Below, in pieces: positions 1 through 64,000 of a stretch of 64,000 bases of DNA. Made by a program: the position numbers and the translations under genes. The DNA comes from Paraspadella gotoi. Its lineage: Eukaryota; Animalia; Chaetognatha. Under the pieces are notes generated by a model that was not told where the DNA came from, made no database searches, and saw only the letters and a list, made by a program, of their open reading frames with translations. The stretch spans positions 22,904,833 through 22,968,832 of the forward strand of contig CM119263.1 in the NCBI GenBank assembly GCA_051294375.1. The letters are read 5' to 3'. Numbering within the stretch: the first letter of the stretch is position 1; each line of letters begins with the position of its first letter.

Positions 1-812
1 TCTTTTTTGAACATCAAATTATGAATATTTTTTTAAAAAATTATGTTTCTCTCTATTAGTCCATCAGTATGTCCATCCAAAAAAAAAAAGAAAAAAAGGA
101 AAAAAAAGGAAAGAAAAAAAAAGAAAGATGACTGATTAGCTTCTTACCACTAAATATTGTGGCCACGTCATACATTGTTTGCTCAAACTTGTTTCTATAT
201 CTTTTAATTGAAATAAAATAATTAAGTTCAAAAATACAAATATTATAATTTTAGATAAAATATGGAATAAACGAGTTAACAATAATTTTAAAAAAAATGT
301 ATATTTTTTTTAGTTACATAAAACAAGTCTTGAATGATAGAGAGAGAGAAAAAGATAGAGAGAGAGAAAGAAAGAGAGAAAGAAAAAAGAAAGAAAAAAA
401 AGAAAAAAAGAGAAAAAAAAAGAGAAGAGAGAGAGAAAGAGAGAAGAGAGAGAGAGAGAGAGAAGTGAGAGAGAAAGAGAAAGAGAGAAAGAGAGAGTAA
501 CAGACAGGGAGAGATTCTCAGATACAATAACATTGTCAGAAAGTATATTTTTTTATCTAAACTTTGCTCTCTCCTTAACTCGCCCCAGGGGGAGCACTTT
601 TTTGCTCCCCAAGGGGTTACCCCCAGGGGCAGACTTTTTTTGGCCCACAGGGGGCCGCCCCCAGGGGGTTCCCCCTGGGGCAAACATTTTGGGTCTATTA
701 GGGGCGCCCCCTCAATGACCATTTTGCTGCTCCCCCTGGAATAGCCTGCCCCCTGGGGCGCCGCGCTAGAGGCCACCCGCGGGGCGGAGGATTTGGGAGA
801 TGACATATCTCA
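1..812. mobile_element. Right part of a non-autonomous TIR element (second copy of 7705-9814)
   Basis: 1-812 closely matches ~8990-9814 in the same orientation, including the GC-rich GGGGCGCCCC arm and the terminus GATGACATATCTC. Confidence 0.75.
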
Positions 813-1835
813 ATCTTTCACCCGTGCTTGCTCATTGTATGCTCAATGTATCAAAAAGGAATAAACAAAAAGAGAAAACACAATAAAAAAATGTACTGAG
901 GATAAAAATTTAAAAAAATGAAATGAAATTTGTTTTACGATCCTAAGCCTCTGTATGGTTTGGTAATATTTACAAAAAATATGACCATCAGATTTTATTT
1001 AATAACAATAAACAATGTGCTGGTTATTTGCAGTAATTTTGGTCAGTTAACAGATATTTTCTTTTTAATATCTTGTTGAACTGTAGCAATCATAATAAAA
1101 AAACCTTACAAGACTAAACTAAAGTCTCCGAGGCACATTTTTTGTTCAAGTAGTCTCAGCATTTTGGGATAATTGAATACAAATTGATAGTTTGTATATA
1201 TGGAACAAAAAAATCGTCATTCTAAGTCGTCACTAATTCAACACTTGACCTGAATGTCTTTTGTTTACCGAAGAGACTTCACGAGGCGGATTTTTTATTT
1301 CGTCTTTTTCATCCTGGTTTTTCTCCGACATCCTTTCGGTCACGGATAGTGGCTTTGGCATCCCTTTCTTCCATTGCCTTCTTCGAAATTCAGTCACGAA
1401 AAGGCCTTTAATTTCTGTTCTTTTTTATTCATTCATTCATGTATTATTGTTTTGTTCATTAACATTACTGATAAAACCGATTAAGTCCCAGACATTGGTT
1501 TCTACATTATTTTCTTCGATTTTCGTTGATGAAATCAGCTTTGACCTCCTTATCTTTTTTGTCATCCTTTGGTCTGCGCTTTCTCGTTTCTCTTCCTTTT
1601 ACTATATATTAGTATATATTATTATAAAAGTTATGAAATTTTTTTTCTAATCTTTTTTTAAATTAAAAATTCGGTTTCCGAGAGACAGTCGCATAGATAA
1701 TAGATAGATATTAGATATTTGGACTTGTTTGTCTTCCTCCGTAGTTCTTTTTCCCTGTTTGATTAATTCAAGCTTTTTCCCCACAACAATAACCTCATAA
1801 GTCATCGGGTTACTCACTCTTTCTTTTTTTCCTTT

Positions 1836-1977
<142 letters not shown>

Positions 1978-2040
1978 CCATTATCCCCGTGATTGTTTTT
2001 ATTGCTTTTCTTCTTTCCCATTTGCATCGGTTTTTGTTTT

Positions 2041-3263
2041 TAGTCGAATCTGCTTATCGCAGATTCCGACTCGAAATTCACTTTGTCGGTCCGTAGGTCC
2101 CACCCCAAAATCTTGTCGATAAATAATTTTTATCATATCAGAACCTCGAATTATGATAATTTATGCAAAAAATATTATGTCCGTTCGTCCGTCCGTCTGT
2201 ATGTCTGTCTGTCTGTCTGAAGGTCCGTCCCACCTTTTCATTAAACTCCAATTACTTGTGATTGGAGGAATAGATTGGATTGAAATTTTGTGTGTGGGTA
2301 GGGAAGTGTGTGATTGAGCTGGATATAAATTTTGATGGAAAAGTGCGAGTGGAAATGAGTTTAAATGGAAAAAACAAAAGTCACATTTACTTGAAGTATT
2401 TTATTATCTTTATTAAAAATTGGATAGATAGTGGAGGACGGTATTTTTAGAGATAAATAATTCGAGACCAAAGTAAAATGAATGTGAATTTATTTTAGCG
2501 TAACATCGAAGGGGAAAATGTACGCAGGAATAAAATAACAATGACTTTTACATGAACTACTTTGTTATGAAAGTAGGAATGTGAAAAGGGAATGGAATTT
2601 TAGGCCGAGAGATATTATTTACATTTATGTAATTCCCAGAATTCTCTCTCTCAATCTTCACTAGATAAATTTAAATAAAATTTTGTGTGTAGGTAGGAAA
2701 GTATGTAAGTATATAAGCTGGATATAAATTTTTGATGGAATCGTAGGAGTGAAAAAGAATTTAAATTAGAAAACCAAAAGACAGATTTATTTGAATTTTT
2801 AAAAGTTTCCCTCTCTCTATCTCTCTCTGATTGATTGATTGATTGACTGACCAAATTACGCCAGTTGACCAAATTATGCTAGTTGACCAAATTATGTCAG
2901 TTGACCAAATTATGTCATTTGTCCAAATTATGTCAGTTGACCAAATTATGCCAGTTAATCAAATTATGCCAGTTGACCAAATTATGCCAGCTGACCAAAT
3001 TATGCCAATTGACAAAATTATGCAAGTTAACCAAATTATGCAAGTTGGTATTGGCGCAGCGACTGGTAATGATTGATAGATCAATTGATTTATAAATTTT
3101 TTCATAGATTTATTAAGAAGTCTGTCATGATTTGTTATGTTACGTTTTGTTATGATCTGTTAGGATGACAAATTGAAAGTCAGAAAATATTACCTTGATT
3201 CATCATCGGATTAGCTGATTACCGCTTAATTATCGTTGGCAGACCCGACGTTTGCTCAAACTT
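2041..3263 (+). mobile_element. Helentron-associated non-autonomous element (HINE/DINE-1-like), family A
   Basis: 5' inverted repeat AGTCGAATCTGC...GCAGATTCCGACT, a GTCC/GTCT microsatellite (~2180-2220), central repeats, 3' subTIR GCAGACCCGAC plus hairpin GTTTGCTCAAAC, T-run flanks. Related copies at 11867-13256 and 32537-33662. Confidence 0.75.
2845..3047 (+). repeat. 18-bp tandem repeat (GTTGACCAAATTATGCCA, about 11 copies) inside HINE-A
   Basis: Directly visible. It explains the repetitive ORFs 2843..3076 and 2883..3095. Reverse-complement arrays lie at ~8135-8730 and ~12075-12240. Confidence 0.9.
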
Positions 3264-3443
3264 TTTTTTTTTTAGGTTTTTATCTATCGTTTCTCTCTCT
3301 CATATTTTTTCATTCTTTATTTTCTTTCAACGCTTTTGCTCGTATCTCGTTCTCTTCTCAAGTTGTCACCTCTTCCTTCTCGTCAACCCTACATAATCGG
3401 CGAATTCGCTTATCCTTTACATTATGGCAACGGGAGGATAGCC

Positions 3444-3682
3444 TGTGATACCCGGGGCGCGGGGTATCTCACAAACTGGCGTAGGGGCTGCGGACCCTCA
3501 GTGACCGCCTCATGTCACTGGCATGTTTATACCGGCACCGTCACATTTAAGCCAGAACCGGGATACCCAGGGATTGAACCCGGGACGCACGGATGGAATG
3601 AGATGATTTAGCCTGCTCAGCCATTGAGACGAGGCTGAGGACGGACAGCAGTGAGGCAGCTTTAAGTCTTGCTGCCACAACA
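3444..3682 (-). mobile_element. tRNA-containing LTR-like element, family 2 (Helenus-like LTR or tRNA-SINE)
   Basis: Minus strand runs TG...CA. It has a 5' hairpin GGCAGC-N10-GCTGCC, A box TGGCTGAGCAGG (3612-3623), B box GGTTCAATCCC (3570-3580), and a purine tract AAAAAGGAAA just upstream (3683-3692). No TSD seen. Confidence 0.6.
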
Positions 3683-4495
3683 TTTCCTTTTTAACCATTA
3701 GACTTTCGAGTCTCCCTTCTCCTTATCTTTCTAATTCCCTGTCGAGGATTCGTCATCCGCGGAAGGGATTTCCCTTCTTCGTCTCCTCATTCTTTTCCCC
3801 CCCCCAATATTTCTTTCGCGGGAATTTTTTTCTTTTCAGATGAGCAATTTTCCCCATCCCTAATTTCCTTTCATTTGATTTTAATTTTAATTTTGAAATT
3901 AAGTAAAAGAATTGTTGAACGTTTTTTTTTTCCCAATTCCATCATTAGTTCAATTCAAGCCTTTAATTATCTCTATTGTCTCTCTCACTATTATTAAGCT
4001 GTGACCACTAATCACTAATCAAATCAATCAAGGCGACAAGTATGGTTCAGATTTTGCTGGAAACAAGATGTAAAATAACGAGGCATTTGCGGGGGCGTTT
4101 AAATCACCGATATTCAAATTTACCGTGAACATTACCAAAAAAAAAAAAAAAAGAATTATTGTTGTAATTGCCAAAGAAATTATATATTTTACCGATTTGA
4201 ATTATGTTCTATAATAATTTTACCTCACTGTAAAGAGATGTTATGATCTTCAAAAAAGTACGAAAGAGAGAGGAAAAAAAGAAAGAATATGGAGAAAGAG
4301 AGAGAGAGAGANNNNNNNNNNGAGAGAGAGAGAGAGCGCAAGACTCCTGCGAAATGTTATTTTTCTCTTCATCACGTCGGTGATCGTCTTCAGTTTCTTA
4401 TGCCATGGTGTTTATGGATTCCCACGTCAAGCCACCACAGGAGATATGAAACTTTCACGAAGTATTTTCGCTGGGAAAAAAATTGAGGCAGAGGA

Positions 4496-4533
<38 letters not shown>

Positions 4534-5852
4534 AACGGAAGGTAAGAGAAATAGTTCATTAATCTTCCGAGAACGTGAGGCGACAATCGACGAAATCTTA
4601 GCGGAGTGAAAATTGTGGCAACGCCTTTGCTTGAATCACGAACAGTTTTGTGATATAGAGCTCACTGATTTAGTTAAAAATAATATAAATATGAATATAG
4701 CTGATTATGCGAAAGAAACAAAGTGAGTAATCTTAGACGTACTAAACAGTAGAGGGAGAATTATTCTTTCCAGGCTTTTCAGTTTTTACTTAACCCATAT
4801 ATTACCGTGACGATTTACCCAGCAACATTATTCGGAGCTAAATGATTCTTTTTCTCATGAATCCTGAAAAATCTTTTTTTTTTTCACAGCCCGAGTTTAC
4901 GCCCGTGGAAGGGGAAATCATTCCATTAATCAACGGATCAATTTTTCTAAAAACGAAACGGAAAAAAAAAATATCCAATCTGTATTCTCTCTCGTTTTTT
5001 GCAGTTTTTTTTTTTAATTCGAGGCAGCATCCTTTTGCGCACGCCATGCATATTTGTTTTTTTTTCTTTTAGTTTTAAAATATTGTAGCTTCTCAATTTT
5101 TTTGTTTAAGAGGTCATTAAAACCTAAGAAGCATTATCTTCTAAAAGCACCACTTCAGGGTAAACAATAAAAATTCCTCTTTTAGGATTCACATAAAAAT
5201 TAAACTACTGTTTGAAAAACGTTATTCATCGTATTAAAATTTTAATTCAATTTAATTTAATTTAAGTAAATAAAGAAATTTAAAAGAAAAAAAAAACGCT
5301 GTTTAAAAATGTTTATGTTCAGTTTTGTGCGTTTGCCCTTTATAGACTTCTTGTCGCGGCGGCTGAAGCCGCTACATTCATCTTCAGTCTGTCTGTCAGT
5401 CATAATGTATATTACATTTTTTTAAATTAAAACGAATATTAATTTTTCCATTCAAATATATAAAGTTTAATTTACACATTTACAATTTATTGTAAATAGT
5501 ATTAACTTCCTATGACCTAAAAGTTTTTGTCTTTTGCTTTTTCTTCTCTGTTCGTCTCTTCTTTTCGAACGGCCACGCCGGCCGCTCTCTCAGTCTCAAT
5601 GTCAAAAACAATATCGTTTTTCTCTTTAATTTATTTTTTTCCCAGTTGTTCCTCCTGCCGATCGGAATTGTGACAATTTCGGCTTCGCGTCTGTCCGTTT
5701 ATTTGTTTATCTTTGTCTGTCAGTCAAAAAACGAGGATACAATCGCTTTTTACCTTTTGTACGTATGTATGTACGTATAAGTCGTATATCGCTACTTTAT
5801 TGCAATATGATAACGATTCGATGTTCATTTGTCTTCCATCCTCGTCATTCAG

Positions 5853-5970
5853 GTCCCCGCCCTCACCATCGCCATCATCCCCTCGTTCAGCGTTCTCGTC
5901 CTCAACGGACTCACCCTTTGGAAGATCGTATCTCGACGCAGCGGGCCGGAAACTCTGCCCGACAATTCGG
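5853..5970 (+). CDS. Rhodopsin-class peptide GPCR, internal exon encoding TM5
   Basis: CAG acceptor at 5850-5852 and GTAAG donor at 5971. Translates VPALTIAIIPSFSVLVLNGLTLWKIVSRRSGPETLPDNS. Phase 1 joins the next exon in frame. Confidence 0.8.
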
Positions 5971-6286
5971 GTAAGTTTTTATCAAGTTTTTGACAAATTG
6001 AAACAGAAAGAAATGTTTATTGAGTGGGAAGCTAAATATTTTTGGAATTAATAAAGTTGCTGTGAGTGAGTTTTGATTAAAAGCTTGCAGGGCCCTGCTG
6101 TTATTATTTTGTAAGAGGGAAAGAACCCACCATAGCTTGCCAAAAGTCAGAGGCAAAATAGCCTATTTTTTGAATGAATAGATAATTTCTTGATGATATC
6201 GACTACTACTACTGTATTAAGGATTTTAATTCTATTTTAATGCTATCACCTAACATAAAACTATTCGCTTCAATTTCGCCCGACAG

Positions 6287-7011
6287 GATACAAAACGTGC
6301 CAGCGCGGTCGCGGCGTCGGCGGCGGCGGCGGCGGCGGCGGCGTCGACGACGAGGCTGCGTCCATCAGCCACGGGGACGGAACTTCAGCGCTGTCGCCGA
6401 TCGAGGAAGAGCGACGGAGTCAACTCAGCCAGAAACCGGACGATCTGTCGACGACGACGAACGGACCTCTCATCATGATGACCTCGTCCTCGGACGGCGA
6501 ACAAATGCACAAGGTCACCTGGAAGAGCGTGCAGCGGAAAGTGGCGCTGGAGGAATCCTACGCCGCCGCCTCTGCCGCCGCCTCCGTCCGTTTTCAGGAT
6601 AAGAAGGGAGGAGGCGGCGTCGCCGGTTCCATCGGCGGCCGAGTCGTCGCCGCTCGATACGTCGCCAATGGCGCCGCCATCTCATTAACGCTCAATCAAC
6701 CGGCGCTTTCTAATTATTCTGATGCGTCGCCCTGCGTGACGCCGACCAACGACCGAGAATCTTCGGATCTCTCGTTGCCGGAAATCGACGAGATGTGGAG
6801 CCGGAACGTGGCCAGCGCTACCGGGACCATCGCGAGCGCTTCCTGCGGCGCCGGCGTCTCCTCCGCGGCGTCGGGCGGATCTGGCCTGTCGGCCAGGACG
6901 CATCTCGGCCGGATTCTGCGACTCGAACGACATCGATCGGCGCCGGAAAAACTGAACAGCAGCACGCTCACCCTTAACTCGATGGAGAGGAGCCCGAAGA
7001 GAAGACGAAAG
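6287..7011 (+). CDS. Same GPCR, exon encoding most of a long Ser/Gly/Ala-rich third intracellular loop
   Basis: CAG acceptor at 6284-6286. Open frame GYKTCQRGRGVGGG...MMTSSSDGEQ...RSPKRRRK (includes track ORF 6475..). GTGGGT donor at 7012, phase 0. Confidence 0.75.
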
Positions 7012-7586
7012 GTGGGTGGGGAAAAAAGATCAGGGTCGAGACAATTCGAAAACAATTTTTGGATTAATAGGAAAACATTCATATATTTATCTAATTATGT
7101 ATAGCTTTATTTTATTTATTATATTGTATTGATTGCATTTATTTATTTAAATGATATAGTAATTCTAGTAAGTATGTTTGGTATTTACATTTGTTTAGGT
7201 GTTCCGTAAAATAGTGAAGAAATTTTTATAGTCGTCGTTTAAAAGCGAAACATGATTCATGAATTTTACGACTTAATATAGGGGTGGGACCCTATATATA
7301 GTCAAAACTTAACGTCCTGCCCGGTCTAAACGATTTGATACACATTTTACACAATAATAAAATGAGTGGCAAAAGTTTTTTTGGGGCTTTTTACTTTTAT
7401 ATACAATGGAAAAGCAACAACAAGGCGTCGTTTTTATTCGTTTTTATTCGCGCGTATTGTATTGCATACGATAAAAGCCATATTATTCAGTGGTCGTTTC
7501 TGAACATGACCTTGTTATGTCTTATCTTTAATTCACCTTATTATAAGCTTTCCGTAAATTATTCAAATTAAACCTATTAACCTATA

Positions 7587-7675
7587 TATGGTGGACTAAA
7601 ATCAAACAACCGTTCATCACCGGCCATTGGTGCCGGAGGCAAGTCATTCGCCTCAAAACCCAAAGGTCCGGGGTT
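7587..7675 (+). mobile_element. Truncated tRNA-containing LTR (family 1), 5' part
   Basis: TATGGTGGACTAAAATC...GGCCATTGGTGCCGGAGGCAAGTCATTCGCCTC...GGTCCGGGGTT matches the reverse complement of ~11530-11617. Confidence 0.8.
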
Positions 7676-7704
7676 TATCAACTTTTTATGACGAATCCAA
7701 ATCT

Positions 7705-9814
7705 CAAGTATGTCATCCTTCAGAATCGCTTCCCCCGGGGGCGGTGCTGGGGCGGCCGCCCGCGGAGTGGCCCCGCGGGGCCGCCCGCGAGGGCAGGAGG
7801 CAAATCTTTACCGCCTGGGGGCGGCCCCCTGTAAGCCTCTTTTTTGGGGCCCCAAGGGCCACTCCAGGGGGAATCCCCCTGGGGCTAGAAAAACCTTTCC
7901 CCCCGGGGCCACCCCCCAGGGGGATGGATTTTTCTGCCCCCCTGGAATGGCTTCTCTCCCTCCCTATCTCTCTCTTTCCTCTCTCTCTCCTCTCTCTCTC
8001 TTTCTCCTTCCCTGCTGTTTCTCTCTCTCTCTTTCTCATCTATTTTTTTTTTCCATCTTTCATTATAATAAAATATAAAATTAATATTTTTCACTTCTAT
8101 TAATCATCAATGGACCAATAGCTGTACCAATACCAACTTGCATAATTTGGTCAACTTACATGCTATGTCATTATCTTGTAAGAGTGATGAAGGCGCTTAA
8201 ACCACCAAAGCCTGTCCAAGATCAGGGGCAAGATAGCTTATTTATTAAATGAATGGATAATTTTATATTGGTTGTACCAATTTCATAATTTAGTCAAATG
8301 ACATAATTTGGTCACCTGACATAGATTTGGTCACTAATATAATTGAGTCAACTTTTAGAATTTGGTAAACTTTTATAATTTGGTAAACTTTGATAATTTG
8401 GTTAACTTTAACATATTTGGTCAACTAGCAAAGTTTGGTAATTTTTTTGATAGACATTATGTATAGACTTTCGATTTTTCGTTGTTTGGGCATTAAGAGA
8501 AAAACATTTTTATTTGTTTTGACAACAAATTTTTTTATAATTTAGTCAATTTACTTAATTGGTTAACCTTCATAATTTTATTAACTTTTATAATTAGGTG
8601 AACTTTATAATTTGGTAAACTTTCATCATTTGGTTAAAATTTATATTTGGTAAACTTCATCATTTGGTAAACTTTTATATTTGGTAAACTTTTAATAATT
8701 TAATCAACTTACATAATTCAATCAACTTTAAGTCCATCCTATATTAGCATTAAACTCTAATTATTTGTAATTAAATAGATGGATTGGAATAAAATTTTGT
8801 ATATGGGTAGAAAAGTATGTGATTGAGCTAAATATAAAGTTTTGCTAACTTTGTCTCTAAACCGTCAGCCTCTGCTAAACAACGTGAGTTCATCATAGGC
8901 AATCTACAAACTGATGATTATTAATTACAAATCCTAAATGAAAAATTTTATTTCACGATGTGAAATAATATTGATCATGAATTAAAAATCTTGATAAATG
9001 TTTTTATTATTTTTTTGTGGGGCTCCATTTTAAAAAATTATGTCTCTCTCTATCAGTCCATCAGTATGTCGATCCAACAAAAAAAAAAGGAAAAAAAATG
9101 AAAAAAAAAAAGACAGATGACTGATTAGCTTTTTACGCACTAAATTTTTTGGCCACGTCCTACATTGTTTGCTCAAACTTGTTTCTATATCTTTTTAATT
9201 AAAATAAAATAATTGGGTTAAAAATACAAATATTTATAAATTTTTTAGATAAAATAAGGAATAAACAAATTAACAAAAATTTGAAAAAAATGTATATTTA
9301 ATTCAGTTACATGAAAACAAGTCTTGAAAGAAAGAAAACAAAATTTAGAGAAAGAGAAAAAAAAGAAAGAGAGAATGAGAAAAAGAGAGAAAAAGAGAAA
9401 GAGAGAAAGAGAAAGAGAGAGAGAGAAAAAAAAAGTAGAGGAGAAAGAGAGAGAGAGAGAGAGAGTACAGAGTAGGGAGAGATATTCTCAGATACAATAA
9501 CATAGTCAGAAAGTATATTTTCTCATCTAAACTTTGCTCTCTCCCTAACTCGCCCGCTGGGGGAGCAGTTTTTTTGCTCCCCAGGGTTAGCCCCAGGGGC
9601 AGACTTTTTTGGCCCCAGGGGGCTAAGCATTAGGGGCGCCCCTAATAGACCCCAAAATGTTGGCCCCTGGGGGAACCCCCCTGGGCGGCCCCCTGAGGCA
9701 ATCCAGAGGGGCGGCCCCCTCAATGACCATTTTACTGCTCCCCTGGAATAGTGCCCCTGGGGCCGCCCCTAGAGCCACCCCGGGGGCGGAGGATTTGGGA
9801 GATGACATATTCTC
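7705..9814. mobile_element. 2.1-kb non-autonomous TIR element with long, imperfect, GC-rich arms and an 8-bp TSD
   Basis: Termini (A)AGTATGTCATC / GATGACATATTCTC. CCAAATCT is duplicated at 7697-7704 and 9815-9822. Removing the element restores the CAGTA-MITE sequence seen at ~17690-17730. Confidence 0.7.
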
Positions 9815-10032
9815 CCAAATCTGCAAAAAAATCTTAGTAAAACCTGTTTTAAAAATTTTTAGACCATTTATTGTGATTTAAGTACTAGTATAAATAAGGC
9901 CTACTGCGTAAATTGTTAAATTTATAAAAAAAATTTTTTTATACATAAATCTTCATTAGTATAATGTTGTTCGTTCCTCACTTTTAGAATTTTTATTAAA
10001 GTTAAATTTAGAAATTTTACTACGCCTTACTG
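9815..10032. mobile_element. Partial CAGTA-ended foldback MITE (right arm)
   Basis: Matches ~17712-17920 and ends ...TACTACGCCTTACTG. Confidence 0.8.
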
Positions 10033-11094
10033 TACATCGATCTAGTTTTTTAGGACAGTTATTTCTTTATTTCTATGCATATATAATAGGACGGGCTAAA
10101 ATTTAATATTTTTTACCAACGACCAAACCAGCCCGAGCGCGAGTCTCGTGTCTCGTCAGCCACGCATCCAGCCTCCTCTTCCTCCTCACAATATGAAATA
10201 GTCTGAAATAAAAGTCTTTTGTCATTTTACAATCAAATTTATTTATGATGTTAGATTTTGATAAAATTCCTTTTCCTCACGCATGGAAGCATTTTAATAT
10301 TTAACAATATATAAGAAATGCTTTACAAATTTTAAAAATCATATTGATAAATCGGTTAAAATTTAAAAAAACCTTAAAAAATCATTATCATTATCATCAT
10401 TCAATAAATTAGATAGTTTATATTAATTTTTATAGACAAATCATTAAAATTACAAAAAATTGTAATAATTAAAAGTTACATAAACAAATTTTTTACATTA
10501 TAGAGTATTTTAATAATATGAAATAGCATCCATGCGTTTAACTATATGGTCTTTCAATACAATTGAAACATTCTTTGAAATATTATACCACTTCATTGAT
10601 ATGGAATTATGGATGCCAGGTACTCTGAAAGTGAACAAACGAGACTGTGAGAGAGCCTTGTAAGAGTGATGGAGGCCTTAAACCACCAAAGACTGTCCAA
10701 AGTCAGGGGCAAGATAGCTTGATTAATGATTATTGATTAATAAATGAATGGTGAAGAGACAGTAATTATTGTTATGTGTTAGTGACAGAACCGTTCAATA
10801 TAAGTAGAAATCTACTATGAAATTAAATTCAATAGGGGCGGGGGTTCAAAACTTTATTCTTGAAGTCTACTTTTAGGTAAAAAAAGAATTTTTGAAAAAA
10901 GTTCGATTTTAATGCTTTTATTGTTGTTATTTAAAAAATGTCTAAATTTTCGTTTGAGCAGGTGCTTAATTCAATTTCTTAACCACCTTACTGAGTTAGT
11001 CTCCCCCTAATATAAGCAGTCCTTGAGCTTCAGATCAGGCTGTAACACCATGTTACAGGCGGGTTAAGCGCCCCGTCCCTCTTAACTGCCAGAC

Positions 11095-11162
11095 GACCAC
11101 CGGGCTAGAACCCCGGACCTTTGGGTTGGGAGGCGAATGACTTGCCTCCGGAACCAATGGCC
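11095..11162 (-). promoter_or_regulatory. tRNA(Gly)-like Pol III A/B-box module in the 3' LTR
   Basis: Near-identical to the module at 11515-11582. Confidence 0.65.
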
Positions 11163-11514
11163 GCTGATGAACGGTTGGTGGATTTTAGTCCACCATACAT
11201 CCCCCCCTCCCATAGGGAGAAGTCTGTTGCCTCTCTTCAGTGAATTGTTGTTTGGTGGAAAGTTCATCACCAAGTTGAGGCATGTCGCCTGATGTGTTGT
11301 GGGCGGAAAGTGCATCGCCAGGTTGAGGCATGTTGCCTGAAAGTGTTGTTGTTGCTGTTGTGTTCGGAAGTCGGGCTCACCATTGAAGAGACAGTAATTA
11401 TTGTTATGTGTTAGTGACAGAACCGTTCAATATAAGCAGTCACTGAGCTTCGGATCAGGCTGAAACACCATGTTACAGGCGGGTTAAGCGCCCCGTCCCT
11501 CTTAACTGCCAGAC

Positions 11515-11582
11515 GACCACCGGGCTAGAACCCCGGACCTTTGGGTTGGGAGGCGAATGACTTGCCTCCGGCACCAATGGCC
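11515..11582 (-). promoter_or_regulatory. tRNA(Gly)-like Pol III A/B-box module in the 5' LTR
   Basis: GGCCATT...GGTGGTC acceptor-like stem, A-box-like TGGTGCCGGAGG, TCGCCTCCCA as in tRNA-Gly(CCC), and T-arm CCGGG-GTTCTAG-CCCGG. The anticodon stem pairs poorly, so it is not a functional tRNA. Confidence 0.65.
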
Positions 11583-11866
11583 GTTGATGAACGGTTGGTG
11601 GATTTTAGTCCACCATAATGGATAATTTTTATGTTGGTTGTTCCAATGTTATAAAAAAAATTTTCGATCGTTTATGAGACTGGGGAGGAGGGGAGAGTGA
11701 GGGAAGAAGGGAAAGGTCACTTCAGTTCTTCCCGGATATGTCGGCATCAATAAATATTGGCTTATTGATCACGTGACAAAAAAAGAAGTAAACCGAAAAA
11801 CATTTTTCTGTCATTTATTTTAGAATATGAAATGGAAAAACTTGAGCGAAAAGTCGATTTCATGAG

Positions 11867-12680
11867 AACAAGTTTGAGCAAACAATGTCGGATCCGCCTA
11901 CGATAATTAAGTGGTAATCAGCGAATTTGATTATGAATCGCGTCAATTCTTTCTGACTTTCAATTTGTGATCTTAACAGATCATTACAAATCATAACATA
12001 ATTCTTTATAAATCTATGAACAAATCTATAAATCAATTGATCTATATCTATGAACCAGTAGCTGCTCCAATAACAACTTGCATATTTTGGTCAACTTGCT
12101 TATTTTGGTCAACTGATATAATTTGGTGACCTTTCATAATTTGGTCAACTGGCATTATTTTGTCAACTGGCATAATTTGATCAACTGGTATAATTTTTTT
12201 AAATGGCATAATTTGGTTAACTGGCAAAATATGGTCAACTTTGTTTTATTCCATTTAAACTCATTTCCACTCGCATGATTCCATCCAAACTTTATATCCA
12301 GCTCAATCACACAGTTTCTTAACCTGTAGAGAAGCTTGGCTCTCTACGCCTCTTAAGGTGAAGATGGTCCACTTGGTCGCAACTTATCTGACGAAAAGTA
12401 TCCCAAACGTTTTATGTAACTGAAGCTCGAAAGTCGGAAAGAAATAACGCGAAAATAAAATGTAAATAAATGTAATAAAAATGTAGAAAACGAGGTAAAA
12501 TCTGTAGAAAATCGAGATCAAATAGAATGATGAATCAATATGTGGAGGAGAAATCAAATAAAATCGTGATAAATCTTCAGTAAAAACGTAGTAGGAACTT
12601 TGTAAGAAAGTAGTTGTCGGTCTAGAGTGATCCAGTGAATCTGTATTTGGTCTTGTCTGAGCTCGTCCAAGTAAAGTTTG

Positions 12681-12716
<36 letters not shown>

Positions 12717-13256
12717 AAGAGAGAGAGAAAGAGAAAGAGTGGAGAAAGAGTCAGGTCAGTCCCTGTCCGGTCGATCGGTCAATCGGTCGAATGGGTCAGA
12801 TCTGGCCGTCTCCGTCGGTCTCGGCCTTTTCTCTTCATAACCAGACAGTAAATTTCAGCTTAATCCATCTATCCAATTATGATTACTTGGAGTAATTATA
12901 ATTTAATGTAATTAAAAGATTCAAGTAAATGTGACTTATGTTTTTTCCAATTAAACCCATTTCCACTCGCACGATTCCAGCGAAACTTTACAACCAACTC
13001 AATCACACACTTTCCTACTAACACACAAAATTTCATTTCAATCCATCCATCCAATCATGAGTAATTAGAGTTTATTGCTTAGGTTGGACGGACACTCGGA
13101 CGGACGGACGGACGGACGGACATCATTTTTTTGCATAATTTATCATAATTCGATGTTCTGATATAATAAAAATGATTTAACAACAAGCTTTTGGGGTGGG
13201 ACCGACAAAGTAAATTATAGAGTCAGAATCTGCTGATTTATAAGCAGATCCGACTA
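11867..13256 (-). mobile_element. HINE family A copy with an internal insertion (~12325-12860)
   Basis: Reverse-complement termini AACAAGTTTGAGCAAACAATGTCGGATC and GCAGATCCGACTA, a GGAC microsatellite at ~13085-13120, and 18-bp repeats. Confidence 0.75.
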
Positions 13257-13277
13257 AAATTTGAAGAGAAAATATGG

Positions 13278-13322
<45 letters not shown>

Positions 13323-13340
13323 CTGAAAGAGAGAGAGAGT

Positions 13341-13712
13341 AACAAGAACGGTAATTCAAATGAGTTGCGCCGAAGTGACTGCCTTATCACGTGTATTTCT
13401 CATGAAATAACATGTCATGACATGACATGACATGAATACATGACTACAATAACATATTAACTTTCTTAGCCCGTGTATTTATGACATGCACTGCATAAAA
13501 ATTCCATCTTTTATTCCTTATAGTTTTAGGATTTCTGAAGGCGGCGCTAGCAGTCTCTTAGCTTTGAGGTTTTTTCTGTCTTAACAAATGAGCAACCAAC
13601 TATAGGCAAATTATATGCATGATTAAGGGACTGACGGACCAACGGACTGACCGACCGATGGACATACCAACAGACGGACCGAAAAGTGACTTTTAGAGTT
13701 GTGGCACAACTA
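13341..13712 (-). mobile_element. HINE family B copy
   Basis: Reverse complement of the element at 30229-30563 (subTIR GTTGCGCCG, GACC/GACG microsatellite, AACAAGAACGG end). Confidence 0.75.
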
Positions 13713-13932
13713 AAAAAGGACAGATGGGAAAATAAACTGAACAATACAATTTTCCGAATGAAATATTGGCTGAGATCCAAAATGCATTAAAACATGACAA
13801 TAACTTTTTGTAGTTGCCTAAATTTGTATTTTCATTTATTAAAAATGGTAAATGTGTTTAAAAAGTAGATTTATAGTTAAAATATTGAGAAAGGTTTATT
13901 ATTTTTGCCAATACAATGATTTTTATTATATT

Positions 13933-13967
13933 GGGACATGTTTCGACTCTATTGGTTCGAGTCTTCA
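13933..13967 (-). ncRNA. Truncated Penelope-type minimal hammerhead ribozyme (probably inactive)
   Basis: Minus strand TGA-A-GACTC-loop-GAGTC-GAAACATGTC followed by AATAAA. The CTGA part of the core is missing. Confidence 0.6.
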
Positions 13968-14101
13968 AAAATAATAAACCTTTCTCAATATCCTCTCAGC
14001 AACGAAAAGAGAGAAAATAATACAATGTTAAAATAATGTATCTTTTTGATAAACGTTGTCTGTGCCATCATTAAAAATCGAATCATCATTAAACTTCTTT
14101 T

Positions 14102-14400
14102 TAGTTGCGCCGCTAGTATTAGCCGAGCAACTCTATAAGTCACTTTTTGGTCCGTCGGTCCGTCAGTATGTCTGTCCATCAGTCTGTCCCACTTACGTTA
14201 AAAATGCTCATAACTGGCATATAGTTGGTTGCTCATTTGTTAAGACAGAAAAAACCTCAAATCTAAGGGACTGTTAGCGCCGCCTTCAGGAAATAAAAGA
14301 CAAAAGATAAAATTCCCATGTCATGTCATGTAACTTCACAAGAAACACACGTGATAAGGCAGTCACTGCGGCGCAACGAATTTGATATTATTGTTATTGT
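14102..14400 (+). mobile_element. HINE family B copy
   Basis: 5' end TAGTTGCGCCGC...GAGCAACT, GTC microsatellite, 3' subTIR GCGGCGCAAC. Confidence 0.75.
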
Positions 14401-14815
14401 ATTGATGTCTTGTCATTACACCAAAAGTAACGTTATTTTCGAGAATTTCTATTTTTGTCATTCAATTTTGCTCTTACATAGTTATTGATCACGTGATCAC
14501 TGACCAACGACCACGAGGATTTTGCGATCGATTGACGACGAATTGCGTCATTATTCGGATAAGGTCTCCAGACCAATTTCGTGGAAATGGGAAAAAACAT
14601 TTACTTCTATCACTCCTTCCCTCCCTCCCTCCCTCCCTGCCTCTCTGAAATAACCTCCAATCTTAAATGATTCCGAGAAAAATTTCAGAAATGTCAACAC
14701 TCAAAAGACAAAACTTTATATTTTTTTATTATCCAGTATATTGTATAATTAAAAAGCATTTAATTCATTTGTTTTAAATGTCCCATCCTTTCTCTCCCAT
14801 TCCCATTCCCCAAAG

Positions 14816-15193
14816 ACCCGATCGAAGGTCCACATCAGCGGTCGTCGGCTGCAGAAACAAACGGTGGCGATCATCATGGGCGTGACTCTTTGCTTTCTCT
14901 TGCTCTGCCTCCCTTACACCATCTTCATCATCGTCAGCATCATCTTCCAGAAGGACATTGACTACGACACCAACACCTATAAGGTCATGGACGTCGTCTC
15001 CCTCTCCAACAATTCGGTCAACTTTTTCATCTATTATTTGTCCGGTTGCAAATTTCGCAACGAGTTCCTCCGCATCTTCTGCCCCTGGCGTTCGAGGCCC
15101 AAGAGGGACTTCAGCCCGCGAAAGGGCTCCTTCTCGGCGGCCAGGCGTCAGGGTCGAACCGTGATGACCTACTTTAGCAGTGGGGCTCCATGA
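14816..15193 (+). CDS. Same GPCR, terminal exon (TM6, TM7, helix 8); FMRFamide/RFamide-receptor-like group
   Basis: AAG acceptor after a pyrimidine tract, phase 0. TM6 VAIIMGVTLCFLLLCLPYTIF and TM7 SNNSVNFFIYYLSGCKFRNEF (NFxxY variant of NPxxY). Stop at 15193. Confidence 0.88.
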   Translation, partial: TRSKVHISGRRLQKQTVAIIMGVTLCFLLLCLPYTIFIIVSIIFQKDIDYDTNTYKVMDVVSLSNNSVNFFIYYLSGCKFRNEFLRIFCPWRSRPKRDFSPRKGSFSAARRQGRTVMTYFSSGAP

Positions 15194-16508
15194 TGCCGCG
15201 GGATGGGCTGGAAAGGCAAAGTCGACACTGACAACCGTTGGCTGTAACCTTTAAAGGAACAGAAAAAAAATCCAGTCGTTTATTTTTTCTCAAATTTTAA
15301 TTATTTATTAATAGTATGCAAAAACTGGTTCTTCTCTGTCAGCGGAAGAAAATAAATACTATATCACTTTTTTCCCCTTTTAAAAAGTCAAAAGACATTT
15401 TTAAAAAAAAACCTAAATAGGTTTTCAACAGTTACAAAATAAAAAAAGAAAAATTTCCAATTTTTTTATCCTAATATTGTTGTTGTGGTTTTATTTAAAT
15501 AATCCATCGTCGTTGTGCCAAATCCATGAGAGGTATGCTGTTGTGCTTATTTCACAGTCTTACCGTTTATTTATTGTTTTTCTGTTCTGAAGATAACGTT
15601 GATTATTAAGTTAAAACCCTATTTGAAAAAAGGTTTTGTATATTCTTTTTGTATTAAATCTTTTCAAACAAATAGCTGAGTGCTTAATTCGAATAATAAA
15701 AACGAGGCAAACAGTCCGACATACTGACAAAGTTTTTAACTCGAAAAGGTTTATTCAACTCTGGGTTTAAGATAATCTTGAGATTTAAGTGAGATACTAC
15801 TTTGTTCTTTATCTCACCTAAATGTGTTTTTATCTATAAGCTTTATAATCTTATCCATTAACAATTTAAATTATCAATATGATTTAGTATTTTTATGGTC
15901 TAGATAAAAAAAATATTTGTTTTTTTTTCACAAGTTATGCCACTGTTTTTTTTTTATCCAAAAGTTGGCTCGCTCTGGGAACAGAAAAAACTGGGAAAAC
16001 TGAAATCATATGAAAAACCGAAAAAGGGATTGAGTTTGTATAATTTGTCAAAGGAAAGGAGAAAAAAAGGCCATTTGCGTTGGTAGAAAAAAAGTGTGCC
16101 CAATTTTGATTAAATACTACGTAGAAATCATCAAACACATAAATTTGGGATTATTAATATAACGAACACCGGGCTTGAAAAAAAAAAACCCCAAAAAAAA
16201 CAAACAGTTATTAACAACTAAATCAGTCAAAGACTTAAAAAGTGACGCAAGGCGGAGTCGTCAACTTCTGGATTCAACTTCTGGATTCAACATTGAAAGG
16301 AAATCGAGAACGAATTACGATCCCATTAACTCTTTTAACTAACTGACACAAATTCAAAGAGAAATCTAAGTTAGGCAATGGAGTGGGGGAACGAACGAAA
16401 GAAAGACAGAGAAAGAGAAAGAGAAAGAGAAAGAGAGAGAGAGGAGATGTGGAAGATGTGGAAGATGCCACCATGATCAACTGGCCAGTGGTTTGGGTCG
16501 CTTGTTCG

Positions 16509-16568
<60 letters not shown>

Positions 16569-17302
16569 TTTTATTTCGTTTGACTCGTATAAGTCCTAAG
16601 GTCACCTCCCTCAATCTTGCCTTTAAATAGTCACTGACTATTAGTCAGTCTATTTTGTCTATCTCTTCAGAGATAGATTTTTCACGAAAAATACATACTT
16701 GTAACCAAATGACTGTCTAACTTGTACACTGTACAATGTACAATATACACTGTATAGTGTAGACTGTATACAAGTACTATACTATACTATACTATTCATT
16801 GTAAACCGACTTACCTCAGCTCTAATCAAAGCAAAATGAAATTCTACACGATTCAATTTAGCGCAAAATTCTTGCATTCGATTCTGGTGCAACATCATAA
16901 AGAATCTAAAGAAGGCAAAGTGAAATCGACTATTCCTCGTCTTCTTTCTCAAGTTTCGAAGAATACGTATTAAAGTAACAGAAGCGACTTTGCTAAAAGT
17001 AAAAATGAAATCGAAAACCTGTCTACGTTTCGAAAAAAAAAAAAAAGTTATAACCGGAAACGAAATAAATACTTTTTTTTCCCGACAACGATGAGACACA
17101 TGACGGCAGCGGCAGGGGCAGCTGCAGGGGCAGCAGCAGGGGCGGCGGCGGCGGGGAAACAGACGATGACGGCGACGACGCCTGACGATGACGGGCGAAT
17201 TGAACGAAAGCCGCTTAGCGGGGAAGTGGCTTAAGCGGTGGCCGGCGTCGTCGTTAGCGGGAAAAGTAGAATATGGCGAAAGGCTATGCCTTCAGCTCTG
17301 GC

Positions 17303-17920
17303 CAGTAAGGCGTAGTGAAAGTTACATACGAAAATTCTAAATGTCAATTATGAACAACATACCATCAGTGAATATTAATATGTAAAAAAAATTAATTTTA
17401 TGTGTTTTAATTTTCGCAGTACGCTATATTTATATATAGTACTATCCTTATAAAATCGAAAAATTTCAAAATATGCTTTTCTTAATTTTGATTGCAGATT
17501 TGAATTCCTCGTCAAAAGTTGATAAAAGAAAATATAAATCATTTTTAAAAATTCTTTCATTAAGTGGGTTAAAAATTTAAAAAACTACATTTAATATATA
17601 AAAAGTTAATTTTCAGCTTAAAATATAGCTTTTTCTAATTTTTGACCCACTTAATGAAGGAATTTTTCAAAAAGAGTTATATTTCTTTTTATCAACTTTT
17701 TATGACGAATCCAAATCTGCAAAAAAATTTTAGAAAAAACTGTTTTGAAATTTTAATATTTATTGGATTAGTACTAGTATAAATATGGCCTACTGCGTAA
17801 ATTGTAAAATTTATTATAAATTTTTTTATTACATAAATGTTTATTAGTATAATGTTGTTCATTCCTTACTTTTAGAATTTTAATTAAAGTTAAATTTAGA
17901 AATTTTACTACGCCTTACTG
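17303..17920. mobile_element. CAGTA-ended foldback MITE
   Basis: TIR CAGTAAGGCGTAGT...ACTACGCCTTACTG with long imperfect inverted arms. An inverted copy lies at 22877-23494. Confidence 0.85.
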
Positions 17921-18872
17921 GCCAGTCACGGCATGTAGAATTTTATATATTCATATTGATATTTATATTGTTAAGTTATTTGAGGAGTTCCTCACGGTTC
18001 TCATTCCTAGGTTTGTTTTCAAAGAACTTCGGCGTGTCATCAATTGTGGTACAACCGACCGACCGACCGACCAACCTATAATTTTCCTTCCAATGCGCGC
18101 GCCGCGACCGAAAGGAAAAAAGAGAGGGGGAAAAAAAATTGCCTCGGATCGTGAAACGTTTTGCTTGTTACTTTTCACAACCATCGTCGTTATGACTGAG
18201 ACTTTTAAATGAAACTAACCTTTTTCCCTACGTGCGACGAAACGGGAGAGAGGAAAAGGTTTTTTTTGAGAGAACAATGGGAGGAGGCGTTTTAGAAACT
18301 CTGTCAGGAAGAAAAAAATTGAAAAGGAAAGTGAGAGAACGAGATGAGCTTAACACAAAAGGAAAGAAAGTTAAAATACAGTGTGTCCCAATAGTACTGT
18401 CTGTTAAGAAAAGCATACCTATACCTATACCTATACCAGATTGAAAAACTTTAATTCATTATAATGAATATGCGCACAAGTATGGACTATTTTATAGGAT
18501 AACTATTCATGGTAATTATCCTTTCTTTTTCGTTGTTTGANNNNNNNNNNNNNNNNNNNNNNNNNNNNNNNNNNNNNNNNNNNNNNNNNNNNNNNNNNNN
18601 NNNNNNNNNNNNNNNNNNNNNNNNNNNNNNNNNNNNNNNNNNNNNNNNNNNNNNNNNNNNNNNNNNNNNNNNNNNNNNNNNNNNNNNNNNNNNNNNNNNN
18701 NNNNNNNNNNNNNNNNNNNNNNNNNNNNNNNNNNNNNNNNNNNNNNNNNNNNNNNNNNNNNNNNNNNNNNNNNNNNNNNNNNNNNNNNNNNNNNNNNNNN
18801 NNNNNAAAGAGAGAGATAGTAATAGATTGTAGTGAAATATAAGAATTAAGAAAGAGCTCAAAATGACGTCTA

Positions 18873-19205
18873 TTGTCTAACGTCTATTGGGCGGCCTGTG
18901 CAGGGGCGGGCAACCAACCCTGGTGCAGCAGCATATGTGGGCGAGACAGGCAAGTCTCTCTCAGACCGTTTCCAGCAGCATGTAAGACCCTACAGAGACG
19001 CGCGTGGGATATCATGTCCGCTATAGCAGAGCACGCAACGCTCAGTGGTCATTGATTCAGAGAGGAAGACTGTCTCGTGCTGTCCCATGACCCTAACTGG
19101 TTCTCAAGAGGTATTAGAGAGGCCATTTACATCAAGGCCCTCGAACCCTCTTTGACCGTATGGAGGACGATTCGTCTCCTCCAAACTATGATTCGCTTAT
19201 AAGAG
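18873..19205 (+). pseudogene. PLE GIY-YIG endonuclease remnant (frameshifts and a stop)
   Basis: Across frames it reads SNVYW.AC / AYVGETGKSLSDRFQQH / SAIAEHATLSGH*FREEDCLVLSHDPNWFSRGIREAIYIKALEPSL / GGRF / NYDSL, which are typical Penelope-clade endonuclease motifs. Confidence 0.88.
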
Positions 19206-19852
19206 CAGTGGTTGGAACGCCCTACACCACACAACCGCACAATGACTCCCCTATCCCTACTCAACGGGTAAGGCGGAGACCCTCGGTTAAACGATGGGCA
19301 CCTGACACCTCCGAATCTCCGGCAGCAACTCAGCCTCTTTCTCTGAGGTGGGCGTCGCCCCAAACGACGGCTACAGGAAGATGAAGAGGATTCCACCATC
19401 CCAGTCACTATAAGTGAGAGTAGTATACCCGCCCACCTCACCCGTCAGGTGAGAAGAGGCCGCCGGCAGGCGCATCAGGCCAGAGGGATATAGGGTGGCC
19501 TTGGGTTTGTTTCCTCAGGGAGCAATACCTGACCCAGCCAACAACGAGATCAATCCCATTATCCTCTCAACCCATGACGCGCCAATGACCCGGCCCCATC
19601 AGCAATACCTCTCCTTCATAAGACCGGGGGGCCCCCAGCTCATTTTGAGCTCTTTCTTAATTCTTATATTTCACTACAATCTTTACTTATCTATCCTCTA
19701 AAATCTCAATTTTTCAACTTCTCAATTTCAATTTTCAACTTTTCAATTTCAATTTCAAAAATTAATTTATTTCAATTTGTTATTAAACAGTTTCCATTAT
19801 CTTTTATCTATGTTGTACATTGCTCAAATGTAATTATTTATTTATTTTGTTT

Positions 19853-19884
<32 letters not shown>

Positions 19885-19991
19885 ACCATTTTCACTTCTT
19901 TCAAAACTTATTCAAACTAGCCACTTCCAAAAATCTGTCCTCACCACTGATCCACTGTCCTTACTCAATTCTTTGTTGGAAACCTTTAACC

Positions 19992-20025
<34 letters not shown>

Positions 20026-20073
20026 CTCTCTTTTACTTTAACTAAAAACTTGTATCAAGTTCATAACTCATGT

Positions 20074-20114
20074 GCGCTGATGAAGGCTCGTATTGTGAGC
20101 CGAAACATGTCTGC
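20074..20114 (+). ncRNA. Minimal type I hammerhead ribozyme (Penelope-associated)
   Basis: CTGATGA (20077-20083), stem II GGCTC/GAGCC, GAAA, palindromic ACATGT stem III, GUC cleavage triplet (20109-20111) and a short stem I GCG/TGC. Confidence 0.85.
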
Positions 20115-22448
20115 TCTTTTAAATAAAATTTGTTGCAAAATAAAATCAAACTTTGTTAATAGGATAACTAAAAATTGAACAAAGCAAACTCCTGTAGTTA
20201 TTATATAAAGAAATTGTTTAAAAAAATTTGTTTGTTTTTTTTAAATATTTTCTTTATATGCAGGACTGTAAGAAACTACCTCATCTTTTTAGCTCCAGAG
20301 CTTTTATAATCCAGTAATCATTATTTTTAAAATTATCTACTTACCTTGTTTATAATTATATTATTTTTTGAATTGATTTAATAATAATTTATCTAATAAA
20401 TAGCAACTATTTTGTTCAATTGGTCACAACTTCAAATAATAAAATTTAAATATCAAATTAATTTTTATATTTTTTTTATTTTTTTATTTTTTTTATTTTT
20501 TTTAAATTTTTTATTTTTATATTTTTTTAAATATTTGTTTATTTTTTTATTAATCACTTATTTTATACAAATTAAAATTCAAATAATTTATATTTTTTTA
20601 AAATATTTTTCATGTAATTTTTTTAATAAAATTTATTTTAAAATGAAAAAAAATTATATCAAAATTTAAAAAAGTGAGAAATGTCTTGCAAAGAAAAATT
20701 GATAAAAATTGAATTCGAAATATAGTATCATAAATGGTAAGAACTTATCTTTGACAGTGTTATCTCAGAAATAATATTTAATAATACAGTTCCGCTCAAT
20801 ATGTAAAAGTTAACCGACAGTATCATTGGGACACACTGTATTATAATGAGGAAAAATATAGGTCGTCCGTTATACGTCATACTCTTTGAGAATGTATTAT
20901 GTTAAACAACATCATTCTATGAAAATTGTAAAATTACTTGTTTCACTATTTTAAGTATTAGATTTTATATTTATTTATATTTTATTCTAGATCATTAAGA
21001 AAAGTGAGTGTAAAATAAACCCTTGTGACTTTTCTCTTTTTCTTGTCTATTGTCCAATCTTAAAATTCCCTTAAATACTGAGGTTAAAAATTAATCAGGG
21101 GGGGGGAACATTCGTAAACAAAGGAACCTCCCGAGAAAGCAAACTTCGTTCAAACGACGTCGGTAATTAGGCATATGTCGACGTCTGGGGGTTTCTCCCT
21201 TTTTTTAAGTTCCCGGATATTTTTTTACGACTTTGACTTGAATTGTCGATGATGGCTTTCATGATGCTAATTTTATTTCCTGATGACTATTTGTTAAAAT
21301 TCTCTAAATAGAGAGAGAGAAGGAGAGAGAGAAGAGAGAGAGAGAGAGAGAAGGAGAGAGAGAGAGAGAGGAGCAGACGCAGAGAGAGAGAACGTGCTCC
21401 TAAGGGATTTGACGTTCCTACATCAAATAAAAAAAGAAAGAAATAAAAAGGAGAAATGAATGCAGATAAAAACAAAATTTAGATGGAAAAATTTATGTGA
21501 TGAAAGAAGACAGAGAAGGCAGTAGAGCGGAAAGAGAAGAACAAAATTGAAAAGAAAAAGGGGGAAGTCTAAAGAGAGGGGAAAAGAGAGAGAGGAAATG
21601 GAAGAACGGGGAAAGAGGAAGTGGAAGAACGGGGAAAGAGGATGTGGAAGAACGGGGAAAGAGGATGTGAGAGAATGGGGAGATAGGAAATTAGAGAAGG
21701 TAAAGAGAGAAAGGCAGTGGGACAAAGGGATAGAGAGAATGTGAGAGTAGCGAGATAGCGAGTAGCGAGTTGGAGAACGGGAAAAAAGAAATTAGGGAAC
21801 GGGGATAGAGAATTTGAGTGGCTGTGGGAGAACGGGGAAAATTGAGGCAGCGATGGAGAACAAGGAAAGGATGAGTGGGTGTGGCGACGTTTGTCTCGTA
21901 GAAAATTCACATGTCACCGGCTAATCGGAGTTCCGGGACGACGAAAAAGAAATTCCCACTGCCTTCGGGATTTAACTGTGAACAATTTATTCATATATTG
22001 TACAATGAATAATGTATGAATAAATTGTATGTATAAAAACACTAATGCGGTTCATACTATTTCATACTATTGATGATCATATTTAAAAAATAAAAATTGC
22101 TCATAAGTCAAAGCTCGGCTAGAGATCGTTTGAAATTACACAAGGTTGCAAAAAACAAAAACAAAACAAAAGACATCGTCATTTATAGTCTTTAACATAA
22201 ACATTATTATTATACTTCATCATTCTATCATTATATTTTCTTTTTAATCATCAGCCATCATCAATCGTCATCAAACAAAATCATCGTCATTCACGAATAA
22301 TCCCTTGCGCCTCCCCTATCAGCGTTATTTGATTTCGACTCCATCTGTCGCGACCTCCTAAAACATAAACGACAACGACAACAACAACCGTTCCTCCTCC
22401 TCGCCACGATTTTGCCAATAATCGTCGCGGGCAGCATCGACCGGGTCG

Positions 22449-22752
22449 CGAACTCGGAACCTTTGAGAAACGAGAGACACGGAACTCGGAAGCTTTGAGA
22501 AACGAAAGACGCGGAACTCGGAAGCTTTGAGAAACGAGAGACGCGGAACACGGAAGCTTTGAGAAACGAGAGACACGGAACTCGGAAGCTTTGAGAAACG
22601 AGAGACGCAGAACTCGGAAGCTTTGAAAAACGAGAGACGCGGAACTCGGAAGCTTTGAGAAACGAGAGACGCGGAACTCGGAAGCTTTGAGAAACGAGAG
22701 ACGCGGAACTCGGAAGCTTTGAGAAACGAGAGAAGCGGAACTCGGAAGCTTC
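22449..22752. repeat. 32-bp minisatellite (GGAACTCGGAAGCTTTGAGAAACGAGAGACGC, about 9.5 copies)
   Basis: Contiguous 32-nt period with no spacers. It explains the repetitive ORFs at 22287-22796. Confidence 0.92.
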
Positions 22753-22837
22753 TCAAGGACTCGAGTGTTTTTGACCCTTCTCATCTCCTCACGCACTCGT
22801 TCTATTTAATAAAATCGGTACAATCAATATAAAATTA

Positions 22838-24140
22838 CAGAAGGCTTCTTATTATAAAATGAAGTACTTCCGTCCACAGTAAGGCGTAGTAAAATTTCTA
22901 AATTTAACTTTAATTAAAATTCTAAAAGTGAGGAATGAACAACATTATACTAATGAATATTTATATAATAAAAATTTTTTTATTAAATTTGACAATTTAC
23001 GCAGTAGGCCATATTTATACTAGTACTAAACCAATAAATGTTAAAATTTCAAAACAGTTTTTTCTAAGATTTTTTTGCAGATTTGGATTCGTCATAAAAA
23101 GTTGATAAAAAGAAATATAACTCTTTTTGAAAAATTCCTTCATTAAGTGGGTCAAAAATTAGAAAAAGCTATTTTTTAAGCTGAAAATTAACTTTTTATA
23201 TATTAAATAAAGTTTTTTTAATTTTTAACCCACTTAATGAAAGAATTTTTAAAAATGATTTATATTTTCTTTTATCAACTTTTGACGAGGAATTCAAATC
23301 TGCAATCAAAATTAAGAAAAGCCTATTTTGAAATTTTTCGATTTTATAAGGATAGTACTATATATAAATATAGCCTACTGCGAAAATTAAAAAGCATAAA
23401 ATTAATTTTTTTTACAAATTAATGTTCACTGATGGTATGTTGTTCATAATTGACTTTTAGAATTTTCGTATGTAACTTTGACTATGCCTTAGTCCACAGT
23501 ACCCATATTTTTGTGACCAGAACCCGTTCCGAGAAAACTACTGGACCAAATTTATTGAAATTTGGAATGAACGATCCCTATGTGAATACTAATAAAACTA
23601 TCGAGGCGAATTTCAATATTTGATTCCTGAGCCGAGATATGGGGCCCCGGAGGGGTCACCCAAAGGGGCAAAAAATGGACAAAATTTTTTTTCAAAATTT
23701 TTACATTTTTACATTTACACTTCCACAAAAACGTATTTATTACCATAAAAATATAAATTTACCTTAATTTTCAGCTCCATGAACATCAGCAGTTCAAGTC
23801 AGATTTAGAATAATTTTGGAAAATTGGAAGTAAAACAATGAACCCATCTTTAAACCATGCTTAATTATTGAAAACTTATCAATTTTTTTTTATATGTTTA
23901 AAACGTCAATGCATCTGATGCTACTAAAAAAATTTAAAAAATGACAACAAAAAATTTATAGCTTTTTTCGGCCTCCCAGGGGTCCACCCTCCCAGGGCCC
24001 TGTATCTCTTGTCAGGGCTTGAATATCAAAATTCGCCACGATAGTTTCATTTATATTGTCATTAGGAAATTCGTAGTTTAGTGGGAACAGATTCTGGTCA
24101 CAAAAAAGGGGTACCTCATTTTATAATATGAAGCCTTCTG
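22838..24140. mobile_element. TA-flanked Tc1/mariner-type MITE with a nested CAGTA MITE in its left TIR
   Basis: TA|CAGAAGGCTTCTTATTATAAAATGAAGTAC versus GTACCTCATTTTATAATATGAAGCCTTCTG|TA. The TIR match resumes (TTTTTGTGACCAGAA) after the nested element. Confidence 0.8.
22877..23494. mobile_element. CAGTA-ended foldback MITE (inverted relative to 17303-17920)
   Basis: Near-identical reverse complement of 17303-17920. The track shows twin ORFs 17375..17560 and 23237..23422. Confidence 0.85.
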
Positions 24141-25949
24141 TATTCATTCATTCAATACGAGCTATCTTGCCCCTAATCTCCAATGTACACTGTCCATTGG
24201 CCAGGCCAGCCCATTATTTAATCTCATCCCTTCATCGAATAATCCCTATTTCTCTCCCCATCCGAGCAACTGGTAAGCGCGCGTCGTAAACAAAAACTCT
24301 CTTTTGCCCAAGAGGTCGTCAGATCAAGACCTTTGCCCTCTATTTTTTTTTTATGGCGTCGTTTGTTGAAAAGATAAACGCTCTCCCTCTTTTATATGTT
24401 ACGTTGTCTCTTATACGTGACGCTGAGGAATCACGATCGGAAAAGAATTATATGAGAAATACGTTATTGAGAGTTTTGTAACTATATATATCTTACACAG
24501 ACCCTTGCCCAGGCCTTTCCTATCTCTATCTCTTTATCTCTCTCACTCTCTAACTCTCTATCTCTCTCTCTATCTCTCTAAGCACTCTCTTCTCTCTTCG
24601 ATGTCTATTTTTATTTCTAGGATTTCACCAGAATAGACTCGATGATAAAAGTATCTTTTAGGTTTTTAAGGTTTTCGATTCCCAGAACTTCATATTTGAT
24701 ACTTTTATCGAATTCTGTTTTCCCTACTACATCCGGTTTAGGAAGCTTTTCAACCGAATCTGCTTGTTTAACTTTCTTTATCCGCAATATTTTACGTTTT
24801 TTTTTTTTTTATGGTTTTTCTTAATTACTTTTGGTTTTCGTCCTTCGTATTCTGCCTCCTCGGGAGCTTTCGTCGTTTCCTCTTTTTTCCTCCTCTTTAT
24901 TCACTTCAGATTCAATCCTCCTTCTGCCCCTTCCACACGTTACACTATACACATTCCAGCAGTCTTCAACTTTCACTCCCGTTATTACTTCTACCACTCC
25001 CTGCCTTCTCTTTAAGTTCTACACCTGTTAATCATTTTCTTCACTCTTTAAGTACTCCTCCTGCGCCGGTTCTGTTTCACTCCCACCACTTAATCCACCT
25101 ACCTGTTATATCGCTCACCTTCCGATCCACGCCCTCATCCAACTTCTCACTCCAACTTTCACTCATTCACCCCACTACACGTCACCGCAACCACAAATTG
25201 AAACCTAAAAAAAAAAAAGTCGCCTCGTCGGCGAAAAAAACGTCGGACAATAATCCGACGTGGCGAAAAAAGGGCGAGGTCGGGGGTCAGGATCGAGGCG
25301 CTGATATTTTCCGAATCGGTTGATCGCCGATCGAAAAAATTGGGTCTCAGGAAAGTTTATTGGGCGGAAGGTTGGTTACTAGAATGGATCTCTTGAAAAA
25401 AAAAAGCTATTTAATAATAATTATATTGTATATTGTATAATAGTTAAAATATCAAATATCATATTGTTAGAAGAACTGAATCAGAAAATACAATTCATCT
25501 ATACTTGTTTTCTCTTATGCAATAATAAAATTTTTCAAAATAGTTTAAAAAAAAATTATTGTGTTTCATGTTCTTCACAAAAAGTTGGACTAAAAATAGA
25601 AAAAAATGTTAGCAAAAATTATGTTGTGTTCAAAGTCGAAAGTTGATAAAAAAGTTGATAATAAAATTTAAATCTTCTCTTTTTCACCATCTGTAGTGGG
25701 AACTATTTTTCGCCGATAAATAAAAGTTTCTCAATTTATGAACCGAATTTTAATCTGCTCTTGTGAATGAAAAGAAAATTTTCAAATTGTGTGAATTTAC
25801 AAATAAAATGCGATTACTGCTTTTTTTAATCTGACTACGTAAATTTTGCCATTTGCATAGCCCCACCCTAATCGTTAGGGGATTGGAGGTGGGAAATCGG
25901 GGAAATAAAAATTGGAAAAACGAAAAGATTTACGGTCGTATTTGAATTA

Positions 25950-26652
25950 CACGGATTTGAAATGGGAGTGAAATGAAAAGATCAAATACTGTGGCTGAAT
26001 AATTTGTTATAGCAACTTCAGATTTTGCACTCTGGTAGAAAAATCACTAACGTTTTTTATTTTTTAATTCCCAGTAGTCCAGCTTGCTTACTTTCTTAGT
26101 TATGTGCTCATCAATGGCATGGTCGAATTTCGAAAAAGGATTTTTTTTGCATTTGAAAAGGACCTTTTTATTGTAAGATATATTTTTATAAAAAAAATGA
26201 AATGTTAAAAAAAATTGGTTCTGATGAACGGGGTTTTCCGTCTCTTGCTTACTCTTCAGAGAGTATTAATAACAGAAAGTATTTTATAGAAAGTATCTTC
26301 CAAAAAAAATAAGAAAAAAACAATAATATGGCAAGTTTTTATTGCCTCAATAAACCTTGAAATATATTAATAAAAATTTTTTTACATGCTCCCTAGATAT
26401 TATACTAACTAATAAATATAAAAAAAATAAAATATTTGGCTCAATTTTTTTATAATGAGTTTAAAATAAGAGGGGACAAATGTTATAAAAAAAGCACACC
26501 AGTTGTTATAATATAAAGTATTATTAATTTGCTATATAGGAACATAAATGTCAGGAAATTTATTAACTAAGGAAATGAACTAATATTAATCATATTCAGT
26601 CAGTTAAGAATTATCACAACTCTTTTCATTTCACTCCCATTTGAAATCCGTG
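25950..26652. mobile_element. TA-flanked MITE with ~31-bp TIRs (CACGGATTT...)
   Basis: TA|CACGGATTTGAAATGGGAGTGAAATGAAAAGA ... TCTTTTCATTTCACTCCCATTTGAAATCCGTG|TA. A related end lies at ~34980-35103. Confidence 0.75.
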
Positions 26653-28886
26653 TAGATAAGAGAAAAGTTTGAGAACGCCGTAGGTTCGTCAAAAGTAAAC
26701 CTCAAGCGTGAATGTGATTCGCGATCCAGTCGCTCACCGTATTTCTTTTTTAAAAACGACAAAGCAAAAAAAAAAAAAAACCTCTTTGTTCCCTGCCGAT
26801 TGTATAGAAATGGCATCATATCACGGATAAACGACGTTTTGGTCGTCGTCGTCGTCGTCGTTTTTGTCGATTTTGTCATCGCCATCGACGTAGCGTCGTT
26901 TAACGCCAGGGGGGGCGGTGGAAGGGGGGAAAAGGGGGGGAGGAGCGCAGTCAGCGGGTTTCTTTCGCGGGAAACGATAAAAAGAAAGTAGAAAGGAAGA
27001 ACTAAAAAAATTTTAAGAATAAAAAATGGAGAAAAGGGGAGTTAAAAAAAAATATCAAGTGCCTTTTTTTTTGCGAAATAAATTTCGAACAATTTTTATA
27101 AATACGACGTCGGAAAACCAAATAAAAATTTTTCACCTTAAGCATAGAAAATATTATTTTCTAGACGAGAATCTCGATTTAAAAAAAAATTATATTAGAG
27201 AGTTCCGTTCAAATCTGACTACCCAAATTGCAAACGCGATTGCCAGAAATTCCGGTAGAAAACATTTGTAAAAACGCAGGATTCCGATAGAGTTTCATCT
27301 GAAGAGCTTGTCCATTCGTTTTATTGCATTTGATAAAGGATTTGATATCAAACAAGCCAGGGGAATTTCAGAGAATTTTCAAACCTCATTTTTACTATAA
27401 AATGAACGGGAAAGTTTACAAACTTAAAATTGCAAACGGGATTGAAGTCCAGTTACAATGAGAGACTTCGAATTTCGCGACTTCCGATAGCTTTGTGTCT
27501 GAAGAGCTTGTCATAATATTCTTTTTTCATTTTATATTGATTTTGACATAAAATGATCAGGTTTAAATGAAATAGTCCGGTTTGAATCACGAAATTTTTA
27601 TTTTGAAAAAAAAAATTAGCCACCGGATTTATAAATTTGTAAGCGGCAGTCAGAATCGGCGAAAATAATAAAAGGCAAACAAGTTGAAAAAGAAGGGGGA
27701 AATTTTGATACTTTTTTAGAGTTTTCTCCACGATAAGAGGTCCAATTAAGAAGATACTTAGGATTTACAATATTGACGTCATTCCGATCTGAGAATATAC
27801 AAAAACTACCATTGGCTTCTTCTTTTATAGTCATCTATCGACTATACATTCTGCAAAACTAAACTCGTCATTTACCGGCAATGGCAGTTGAACTTCTGAT
27901 TAGTGCACCTTGTGTCTTTAATATTGCGCAATATCTTACCTTTAAATCATAAATTAAAGTTCAGATTTGATAATCACTAAATAAGGATTTTTTAATAATA
28001 TCTATCTCTTGAGCGCAACCAACGGAATCGGCATTCTACGCTTCAATTTGAACCGAATTCGTACTAACTCCTTTTAAAAATCATTTTAAGTACGCGTTCC
28101 ATCCATCATTCATTCATTGTGGCAATCTTGAGATTCCCCGCAGTCAGGATAATCCGTTGGAACCCGCTATTTTTGCAAATCGGATGGAATGGTAAAAAAT
28201 TGACGGGTGACCAATATGCAGCTTCAAGGCTACCAGTGCTTATCGAAGATTTTCCAGCCTTTCCTGGAAAACCATTCCAAAGCCTATATTAATAATATTT
28301 TTTATTTAGAACAAAAATATATTAGGGATTCGTTGTTAAACAATCTTATACTTATATTCAGAGGCGAAAAAAAACTTCTAAAAGTCTAAATGGTTTTCGA
28401 TTTCTCAAAAGAACTCGCATTTGCAAAATATTTAAAATACATTACGAGATATATTTTATTTTTTATTTATAAAAAAAATAAGTTAGTACGGCAGGTTATT
28501 TCTGTTAAGCTCTGCTTATTTTTTTTTTTTTACTTCTTTTCCCCCAAAAGCAGGAGATTAATTTTCAGCGACTCTAACCACTCGTCAAGGCATTGATTGA
28601 AAAAAACGCCAAAAACCGAGATCTAAAGCAAGAGGGGACGATGGAAATGAAGATAGCTCCCCGAAAAAAAATTGCGGTTACAAATATTGCGCTAAATAAA
28701 AATGAGGTATATGAGATGGTTTTAAAAGTATAGCGGAAAAGTAGAAATGCAGTATATAAAATGGCGAGTAATAAAATGATACTAAATAGTATAGTATCTA
28801 AGAAGATGGCGTTAAAGGGGATAACAATAAAAAAGATGGCGGCAAAGAAAATGGCAACAAAGAAGATGGCGATTTTTATAAGATGG

Positions 28887-29348
28887 TGAAGAGAATTGTT
28901 ATGAGTTAGTGACAAAACCGTTCAATATCAACGAAGGAAATAGGCGTGGTTATTACGGGAGAAATAGGAGTTTTATTGACATAAGACAACGTTGGGATGA
29001 TGATAATTAACATAAGTAACATAAGTAGATTATGCAGAGAAAAAGGCAGGCAATAAACAATATAACAAATAGTTCATGTCTTCATGAGGAGTTTGATGTT
29101 AGTTTCTTGAAGGTAAGTTAATCAGAAAAAAAGACGGAGAAGCCAAGAGAGGCAGGCACTTGTTAATCCATTCTCAGCATTTATATAATCAGACAGTAAC
29201 ACCGTGTTACAGGAGGGAAAAGCGGCGCGTCCCTCTTAACTGCAAGGCGACCACCGGGCTTGAAGCCCGGTCCTTTGGGATGGGAGGCGAATGAAATGCC
29301 TGTTGCACCACTGATGAACTTTAGTCTGATGCATTTTAGTCTACCATA
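28887..29348 (-). mobile_element. Solo LTR of the tRNA-containing TRIM family 1 (diverged, with insertion ~28930-29182)
   Basis: TGAAGAG...GTTAGTGACAAAACCGTTCAATAT and ...CCACCGGGCTTGAAGCCCGG...TTTTAGTCTACCATA match the LTR. ATGG occurs on both sides (28883-28886 and 29349-29352). Confidence 0.82.
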
Positions 29349-30228
29349 ATGGCTACGAATAAAAAAGATTGAAAAACAGATGGAAAAGAAGATAAGGAAT
29401 ATAAGAAAGTAAAATGGGGGAGAAATGATCAAACGATAAAAAAGACAAAAAACGTTTGCGAAACGAACGCGAAACGATTAATGGCGAAATGAAAAATACG
29501 AAAAAGGTTAAGATGGCAAAGAAGAAAATGAGGTAAGAAAAGATACAAAATCAAAATTGGATCGAATGGCAAAAAGTGAACGCGCGAATGAATAGAAGAT
29601 GATAGAATAATAAATTATAAAAGTTGAAGACAACGAATGAGAAATAAAAGAAAAATCGAGCAAAAAAGTCGTAGTAGAGAAATGTATTTGATGTCAAAAA
29701 TTGGAGACGAGTTAAACCGAAGATTTATCGTATAAAGAAAGACTCAAGTGTAGAGAATTCATCAAAGGACCTTATTTCGCTCAATATGTTTATTTAAAAA
29801 AAAGTTGTTTATTAAAAATATTACAAAGCTTATTTTTATTGAATTGTGTTTGATTCTCTTCCAAACCACAGGCTTTTTCAACGGTTCCACTTTGGAGGCA
29901 CACTTAAGGGTGACGACGACGAGAACCTTCAGGGCGCTACTGCTCATTTCCGGTGCCGACGACGAGGGACTCTGGGGTCAGTTTTCCCCAGTGACGGCCC
30001 GAGGATGGAGCGCTAATGATAACCAGATTTTAAACCGTCCCTGAGCGTCTTACTATAGGAAGCCCCCCGCCGTAACGTTTGTCGGATTTTTTTGGTAGCG
30101 AATACCATCTGTTTTTGTCAGTTTTCCGTTTGTGACTTTTAAAAAGAAGACTTTTCTCTTTCACTTAGACTTCGACTCTGCCCCAAAAAAAATCAGGTCG
30201 AAATCGAATGAACCTCGAGTCCTTCCTT

Positions 30229-30563
30229 TAGTTGCGCCGCGAGTAGTCGCGGAGCAACTCTATAAGTCACTTTTCGGTCGGTCTGACGGTCCGTCGGTCT
30301 GTCCCACTTACATTAAAAATGCATATAATTTGCCTATTGCTGGTTGCTCATTAGTTAAAACCGAAAAAACCTCAAATCTAAGTGACTGCTAACACCGCCT
30401 TTAGGAATTCCAAAAAGCTGTAAGGAATAAAAGACGGAATTTTGATTCAGTGCATATTCTAAATCCACGGGCCAAATTTTTTTTCTAGTCATGACATATC
30501 AAGGGAAATATGCATGAAATTAAAATCACTGCGGCGCAACACATTGGAATTACCGTTCTTGTT
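30229..30563 (+). mobile_element. HINE family B, full-length copy
   Basis: 5' hairpin AGTTGCGCCGCGAGTAGTCGCGGAGCAACT, GTCG/GTCT microsatellite, 3' subTIR TGCGGCGCAAC followed by GAATTACCGTTCTTGTT. Confidence 0.78.
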
Positions 30564-30619
30564 ATCAACACCATGAAAATGCAAAAAAAAAAAAAAAAAA
30601 AAGACGCGTCAATAGTATC

Positions 30620-30985
30620 TGGTTTGTGTCGATTCTTTCTCCAGCTCAAAGTTCGTTTCGCGCTTTTTGCCCCAAATTCTCATTTAACTTCAATAAAGTC
30701 TAATTTATTACCTCTGCATTATTTCTCCTCTTAGCTTTCATTTTCTTTTCCCTCCTGTATCTCTCAATCTGAGTAAAAAACTTCAGCTGTCCTCATTCTC
30801 TAATTGTTACCTTTCCCTCAATTCTTTGTTGGAAGCTTTATCTCTCTGTTCTCTCACTTTCTCTCTCTCTCTGTATCTCTGTATCTCTCTCTCTCTCTCT
30901 CTCTCTCTCACTGAACGAAATGACGTTCGAAACATGTTTGCCAAATAATAAATAAATTCATTGTGAAAATCCTATTTTTGTTTTA
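30620..30985 (+). mobile_element. Degenerate PLE pLTR remnant with a decayed hammerhead
   Basis: TCAATTCTTTGTTGGAA, a CT-rich tract and GAACG-loop-CGTTC-GAAACATGT...AATAAA parallel 19960-20130. Confidence 0.55.
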
Positions 30986-31571
30986 TCTAAATCATCTAAA
31001 TCAATCTCAACCAACGAAATGAAAGAAAAACCAACATGAAAAAATATTCTAAGATTTCTATTCTATAGACTATAAGAATTCTAAGAGCGACGTAGACTGC
31101 TAAAAATATTTTTTTTGATTCTTCGGGGAATCCTAAGATTATTTCTTGATCTTGTTTTTGCCTTTGTGTCTTTTTTTCCAATGTTCCTCTGAAAAAATCC
31201 TTTCTTTTTTTTTCCCGAAAGATTTGTAGTGTAAAAACTCAGATAATTAAATACTCAAATGCGCTCTCGGCATCACTCAACGAGCGCAAAAAAAAAAAAA
31301 AAATATCACTTCATTTTTTCTTCCTTTTTTCGCCTCAGGCTTTTGATACATACATATATAGGCTATAGTTTCTCATTCTTGATTGAAAATCCTAATGACT
31401 ACCAAGAAAGTCTCTATTTCCAGCGCCGGAGGTAAGTAAGCGAGGGTAAGTGCGCGCGTTCAGCTGCCCTCGACCGCGGTTTATTGAGGTAAGTATGTGA
31501 AAACCAGGTAAAGCTTGCCAACTGGGAAAAGTCGTAAAAAACCTGGCGAAGCCGAAGATGCCTGGAGAAAA

Positions 31572-31872
31572 AACAAGAACGGTGATTCAAATGTGTTGCG
31601 CCGCAGTGACTTTATTTTTACGTGTATTTCCCTTTGATCATATGATATGACAAGAGATGAATAAAAAACTTTCTTAGCTCTTGTATTTACGACATGCACT
31701 ACATCAAGTCTTCCTTAGATTTGAAGTTCTTTTCTGTCTTAACAAATGAGCAACCAACTATAGGCGAATTCTATGCATTTTTAATATAAGTGGGATAAAC
31801 CGACGGACAGACAGACCGACAGACCGAAAAGTGACTTATAGAGTTGCTCCGCGAGTACTCTCGGCGCAACTA
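31572..31872 (-). mobile_element. HINE family B copy
   Basis: Reverse complement of 30229-30563 with an internal deletion. Confidence 0.78.
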
Positions 31873-32536
31873 AAAAAAAGGGAAAGAAGGAAACAAGAGC
31901 ATCGATCGAGAAAAAAAGGAAATTCGAATTTCCTCACCTTCTCATATACCTTAAGTTTCCCCATAACGAGAATTTAATTATAGCCACACGAAGATTAGAA
32001 ACAAAAAAAAAAAAAAAAAAAAAAAAAAGAAATGCTACAAAGTGGGCGGGCGAAATAAATTAGAGGAAAAAAAAAATGTCGATAACAAAAAAAAAAAGGA
32101 AAACTTGACAAATTTGTCACATTTGGCCAATCTAAAAATTCGTAAAAGACATTTCCTGGAAAAACATGACAGAAAAATCGATATTTCTTTTTTTTTTTTT
32201 TCGTCGTCCTAATTATTCGTCGTCGTCGAGAACGTCGTCGTCTACCGAGTTTAGGATTATGGTTAAGGATTAGGGGTTAGGGATTGGGTTATGAGTTCGG
32301 TAATAGATATTAATATTAAAATTAAAATTAACATTCAGGGATTACGGAATATAAATAGGGCGCTGTTTTAAAAGAGAGCCCTTTATTGTGTACTCTTAAT
32401 GCTTGGCTTCCCCCGACAAAGGCGTGGGCAGTTCGCAAGCAAAAGACTTTCCCCGGGTTTTCATTTCCCTTTTTAGTAGCTTCGCATCGCCTTTCGTTTA
32501 GGTTAGACGCTAAAAAGTGGGCGTGGCCGGAATTTT

Positions 32537-33662
32537 TAGTCGGATCTGATCATCGGCAGATCCCGACTCTATATACTTTGTGGGTCCGTCGGTCCGCCTC
32601 CTCAATATTCTCGGTCATTCACTTAAATCATGTCAGAACATCGAATTATGATAATTTATGCAAATAAAAATGATGTCCTTCCGTCCGTCTGTCTGTCTAT
32701 CTGTCCATCCGTCCATCCGTTTGTCCCCCTTAGCAAAAACCTCCAATTACTCGTGATTGGATGGATGGATTGAAATGAAATTTTGTATGTGGTTAGGAAA
32801 TTGTGAATGAAGGAATCGTGCGAGTGGAAATGGGTTTAAATGGAAAAAAACATAGGTCACATTTACTAAAATTATCTTTTAACCCATAATTACTCTAATT
32901 AATTATAATTGAATGGATAAATTGAGATGAGATTTTGTGTGTGGGTGCTGGGTAGAAAAGTGTGTGACAAAGCTGGATATAAAGTTTCAATGGAATCGCG
33001 CAAGTGGAAATGAGTTTAAATGAAAAAAATATAAGTCACATTTACATGAATCTTTTTACTAATTTTAGCCCATTATTACTCGAATTAATCATAATTGAAT
33101 GGATGTAATGAGATAAAATTTTGTGTGTGGGTAGGAAAGTGTGTGACTGAGCAGGACATAAAGTTCCGATGGAATCAAGGAGTGGAAATGAGTTTGCAAG
33201 GAAAAAACAAAGTCAAGTTGACATGAATTTTTTTTATTTATGCTTACTAATAAATATTTAATTATTTTATTAATTAATTTAATTTAATTAATTTAATTAT
33301 TTAATTAATTAATTAATTAATTAAAAAATTAATTAATTAAAGTGAAAAAAATGATGCAAGTTGAAAAAATGATGCAAGTTAAGAAAATGATGCAAGTTAA
33401 AAAAATGATGCAAGTTAAAAAAATGACGCAATAATAGTTAAAAAAATTAATTGTTTGTAATTTTGTACCGTAGTAACAGTTCAGTTTAATCCCTTGCAAG
33501 CGATTTACATGTATTGGCGAATGCATTGGTTTGGTATGGTATTATCTGTTATGATCAGTCATGATCAAAAATTGAAAGAATTATCGTGATTTATCATCTG
33601 ATTAGCAAATTACCGCTTAATTATCATAGGCAGATCCGACATTGTTTGCTCAAACTTGTTTT
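32537..33662 (+). mobile_element. HINE family A copy with central tandem repeats
   Basis: Start TAGTCGGATCTG...GCAGATCCCGACT, GTCC microsatellite, about three ~180-bp internal repeats, an 18-bp AAAAATGATGCAAGTT array, and end GCAGATCCGACATTGTTTGCTCAAACTTGTT. Confidence 0.8.
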
Positions 33663-33686
33663 TTTATTCCTTCTTCGTTTCTTTTT

Positions 33687-33920
33687 TAGTCGCGCCGCGA
33701 GTGCTCGCTAAACTTCACTATGACTATTGAGTTACTTTTTGGTCGGTCGCTGAACGTATCTATCTGAATAGGAATTTTTTTTTACTTTTGATCCGTCTAT
33801 CTGCCAGTTCATCGGTTTATATATGCATTAAATACTCACAACATGTGGATTTATTTGATCTTTGATAAATGCACATAAGAAAATCATTGCGGCGCAAGAC
33901 CTTGAACTTACTGGTTCTTC
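33687..33920 (+). mobile_element. Diverged HINE family B copy
   Basis: Start TAGTCGCGCCGCGAG and 3' subTIR TGCGGCGCAA. Confidence 0.55.
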
Positions 33921-34099
33921 TTTTCTTACAACCTTCACCTCTCCTGGTTTTAATTTAACCCCCCGCCTCTTCCTCTTCCTATTTCTCTTTCTCTTCATCT
34001 TCCTTTTCCTCCTTCGATCGCTCATCATGATTCTCCGCCTCTCGCTATCCCGCCACGACTTATTTTACCGGGACCCCCTTGCTTTCCACTGCGTCTAAA

Positions 34100-34310
34100 C
34101 GTGATCATTATTATCTTCATCGATCATGATCGTCGTGATCATTATCATGATCATGATCATGATCATGATCATGATCATGATCATCATCATCATCATCATC
34201 ATCTCATTCTCATCATCATCATTATTCCTTCATGAAGATTAACATCATCACCATCATCATCATAACTGTTATCATCATCATCTTCATTTCTCATGATCAC
34301 GATCATCATT
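34100..34310. repeat. (ATC)n/(GATCAT)n microsatellite
   Basis: Directly visible. Confidence 0.9.
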
Positions 34311-34577
34311 ATAATTAGATTCCCGAATATTCTCCCAAATCTGGTGAGCCTCATTTTCACTGACAGCCAAAGACAGAGATTTCCTGATCAAATTGGGAGG
34401 AAGCAGAAGGAATGGCGCCGAAAACAAAATGTCAAATATATTGTATTACTATTAGTAGTTGTGGGCGAAAGCAAAGATCATTATTCTTTTCCAATGTTTT
34501 TTCAAAGCTAAAATTTTTTTCTATAAGTTAAGAAAAAGTTTGATTTGTTTTCAACAACGATTTGTTTTTATTTCAAA

Positions 34578-34620
34578 AACGTACATGTTTCGTCTTTTTA
34601 TTCAAGCCTTCATCAGCGCC
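34578..34620 (-). ncRNA. Minimal hammerhead ribozyme, minus-strand arm (stem II mismatched)
   Basis: Minus strand GGCG-CTGATGA-AGGCTTGAATAAAAAGAC-GAAACATGTA-CGTT. Confidence 0.65.
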
Positions 34621-34646
34621 AAAAGTGGTTTTAAAAATTAACAGAT

Positions 34647-34689
34647 GGCGCTGATGAAGGCTTGAATAAAAGGCCGAAACATGTACGTT
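34647..34689 (+). ncRNA. Minimal type I hammerhead ribozyme, plus-strand arm
   Basis: GGCG-CTGATGA(34651-34657)-A-GGCTT..AGGCC-GAAA-CATGTA-CGTT, with a GUA triplet at 34683-34685 and AATAAA downstream. Confidence 0.82.
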
Positions 34690-37600
34690 TTTGAAATAAA
34701 AACAAATCGTTGAAAACAAATCAAACTTTTTCTTAAACACACAACGAAAGAAAGGATTATATACCTAAAAAATGAAAAAGGCTGTCATTGTGGTTGTGGA
34801 CAATTTTTTGACATTCTGATTGCAATATCTATATTTGTAAGAAAAAAAAACAAATTCATCAAAATCTTTTTTTATAGTAATATAGCTTATAAGAGTAAGA
34901 TCCTCTTCAAGTGCAAACATTTTTCTTTTTTGAAATCCAACCATGTCACTGATAAGCCCATAACAAAAATAGTAAGCAAGCTGGACTACTAGGAGAAAAA
35001 CGTCAGCAATTTTATTACCAGGGTGGAAAATCTCAAGTCGCGATAACTAATCATTCAGCCACAGTATTTGATATTTTCATTTCGCTCCAATTTGAAATCC
35101 GTGTTTAAAAATATGTATCGATTTGTCTCAACTGTGAGTGCGAGACGGAAGACAACAAATTCTCTTTGGAGAGACGGAAATAGGATTAGGTGGTTAGCAT
35201 TTGATTTCGGCAAAAGTTGCAATCGAGACACGCGGCTTCTCTTTTACATCCGGGTGGCAGTGGCTGGGAGGCGTGGCACGCAACAAGGAACGCCCGATTC
35301 GAAAAAAAAAGATTCTTTTGTTCGATGGCGTCTTCGAAGACGAACGAGGTTCACGACCGGATGTAATCTAATTCTCGAGATTATCGCTCCTCATCCGGGG
35401 GGCGCTGCGGAGAAAATAGCCGAAAGCGCAGTATACAATTTAGGGTAGAATAGAATTTCTAAAATGACGATGATGATGGGGGAAGGAAACTCTGCCACTA
35501 AGGACTCCTTAGTAAGGAGGCTTTAGAAAAGTGTTTCTAGGGAAGAAAAAAAACAAGCAAATAAACAAATTATTTTCTAAAAGAATTTCAATTCGTGTCA
35601 CGTTTCTCCCTAGGGACGCTTCGATGAGCGTGAATGAGGAGGCAAGAGGCTTAGGTTAATTTAACCAAATCGTCATTTGGTTTAATTCAGTTTGTGAACT
35701 AAAATCGCTGCGTCATTAGTTTCAATTAAATACTAAAACCTAGTTTCTTTACTTTCTATTTTTTGGGTTGATATTTTGTCAAAATCCCAGTCATTCATTG
35801 CATTGGTAGTCAACTAGTCATTTTTTAACAATAGATTTCTCATTTTTTACTGAATGAATTTTTTATTTTGAGAAGCTGCGTGGACAAGATAAGACTCATT
35901 CCAGTCGATATATCTGTCAGTCTTGGTTATTAAAATCCTAGCAGAAGTTCAAATAAGATGATTAAGTAGTTTTCACTAAGTAGTAAAGCACGTTAATTGC
36001 ATTTTCTCCTCCGAGAAAACTCGATTTGTGAATCTATGAATTTGTAAAATCAATGCAAATTTATTCGCTTATTGAAGCGCGAAGATGAAACGCACCAACG
36101 CAAATGGCGATAAAGATAGGAAAGATCGACTCTGGCATCCATGAAGAGTCCCAAGGTTTTTCGTTCGTTTGTTTGTTTTTTTTTATTTATTCATTTATTC
36201 ATTTATTTGTCTTTTTGTTTCGAGCCTCTGAAATCCGACGTAGGACACAATGAAAGATGGCGTAACGTTACTGTTCCGTGCATAAAAAAAATTCACTGTT
36301 CAATATTATTATATTTCTTTTTATTTTTTGAAACATTATAGTTTCATATGTTGATATCCAAAATATCAATGCAAAATCTTTTTTTGTTTTTTAGATATGA
36401 CTGAATATAGGGTGAAAGATGATAAAATTTAAAAAAAAAAATTATTAATACAATTTAACACAATGATGTTTTGCTTTGTCAAATATGTTACCAGCTATAT
36501 AATTTTTTACAACTTTATTATGATAAACAAGCAGTGTGTCAAGCTTTTAGTTTGCAGTTAAAGATAATGAAAAATGACGATTTTTTTTTCACAGACAAGA
36601 AGGTAGATGTCCATACTGTTTATATCAAGCTGAAAACATTTTTGTATTTATCATTTTTAATATTTAAAAATATATTTTATCAAGCTACAACATAAATTTT
36701 TGCTTGTTTTTTACTTTAACTGAAAAATATAAGCAATTTTATGGAATAAAAAAAATTTAATAATAAACAAAATGTAATTCAGTCTTTCCTTTTTCAAATT
36801 ACAAAAGAAAAAGAAAAAATTTTATATGTCTTCGTTGAAATTTTTAAAGCAAAAAACTGTTATACTTTTAACTCCGATTTAAACAAAAGCTGTGTAAAGA
36901 TTTATGGATTTCATTTAATAAAACTTTTTTAGAAAGGTGTCCCATGTTTAGGGCTTTAATTTGATACCACATCCACCTTGCTACCTTTTTTCTTTCAAAA
37001 GTTATTTAAAAAAATAACTTTTTTTAAATTACGCAGTACAAATCTTTGTTAAATAAAAATTTCGGCAAAGCGGGAGTATCTCACTTATTTCTATTGGTAC
37101 AATACTTAAATTTCAAAATAAAACTTGAAAAAAATTTTTTTGTCATTTAGAGACATATCACTTTCAGTTGTACCCATTTATTTCCCCCAAAAAAGCCTAA
37201 TTAGAAAAGTTGAAATTTTTTCAAATTGTTAGGAAAACAATTTTGTCCGACCTATGCTGGCATAGAAAATCAAAATATCAAAAAAATAAAAAAATCAGCC
37301 TCTAGAAAAATCGAAAGGCTAGAGGCTGATTTTTATAAAATTGCAAAATTATTTTCCTGACTCATAATCCATTATTCTCAAGTTTCAAAATATTTTTTTC
37401 CAAAATCATTCAATCAATTTTTTAAAATTAATTTAAAATGTTTTTATGATGTTGTTTTCGTTTGAAAGAATTGAAAAAAAATGAAAAATATAATAATTAT
37501 ATAAGGTTTTTGAAAATACCTTTAAAATATTAAATAATTAGACACAAGGGGAGTAAGCAGAAAAAACTTCCCATTCATAAAAAAAATTGAAAATAAATTT

Positions 37601-38152
37601 GTCATATTGTTATTTAGATTAATTGACTAATTAAAAACAAATGATTCATATAAATTGAGGAAATGATGGGTAAAAAATATTTATCTTGGTCTCGGTTAAC
37701 TATTAGGTTATCGTTAAAGTTTTGTTTTAATAATATTAATATTTTTTTTTGCATTTATAAAAGCAATAGTCTAAAATTTTGTAAGCGTTTCGAGCTATAT
37801 TGCTTCATCTTTTTTACTATTTTTGATCTAGTTAGCTTTTTTGTTGATGGTCAAGGGTTATGGTCAGATACAGTAATGTCCAGTAGTGTATATCGCACAT
37901 ATTAACAAAAGTAATGATCAATTAATTTGGCTCAGAAACAATTTTAAAGGGACAAAATCAGCACGAGACCGTTTCGCCACGTTATTTTTCATTGTGTCGT
38001 AGGCGATTGCTGTTTTTTTTTTTTTTTATCGCTTCGAGTCAACGTCCTCTTCCGACCCGAAGGACGTGATTCTCGTGCGTCCACCAGAGGGAGAAAGATT
38101 TAGACTGGGGAAGAGAGGAAGAGAGGAAGGGCAATGGGGAGAGTGCGAGAGA

Positions 38153-38280
<128 letters not shown>

Positions 38281-38819
38281 TATCACCATGAGAAGGAATT
38301 TTTGAGCAAAGAGCGTTTAATCTTACTCTCATTTGTCAGCCTCATGTCAAAAGCTTTCTGTTCCAAAAAGGAAAAAAATCTATTCCTTGATATTTGATAA
38401 TAAGCTAACATTCCTCCCTTTCGATCGAATTATGAGCAGCGGCAGCGAAAAACGCTCAAACTGTCATGAGCATTGAGCAATGCTGGGTGGAGTGATGAAA
38501 AGATTGAGCGATGGAAGTTACGACACGCAAACCAATCTCGAGCGCGAGCTCCAAGTTCGAATCAATTCGTTTTCCGATTTCAAATTTTCCCGCCAAATCG
38601 AATTATCTCATCGATAAAAACACAACAAAAAAAAACGTTGCACCTACGAAAGAAATCAACGGATTTAATCGGAAGGGAATCTGTAGAGCGAGTGGGCGTG
38701 GCCGAACGAGATTGGCGCCCTCTGCGTTTGTTGTTGTTGTCTTTGCCTGGGCTAAAATGTTTTATTTCGTTTCGGAGAATCTTCTTTTCTCACACGGTAA
38801 AATATATATAAATAATATA

Positions 38820-38823
38820 TATA

Positions 38824-38913
<90 letters not shown>

Positions 38914-38990
38914 AATAATATATAAATAATAATAATATTAATATATATAAATTATAATAATATTAATAATAATAATATATAAATAATGTA
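38820..38990. repeat. (AAT)n microsatellite
   Basis: Directly visible. An (ATT)n run also lies at ~41050-41125. Confidence 0.9.
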
Positions 38991-40617
38991 TATATATAAA
39001 CCAAACACTTGGGCAGTTAATAGGAGAGTCTTGATTAAAAGCTTGGAGGGTCTCGCTTATCGCTAAATTATTATTTTGTGGCTTGTAAATGTAATGTAAG
39101 ATGTAAGATATAGGCCTCAATCCCTCTCACAAGATGATAACATGCAAGCTTTTATATCAAGACTCTCTCATAGTCTAAGTTACCAGTTACCAGAGAACCT
39201 GGCTTCTCTATAAATGAAGTGATATCTTGTATAAACTGTTTCAATTGCACAATTTTTTATACGAGCTTTCCCAATTTCTGCCTGCCTTGTTAGTCACTAA
39301 TCTGGATCGCTCATCCTCTGCTGTTTAAACCATAACCACATTTTTGTATCATCGTTTTATGCTCTGCTCACAAATCTTAGGAATCCACAAAGCGTCGGAA
39401 CTTATCCTGAAAATGTAGATAAGTTATTCGGCTGGTTTCCAAGTTTCGCCACTTAATTCCGAGCAATAAATAAAAATAACGTGATCAGAACGACAAGGAC
39501 GATAACGACGAGTGGGGAAAAAGACGAAGACGACGACGAATGAAAAGGAGACAACGACAAAGACGACGAAGAGAACGCGAACAACGACGATGACGGTGAA
39601 TCAAAAGAAGACGATGACGATGACGATGAAGAGGAGACGGACAACGACGATGAGGATGACAAAGAAAACGAGAACAACGACGATGATGACGAAGAGGATC
39701 ATGACAACGACGAAGAACTTAAAAGCTTTTTCCGGGGACAAAAACCTCAGACGCACTGACACTGAGAGATAAAGGCGGGGTTTTTCCGCCACCTTTTTTG
39801 GACAGAAAGGAGAGACGGGTTCTCTTGTGAAGATGTTCAGAGAGAAAGAGAGAGAGAGAGAGAGAGTGAGAGAGAGAAATTGACAAAAGGTACAGATCTG
39901 AAAATAAAAATCACTTATTCGAATTCGAACTGTAGCAATTCTCCACCTTGTAAAAAAAAATTTGAAAGCAGAAAATTAGAAAAATCATTGCAGAAGATCT
40001 AGAAACTGAAATGAGAGAATCGAGGTGAATCGGATGGAATCGGATAAAAGACTCGGGAAGACATCACCAAAATTGAATCAAGCCCTTGGATTGGTCGAGA
40101 CCCTGCTGGAACCAGCCAATAGGGAGGTGGGCTTCCATCCGCTGTGAAATTCTGCCCACGTCTCTGATCCACTTGCCCTGTATAAATTGTATCGGTTTTT
40201 GTACCAAATCATTCTGTCCAAAAATTGACACTGTATTCTTGTCTATTTTCTTTAAATAAATTCCACTTGGGTTTCCCTGTCTTCTTACTTAAATGTGGTG
40301 GCAAGGGTGAAATGAAAACAAATTTAAAAAATTCACAAGACAACGTTTTACGTAAAAAAAGCTGAGATATTCAGATTTGAAAATTTGTGAATTCTTATCC
40401 CGAATTCTCGTTTCGGTTACATATTTTCCTCCAGATTTTTGAGCCTCGTGAGTGCACGCCCACAAATACACCTTTCTGGAGATGAGGCGTTTTTTCCCCC
40501 CGAGGTCGTCGGGGTTATGTTTAAGGATTAATCACATTTCTCAGAAATCCTTGAAACGATGAGAACGAGGAGGACGAATTTTTTTTCCCGTCACGTGATT
40601 CCTTACTTTCCTTATTA

Positions 40618-40685
<68 letters not shown>

Positions 40686-40689
40686 CTCG

Positions 40690-40720
<31 letters not shown>

Positions 40721-41050
40721 GCTCTCTCGCTCTCTCTCGCCCTCTCTCACACGATCGCGCCTGAAATTTAGGGTTTCTCATTTATCGATTTGAAGCCCCG
40801 AAGATTTATTGTTGAGGCAAGAATTCAATTAATTCGACGCTTTTACCCAATGCCACTGAAATCCTTTCAAGACCACTTATCTCCTCTCCTCTCCACTCCA
40901 CTAACCAAATGCTCTAATACGATAAACGCACCTCCACTCAATTTCAGAGCCCATCGCTACAAGAGAAGAGCTATCGAAAACCTCGTTTGACATTTAATGT
41001 AATTAATCGGACATCATAAATTATGATGTAACTATGTAATTATGTATATA

Positions 41051-41124
<74 letters not shown>

Positions 41125-41812
41125 CATAATAATACATATACTTCACTTTCGATTCAATTCCTTTTTTTTTGGTCATCACACTTTCCTCTCTTTCGTCTTC
41201 TTTCATTTTTCATTTTCCATTTAGATCCACTCCATCTCCCTCTTTTTTTCAGTGGCTTCCTTTCAAACACCCTGCTTTCGCAGCACTTTAAACTCCACCC
41301 AATTCGCCCTAAACAATCCCCCCGCTCTGCTTCATGTCATTTCCGCCAGAGGGACTCGAAGCGGCGACTCGCTTTCGTCGCCAGCGTCGCGTCATAAAAA
41401 ATGATCACTCGTTCGTCTCGGTTTTTCGGCTCCCGAGATTTTTTTCCCTTTCCTCTCAATAATTCATAAATTCGACTAAAGAACCCGACCTTGTACTAAT
41501 ATTTGAACCTTAGCCGATAAGTCGCCCCCTGGGATAAGGAAATGGGGAATTTATATCTTTAAACATTAAAGATTTTTTGATACGCTTTTGTGAATTAAGG
41601 TACTGAATTTGGCAACTCAAAAATTAGTAAATATACATAAAAGAAGAAATTATATGCTGTATATTACACGGATTTTCTACCTATAATTTATTTATAATTA
41701 TAAATTGGATCTTCCAAATTTTTCACTTTGCTTATTAAGGTATAGCCACCACGGGTTTAACTCCAGTTGGCCACTGTTTTTGTTAATCGCGATTGAAGCA
41801 CAGGAAGTTAGT

Positions 41813-41899
<87 letters not shown>

Positions 41900-42322
41900 A
41901 CTCTCCTTCGTTTTCTTATCACGCAACTGATTTCGTTCAGATGTCCAGACAAATATGATAATTTTTTAAATTTTGCCAATATAAATTTAGATTTAAACGT
42001 CTCACTTAATCATGAGTTTCGGTAAAATTGTTGTATCAAATTCTCTGCTCGACATTTAAGGTAAATATTGTTTGCTTCGCAAATAGGGTGACGTCACCTT
42101 CGTCGGCATCGGACTTGGACTCGGCCGCTGACACCTTTGTCATTGACGTGACTCTAGAAATCGTTGTCGGCGCCAGAATTTTAGTTGGCGCTGCTTTCGT
42201 TCTTAGGCGACGCTTCACACTTCGGCGCCTCTCCAGTCGTTAAGTCTCTCGAAGTCAGAAGATATTTCACCGCAAATGAAAAAAGATTGAAGGAACAAAG
42301 GGGAGGAAGAAATAAAGAAAAT

Positions 42323-42371
<49 letters not shown>

Positions 42372-45300
42372 TTGCGTAAAAAAAGGCAAAAAACCTTTAT
42401 CCTTCTTGTTCATGACTTCATTTTATTATTCGCTATTTTCGCCTCATGATTTCTTACGCTTTAACGCTGATGACTACAATCTTATTTGCATATTACCGAA
42501 ACATTCCTCCGTTACTCTTTTTTGAGTTTTGTCTATTTTTTTTCAGTTATAAATTTTCGTTAAGTGCCATTATGTTTCTTATCAGTTATTTTTAGAATTT
42601 AAAAAAGATTCACTATTCACATTATTGACTTTTTTGGAACTTTTGTAGTAGGGACCAACTCCAGAGATAATATAAAATTTCGACTATTAGCAAAGTACTT
42701 TTAGTTGTCTTGACTAAATATTTAAACAATCATTTTCAAAAAAAAATTATATTATACGTCTTGATTAATACATTAAATATTACTTGTCTTTTTTAATATT
42801 ATAAAATTTTTTTTTAGAAATCTTAAAATTTTTTGATGGATTCTGATAGAGCATTAAAAGTTAAATAAGAAATATAATTACAGCTTTTAAAAATTTTTAC
42901 GTTTTCTATGTGAAAAAATAAAAAAACTGATAAAATCATCGAAAGATGATGATGATGATGATTTTTTACGGTTTTTCTTATTTTTGACTCACTTATCATG
43001 AAAATATTTAAAAAAGAATTATACTTTGTGTAGACAACTTTTTATGAGCTATCTGAATCTGGTCTTAAAATTTAAAAATTATCAAAAAAAATTTTGGCCT
43101 TTCCTATTTATAAATAAATATTAAAAAATTAATTATTTGGGTATAGAGCCACATAAGAAATGTTTTGTCCATTGAAAGTATACTTAAAAATGTATAAATT
43201 TTCGTTTGAGCATATAATCATTCTAAATTTTTGATTCACTCCATTGAGTAGGAGTTTTATTTACACAAATAAACGAGGAGATAATAATATTAATAAAAAA
43301 ATGGTGATGATTAAAACGTTGGTTTAAAATATATAGTAAATAGTTCTTGAACGTGGCAATTTTGATGTTAGTTTCTTGAGGGTAAGTTGAAGACTGTCTC
43401 GTTTCCTCTCTCATCTCTCTCCCGTCGATTCCGTGAGGGAAGCCACCTCTCTGATTGGTCGAGAGAGAAGAAAAGGCAGAAAAGTCAAACGAGACAAGCG
43501 AGACAAGCGAGACAAGCTACGCGATCAATCCGTTTCCTGCGATGAACTAACGAAACTTTTCGCTTTCAACTTTCTCGTCTGTCTCCTTCTCTTTCATCTC
43601 TTTTCGTCAGACCTCATTGCATCCATCTCTCCATCGATCCGCTATTCTCTTCTTGACGCTTTTATGGACCGCGTAAATCTTCACCCCTGCCTCGAGAAAA
43701 ACATATCGCTAGACCCTAGACCCCCGTGCCGACGGGGCAGACGCGGGGATCAGGGGGTAGGGCGGTGGGGGGTTTTTAGACAGTGGGGGCCGGGGGGGGG
43801 GCATTTTGTCGATTGAGTTCTCACGAAGCACCTCTCGGGCGACGAGAGGAAAAGTTAGAAACTGGTCAAACGCAAATGATTGGACGTTTGTCAATCCAGA
43901 CAACTTAAGTGTCTTTGAACATAACAGTCACCGGTAAAACAGAAGAGGGGGGCCAATGAATTTTTATTTTCGCGTTTTATTTACTCAATCTTTTATTCAC
44001 TTTAAACAAACAGAGGGAAAGAATGTTCATTGTTTATCGTTTATCACAGGAAAACACATAAACAAACGAACGAACAAAGAAACTCAAGATTTTACAGTGA
44101 GGTTGCCATAATTTTTTTTTCCATCAACGATATGATACGTCGGATAACGGGCAACTTTTTGGTTTTAGAGTTGCTAAATTCATTAAATATATATGAAATG
44201 AAATTGGTACAACCAATATTAAAAAAAAATCATTCATTTAATAAATAAGCTATCTTGCCCCTGACTTTTGACAGGCTTTGGTAGATATATATATATTTAT
44301 ATATATATTGTATTGTATATAAAATTGGTGCAGCAAAGCACTTCGTTCCTCTTAAAAGCAGGACAGTGTGAGTGTAAGAGAGTCCTAGAGTACCATCTGG
44401 TTTTCTTATCAATAAAATGGTAAGTATAACGTGTTTGTATCCATAAAAACTGTGCAGTAAGGATTCAAAAAACATTAGTTATTGGTTAAGACTAAATGCT
44501 GTAATATAATTTAAAAACCTCGTATTTACTTTATTCTATTGCAATACGAATAACAAAGTTAAAACAATGTCACGTTCTCACCTTTAGTTGTTTTTTGTCC
44601 CATTTTGGCCAATAAACAAAAATTATTTTGTTGACCTCGTGCTGGTCGTTCAAAGCGCTCGACTAATGGCGCGAGAAAAACCGTGACGTCAAACGCTAAA
44701 AAGTCGAATGACCCGCGTTACGCGTTGGACCTTCTCTTCAGACGAAGCAGGTAACAACCGGGCTTGAAGGTCGCGGGTTCGCTTCCGATGAATATCAGGT
44801 TTTCACTGAGGTCAGGTTTTTCAGCTCCGACCTCGGACAATTTCCCAATTCGCCCGTTGCATCGTAGCGGCTGTCGGTTTAGAGGCCTGTGGCCAAATAT
44901 CTGACGAAGAGAATAGGATAGAACTGATTTAACGATCTTTGGAGTCCGGAAGATGATAAAGACCTGATAGGAACTCTGGGGCACAACTATCTACAACGCT
45001 TTAATCCCTTGTTGGATAGAAAATTATGTTTTTCTTCTAGATTGTCTTCGAATCAAATAACAAATAACAATTACGAATCTCGCTTAAAATCTAGTCTGCG
45101 AGAGATAAAAATAAACTTACAGGGATTTCAACCTGGACCGATATGAAAAGATTTGATTAAAGTTTAAACTCGTAATTTTTTTACAGTATATTATTTAGAA
45201 GAAGTTTGAAATTGCTTTGAACAACGATTTTATTTTCAAGCGAAAAGCGTACATGTTTTGGCTCTAATTCAGCGTCAAGTTAGATTTTGAAATGAGAGCG

Positions 45301-45819
45301 AGAGAGGAAGGGCAAAGTTTCCATCACATAAAAATGAAGCATGAAAAAAAAATTTAATAATTTTAATGGGAACTGAAGGATTTATTAATCCATTAAGATC
45401 CACTTTCAAAGTAAAAAATGCTTCTTCAGAAATTTACCCTCTAAAGAAAATGTTTATAATAGAATGTTACAAATTGTTGGGATAAATTAGTCAAGTATTT
45501 TTCTATTAGTATTTAAAAATTTTATAACCCAAATGCTCTTTGTTTCGATTATATTACAATTTTTTTTCGTATCATCCAGATTGAAGTCCCTGTAAAAATA
45601 AAAAAAAATAAAAAAAAGAAAGAAAGAAACGAAAGCGACTCCTTTGCGGAAAATGAATCAATGATAATGTGCAATTGATTTTCTTTTATACAGATTAAAT
45701 TATTCATAAGATTAATTCCGTTAAATAATTTATTTTGCTTTGCTGCTATTTTCGTTCTGTTTGTTTCTCTTTCTTTTTGATTCTGTCTGTCCGTCTTTCT
45801 TTTTTTTCCATTTTTCTTT

Positions 45820-45825
45820 TTTTTT

Positions 45826-45877
<52 letters not shown>

Positions 45878-45881
45878 TTCT

Positions 45882-45934
<53 letters not shown>

Positions 45935-45961
45935 TTCTTTTTCTTTCTTTCTTTTCTTTCT

Positions 45962-45993
<32 letters not shown>

Positions 45994-45995
45994 TC
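45820..45995. repeat. (CTTT)n microsatellite
   Basis: Directly visible. It is the source of the KERK/SFFL ORFs. Confidence 0.9.
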
Positions 45996-47824
45996 GTCAA
46001 AAGGTTGGAGATCTACTGTAGCTAGTACCCGATAGGACTTTTCTTCTTTCTGTCCCACGTTTAAACTTTAATGGACAAGAGTAAAGAAAAAGCAACAAAA
46101 ACTCGCTCAACCAAAAAGATTTAGTTCTTCCGCTGGTCGAGTCTGATTAACCAGAAGCGCAGGCTTCAATTCTTATGGCGCGAAACCCCAACGGCAATCG
46201 CTGCGCCCAAGTGGCTGCGCGCTCTTGCAAAAATCTCATTTTCTTTTCTAAAATAAAATCCATCCACGATGAAAAAGTGTTTTCTTCCTCCCGCCATTCA
46301 ATCCCTCCGCCCCCCCCGCCCCCCCACGTCATTCCACCTCTCTGTTTGTTTTTCATCAAAATTGAACCGAAAAAAAAAAAAAAAAAAAAAATCCGACAAG
46401 CGGGACAAGAAACAAAAACAACGTAGAAACAAAAGGCAACGAATCAACCGTGACAAGAAAAAGGGGAAGAGCCGTGGCACGGCGTGGCACGGCGTGGCGT
46501 GGAAGTGTCATGGATTCGTCGCAGTTGGCGAGGGTTGGAAGGGAGGAATGAGCTGCAGCATGTGCCGCTGGATACTGCTTATTCAAATCACGCAACCGAT
46601 GAGGATCACGGCCGACTGATCTGTACACAATGACGCCGGTCAGAGGGAGAGAAAGAGAATAGAGAGGAAGAGGTGAATATGAGAAAGGCCTATTGGTGAG
46701 TCGCTTCATTTTCTTGATTAATGACAAGGATCAGGTTCGTGAAGTGACGCCCAGTTCGGTTTTTGTCGTTAGGTAGTTTAGGTAATTAGGTAATTTATCT
46801 TATGGATAAAACTATTAAAATATTAACCGAAAATTTATTTTTGCCTATACTCTTTTTATTGGTCACGTAAAAGATAGTATTTAAAAACGTTGTTGGACTG
46901 AGTGGAAATGATAAATGCTTTTTGACGGATCAATTCATCATTTATTCCTGAACAAGAATAACTTCTTTACTTCAGAGAGCGTTCCATCGTCGCGACTGTT
47001 TTATTCTCTCTAATTCTTTCTTTCCTTACTTTATTGTTTATCTTTATATTCGTTTCCTTCCCCCTTTTTAATTTTTCTTTTTTTTAGATTTTTTAGATTT
47101 TTTTTAGATTTTTTTATAATTTTCGTTTCGCACTTCATCTGCCAGCTCCGCGGGCGGTTGTTGAAATATGTTACTTCGCAGTCGTTACTTGTGCTTTGCA
47201 AGCGTCGAGCAAATTTTTTGTTTTCTATTGGGATTATTCTTGCTATAAATATAATTTTCTCTGTTGATCAAAACAGTAACAACGAATACAAAATAAGAGA
47301 CTCGGCGAGTCACAAGATAAATTTTTTATGCCAAAATTGAAAGATGAAAACAGTAAAGCGATTTATTACAGTTGCAAGAATCCTGATCGTCTGTGATGGT
47401 CAAAAAATCTCGCACATAAAATACTGTAAGTAACTAAATCTCTTTTTTTATAGCTCTACTGTTTTGAAAATACCATTCATTTGTCATTTGCCAAGAAATT
47501 TTCATTCGTTAAAATATGCTCCAGAAACATCAAAATTAAAAACTATCGATTTATCATGTCATGTCTTTTCTCATGCGAATTAAAAGCACAATTAAGACTC
47601 ATGTGGCAGTCAAAAATTGTATTCTTCGTAAAATTTTCTAAAAAAAGTGCGTAAGAAGATAATTTTTGTCTGTCGTTTTACATTGACGTTAGTCTCCCAT
47701 CTATTAAATTGTACTTGTGGCGTTTTTAAACTAGTAAAATACTTTTTTCACGTACCGTCTTTATACAACGCGTCACTTATTCTTCTCTTTCCGCCTCGAA
47801 GCGCGTTCCAGACCGGCGCCCACG

Positions 47825-48463
<639 letters not shown>

Positions 48464-49928
48464 AAGACGTCCAAAGCAGTTCCTTCGCATCTGTCAGAAA
48501 TTTATTGAGTTGGCCTTTGTTTAAGTTTTAGCAGACGCTAAGAATTTGCGGTCTCTGTGGACCGCTTTGATTATTACTGTATTTGTTGCTAAAAGTTTTA
48601 AAAAGTCCGGAAATTATATGTGACGAATCGGATGGCTGTTGACTGTAATTTTTTTTTGGTTTAAATTGTTATAGGTGGTAGACCTTGGAGTTCATTTCGT
48701 GAACTTTTATTTTGAGAAAAACTTTTTTTTTAATTTTACTTAATAATACTAACAATTGGGACCGAGAAAGGCTAAAGGAAGTTTTACATCTTTTGTCAGC
48801 CAGAACTGTTAATTATCGCCCTCTTTCCATGAAAACCAAGCAACGTAAAAAACAAAAGAATACATTGACTTCTATTTAAAGTACTTGCAGTACTTGTAAT
48901 ACCATTAAATACAATAACAACATTAATTTTATATATCTCTTTTCAAATATGTTTTCTCCATTAGAAAAGTAAGCTCTTGTAAAGTTTTGTAACGTTTTGG
49001 GGATGGCTAGAGCTAACTATTGATTCAGTAGTTATATTATATATATATATTATATAGGTTTAAATACGGTTAGGTTTAGATGTGGGTTAGGGGCATAAAA
49101 GTTGAGTTAACAGTTAAAACGTTTAAAGGGTTTGTGAGGTTCATTAATAGAGCAAGCTGAGTTTCAGGCTAAACTGTTTTGATTATTATAGATTATAATA
49201 AATAAAAAAAATCATCAAAAATGTAATACTTTTAAAATTAACTTGATTATTCAAGTTCAAACGTTCCCAATTTTTTTGAAGATGTTGCTCTAATAATTTA
49301 CATATACTATTTTAAGTAAATAAAAAAAAGGATTGAATAAAAAAGGATAATCACAATGATCATTGGCTGTGCAATTATGGTTTTTAGCTCCATTTCAACT
49401 TTTCATCTCTCAATGATTCATGAGCCTCGGACGCTGAATGATAAATCTCTCGCGGGAAAATCGCGTTAACTCGCGACTACGATAACGGTCACGTGATCCG
49501 TGGACGCCTTTCTGTCAACGTGACGAGTTTCGTATCGAGTCGCCAGTCGAGGAATTATTCATTTCAGAAATTCCAAATAACATCAGATCCAACAGAGACA
49601 AAGAAAATAAATTCTTTTTATAAATTTTTTGAATTTGCTCTTCGAAATGGGAAAGGGAATCGTTTTGATTTTAACGCCTCCGCTTGGAAAAGAGGTTCTC
49701 ATGAATTATGTATAAATATATAATCTGTTTGTTCATCGCGATACTAAACTTTTTAAAATTCTGTTTGAATTTTTGTTTAAAAATTGGCGGGAAGACAAAG
49801 TAATTTGTATTTCTAGGTCCATTTTAATTTTGATTCGGCTTTTCGTAATTTTGCTTTACCCTTGTATTGAAGTGTAAAGTGTAGTAAAGTGCATGCAAAT
49901 TAAATTAAATTAAACCAAATTAATTTAG

Positions 49929-50532
49929 GTAGGAAACTGGACGGTCGACGACCTCGACGCCGACCGGCAGAGCGACGCCCCCGATTTTGGCGCCGACGCC
50001 GCCGCGAATTCAACTGAGATCGACGAAAAGGCGCCGAGTTCCGACGACGTCGCCATCTTCGTCGTCGCGGTCGTCTTCGCGATCCTTCCCCTCATTTATA
50101 TTTGGGTCCAGGGGATGATCAATGTCGTGGCTTTTGTCCGGGTAAGTTCATGGCAGAGAATTTATTTTAAAGATTTTCTTTTTGGTAGTTTTGTTATTTA
50201 ATACTATTAGAAAAATTCGTTGAACTATCTTAAAAAATACCTTATTATTTTTTCTTTGATCTTATGAAAGTTACAAGATTGCTCATGTAATCTTAGGACA
50301 TATTACTTGTAAAAAAGGTCCTGCTGGGACCTAATCTAATTCCGTTTTTTTTTTTTTTAATTTTTTTTTTCTATCAAAGTGACCGAACAATGTTTAGGAG
50401 TGAATCGCTTCATCGCCTTAATTTTTACATTAACTAATTCGCCAGGAGTTTCGTCACCGTCGTCGAAACGGGATTGAGACGAGCTCGATGTTCGTCGCCA
50501 ACAACAGCGACGACGAGGACTCTGTTTCCTAG
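49929..50532 (+). CDS. Small single-pass membrane protein, last two exons 49929-50141 and 50446-50532 (5' exon not identified)
   Basis: VGNWTVDDLDADRQSDAPDFGADAAANSTEIDEKAPSSDDVAIFVVAVVFAILPLIYIWVQGMINVVAFVR|EFRHRRRNGIETSSMFVANNSDDEDSVS*. GTAAG donor, CAG acceptor, phase 0. GC-rich island in AT-rich DNA. Confidence 0.65.
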
Positions 50533-51845
50533 GAGATCACTTACTCACGGACGCAACTTTTGAACGAATTACGGATGACTGACGACGTGGAGAAAGTTAA
50601 CTCGTGAAGAAGTCACGTGCTGACAAAAAACTTTATTCAAAATGCTACAATGTATTTATATATTGTCGTTAAGTTAATATGGTATTTTACCCTTTTCCCG
50701 TTTTAAAATGAAGTCTGTTTGTTATGTATTTTCCGTCATATTGTGATATGATTTAACAAAATTCAATTACCCAGAGAAAAACAAAAGGTGAGTAAAGGCT
50801 ATGTAAGCCCTCTACTTCGCTGGCTTTTTAGTCCGCAAACTTACCAACGTAACACGTTCTTTTCGTCGATTTGGTTGCGATTTCGTCGAACCTCCCTATC
50901 TCCTATTATTTATCTCGACGAAGGAAAGGTGGAATAGAAAAAAAAAACTCGTTTTCGTGCAAATACCGTCGCCGATCGCTTCGTTTGCGCTGATTCGTCA
51001 AAAGAAAGGAACAACGCTTTCCTATTGGTCGATCGATGGCACTGGGCGTTGAGACGGAAGAAAATGACGAATTTTAAGCGTCGGGGACCCAAGCAGCGAT
51101 CGGGCCAAGCTGCTTGGATCGAGAAACTCGTCCGACGACTGTCCGTTGGAGACTCGGATCTTAGAGCCGTTGGAGCGCGGAGAAACTGAATCGTCTTCAA
51201 ACTCGTCCAGATTTAAAGGGCGCCTGAAAGTTTTCGTAGATGCGTCGAGCTCTTCGACGGGTGTGCCTCGGGAGTTCCATTTTCGTTAATATAAATAAAC
51301 AAACTGCTACTTCCAGATGACCTTAATTGTAGCAGTTTATTTAAAATTCAGTGATGTTTATTTATTATTCCTAAATTATTCAATATTCATTGAACAATTA
51401 CGTTCACATTGGGAAAATCTATCGAGCAAAGATTAAAATTTAAAAAAAATTTTTTTTATCTCAATTCAAATGACGATATAACGTCGATGATTCCGATGCG
51501 TCTCACTGAGTTTCCATGATTTTCTAACGTTCTGCTCTTTTTTTTCAGATTACCACATGACATCTTTGATGGCGTCAGAAATCAAAAACGTCACATAGCG
51601 AGCTGTCGCTGTCGGGTCATCATTGAAAACGCTCTCAGGCTCTCATTCTCTCAGGCTCTCTCGACAAAATCTATAATGAAGTTCCCCAGTAAAATTTCGA
51701 AACGAAAGCGAAAGCAAAAGCGCCATCTGTCGTCGTAAACATCATTATTTGACGAAACGAAACAAAAACAAGATTCAGCGACCAAACTCTCGGTCAGTCA
51801 TCTTCGGCCGTCTTCGCCATCACCCCTTCTGCCTTCGCCGCCACC

Positions 51846-53473
51846 ATGCACCCGACTCTCTCATCGGTGTTCCCCAGTCTGGCGCTGGTCTCTGGTCTCG
51901 TCAGCCTCTGCTTCTTCGAGATTCAAGTCAGTTGGAACATGAAGATGAACGTCGTCGTCAGACTCAGACGCCTCGGGCCTGAGTTCACCGGCACCTTGCT
52001 CAGCACGTGAGGAATTGTTGTTATCGTTATTTTTTAGATAAAAAAGTCTGTTCTTGCAAAAAGGATGTTGAACATATAGAAGCACTGAATTAGACAGAGT
52101 ATTTATAGTTACTGTTCGTTTGACCGTTTGTTGACATGAATGCATTTAGTCGATGCCATTTTCGATTTTTTTGTTGTCGTCGTTATCCCCGTCGCCGCCT
52201 TTGTCGTCATTCTTCCGTTGCCAATTAACTCCGGCGCCGATGAATTCGTTGTTGCCATTGACTACCAAATTGTTTACAGATTCGAGACGTGCGTTTGCCT
52301 CGGCATCATCGCCTCCATCGTCATCCTCATCGTTTCTCATTGCGTCAAATCAGAAACCAAGAAATTCCGATGCGACCTCATCTTCTACATAATCAGTTCC
52401 GTGCTGATGATGATCGGACTGGTGAGTCCATGGCGACGACAATCATCCTATCGGATGATAATTTTAATGAGGATTTTTAATGATTAATAATAATATAATA
52501 TTAATCAAATAAGATGGATTAAATAGTAAAACATTCATAAAATATAAAAATATATTTTAATTTTAATATTAAAAAAATGATGTTGAATACTAGTAAACAA
52601 GAACGGTGATTCCAATGTGTTGCGCCGCACTGACTTTATTTTCACGTGTATTTCTCTTTGATCACATGATATAAGATGACATGACACTGTATCGAAATTC
52701 TGTCTTTTATTCCTTATAGTTTTAGGATTTCCTGAAGGCGGCGTTAGCAGTCACTTAGATTTGAGGTTTTTTTTTCTGTCTTAACAAATGAGCAACCAAC
52801 TATAGGCGAATTATATGCATTTTTAATATAAGCGGGACAGACCGACGGATAGACATACCGACAGACAGACATACAGACCGACCGATAGACCGACCGAATA
52901 AAATAGAATTGCCCCGCGAGTACTAACAAAAAACCTGAAAACCAGGTTTAAACCTTTAATGCTCGAAGAAACTGCAAATAATACGTAATAAATAAAATGT
53001 GGAATAGAGATAAAAGAGAAATCTACTTCTTGACAGTCGACGACGACAACGACGACGACAAGGATTACGACGACAATGATGCCTTTAGTTTATTATTTTT
53101 GTGGAGAAGACAATTCAATAAAATATAAATCAGTCCCTTCAGACATCTTTGTCACCAAAGTTACTAATCTAGAGATCCTTCTCGTCCCCCATATTCCACC
53201 CCATAGTTGATGGTGGTTTGGTACCACAGCCGCAATCGGAGCCTCAAGCCGGAACCCTTCTTCATTACCTCCTACGCGTTCGGCGCAGCCGAGTTGCTCT
53301 TCCTCGCGCTGGGGGCGTTCGGGTGCTGCATTTGCCGACCACGGCCCCGCGACGACTTTTACGTCGACGATGAAAGGGACGGCGGGGACGGCAGATACGC
53401 CAGGGACGGGAGGTACAGCAGAGACGGCAGGGACTCGGCCTCGGAGATGACGAGGTTCTCCGGCCGCTGGTGA
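51846..53473 (+). CDS. Four-transmembrane protein, claudin/PMP22-like topology (189 aa); exons 51846-52006, 52280-52421, 53207-53473
   Basis: GCCGCCACCATG start context, two in-phase GT-AG introns, four hydrophobic segments, a juxtamembrane CCIC and a charged RDG-repeat tail. The family is inferred from topology only. Confidence 0.72.
52596..52925 (-). mobile_element. HINE family B copy inside an intron
   Basis: AACAAGAACGGTGATTCCAATGTGTTGCGCCGC end and a GACA/GACC microsatellite. Confidence 0.75.
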
Positions 53474-54984
53474 TGTAGTTCACGCGGGACGGTCACGGGC
53501 GACCACAAATTTTTTTTCCCCCACCCATCAACCGCATCAAATTTTTTCCCAAATTCCTTTGTAGTTATAGCTTTTTGATAGTTTTACACATTGTACTTTG
53601 TATATTGGAAGATATGTTGAGAAACGATTCTGATTTATATGTACTTGTTTATTACATCTATTGATATTTTTATATGGCAATTCATCGAAAGCCTTTGACA
53701 CTTAAAAAAATTTTGAGCCTTATGTACATTAAAAATTTGAAACATGTCTAACTCCTGATCTCTTAATTCTCTTCTGTAAGAATCGTGATAATGAGAAAGA
53801 GAAAGATGCTCGTTTTCATATTAGCTACGTAGACATAGACATAAACTTAGTTTAATGTAATTCTACAGATTCCAGACATGAGAATATTTTACCAATATTT
53901 TAAGCGTTTAGAGTTATTATTGTGGAAGACCACGACATAGGGTGTAAACAGTTTATTACGAGGCAATACAATGAAATAAAAAGGTGAATAAATAATGATT
54001 ACACAGTGGAGAGACAAAACGATGTTACAGGATGAAAGGTTGAATTAGTTGTGTCTCTCGTGGCTACGGCCACGACCGAAGAAACCCGTTGAAGCCCGGG
54101 ACGACGAGACCAATGACCGGATGTCTGAGGTCATGTGGTCGTTGAGGGAAAAGAGAGAGAGAGTCGAGGTAACTCGGCCTCATTATTACTATTATTATTA
54201 TTACTTTGAAGTAGATAGGAGAGAGGCATATTACATCACTCCAACTTAGCGAATTGAAGATTTAAAAGGCACAAACTTAAGACTCAATAGATTTTCGTAT
54301 TATTAATTTTATATTATTCATGGCATCTGAGACATCCGAAGCAGACTGGACGGGCTTCCGACCAGGCCTGAGGTTTTTCCTCAAACAGATTTAGAATTGG
54401 ATTTCTGCATCAAGGAAAAAATCAATACTCGGCGGACTATGACGACGACGACGACGACGACGACGATGGCAATGAAACACGCCACCGGCCGTTTTAGGTG
54501 GAAATGAACACGAAACAAGGTAAGTCATTCCATGATGCAGACCTCGATAAGAACCGAATTCAGTTGAATCGATAAACTTATTTGGGTTCCGAACGCGATC
54601 ATTAATAACAAATTATTTTACATATATAAGGAAAAAGTTACTAAGAAGGAACACTTGAGTCATTTTTTTCAGCCATCATTAATTGACGTTTAATTACATT
54701 TCGACTTGTAACTCTGAATGATAATCGTATTAAAAAACGGGAAATAAACTGTTGAAAATCAAGCGCGTCCAATTTTCAAGTTATTTTACTATTTCCGGAT
54801 CCGCTTCAAAAACATTAACGAAGTAAAATAAAGTAAAGTAAAGTAAACAAAATCGGTTGTAATGGCAACGAGAAAAAAATTCTTCACCTAAGATTCGGAA
54901 AACGTGACAAAACGTGAAATGTAAATCTAAAAGTAAAACTTTCGTCTGAAGTCGCGAACAAAAAAACAAAAAAAGTGAAACACG

Positions 54985-57413
54985 ATGAACTGGCTATATT
55001 ATTCACTGCATTTGGCGTTGGTGTTGACTTCCCTCTATTGTGTTGTTCAAGATGTGGAGCCGAAAACCGTATCGAGGGGCATCGAGACGGAAAATACGGT
55101 AAATTCGCTAAAGTCAGATATAGACGAATATAATAGGATCGGTTGTACCAATTTCATATTACTTAGTCACAAGTGAATCTTTGTCATTCTACGTAGGAAT
55201 GGGTTTTCTTGGAGAAATTTTGTTTTCGCTCAAAAATTGGAAAACTAAAAGTCAACCTTGCTCGGCCGAAGGTTTGAGTTGCAGAATTGTATAATTTATA
55301 TTTTAGAGCGATTTGTTTATTATTAAGGATAACTACCATCATCATGATTCATAACGATTGCAGAAATACAACAACACACGATTTTACATCTATTACGATG
55401 ATCCAAAAAGTTGGGAATTCGCGTACAAAAAAGCAAAAACTTGCGAAGAAAGAACTTCGCGATTCGTCGAACTTGATATGATTTGCAACTGCACAGAAGA
55501 GTAAAAATTAGCTCTTTTTCATTTCTTTGTTGTTCTTGCAATCTGATTTTTTTGGTCACTATTTTTCCTCCCTCGTTTCACCAGCTGCAAATGTGAAGGG
55601 CAGACCCGTTTCACTTCATCCCGCGACAGATGGTGGTACGTGGTGATGTCCAGATGCAGCAAGACTGGCGACCCGACCTCGGTGGGTTAAAACGCAGCGG
55701 CGATGAATAATATTTTGAAATAATTAATTATAACTACGTTAATATCAATAATAATAACTGAAGGGTTTAAGCGGTCACATCAATCTACATCTCACAAACG
55801 GAGATCCCGACGATGTGTTTCAATACGAATTTTCCTGCGACGAGTTTGGTGAATATCGCGAATTTGTGAATTTGTGATTTGTTAGAGAAAAAAAGAGATA
55901 GAAAATATAATTGTTATTGTTTCAGCCGTGCTACCTACGTCTTTGGCTTTTCTGGTCATCTTTCTCGTGCTGTTGGGCGTTTCTGTTTACTTTGCAGGTG
56001 AGATAGAAGTGTAAGTGAAAAATAAAAAAAAAAGGAAGAAAGAAATAAAAATTAAAAAAAAGTAAGTTCAAATTAATAAAAAAAATATTTGCACAATAGT
56101 TATGAATAAACCATTAATCTCCATTCCCCCTCACTCTTCAGTGCAACTCAAGAATCGACATCTGCTCCACTCCACCTTCAAGCTCTACCTGACAGCAGTT
56201 TGCTTCAAGTTGCTGCATCTCGTCTTTTCTATTCGATCGAAGGCGGAGTTCGCCCACACGGGCGTGGAATCTCTCTCCAACGACATGATTGGTGAGGCGA
56301 GAGGCTATTGGATAATCGACGTTAATAGTTACGTGATTGTGTTCGGGGGAAAACCTTGCGGACCCCCAACGGGTCGATGGGTGGCTGCAGACCAAAGAGG
56401 CAGCTTAAATGTTTGTTCCCGACAATTTTTGGTTTACTTCTCAGGTAGACCAGCCTGAATCTCTCTCTCTCTCTCTTTCTGCCTTCTCTCTCTATCCACA
56501 GGTGATTTCTTCTCCACCTGCGCCAACGTGTTCTTCGTGCTGTTGTTGATTCTGATGTCGAAAGGCTTTACCATCACCCGCGCCAGTATCTCTCCATCAG
56601 GAACGATGAAGATCATCGTTTTCTTCTTCATCTACTTCTTTCTCTCCATCGTCCTCTTTATCTCTGAGTCTTTGGTACGAAATATGGCCAATAGGCAAGT
56701 TCAGTCTGTCAGAAAGAGCTGACTGAGCAGTAATTTTCTGTGATCGGCAGTCCCGAAAATATTGTAAAGTTTTTAAATTATTTTTCGCCATCAAAAAAAT
56801 TCGCGAGTAAATTACTTTAATGTTTTCATGAGAGGTTTTAGTTTTAATACGTCGGCTGTATTATTTGTTCAAACTAAAGCAGCAAGAACTGAGACCGGAA
56901 TGTAACTAGAATACATGTCAATCTTTCTAAAAATTGAAAATCAGATTAAAATATATATATGAAGCTATATTTAAATCCGTACCTGTCAGTCTATCTGCTC
57001 CTTGTCATTATTCAATATTCAATGTCATTCTCAAAAACTTTCAAGACCTACGATCCGGCGCGTGACTCTTCCCGCTTCGACTCCGTGGCGGGTTGGTGCG
57101 TGGTGGGGCTTCACGCCGTCGGCTGGATTTGGTTCACTCGATCCATCGTCGTCACCCTTAAGAATTATCCCGAGAAGCTCAACTTCTACGCCCCCTTTTA
57201 CATCTTGCTTACAATTTGGTGAGGAGAATTTTTTGAGAATTTTTTTGATTTGCTTTTATAAAGTTTAATTTTATTTAGAATTTTAAATGTAAATGCTACC
57301 TTTTTGTGTATTATGATATGTCCATGATCCAATTTCACACTATTCATTTCTTACATTTATAATTATTAATTATTCATGTGTGGCAAAATCAATCTCGTTC
57401 TCTCCTCGTCGTC

Positions 57414-57485
<72 letters not shown>

Positions 57486-58137
57486 GTTTTTTATATTCAT
57501 TCGTACGGCTAAGTGGTCAATTCTTATTTTGTTAATGACTGAAGACTTAGGCTAAGTCTTAGCATCCTTTGTTCCCGTTTTCTCTCTGTTTTAACTCTGT
57601 TTTGTCTCCGTTTCTTTGACTCTAATAAAAATTCATTCTTGCTCTGAACTTCGTCTCGATCGTTGCCTCACATAGTTTCACATTAGGTTTCTCGCTCTGC
57701 CTGTCACGCTGATCCTGGCCAATCTCGTCATGGACAGTTGGGCTCGAGAGAAGATCGTCCACGGCGTCGAACTGACCACGTCATTCGGGGGTTTCCTCTT
57801 TTTCGCGGTAAGGGGCGCTTTCGTCGAGAGTGTCGCGGAATGAATGGTCCATTTCCTTACCCTCCCGTTTCAGATCCTTACCCGACCCACCGCGGCCAAC
57901 AAAAATTTTCCCTTTCACGTACGAACGACGCAAGTCGACGTCATCATGGAAAATGGAGATCGAATGGTGGAGAGAAGAAGAGGAAGAGGAGGGGGAGGTG
58001 GAGGAGGAGGAGGAGGAGAACCTTCGGATCCAACGAGTTTTCCCCGGGCGAACAATCGCTGCGATTACAATAGTAAAGGAGGAGGGAGGGAAGGAAGGAA
58101 CGAAGAAAGTAGGCGTGGTTTATTACGGGAGAAATAG
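54985..58137 (+). CDS. TMEM145: Transmembrane protein 145 (GPR180/TMEM145 family); exons 54985-55098, 55197-55271, 55364-55500, 55585-55681, 55764-55848, 55926-55997, 56142-56291, 56502-56674, 57046-57218, 57687-57807, 57874-58137
   Basis: Signal peptide followed by WVFLEKFCF, YYDDPKSW, SSRDRWWYVVMSRC, LTNG...FSCDEF, LKNRHLLHSTFK, LLILMSKGFTITR, YPEKLNFYAPF, WAREKIVHG and TRPTAANKNFPFHVRTTQ. All introns are GT-AG and in phase. The exact 3' end is uncertain. Confidence 0.93.
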
Positions 58138-58395
58138 GAAGAGTTTTATTGACATAGGAATACGTTGTGATGATTATAATTGACTTATATATTGTGTAGA
58201 TTATGCAGAGAAAAAGGCTGGTAGTGAACAATATACCAATTAGTCCGTAAGGAGTTTGATGTTAGTTTCTTGAAGGTAAGTTGAAGAGTGATCTCGTTCC
58301 CTCTCTCGTTTCTCTGCCGTCGGTTTCCTGAGGGAAGCCTCCTCTCTGATTGGTCAATAAGAAGAAAAGATGGAAAAGCCAAGAGAGGCAAGCGA
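58100..58395. repeat. Dispersed repeat of unknown class
   Basis: TAGGCGTGGTT(T)ATTACGGGAGAAATAGG...GATGTTAGTTTCTTGAAGGTAAGTT is shared with 28930-29160 and partly with 43360-43500. Confidence 0.7.
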
Positions 58396-59239
58396 TGTTA
58401 GGATGTTAGGAAGAAAGATATGAAGAAAGACAGAAAGAAATGAAAATGTTGAAATAAATAAAGAAAGAAAGAAAGAAATACAGAAAGAAAAAAAAAATAA
58501 AAACGAAAAAGAAAGAAAGAAAGAAAATAAGAAAGAGAGAAAGAAAGAACTCCCTGTCTTCAGTGATGAACGGTCAAGCGGCCGTCTACGCGATTCCAAT
58601 GACGAAGCGGTCGATCGACGGATACGCCATCGACGACGACGACAAAGACGATGACGAAAAGCAGGACGGCGATGCCAAAGAAGAAGGTAGGCCAGTAAAA
58701 ATCGTGTTCGTTTAACACGGATTGTAGATCAAGTTTCGATTTCTTGATGCGGTCTTCAAAGACTTCGCAAGAATTTCTAACATTTGACTCTCGAATTTTC
58801 AGAAACGCCCGCCTCGGACGGCGCCATTCACGAAGTCCCCAATCCAACCTTAACGCGAATGTTCTCTGCCACCAAGTTATGAAGCTGCTACGAATGAATT
58901 TCATCCAAATTCAGTGATTGGCTGATTACTGATTAGTTTTGTTATTTATATATCCCCGTCAAGTATCGCAATAATAAACTATGCAATGCCATTGGTTCTC
59001 GCCTCGCTGCCCTAGTCAATCTACAGCAAGATTTGAACAAATAAAAAGTGGGGGTATTAAATGTCACTAATTAATAACGGGTTGTTGTATTCGATTGTTG
59101 ATTCCCGCGCCTCGCTTCGACAGGAAGTCTCACGAACAAAAGAACGGGGAAAAAAATAAAAAAAAATAATAATCGTGGAAGAAAAGGATTTTTAGCCTTT
59201 TGATCGTAAAACAATTGGCTGAGAGAGAGAGAGAGAAGA

Positions 59240-59301
<62 letters not shown>

Positions 59302-59451
59302 AGAGAGAGAACGCAAATCGCAATTAATCGACCAGAGGAGAGAGAATAAAAAAAGTCAAGAAATCGCATTATGCCAAAAGCTGAGCTTCTCTGACGTCTC
59401 ATGAATTATACATGAATGTAGCTCGCGTACACCGATCGGTAGCATCAGAGG

Positions 59452-59522
<71 letters not shown>

Positions 59523-59759
59523 TTCATTGATGAGAATTGAGAAAACGTACCCAAGAATCTTGAATAATTACAAATATGGTAATATAACAGTAACGCTGCT
59601 TTCGCCGTTTCTATCGTTATCCTCGTTATCCCGTCATCGTCGTTTTATTCTTTTTCCCGCCTAAAAACTCTGGTGCCAAATCTTGCCTCTTTTTTCTGTT
59701 TTTCTCTCCTAAAGCCTTTAGACGAAAATACAAATGACGCATTCGACTGGTGGGCAGCT

Positions 59760-59840
<81 letters not shown>

Positions 59841-60079
59841 GAGAGGGGAGAGAGGGAAGAGAAGAGAGAGATACAAGACATGTAAATGAATCTCTCGTAA
59901 GTGATCAACGTCTCTCTCTCTGTTTCTCTCTCTTCTCCTTCATCTTCTTCTTCATCCACTTAAGAAAAAAAAACGAATCTTTTTCCCATTATTGTATTCG
60001 GCGCCTCCTCTCCTTTTCTCGCCGCCGAAGCAAATAAAAAAAGTTTTCTCGAGAAAAAAACAAACAAAAGACACCCGTA

Positions 60080-61383
60080 ATGATTCGACGTCGTGTATCG
60101 TTTTCGTCGACGTCGCTAGTCGTCGCCCTCGTCGTCGTCGCTCTCGTCGCCCTTCCCGGCGTCAACAGCGGCGCCACCTCCAATGCCATTCACACTGGAA
60201 CGGGAGCTTCGACCGCCGGTCGACCGAGCATGGGAGGTGGCATGGGAGGCATGTTCTCCATGCTCCTCAATCGGGGCGGGAACAGGGGCGGAAACAGGGG
60301 CTCGGGTCTGCGGGGATTGCTGAGCAGCGTAATCGGGAATCGCGGGCAGCAAGGAACTGGGTCTAGTGGAGCCGGTGGCGCGGGCGCGACGCAGAACCTC
60401 CAAGGTCTGCTCGCCAGCGCGGGCGGCATTCAAGGCATCCTCAACAGCTTCGGAGCGGCGAACGGCGCCGCCTCCGGGGTAACCGCCACTCCGCCGGCAT
60501 TGTCTCCGGAACTCGTCCAGTCTCTCCTCAATCAATATCAGCAGCAAAATTTGGTTCCAGCCCCGACGATGCAGCCGACGACGCAGCCGCCGCCTCCGAA
60601 GCTGCCGCCGACGAAAGATTCCACGAACCCCTTCTTCGATCCTGGATCCTCGCAAACGACCAAGCAATTCTACTCGGCTCCGCAAGTAGCGGCGGCCTAC
60701 GGATCAAGTTACAACCAGCCTTACAACTACTACCCGTCCTACAATTACGGAAACGCCTACGATCCAACGAATTACGGAAATCAGGCCCCGTCGAATCAGG
60801 CCTCGTATAACGGAGGCTACAACGAATTTTACTTCCCCAATTACGGATACGGCGGGCCACAGCCGCAGCCGACCGTCGAAGTCACCACGACGCCCGTTCC
60901 CGCCGACGCCAACGACAACATGTTCAATCCGCTGGAGCATCCGGGAATGATGATGCCCGGCATGAACGGCATGATGCCGCCGATGCCGCCCCCGGCGCAG
61001 CCAGCCGCGCCAGGAGGGCAGCAGGTGGCCGGGACTGGGGCCGGCGGCGCCGATGATCCGAACGGTGGACAAGCGGCGCCGGGTCCGCCCCCGCCCGTCG
61101 GTAACGGGTTATTCGGCGCGATGGGGAACATGCCGATGATGATGGCGGCGGCGGCAGCAGGTTGAGTAATATTGGATAACTGTTTGACTGATTAATTGAT
61201 AAATTTTATATCTTCAAAAATAGTTTGCCTTGTTGAAGATTTTATTGCTTGATTGATAGATATATAATGATTAATTACTTAAATCTTCGTTTTGAAGGGA
61301 TGGATTGTCTTTGAAACCATTTGTTTTGTTTTTTTTCAGCCGCCCACGGACCTCTTCATCCGGAAGGAGGAATGGGACGGTAG
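60080..61383 (+). CDS. Secreted low-complexity G/P/Q/Y/M-rich protein; exons 60080-61160 and 61340-61383
   Basis: 360-codon GC-rich ORF with a signal peptide (LVVALVVVALVALPGVNS). A GT donor at 61161 and a TTTTCAG acceptor add AAHGPLHPEGGMGR*. Confidence 0.82.
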
Positions 61384-62871
61384 AGAGCGCGACGTCAAGG
61401 ATGACGCATGCGCGGTGTCGCAGTTTGTCTTAGTTTGTCGCGGTGTTGACGCTGTTTCGTCGTTCGTCTAGGATTCGTGCACCCCGGTGGAGAAGTCGGT
61501 CGGTCTTTGTTGACTTTACTTTTGTTGTCGGACGGATTCGCTTGATTTCTGTTTCCTCGTATCTTTTTTTTTTTTTTTTTTTTTGGAACCCGGAATTTCT
61601 TTTTTTTTTTCGCTGTAATATATTCTTTAGTTTCTTTCTGAAAGTTACGAAATAAAATTATTAATCATATGAACTAATGAGGTTTTTCCAAACGATTTTT
61701 TTTCGCAAAATCATTTCATCACTTCCCCACGTTGAGATTTGACTTTTCAATCTGCAATGTATGACAAGAGAATGCGATAAAAATTATCGGGTAAGCGAAC
61801 AAAGCAAAAATTATTGATAACGGTGACATTGATGAAGCGACGCAAATAGAACGATAACGCGATGACTCGCGAAGACTTATCGATTCCGATCTCGTCGAGA
61901 GCCATCTCTCTGCCAAGGTCGANNNNNNNNNNNNNNNNNNNNNNNNNNNNNNNNNNNNNNNNNNNNNNNNNNNNNNNNNNNNNNNNNNNNNNNNNNNNNN
62001 NNNNNNNNNNNNNNNNNNNNNNNNNNNNNNNNNNNNNNNNNNNNNNNNNNNNNNNNNNNNNNNNNNNNNNNNNNNNNNNNNNNNNNNNNNNNNNNNNNNN
62101 NNNNNNNNNNNNNNNNNNNNNNNNNNNNNNNNNNNNNNNNNNNNNNNNNNNNNNNNNNNNNNNNNNNNNNNNNNNNNNNNNNNNNNNNNNNNNNNNNNNN
62201 NNNNNNNNNNNNNNNNNNNNNNNNNNNNNNNNNNNNNNNNNNNNNNNNNNNNNNNNNNNNNNNNNNNNNNNNNNNNNNNNNNNNNNNNNNNNNNNNNNNN
62301 NNNNNNNNNNNNNNNNNNNNNNNNNNNNNNNNNNNNNNNNNNNNNNNNNNNNNNNNNNNNNNNNNNNNNNNNNNNNNNNNNNNNNNNNNNNNNNNNNNNN
62401 NNNNNNNNNNNNNNNNNNNNNNNNNNNNNNNNNNNNNNNNNNNNNNNNNNNNNNNNNNNNNNNNNNNNNNNNNNNNNNNNNNNNNNNNNNNNNNNNNNNN
62501 NNNNNNNNNNNNNNNNNNNNNNNNNNNNNNNNNNNNNNNNNNNNNNNNNNNNNNNNNNNNNNNNNNNNNNNNNNNNNNNNNNNNNNNNNNNNNNNNNNNN
62601 NNNNNNNNNNNNNNNNNNNNNNNNNNNNNNNNNNNNNNNNNNNNNNNNNNNNNNNNNNNNNNNNNNNNNNNNNNNNNNNNNNNNNNNNNNNNNNNNNNNN
62701 NNNNNNNNNNNNNNNNNNNNNNNNNNNNNNNNNNNNNNNNNNNNNNNNNNNNNNNNNNNNNNNNNNNNNNNNNNNNNNNNNNNNNNNNNNNNNNNNNNNN
62801 NNNNNNNNNNNNNNNNNNNNNNNNNNNNNNNNNNNNNNNNNNNNNNNNNNNNNNNNNNNNNNNNNNNNNNN

Positions 62872-63330
62872 CTGTCGGTCACCTGACGCTTCAGACTTCC
62901 GAGTGACACCTCGACGGAAAGCGGTGGCTCCTCGCGCTTAGAAGGGGCCGCCCAGGTTCGCCGGTAAACGTCTGGAAAAATAAATTAATTAAAAATTTTA
63001 TTAGCAAAGAAATATTTTTTTTTATTCTAATTCAAACACAACGAAAAGAAAAGAATAATACCCAAACTTTTAAGTAATAAGGACTATTTATTGTTTTCGT
63101 CACAAATTTCTGTACTGATCTGAATGAAAATAGAATCCCAAAGGAAAAAAAAATTAAATTGATTTTGAGGTATCACGAGAGTCAATAATATTTTTTCGTC
63201 CCAACTCACCGGATCTATCTCTCTCCCATCCTTGAGGCGTCTGCGACTCGTCAGTTTCCGATGCCGTAGATTGCAACAGCAGCAGCAAGAATGCTACAGC
63301 AACCAGCGACGCTTTGGCGACCGACATCAT
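62872..63330 (-). CDS. CRH/DH44/egg-laying-hormone family neuropeptide precursor (partial; 3' part in gap); coding exons 63330-63210 and 62971 to about 62883/62872
   Basis: MMSVAKASLVAVAFLLLLLQSTASETDESQTPQGWERDRS|DVYRRTWAAPSKR-EEPPLSVEVSLGSLKRQ. It has a signal peptide, a GTGAGT donor, a TTCCAG acceptor and a dibasic site followed by a PxxSxxxxxxxL CRH-like start. Confidence 0.7.
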
Positions 63331-63555
63331 GAACCTGTTGACAATGTTGTAAACCTTATTGTAACGGATTTAACAAATCAATTTGGGAGTTCAGCATGAT
63401 TTAAAAATAGACACGATAATTTGCTATAAAAATAATAATCAATTGATTTTTAAACTTACTCGTTATCGGGCAGAAAAAAAATTTGGTAAGTAAGAATAGC
63501 GATCAACGTCGAGATTGAAGTTGAACGATTGACGAACGTTCGACGAGTCGCTCGC

Positions 63556-63562
63556 TTTTATA
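63556..63562 (-). promoter_or_regulatory. Candidate TATA box of the neuropeptide gene
   Basis: TATAAAA on the minus strand, about 100 nt upstream of a GTAAGT donor (~63453-63458). An acceptor lies just before the ATG (~63335), implying a non-coding first exon. Confidence 0.5.
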
Positions 63563-64000
63563 GCATCGATCGCTTCGTCTTTATTGCATCAAGAAGAAAA
63601 TAAAGTCATGGAAGAAACACAATGAGGAAAGCGACAGATGGGACCAGCTTCTAGCTCTTAAACTGATGAAAATAGGTAGTTATTGTTTTTGTAGTTGTTA
63701 TCGTCGGCGTTTTCTGTCTTGACGCCCGACGTCCAGCTGGTACTATGTCAAACTCATTTACGAATTTTAAATGAAAATGGACGACGCCGATCAAAACCAT
63801 ATGAATGGCAAGCCTTCACTTCAGTAGATTCGGCCCCCGAAAATAAAGAGCGAGCTTAAGCTTTAAGTCACGACAAAAAGTGGATTAATTTTAAAGCAAA
63901 AATGAAACGGTTCTGTGTCAATTTATATCGCGTCTACGAAGGAAGACCACATTTTGCGTGATTTCCTTTCTCTTTTTCAACCGTACGAGCATCGCGGGTG

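What the first reader, a model, noticed from the sequence alone, without database searches (positions are those of the whole stretch)
10752..11617. Complete miniature LTR retroelement whose LTRs carry a tRNA-like Pol III module
Seen: two 234-bp LTRs flank only 186 bp of internal DNA. That DNA has a PBS (TGGTGAGCCCGAC, 1 nt after the 5' LTR) and a PPT. A 4-bp TSD is supported by an empty site at ~8245-8280. Each LTR contains a 68-nt tRNA-Gly-like fold with A/B boxes, preceded by a hairpin (GGTGGA-CTAAAA-TCCACC). Known: plant Cassandra TRIMs carry 5S sequence in their LTRs, and tRNA-bearing TRIMs called Helenus have been described from a limited set of genomes, with 4-bp TSDs in animals. The PBS matches the remembered tRNA-Trp complement TGGTGACCCCGAC at 12/13. 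Inference: this is a protein-free element transcribed by Pol III and mobilised by a Gypsy-type partner. It would normally be mis-annotated as two SINEs and may be a new family or host lineage.
Basis: partly seen in the sequence, partly recalled or inferred. Interest (0 to 1): 0.82.

Follow-up and report, generated by a model that had tools for sequence, protein, structure and literature searches.

The report
Twister-ribozyme mini LTR retrotransposon (animal)
A small, protein-free, high-copy jumping element in an animal genome carries in each terminal repeat a worn tRNA-like sequence (likely an RNA polymerase III promoter) followed by a twister-type RNA fold that is predicted to cut the transcript into a 420-base unit, which would close into a circle and likely be copied by a Gypsy helper, a route so far described for plant elements with a different ribozyme.

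Summary
The mini LTR element is real. It lies on the minus strand at 11617-10752, with TA...CA ends, a PBS, a PPT and a 4-bp TSD. The window also holds an empty paralogous site and a solo LTR with its own TSD, and sequencing contigs show hundreds of different flanks ending at the same termini. Two corrections: the 3' LTR is 446 bp because of a 212-bp insertion, and the tRNA-like part does not fold or score as a tRNA. The fold covaries across three repeat families in this window, and its P1 segment is self-complementary in all three. Predicted cuts in both LTRs release a 420-nt RNA without terminal redundancy, so it would need to circularise, as plant LTR retrozymes do. Cleavage, circles, Pol III use, helper and host are untested. 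The twister lead came from earlier scan notes on other DNA of this same genome, which had found the family repeatedly; I tested it here. Verdict: Helenus-type TRIM with retrozyme architecture, a new variant of a known kind.

The parts
11384..11617 (-). 5' LTR, 234 bp, begins TA and ends CA
   Evidence: 6 differences in 234 nt to the 3' LTR with the insertion set aside
10752..11197 (-). 3' LTR, 446 bp = 234 bp plus a 212-bp secondary insertion
11596..11615 (-). 7-bp hairpin at the LTR 5' end (3' LTR copy at 11176-11195)
   Evidence: z -3.18, 0 of 200 shuffles
11515..11582 (-). degenerate tRNA-like head: A-box-like 11576-11566, B-box-like 11532-11522 (3' LTR copy at 11095-11162); likely Pol III promoter
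   Evidence: 93 of 3000 shuffles; not detected by ARAGORN or Rfam
11435..11510 (-). P5-type twister fold in the 5' LTR; putative general-base G at 11497; predicted cut between 11486 and 11485
11015..11090 (-). twister fold in the 3' LTR; predicted cut between 11066 and 11065; one G-U pair in pseudoknot T1
11066..11485 (-). predicted 420-nt cut-to-cut RNA unit (candidate circle)
   Evidence: inference
11370..11382 (-). PBS, 12 of 13 to the tRNA-Trp PBS; the mismatched base is not listed as a variant at the 3% threshold in four runs
11198..11383 (-). 186-bp non-coding internal region with a ~53-bp internal duplication
11200..11211 (-). polypurine tract, followed by TG (11199-11198) that is absent from integrated 5' ends
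10748..10751 (+). left TSD ATGG
11618..11621 (+). right TSD ATGG
10805..11016 (.). 212-bp secondary insertion just 3' of the 3' LTR twister, 8-bp duplication; itself repeated in the genome
8253..8256 (+). single ATGG at the paralogous empty site
   Evidence: joints 10720 to 11617
28887..29348 (-). old solo LTR of the same family (78% over the main block), TA...CA, ATGG on both sides, own insertion, twister core broken
7587..7675 (+). truncated 5' LTR piece (hairpin to B box)
10655..10715 (+). twister fold of a second repeat family, the target into which this element inserted (decayed copy at 8173-8234)
3476..3556 (-). twister fold of a third family, downstream of another A/B-box head near 3570-3625

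Best explanation
This is a non-coding, high-copy LTR retroelement (Helenus-type TRIM) whose LTRs each join a tRNA-like head, likely a Pol III promoter, to a twister fold predicted to self-cleave, so it likely works as an animal LTR retrozyme. Steps: (1, inferred) Pol III starts at the tRNA-like head of the 5' LTR and reads through, since the element strand has no run of four T until the secondary insertion. (2, predicted) Both twisters cut at U|AA, possibly as a dimer through the self-complementary P1 segment, and release a 420-nt RNA with no terminal repeat. (3, inferred from plant retrozymes) A host ligase closes it into a circle. (4, inferred) A Gypsy reverse transcriptase, likely of the CsRn1 type, primes with tRNA-Trp at the PBS and runs more than once round the circle, which rebuilds two LTRs without strand transfer. 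(5, partly shown) The integrase trims 2 nt from each end, giving TA...CA termini, and makes a 4-bp TSD in AT-rich targets.
For: LTR anatomy, TSDs, empty site and solo LTR. Sharp termini with unrelated flanks in 4 of 4 runs laid, and one joint type with 4 bp between two LTR ends (tables 5 and 5c). Twister: a strict descriptor finds 4 sites in 64 kb, all in these repeats; it hits 1 of 5000 LTR shuffles and 9 times in 40 window shuffles, never more than once per shuffle. A covariance model built from this family's two LTRs alone retrieves family 3 (E 8e-4) and two family 2 copies (E 1.4e-3 and 0.056). On an unfitted MAFFT alignment of 5 copies, 8 of 13 pairs change on both sides, including one pair in each pseudoknot; 89% of cells pair against 25-47% in slid controls. 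Rfam independently gives weak twister hits on families 2 and 3 (E 0.52; E 0.039). P1 is fully self-complementary in all 4 strict hits, with three different sequences. At two of the four LTR differences inside the fold, about 98% of read depth carries the pairing base (positions 11442 and 11463). Twisters cut at U-A in the UAA loop and tolerate flaws in P1, P2 and P4. Retrozyme circle model. CsRn1 signature.
Against: Rfam gives this family's twister no hit at E<=10, and the hits on the other two families are far below the gathering scores. P2 has only 2 Watson-Crick pairs plus a mismatch (or 3 pairs with a bulge) instead of 4. The nested part of the twister fold scores -8 to -10 kcal/mol against -25 for a competing fold, with pseudoknots not counted. 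The descriptor was tightened after I had seen the motif; the loose version hit 29 of 2000 LTR shuffles and many AT-rich sites in the window. The covariation rests on three families that may share ancestry; pairs changed on both sides were matched by 61 of 500 shuffles. This copy's 3' twister has a G-U in pseudoknot T1, and pseudoknot flaws lower activity. P1 is dispensable in twisters, so a dimer is not required. The 420-nt circle folds no better than shuffles (z -1.0), unlike the strongly paired plant retrozyme RNAs. The tRNA-like head is weak by itself. The solo LTR has lost the twister core.
Confidence: 0.62

Rival explanations
1. The twister is active, but transposition uses linear RNA in the ordinary way. 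Either only the 5' ribozyme cuts before packaging (trimming the tRNA head and leaving about 100 nt of repeated R-U5), or uncut RNA is packaged; circles would be by-products.
For: Twisters process 5' ends of RTE-type retrotransposons. A competing fold could slow cleavage. Most Helenus have no described ribozyme and still transpose.
Against: Both LTRs carry the same motif, and P1 is self-complementary in three families, which fits paired cutting.
Confidence: 0.26
2. A plain Helenus TRIM. The twister-like segment is an inactive relic or a chance fold, and the element is transcribed by Pol III or Pol II and reverse transcribed with normal strand transfer.
For: No Rfam twister hit for this family; short P2; nested fold far from the minimum energy; broken core in the solo LTR.
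Against: Descriptor rate 1 of 5000 shuffles; retrieval of two other families by the model; compensatory changes in both pseudoknots.
Confidence: 0.11
3. Two tRNA-derived SINE copies that happen to flank a spacer.
For: The LTR has A/B boxes near its 5' end, and LTR depth exceeds internal depth about 4.7-fold.
Against: Fixed CA end with no tail, PBS and PPT at the exact junctions, one 4-bp TSD round the whole unit, and a high-copy internal region.
Confidence: 0.01

Closest known systems
Helenus TRIMs / proposed TRIMp3 (Kojima 2024, PMC10886601; main text parts 1-5 of 6 and supplement parts 1 and 5-11 of 11 read)
   Same: Short non-coding LTR element, tRNA-like A/B boxes in the LTR, PBS, PPT, 4-bp TSD in animals, solo LTRs. 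The tRNA-Trp PBS is shared with Helenus-2 of Synergus wasps and Gypsy-32_NVi. TA-starting LTRs occur in five wasp families.
   Different: No ribozyme is described for Helenus in the parts read. None of five short motifs of this element occurs in the supplement (line breaks could hide a match). The tRNA-like head is near the LTR 5' end and has no T-run after it, whereas many Helenus LTRs show one (read by eye).
Plant LTR retrozymes (Cervera et al. 2016, PMC4918200; review PMC7761336; passages read)
   Same: Non-coding LTR element with a self-cleaving motif in each LTR, PBS, PPT, 4-bp TSD, solo LTRs and Gypsy dependence. The cut-to-cut RNA lacks an R repeat.
   Different: Type III hammerhead rather than twister; tRNA-Met PBS; 600-1000-nt units; no tRNA-derived promoter. 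The 2020 review states that metazoan retrozymes lack LTRs, PBS and PPT. Circles are shown in plants, not here.
Twister ribozyme, type P5 (Rfam RF02684; PMC6154101, PMC11662667, passages read)
   Same: Order of helices, UAA cleavage loop, G-A before T1, L4 of the form U-T1-N-A-T2, two pseudoknots, UAA after the closing helix.
   Different: P1 is reduced to a 6-nt self-complementary segment, P2 is shortened, P3 and P5 are both present, and the score is below Rfam detection.
Twister variants of Schistosoma Perere-3 (PMC8501958, passages read)
   Same: Twister with a defective P1 tied to a retroelement in an animal.
   Different: Non-LTR autonomous RTE element with one ribozyme at the 5' end.
CsRn1-clade Gypsy elements (PMC2582038, PMC3630058, passages read)
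   Same: tRNA-Trp PBS and 4-bp TSD.
   Different: Autonomous. No such partner was found here, and the paper reports no target preference, whereas flanks here lean to AT-rich 4-mers with a TA core.

Membership tests
Helenus (TRIMp3) | TRIM under about 1 kb: two LTRs, no coding capacity | tested here: met
   866 bp (654 without the insertion); the one 114-aa frame across it has no Pfam hit
Helenus (TRIMp3) | PBS and PPT at the ends of the internal region | tested here: met
Helenus (TRIMp3) | 4-bp TSD (animal families) | tested here: met
   two insertions in the window plus an empty site; 4 bp between adjacent LTR ends
Helenus (TRIMp3) | tRNA-derived sequence in the LTR with boxes A and B | tested here: inconclusive
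   A/B motifs 44 nt apart, kept in the solo LTR, 93 of 3000 shuffles; T-arm region resembles Helenus LTRs by eye; no ARAGORN or Rfam tRNA hit; no alignment to host tRNAs was possible
Helenus (TRIMp3) | Transcription by RNA polymerase III | not testable with these tools
   also unvalidated for described Helenus
LTR retrozyme | Self-cleaving ribozyme motif in each LTR | tested here: met
   motif and covariation only; activity untested
LTR retrozyme | The ribozyme is a type III hammerhead | tested here: not met
   no hammerhead by descriptor on either strand or by Rfam
LTR retrozyme | tRNA-Met PBS | tested here: not met
   PBS is tRNA-Trp-like
LTR retrozyme | Unit-length circular RNA accumulates | not testable with these tools
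   only contigs were available
Twister ribozyme | UAA at L1, G-A before T1, pseudoknots T1 and T2, P4 | tested here: met
Twister ribozyme | 4-bp P2 and a paired P1 | tested here: not met
   P2 has 2 Watson-Crick pairs plus a mismatch; P1 is a 6-nt self-complementary segment; such flaws are tolerated in tested twisters
Twister ribozyme | Rfam gathering score | tested here: not met
   no hit for this family; 19.5 and 23 bits for the other two
Twister ribozyme | Site-specific self-cleavage | not testable with these tools
   needs an in vitro assay
tRNA-derived SINE | Variable 3' tail and variable-length TSD | tested here: not met
   fixed CA end in hundreds of contigs

The most novel reading that the evidence does not exclude
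An animal lineage of LTR retrozymes in which a Pol III tRNA-type promoter drives a transcript whose two twister ribozymes must pair through a palindromic P1 to cut. Only complete two-LTR transcripts, not the far more numerous solo LTRs, would then yield the 420-nt circle that a Gypsy enzyme copies. This would be the first natural obligate-dimer twister and the first LTR retrozyme outside plants.
Probability: 0.33. Interest if true: 0.88.

Novelty: new variant of a known kind. Interest (0 to 1): 0.72.

Why it matters
It links two separately described kinds of parasite, tRNA-promoter TRIMs (Helenus) and ribozyme-bearing LTR retrozymes, and puts the latter in an animal, where the 2020 review says retrozymes lack LTRs, PBS and PPT. 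It offers a concrete role for genomic twisters, most of which have none assigned (abstract listing). It also gives sharp, cheap tests: a cut position, a 420-nt circle, and a monomer-versus-dimer comparison. Four literature searches listed no paper describing a twister inside an LTR element; that library lacks most subscription journals.

Tried and rejected
No whole genome is held for this window, so no genome-wide census, host tRNA set or helper search was possible. No RNA holder was listed; run X9 is only guessed to be RNA, so it says nothing on expression. LTR-core and twister-core patterns found 0 matches in viral contigs and metagenome contigs. A PBS-junction pattern gave 24 viral loci; none matched the element by blastn, and the two inspected lay inside unrelated reading frames. 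The PBS 13-mer occurs in 0 papers. Three protein searches for host placement found nothing; the atlas gave mixed animal phyla. Hammerhead: none. HDV-like: a loose descriptor gave 10 plus-strand and 1 minus-strand matches in this copy and none in the solo LTR; no shuffle control was run and I treat them as chance. The Rfam sR38 snoRNA matches are far below threshold. Self-priming: no complement to the PBS longer than 5 nt seen in the LTR (by eye). I first dismissed a twister by eye because I read the B-box loop as L4; the earlier scan notes led me to the right register. The bacterial promoter scan is not relevant to this host. Depth ratios (about 2,400 for the internal part, 11,400 for LTRs) are not copy numbers by the tool's own warning and are probably inflated; only the flank counts are used as lower bounds.

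Full report
Observation. The element reads 11617 to 10752 on the minus strand. The 5' LTR is 234 bp, the internal part 186 bp, and the 3' LTR 446 bp because a 212-bp insertion with an 8-bp duplication interrupts it. With the insertion set aside the LTRs differ at 6 of 234 sites. ATGG flanks both ends, and a paralogous copy of the flanking repeat has one ATGG at 8253-56; contigs in three runs also join 10720 to 11617 without the element. A solo LTR at 28887-29348, 78% identical over its main block, has the same termini and ATGG on both sides. A truncated piece lies at 7587-7675.

Family evidence. No assembly was available, so I laid contigs of five coded runs: X4, X5, X9, X10 and X1, X4, X5, X9. 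Loose ends with low agreement (0.41-0.48) pile up at the two LTR ends. At the U3 end (11197) the counts are 141, 129, 102 and 28 contigs in X1, X4, X5, X9, with 37 and 40 more one base further in X1 and X4, about what a chance C would give. At the U5 end the three listed places sum to 257, 268 and 181 in X1, X4, X5. The table shows only six places per run, so these are partial tallies. Integrated copies therefore start at TA, not at the TG that follows the PPT inside the element; 13 contigs in X5 extend two bases further and could be TG-ended copies. A 2-nt trim at each end explains this (inference): one spacer base plus the retained tRNA base at U5, and the TG at U3. TA-starting LTRs already occur in five wasp Helenus families. 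Consensus letters next to the ends suggest AT-rich targets with a TA core, like the ATAT and TATA preferences of 4-bp Gypsy families in Drosophila. The PBS base that differs from the tRNA-Trp complement is not listed as a variant at 3%, so it is a family trait.

tRNA-like head. A- and B-box-like motifs (consensus recalled) lie 44 nt apart and keep that spacing in the solo LTR; 93 of 3000 LTR shuffles give such a pair. The ends of the 68-nt segment pair like an acceptor stem (z -2.7 and -2.2 in the two LTRs, -1.1 in the solo), but the fold is not a cloverleaf. ARAGORN and Rfam do not call it a tRNA. 'Gly' rests only on CCC at the anticodon position, read by eye. The element strand has no T4 run from the 5' LTR to the insertion, which is compatible with Pol III read-through but unremarkable by chance.

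Twister. Earlier scan notes on the same genome pointed to a twister, and I then tested it. Directly after the head each LTR reads P5, UAA, P2', G-A, T1', a 6-nt P1 segment, UAA, P2, T2, P3 hairpin, P4, L4, P4', P5'. This is the P5-type order of the Rfam consensus printed. A loose descriptor hit 29 of 2000 LTR shuffles and many AT-rich sites. A strict one, tightened afterwards with letters from the Rfam consensus, gave 4 sites in the window: both LTRs, the repeat this element is inserted in (10655-10715, plus strand) and a third family behind another A/B-box head (3476-3556, minus strand). It hit 1 of 5000 LTR shuffles and 9 times in 40 window shuffles. A covariance model built only from the two LTRs recovered the solo LTR (E 2e-10), family 3 (8e-4) and family 2 (1.4e-3, 0.056) among 12 matches at E<=5; two of the 12 were antisense hits to the P3 hairpin, one of them at E 0.036, and four were weak (E-values rough). 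On a MAFFT alignment of 5 copies (the solo LTR and two further decayed family 2 copies left out), 13 pairs were scored: 89% of cells paired, 8 pairs with changes on both sides, including one in T1 and one in T2. Covariation score and paired cells were reached by 0 of 500 shuffles, the pair count by 61 of 500, and slid controls paired 25-47%. Only three families contribute, so this is support, not proof. P1 is self-complementary in all three families with different sequences (duplex -8 to -11 kcal/mol). Against: Rfam misses this family, P2 is short, the nested fold is about 16 kcal/mol above a competing fold with pseudoknots uncounted, and the 420-nt circle is not unusually structured. Each LTR of this copy has private changes in the fold, so this copy may be less active than the family.

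Mechanism. Twisters cut at U-A in the UAA loop, here 11486|11485 and 11066|11065, 420 nt apart. Cutting at the same site in both LTRs leaves no repeated R region, which is the argument for circular templates in plant retrozymes. Priming by tRNA-Trp with a 4-bp TSD matches CsRn1-clade Gypsy elements, and Kojima ties animal Helenus to Gypsy; no helper was found here. Shown: anatomy, termini, TSD, multi-copy state and the conserved fold. Inferred or predicted: Pol III, cleavage, dimer, circle and helper.

Host. The window has GPCR, CD225 and TMEM145 exons. For one TMEM145 exon, 5 of the 10 top clusters looked up carried names: two spider entries, a chiton, a leech and a nemertean, at 39-47% identity. 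The host is an animal, probably an invertebrate, but is not placed, so a new host lineage is neither shown nor excluded.

Comparison and novelty. It works like a plant LTR retrozyme but fails membership on ribozyme class and primer. It fits Helenus on every structural test that could be run, with the tRNA homology inconclusive. Papers seen: PMC10886601, main text parts 1-5 of 6 and supplement parts 1 and 5-11 of 11 (fungal parts 2-4 unread, apart from the motif search); passages of PMC4918200, PMC7761336, PMC11662667, PMC8501958, PMC6154101, PMC3276498, PMC2582038, PMC3630058, PMC6934838 and PMC13570524; others as search listings only. Searches listed no twister-bearing LTR element. The scan has noted this family many times in this genome; those notes are leads, not independent support. 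Verdict: new variant of a known kind, interest 0.72.

Noticed in passing
PMC10886601 Data S1, Helenus-2_SyJa and Helenus-2_SyUm LTRs: By eye these two published LTRs, the only Helenus with a tRNA-Trp PBS in the parts read, hold a hammerhead-like core with possible loop-loop pairing, which the paper does not mention. They may be hammerhead LTR retrozymes in wasps. Not tested with a tool.
   Followed up: no
window 3400-3690 (-): Third family: A/B-box head followed by a cleaner twister fold (4-bp P2, 8-nt self-complementary P1). Single copy in the window; ends and TSD not resolved.
   Followed up: partly
window about 10547-10747 and 11622-11650 (+); also 8175, 6110, 44250 (-), 39200 (-): Second high-copy twister-bearing repeat family, the target of this insertion; several decayed copies in the window.
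   Followed up: partly
window 10805-11016 and 28932-29187: Both interrupted LTRs took an unrelated insertion at nearly the same AT-rich spot just 3' of the twister; many contigs also break there. The solo's insert recurs at 58099-58282.
   Followed up: partly
window 17306-17920 and 22877-23491: 615-bp palindromic MITE-like pair, 96% identical, with pieces at 9815-10032 and 42856-43078.
   Followed up: no
window 18900-19150 (+): Frameshifted fragment that reads like a GIY-YIG endonuclease of a Penelope-like element (motif recalled).
   Followed up: partly
window 60074-61165 (+): 363-aa G/P/M/N-rich ORF with a hydrophobic N-terminus, no Pfam hit and no homologue found; resembles a secreted matrix protein.
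   Followed up: partly
window 55800-57900, 47740-47970, 14800-15190: Exons of a divergent TMEM145, a CD225-domain gene and a rhodopsin/Srw-type GPCR.
   Followed up: partly
window 2700-3270, 8280-8730, 11870-12330: Dispersed repeat with an internal 18-bp tandem array.
   Followed up: no
run X10 (organism B): Five low-depth contigs lay on the stretch, one spanning internal region, PBS and LTR with 4 differences in 151 nt; a related species or carry-over.
   Followed up: no
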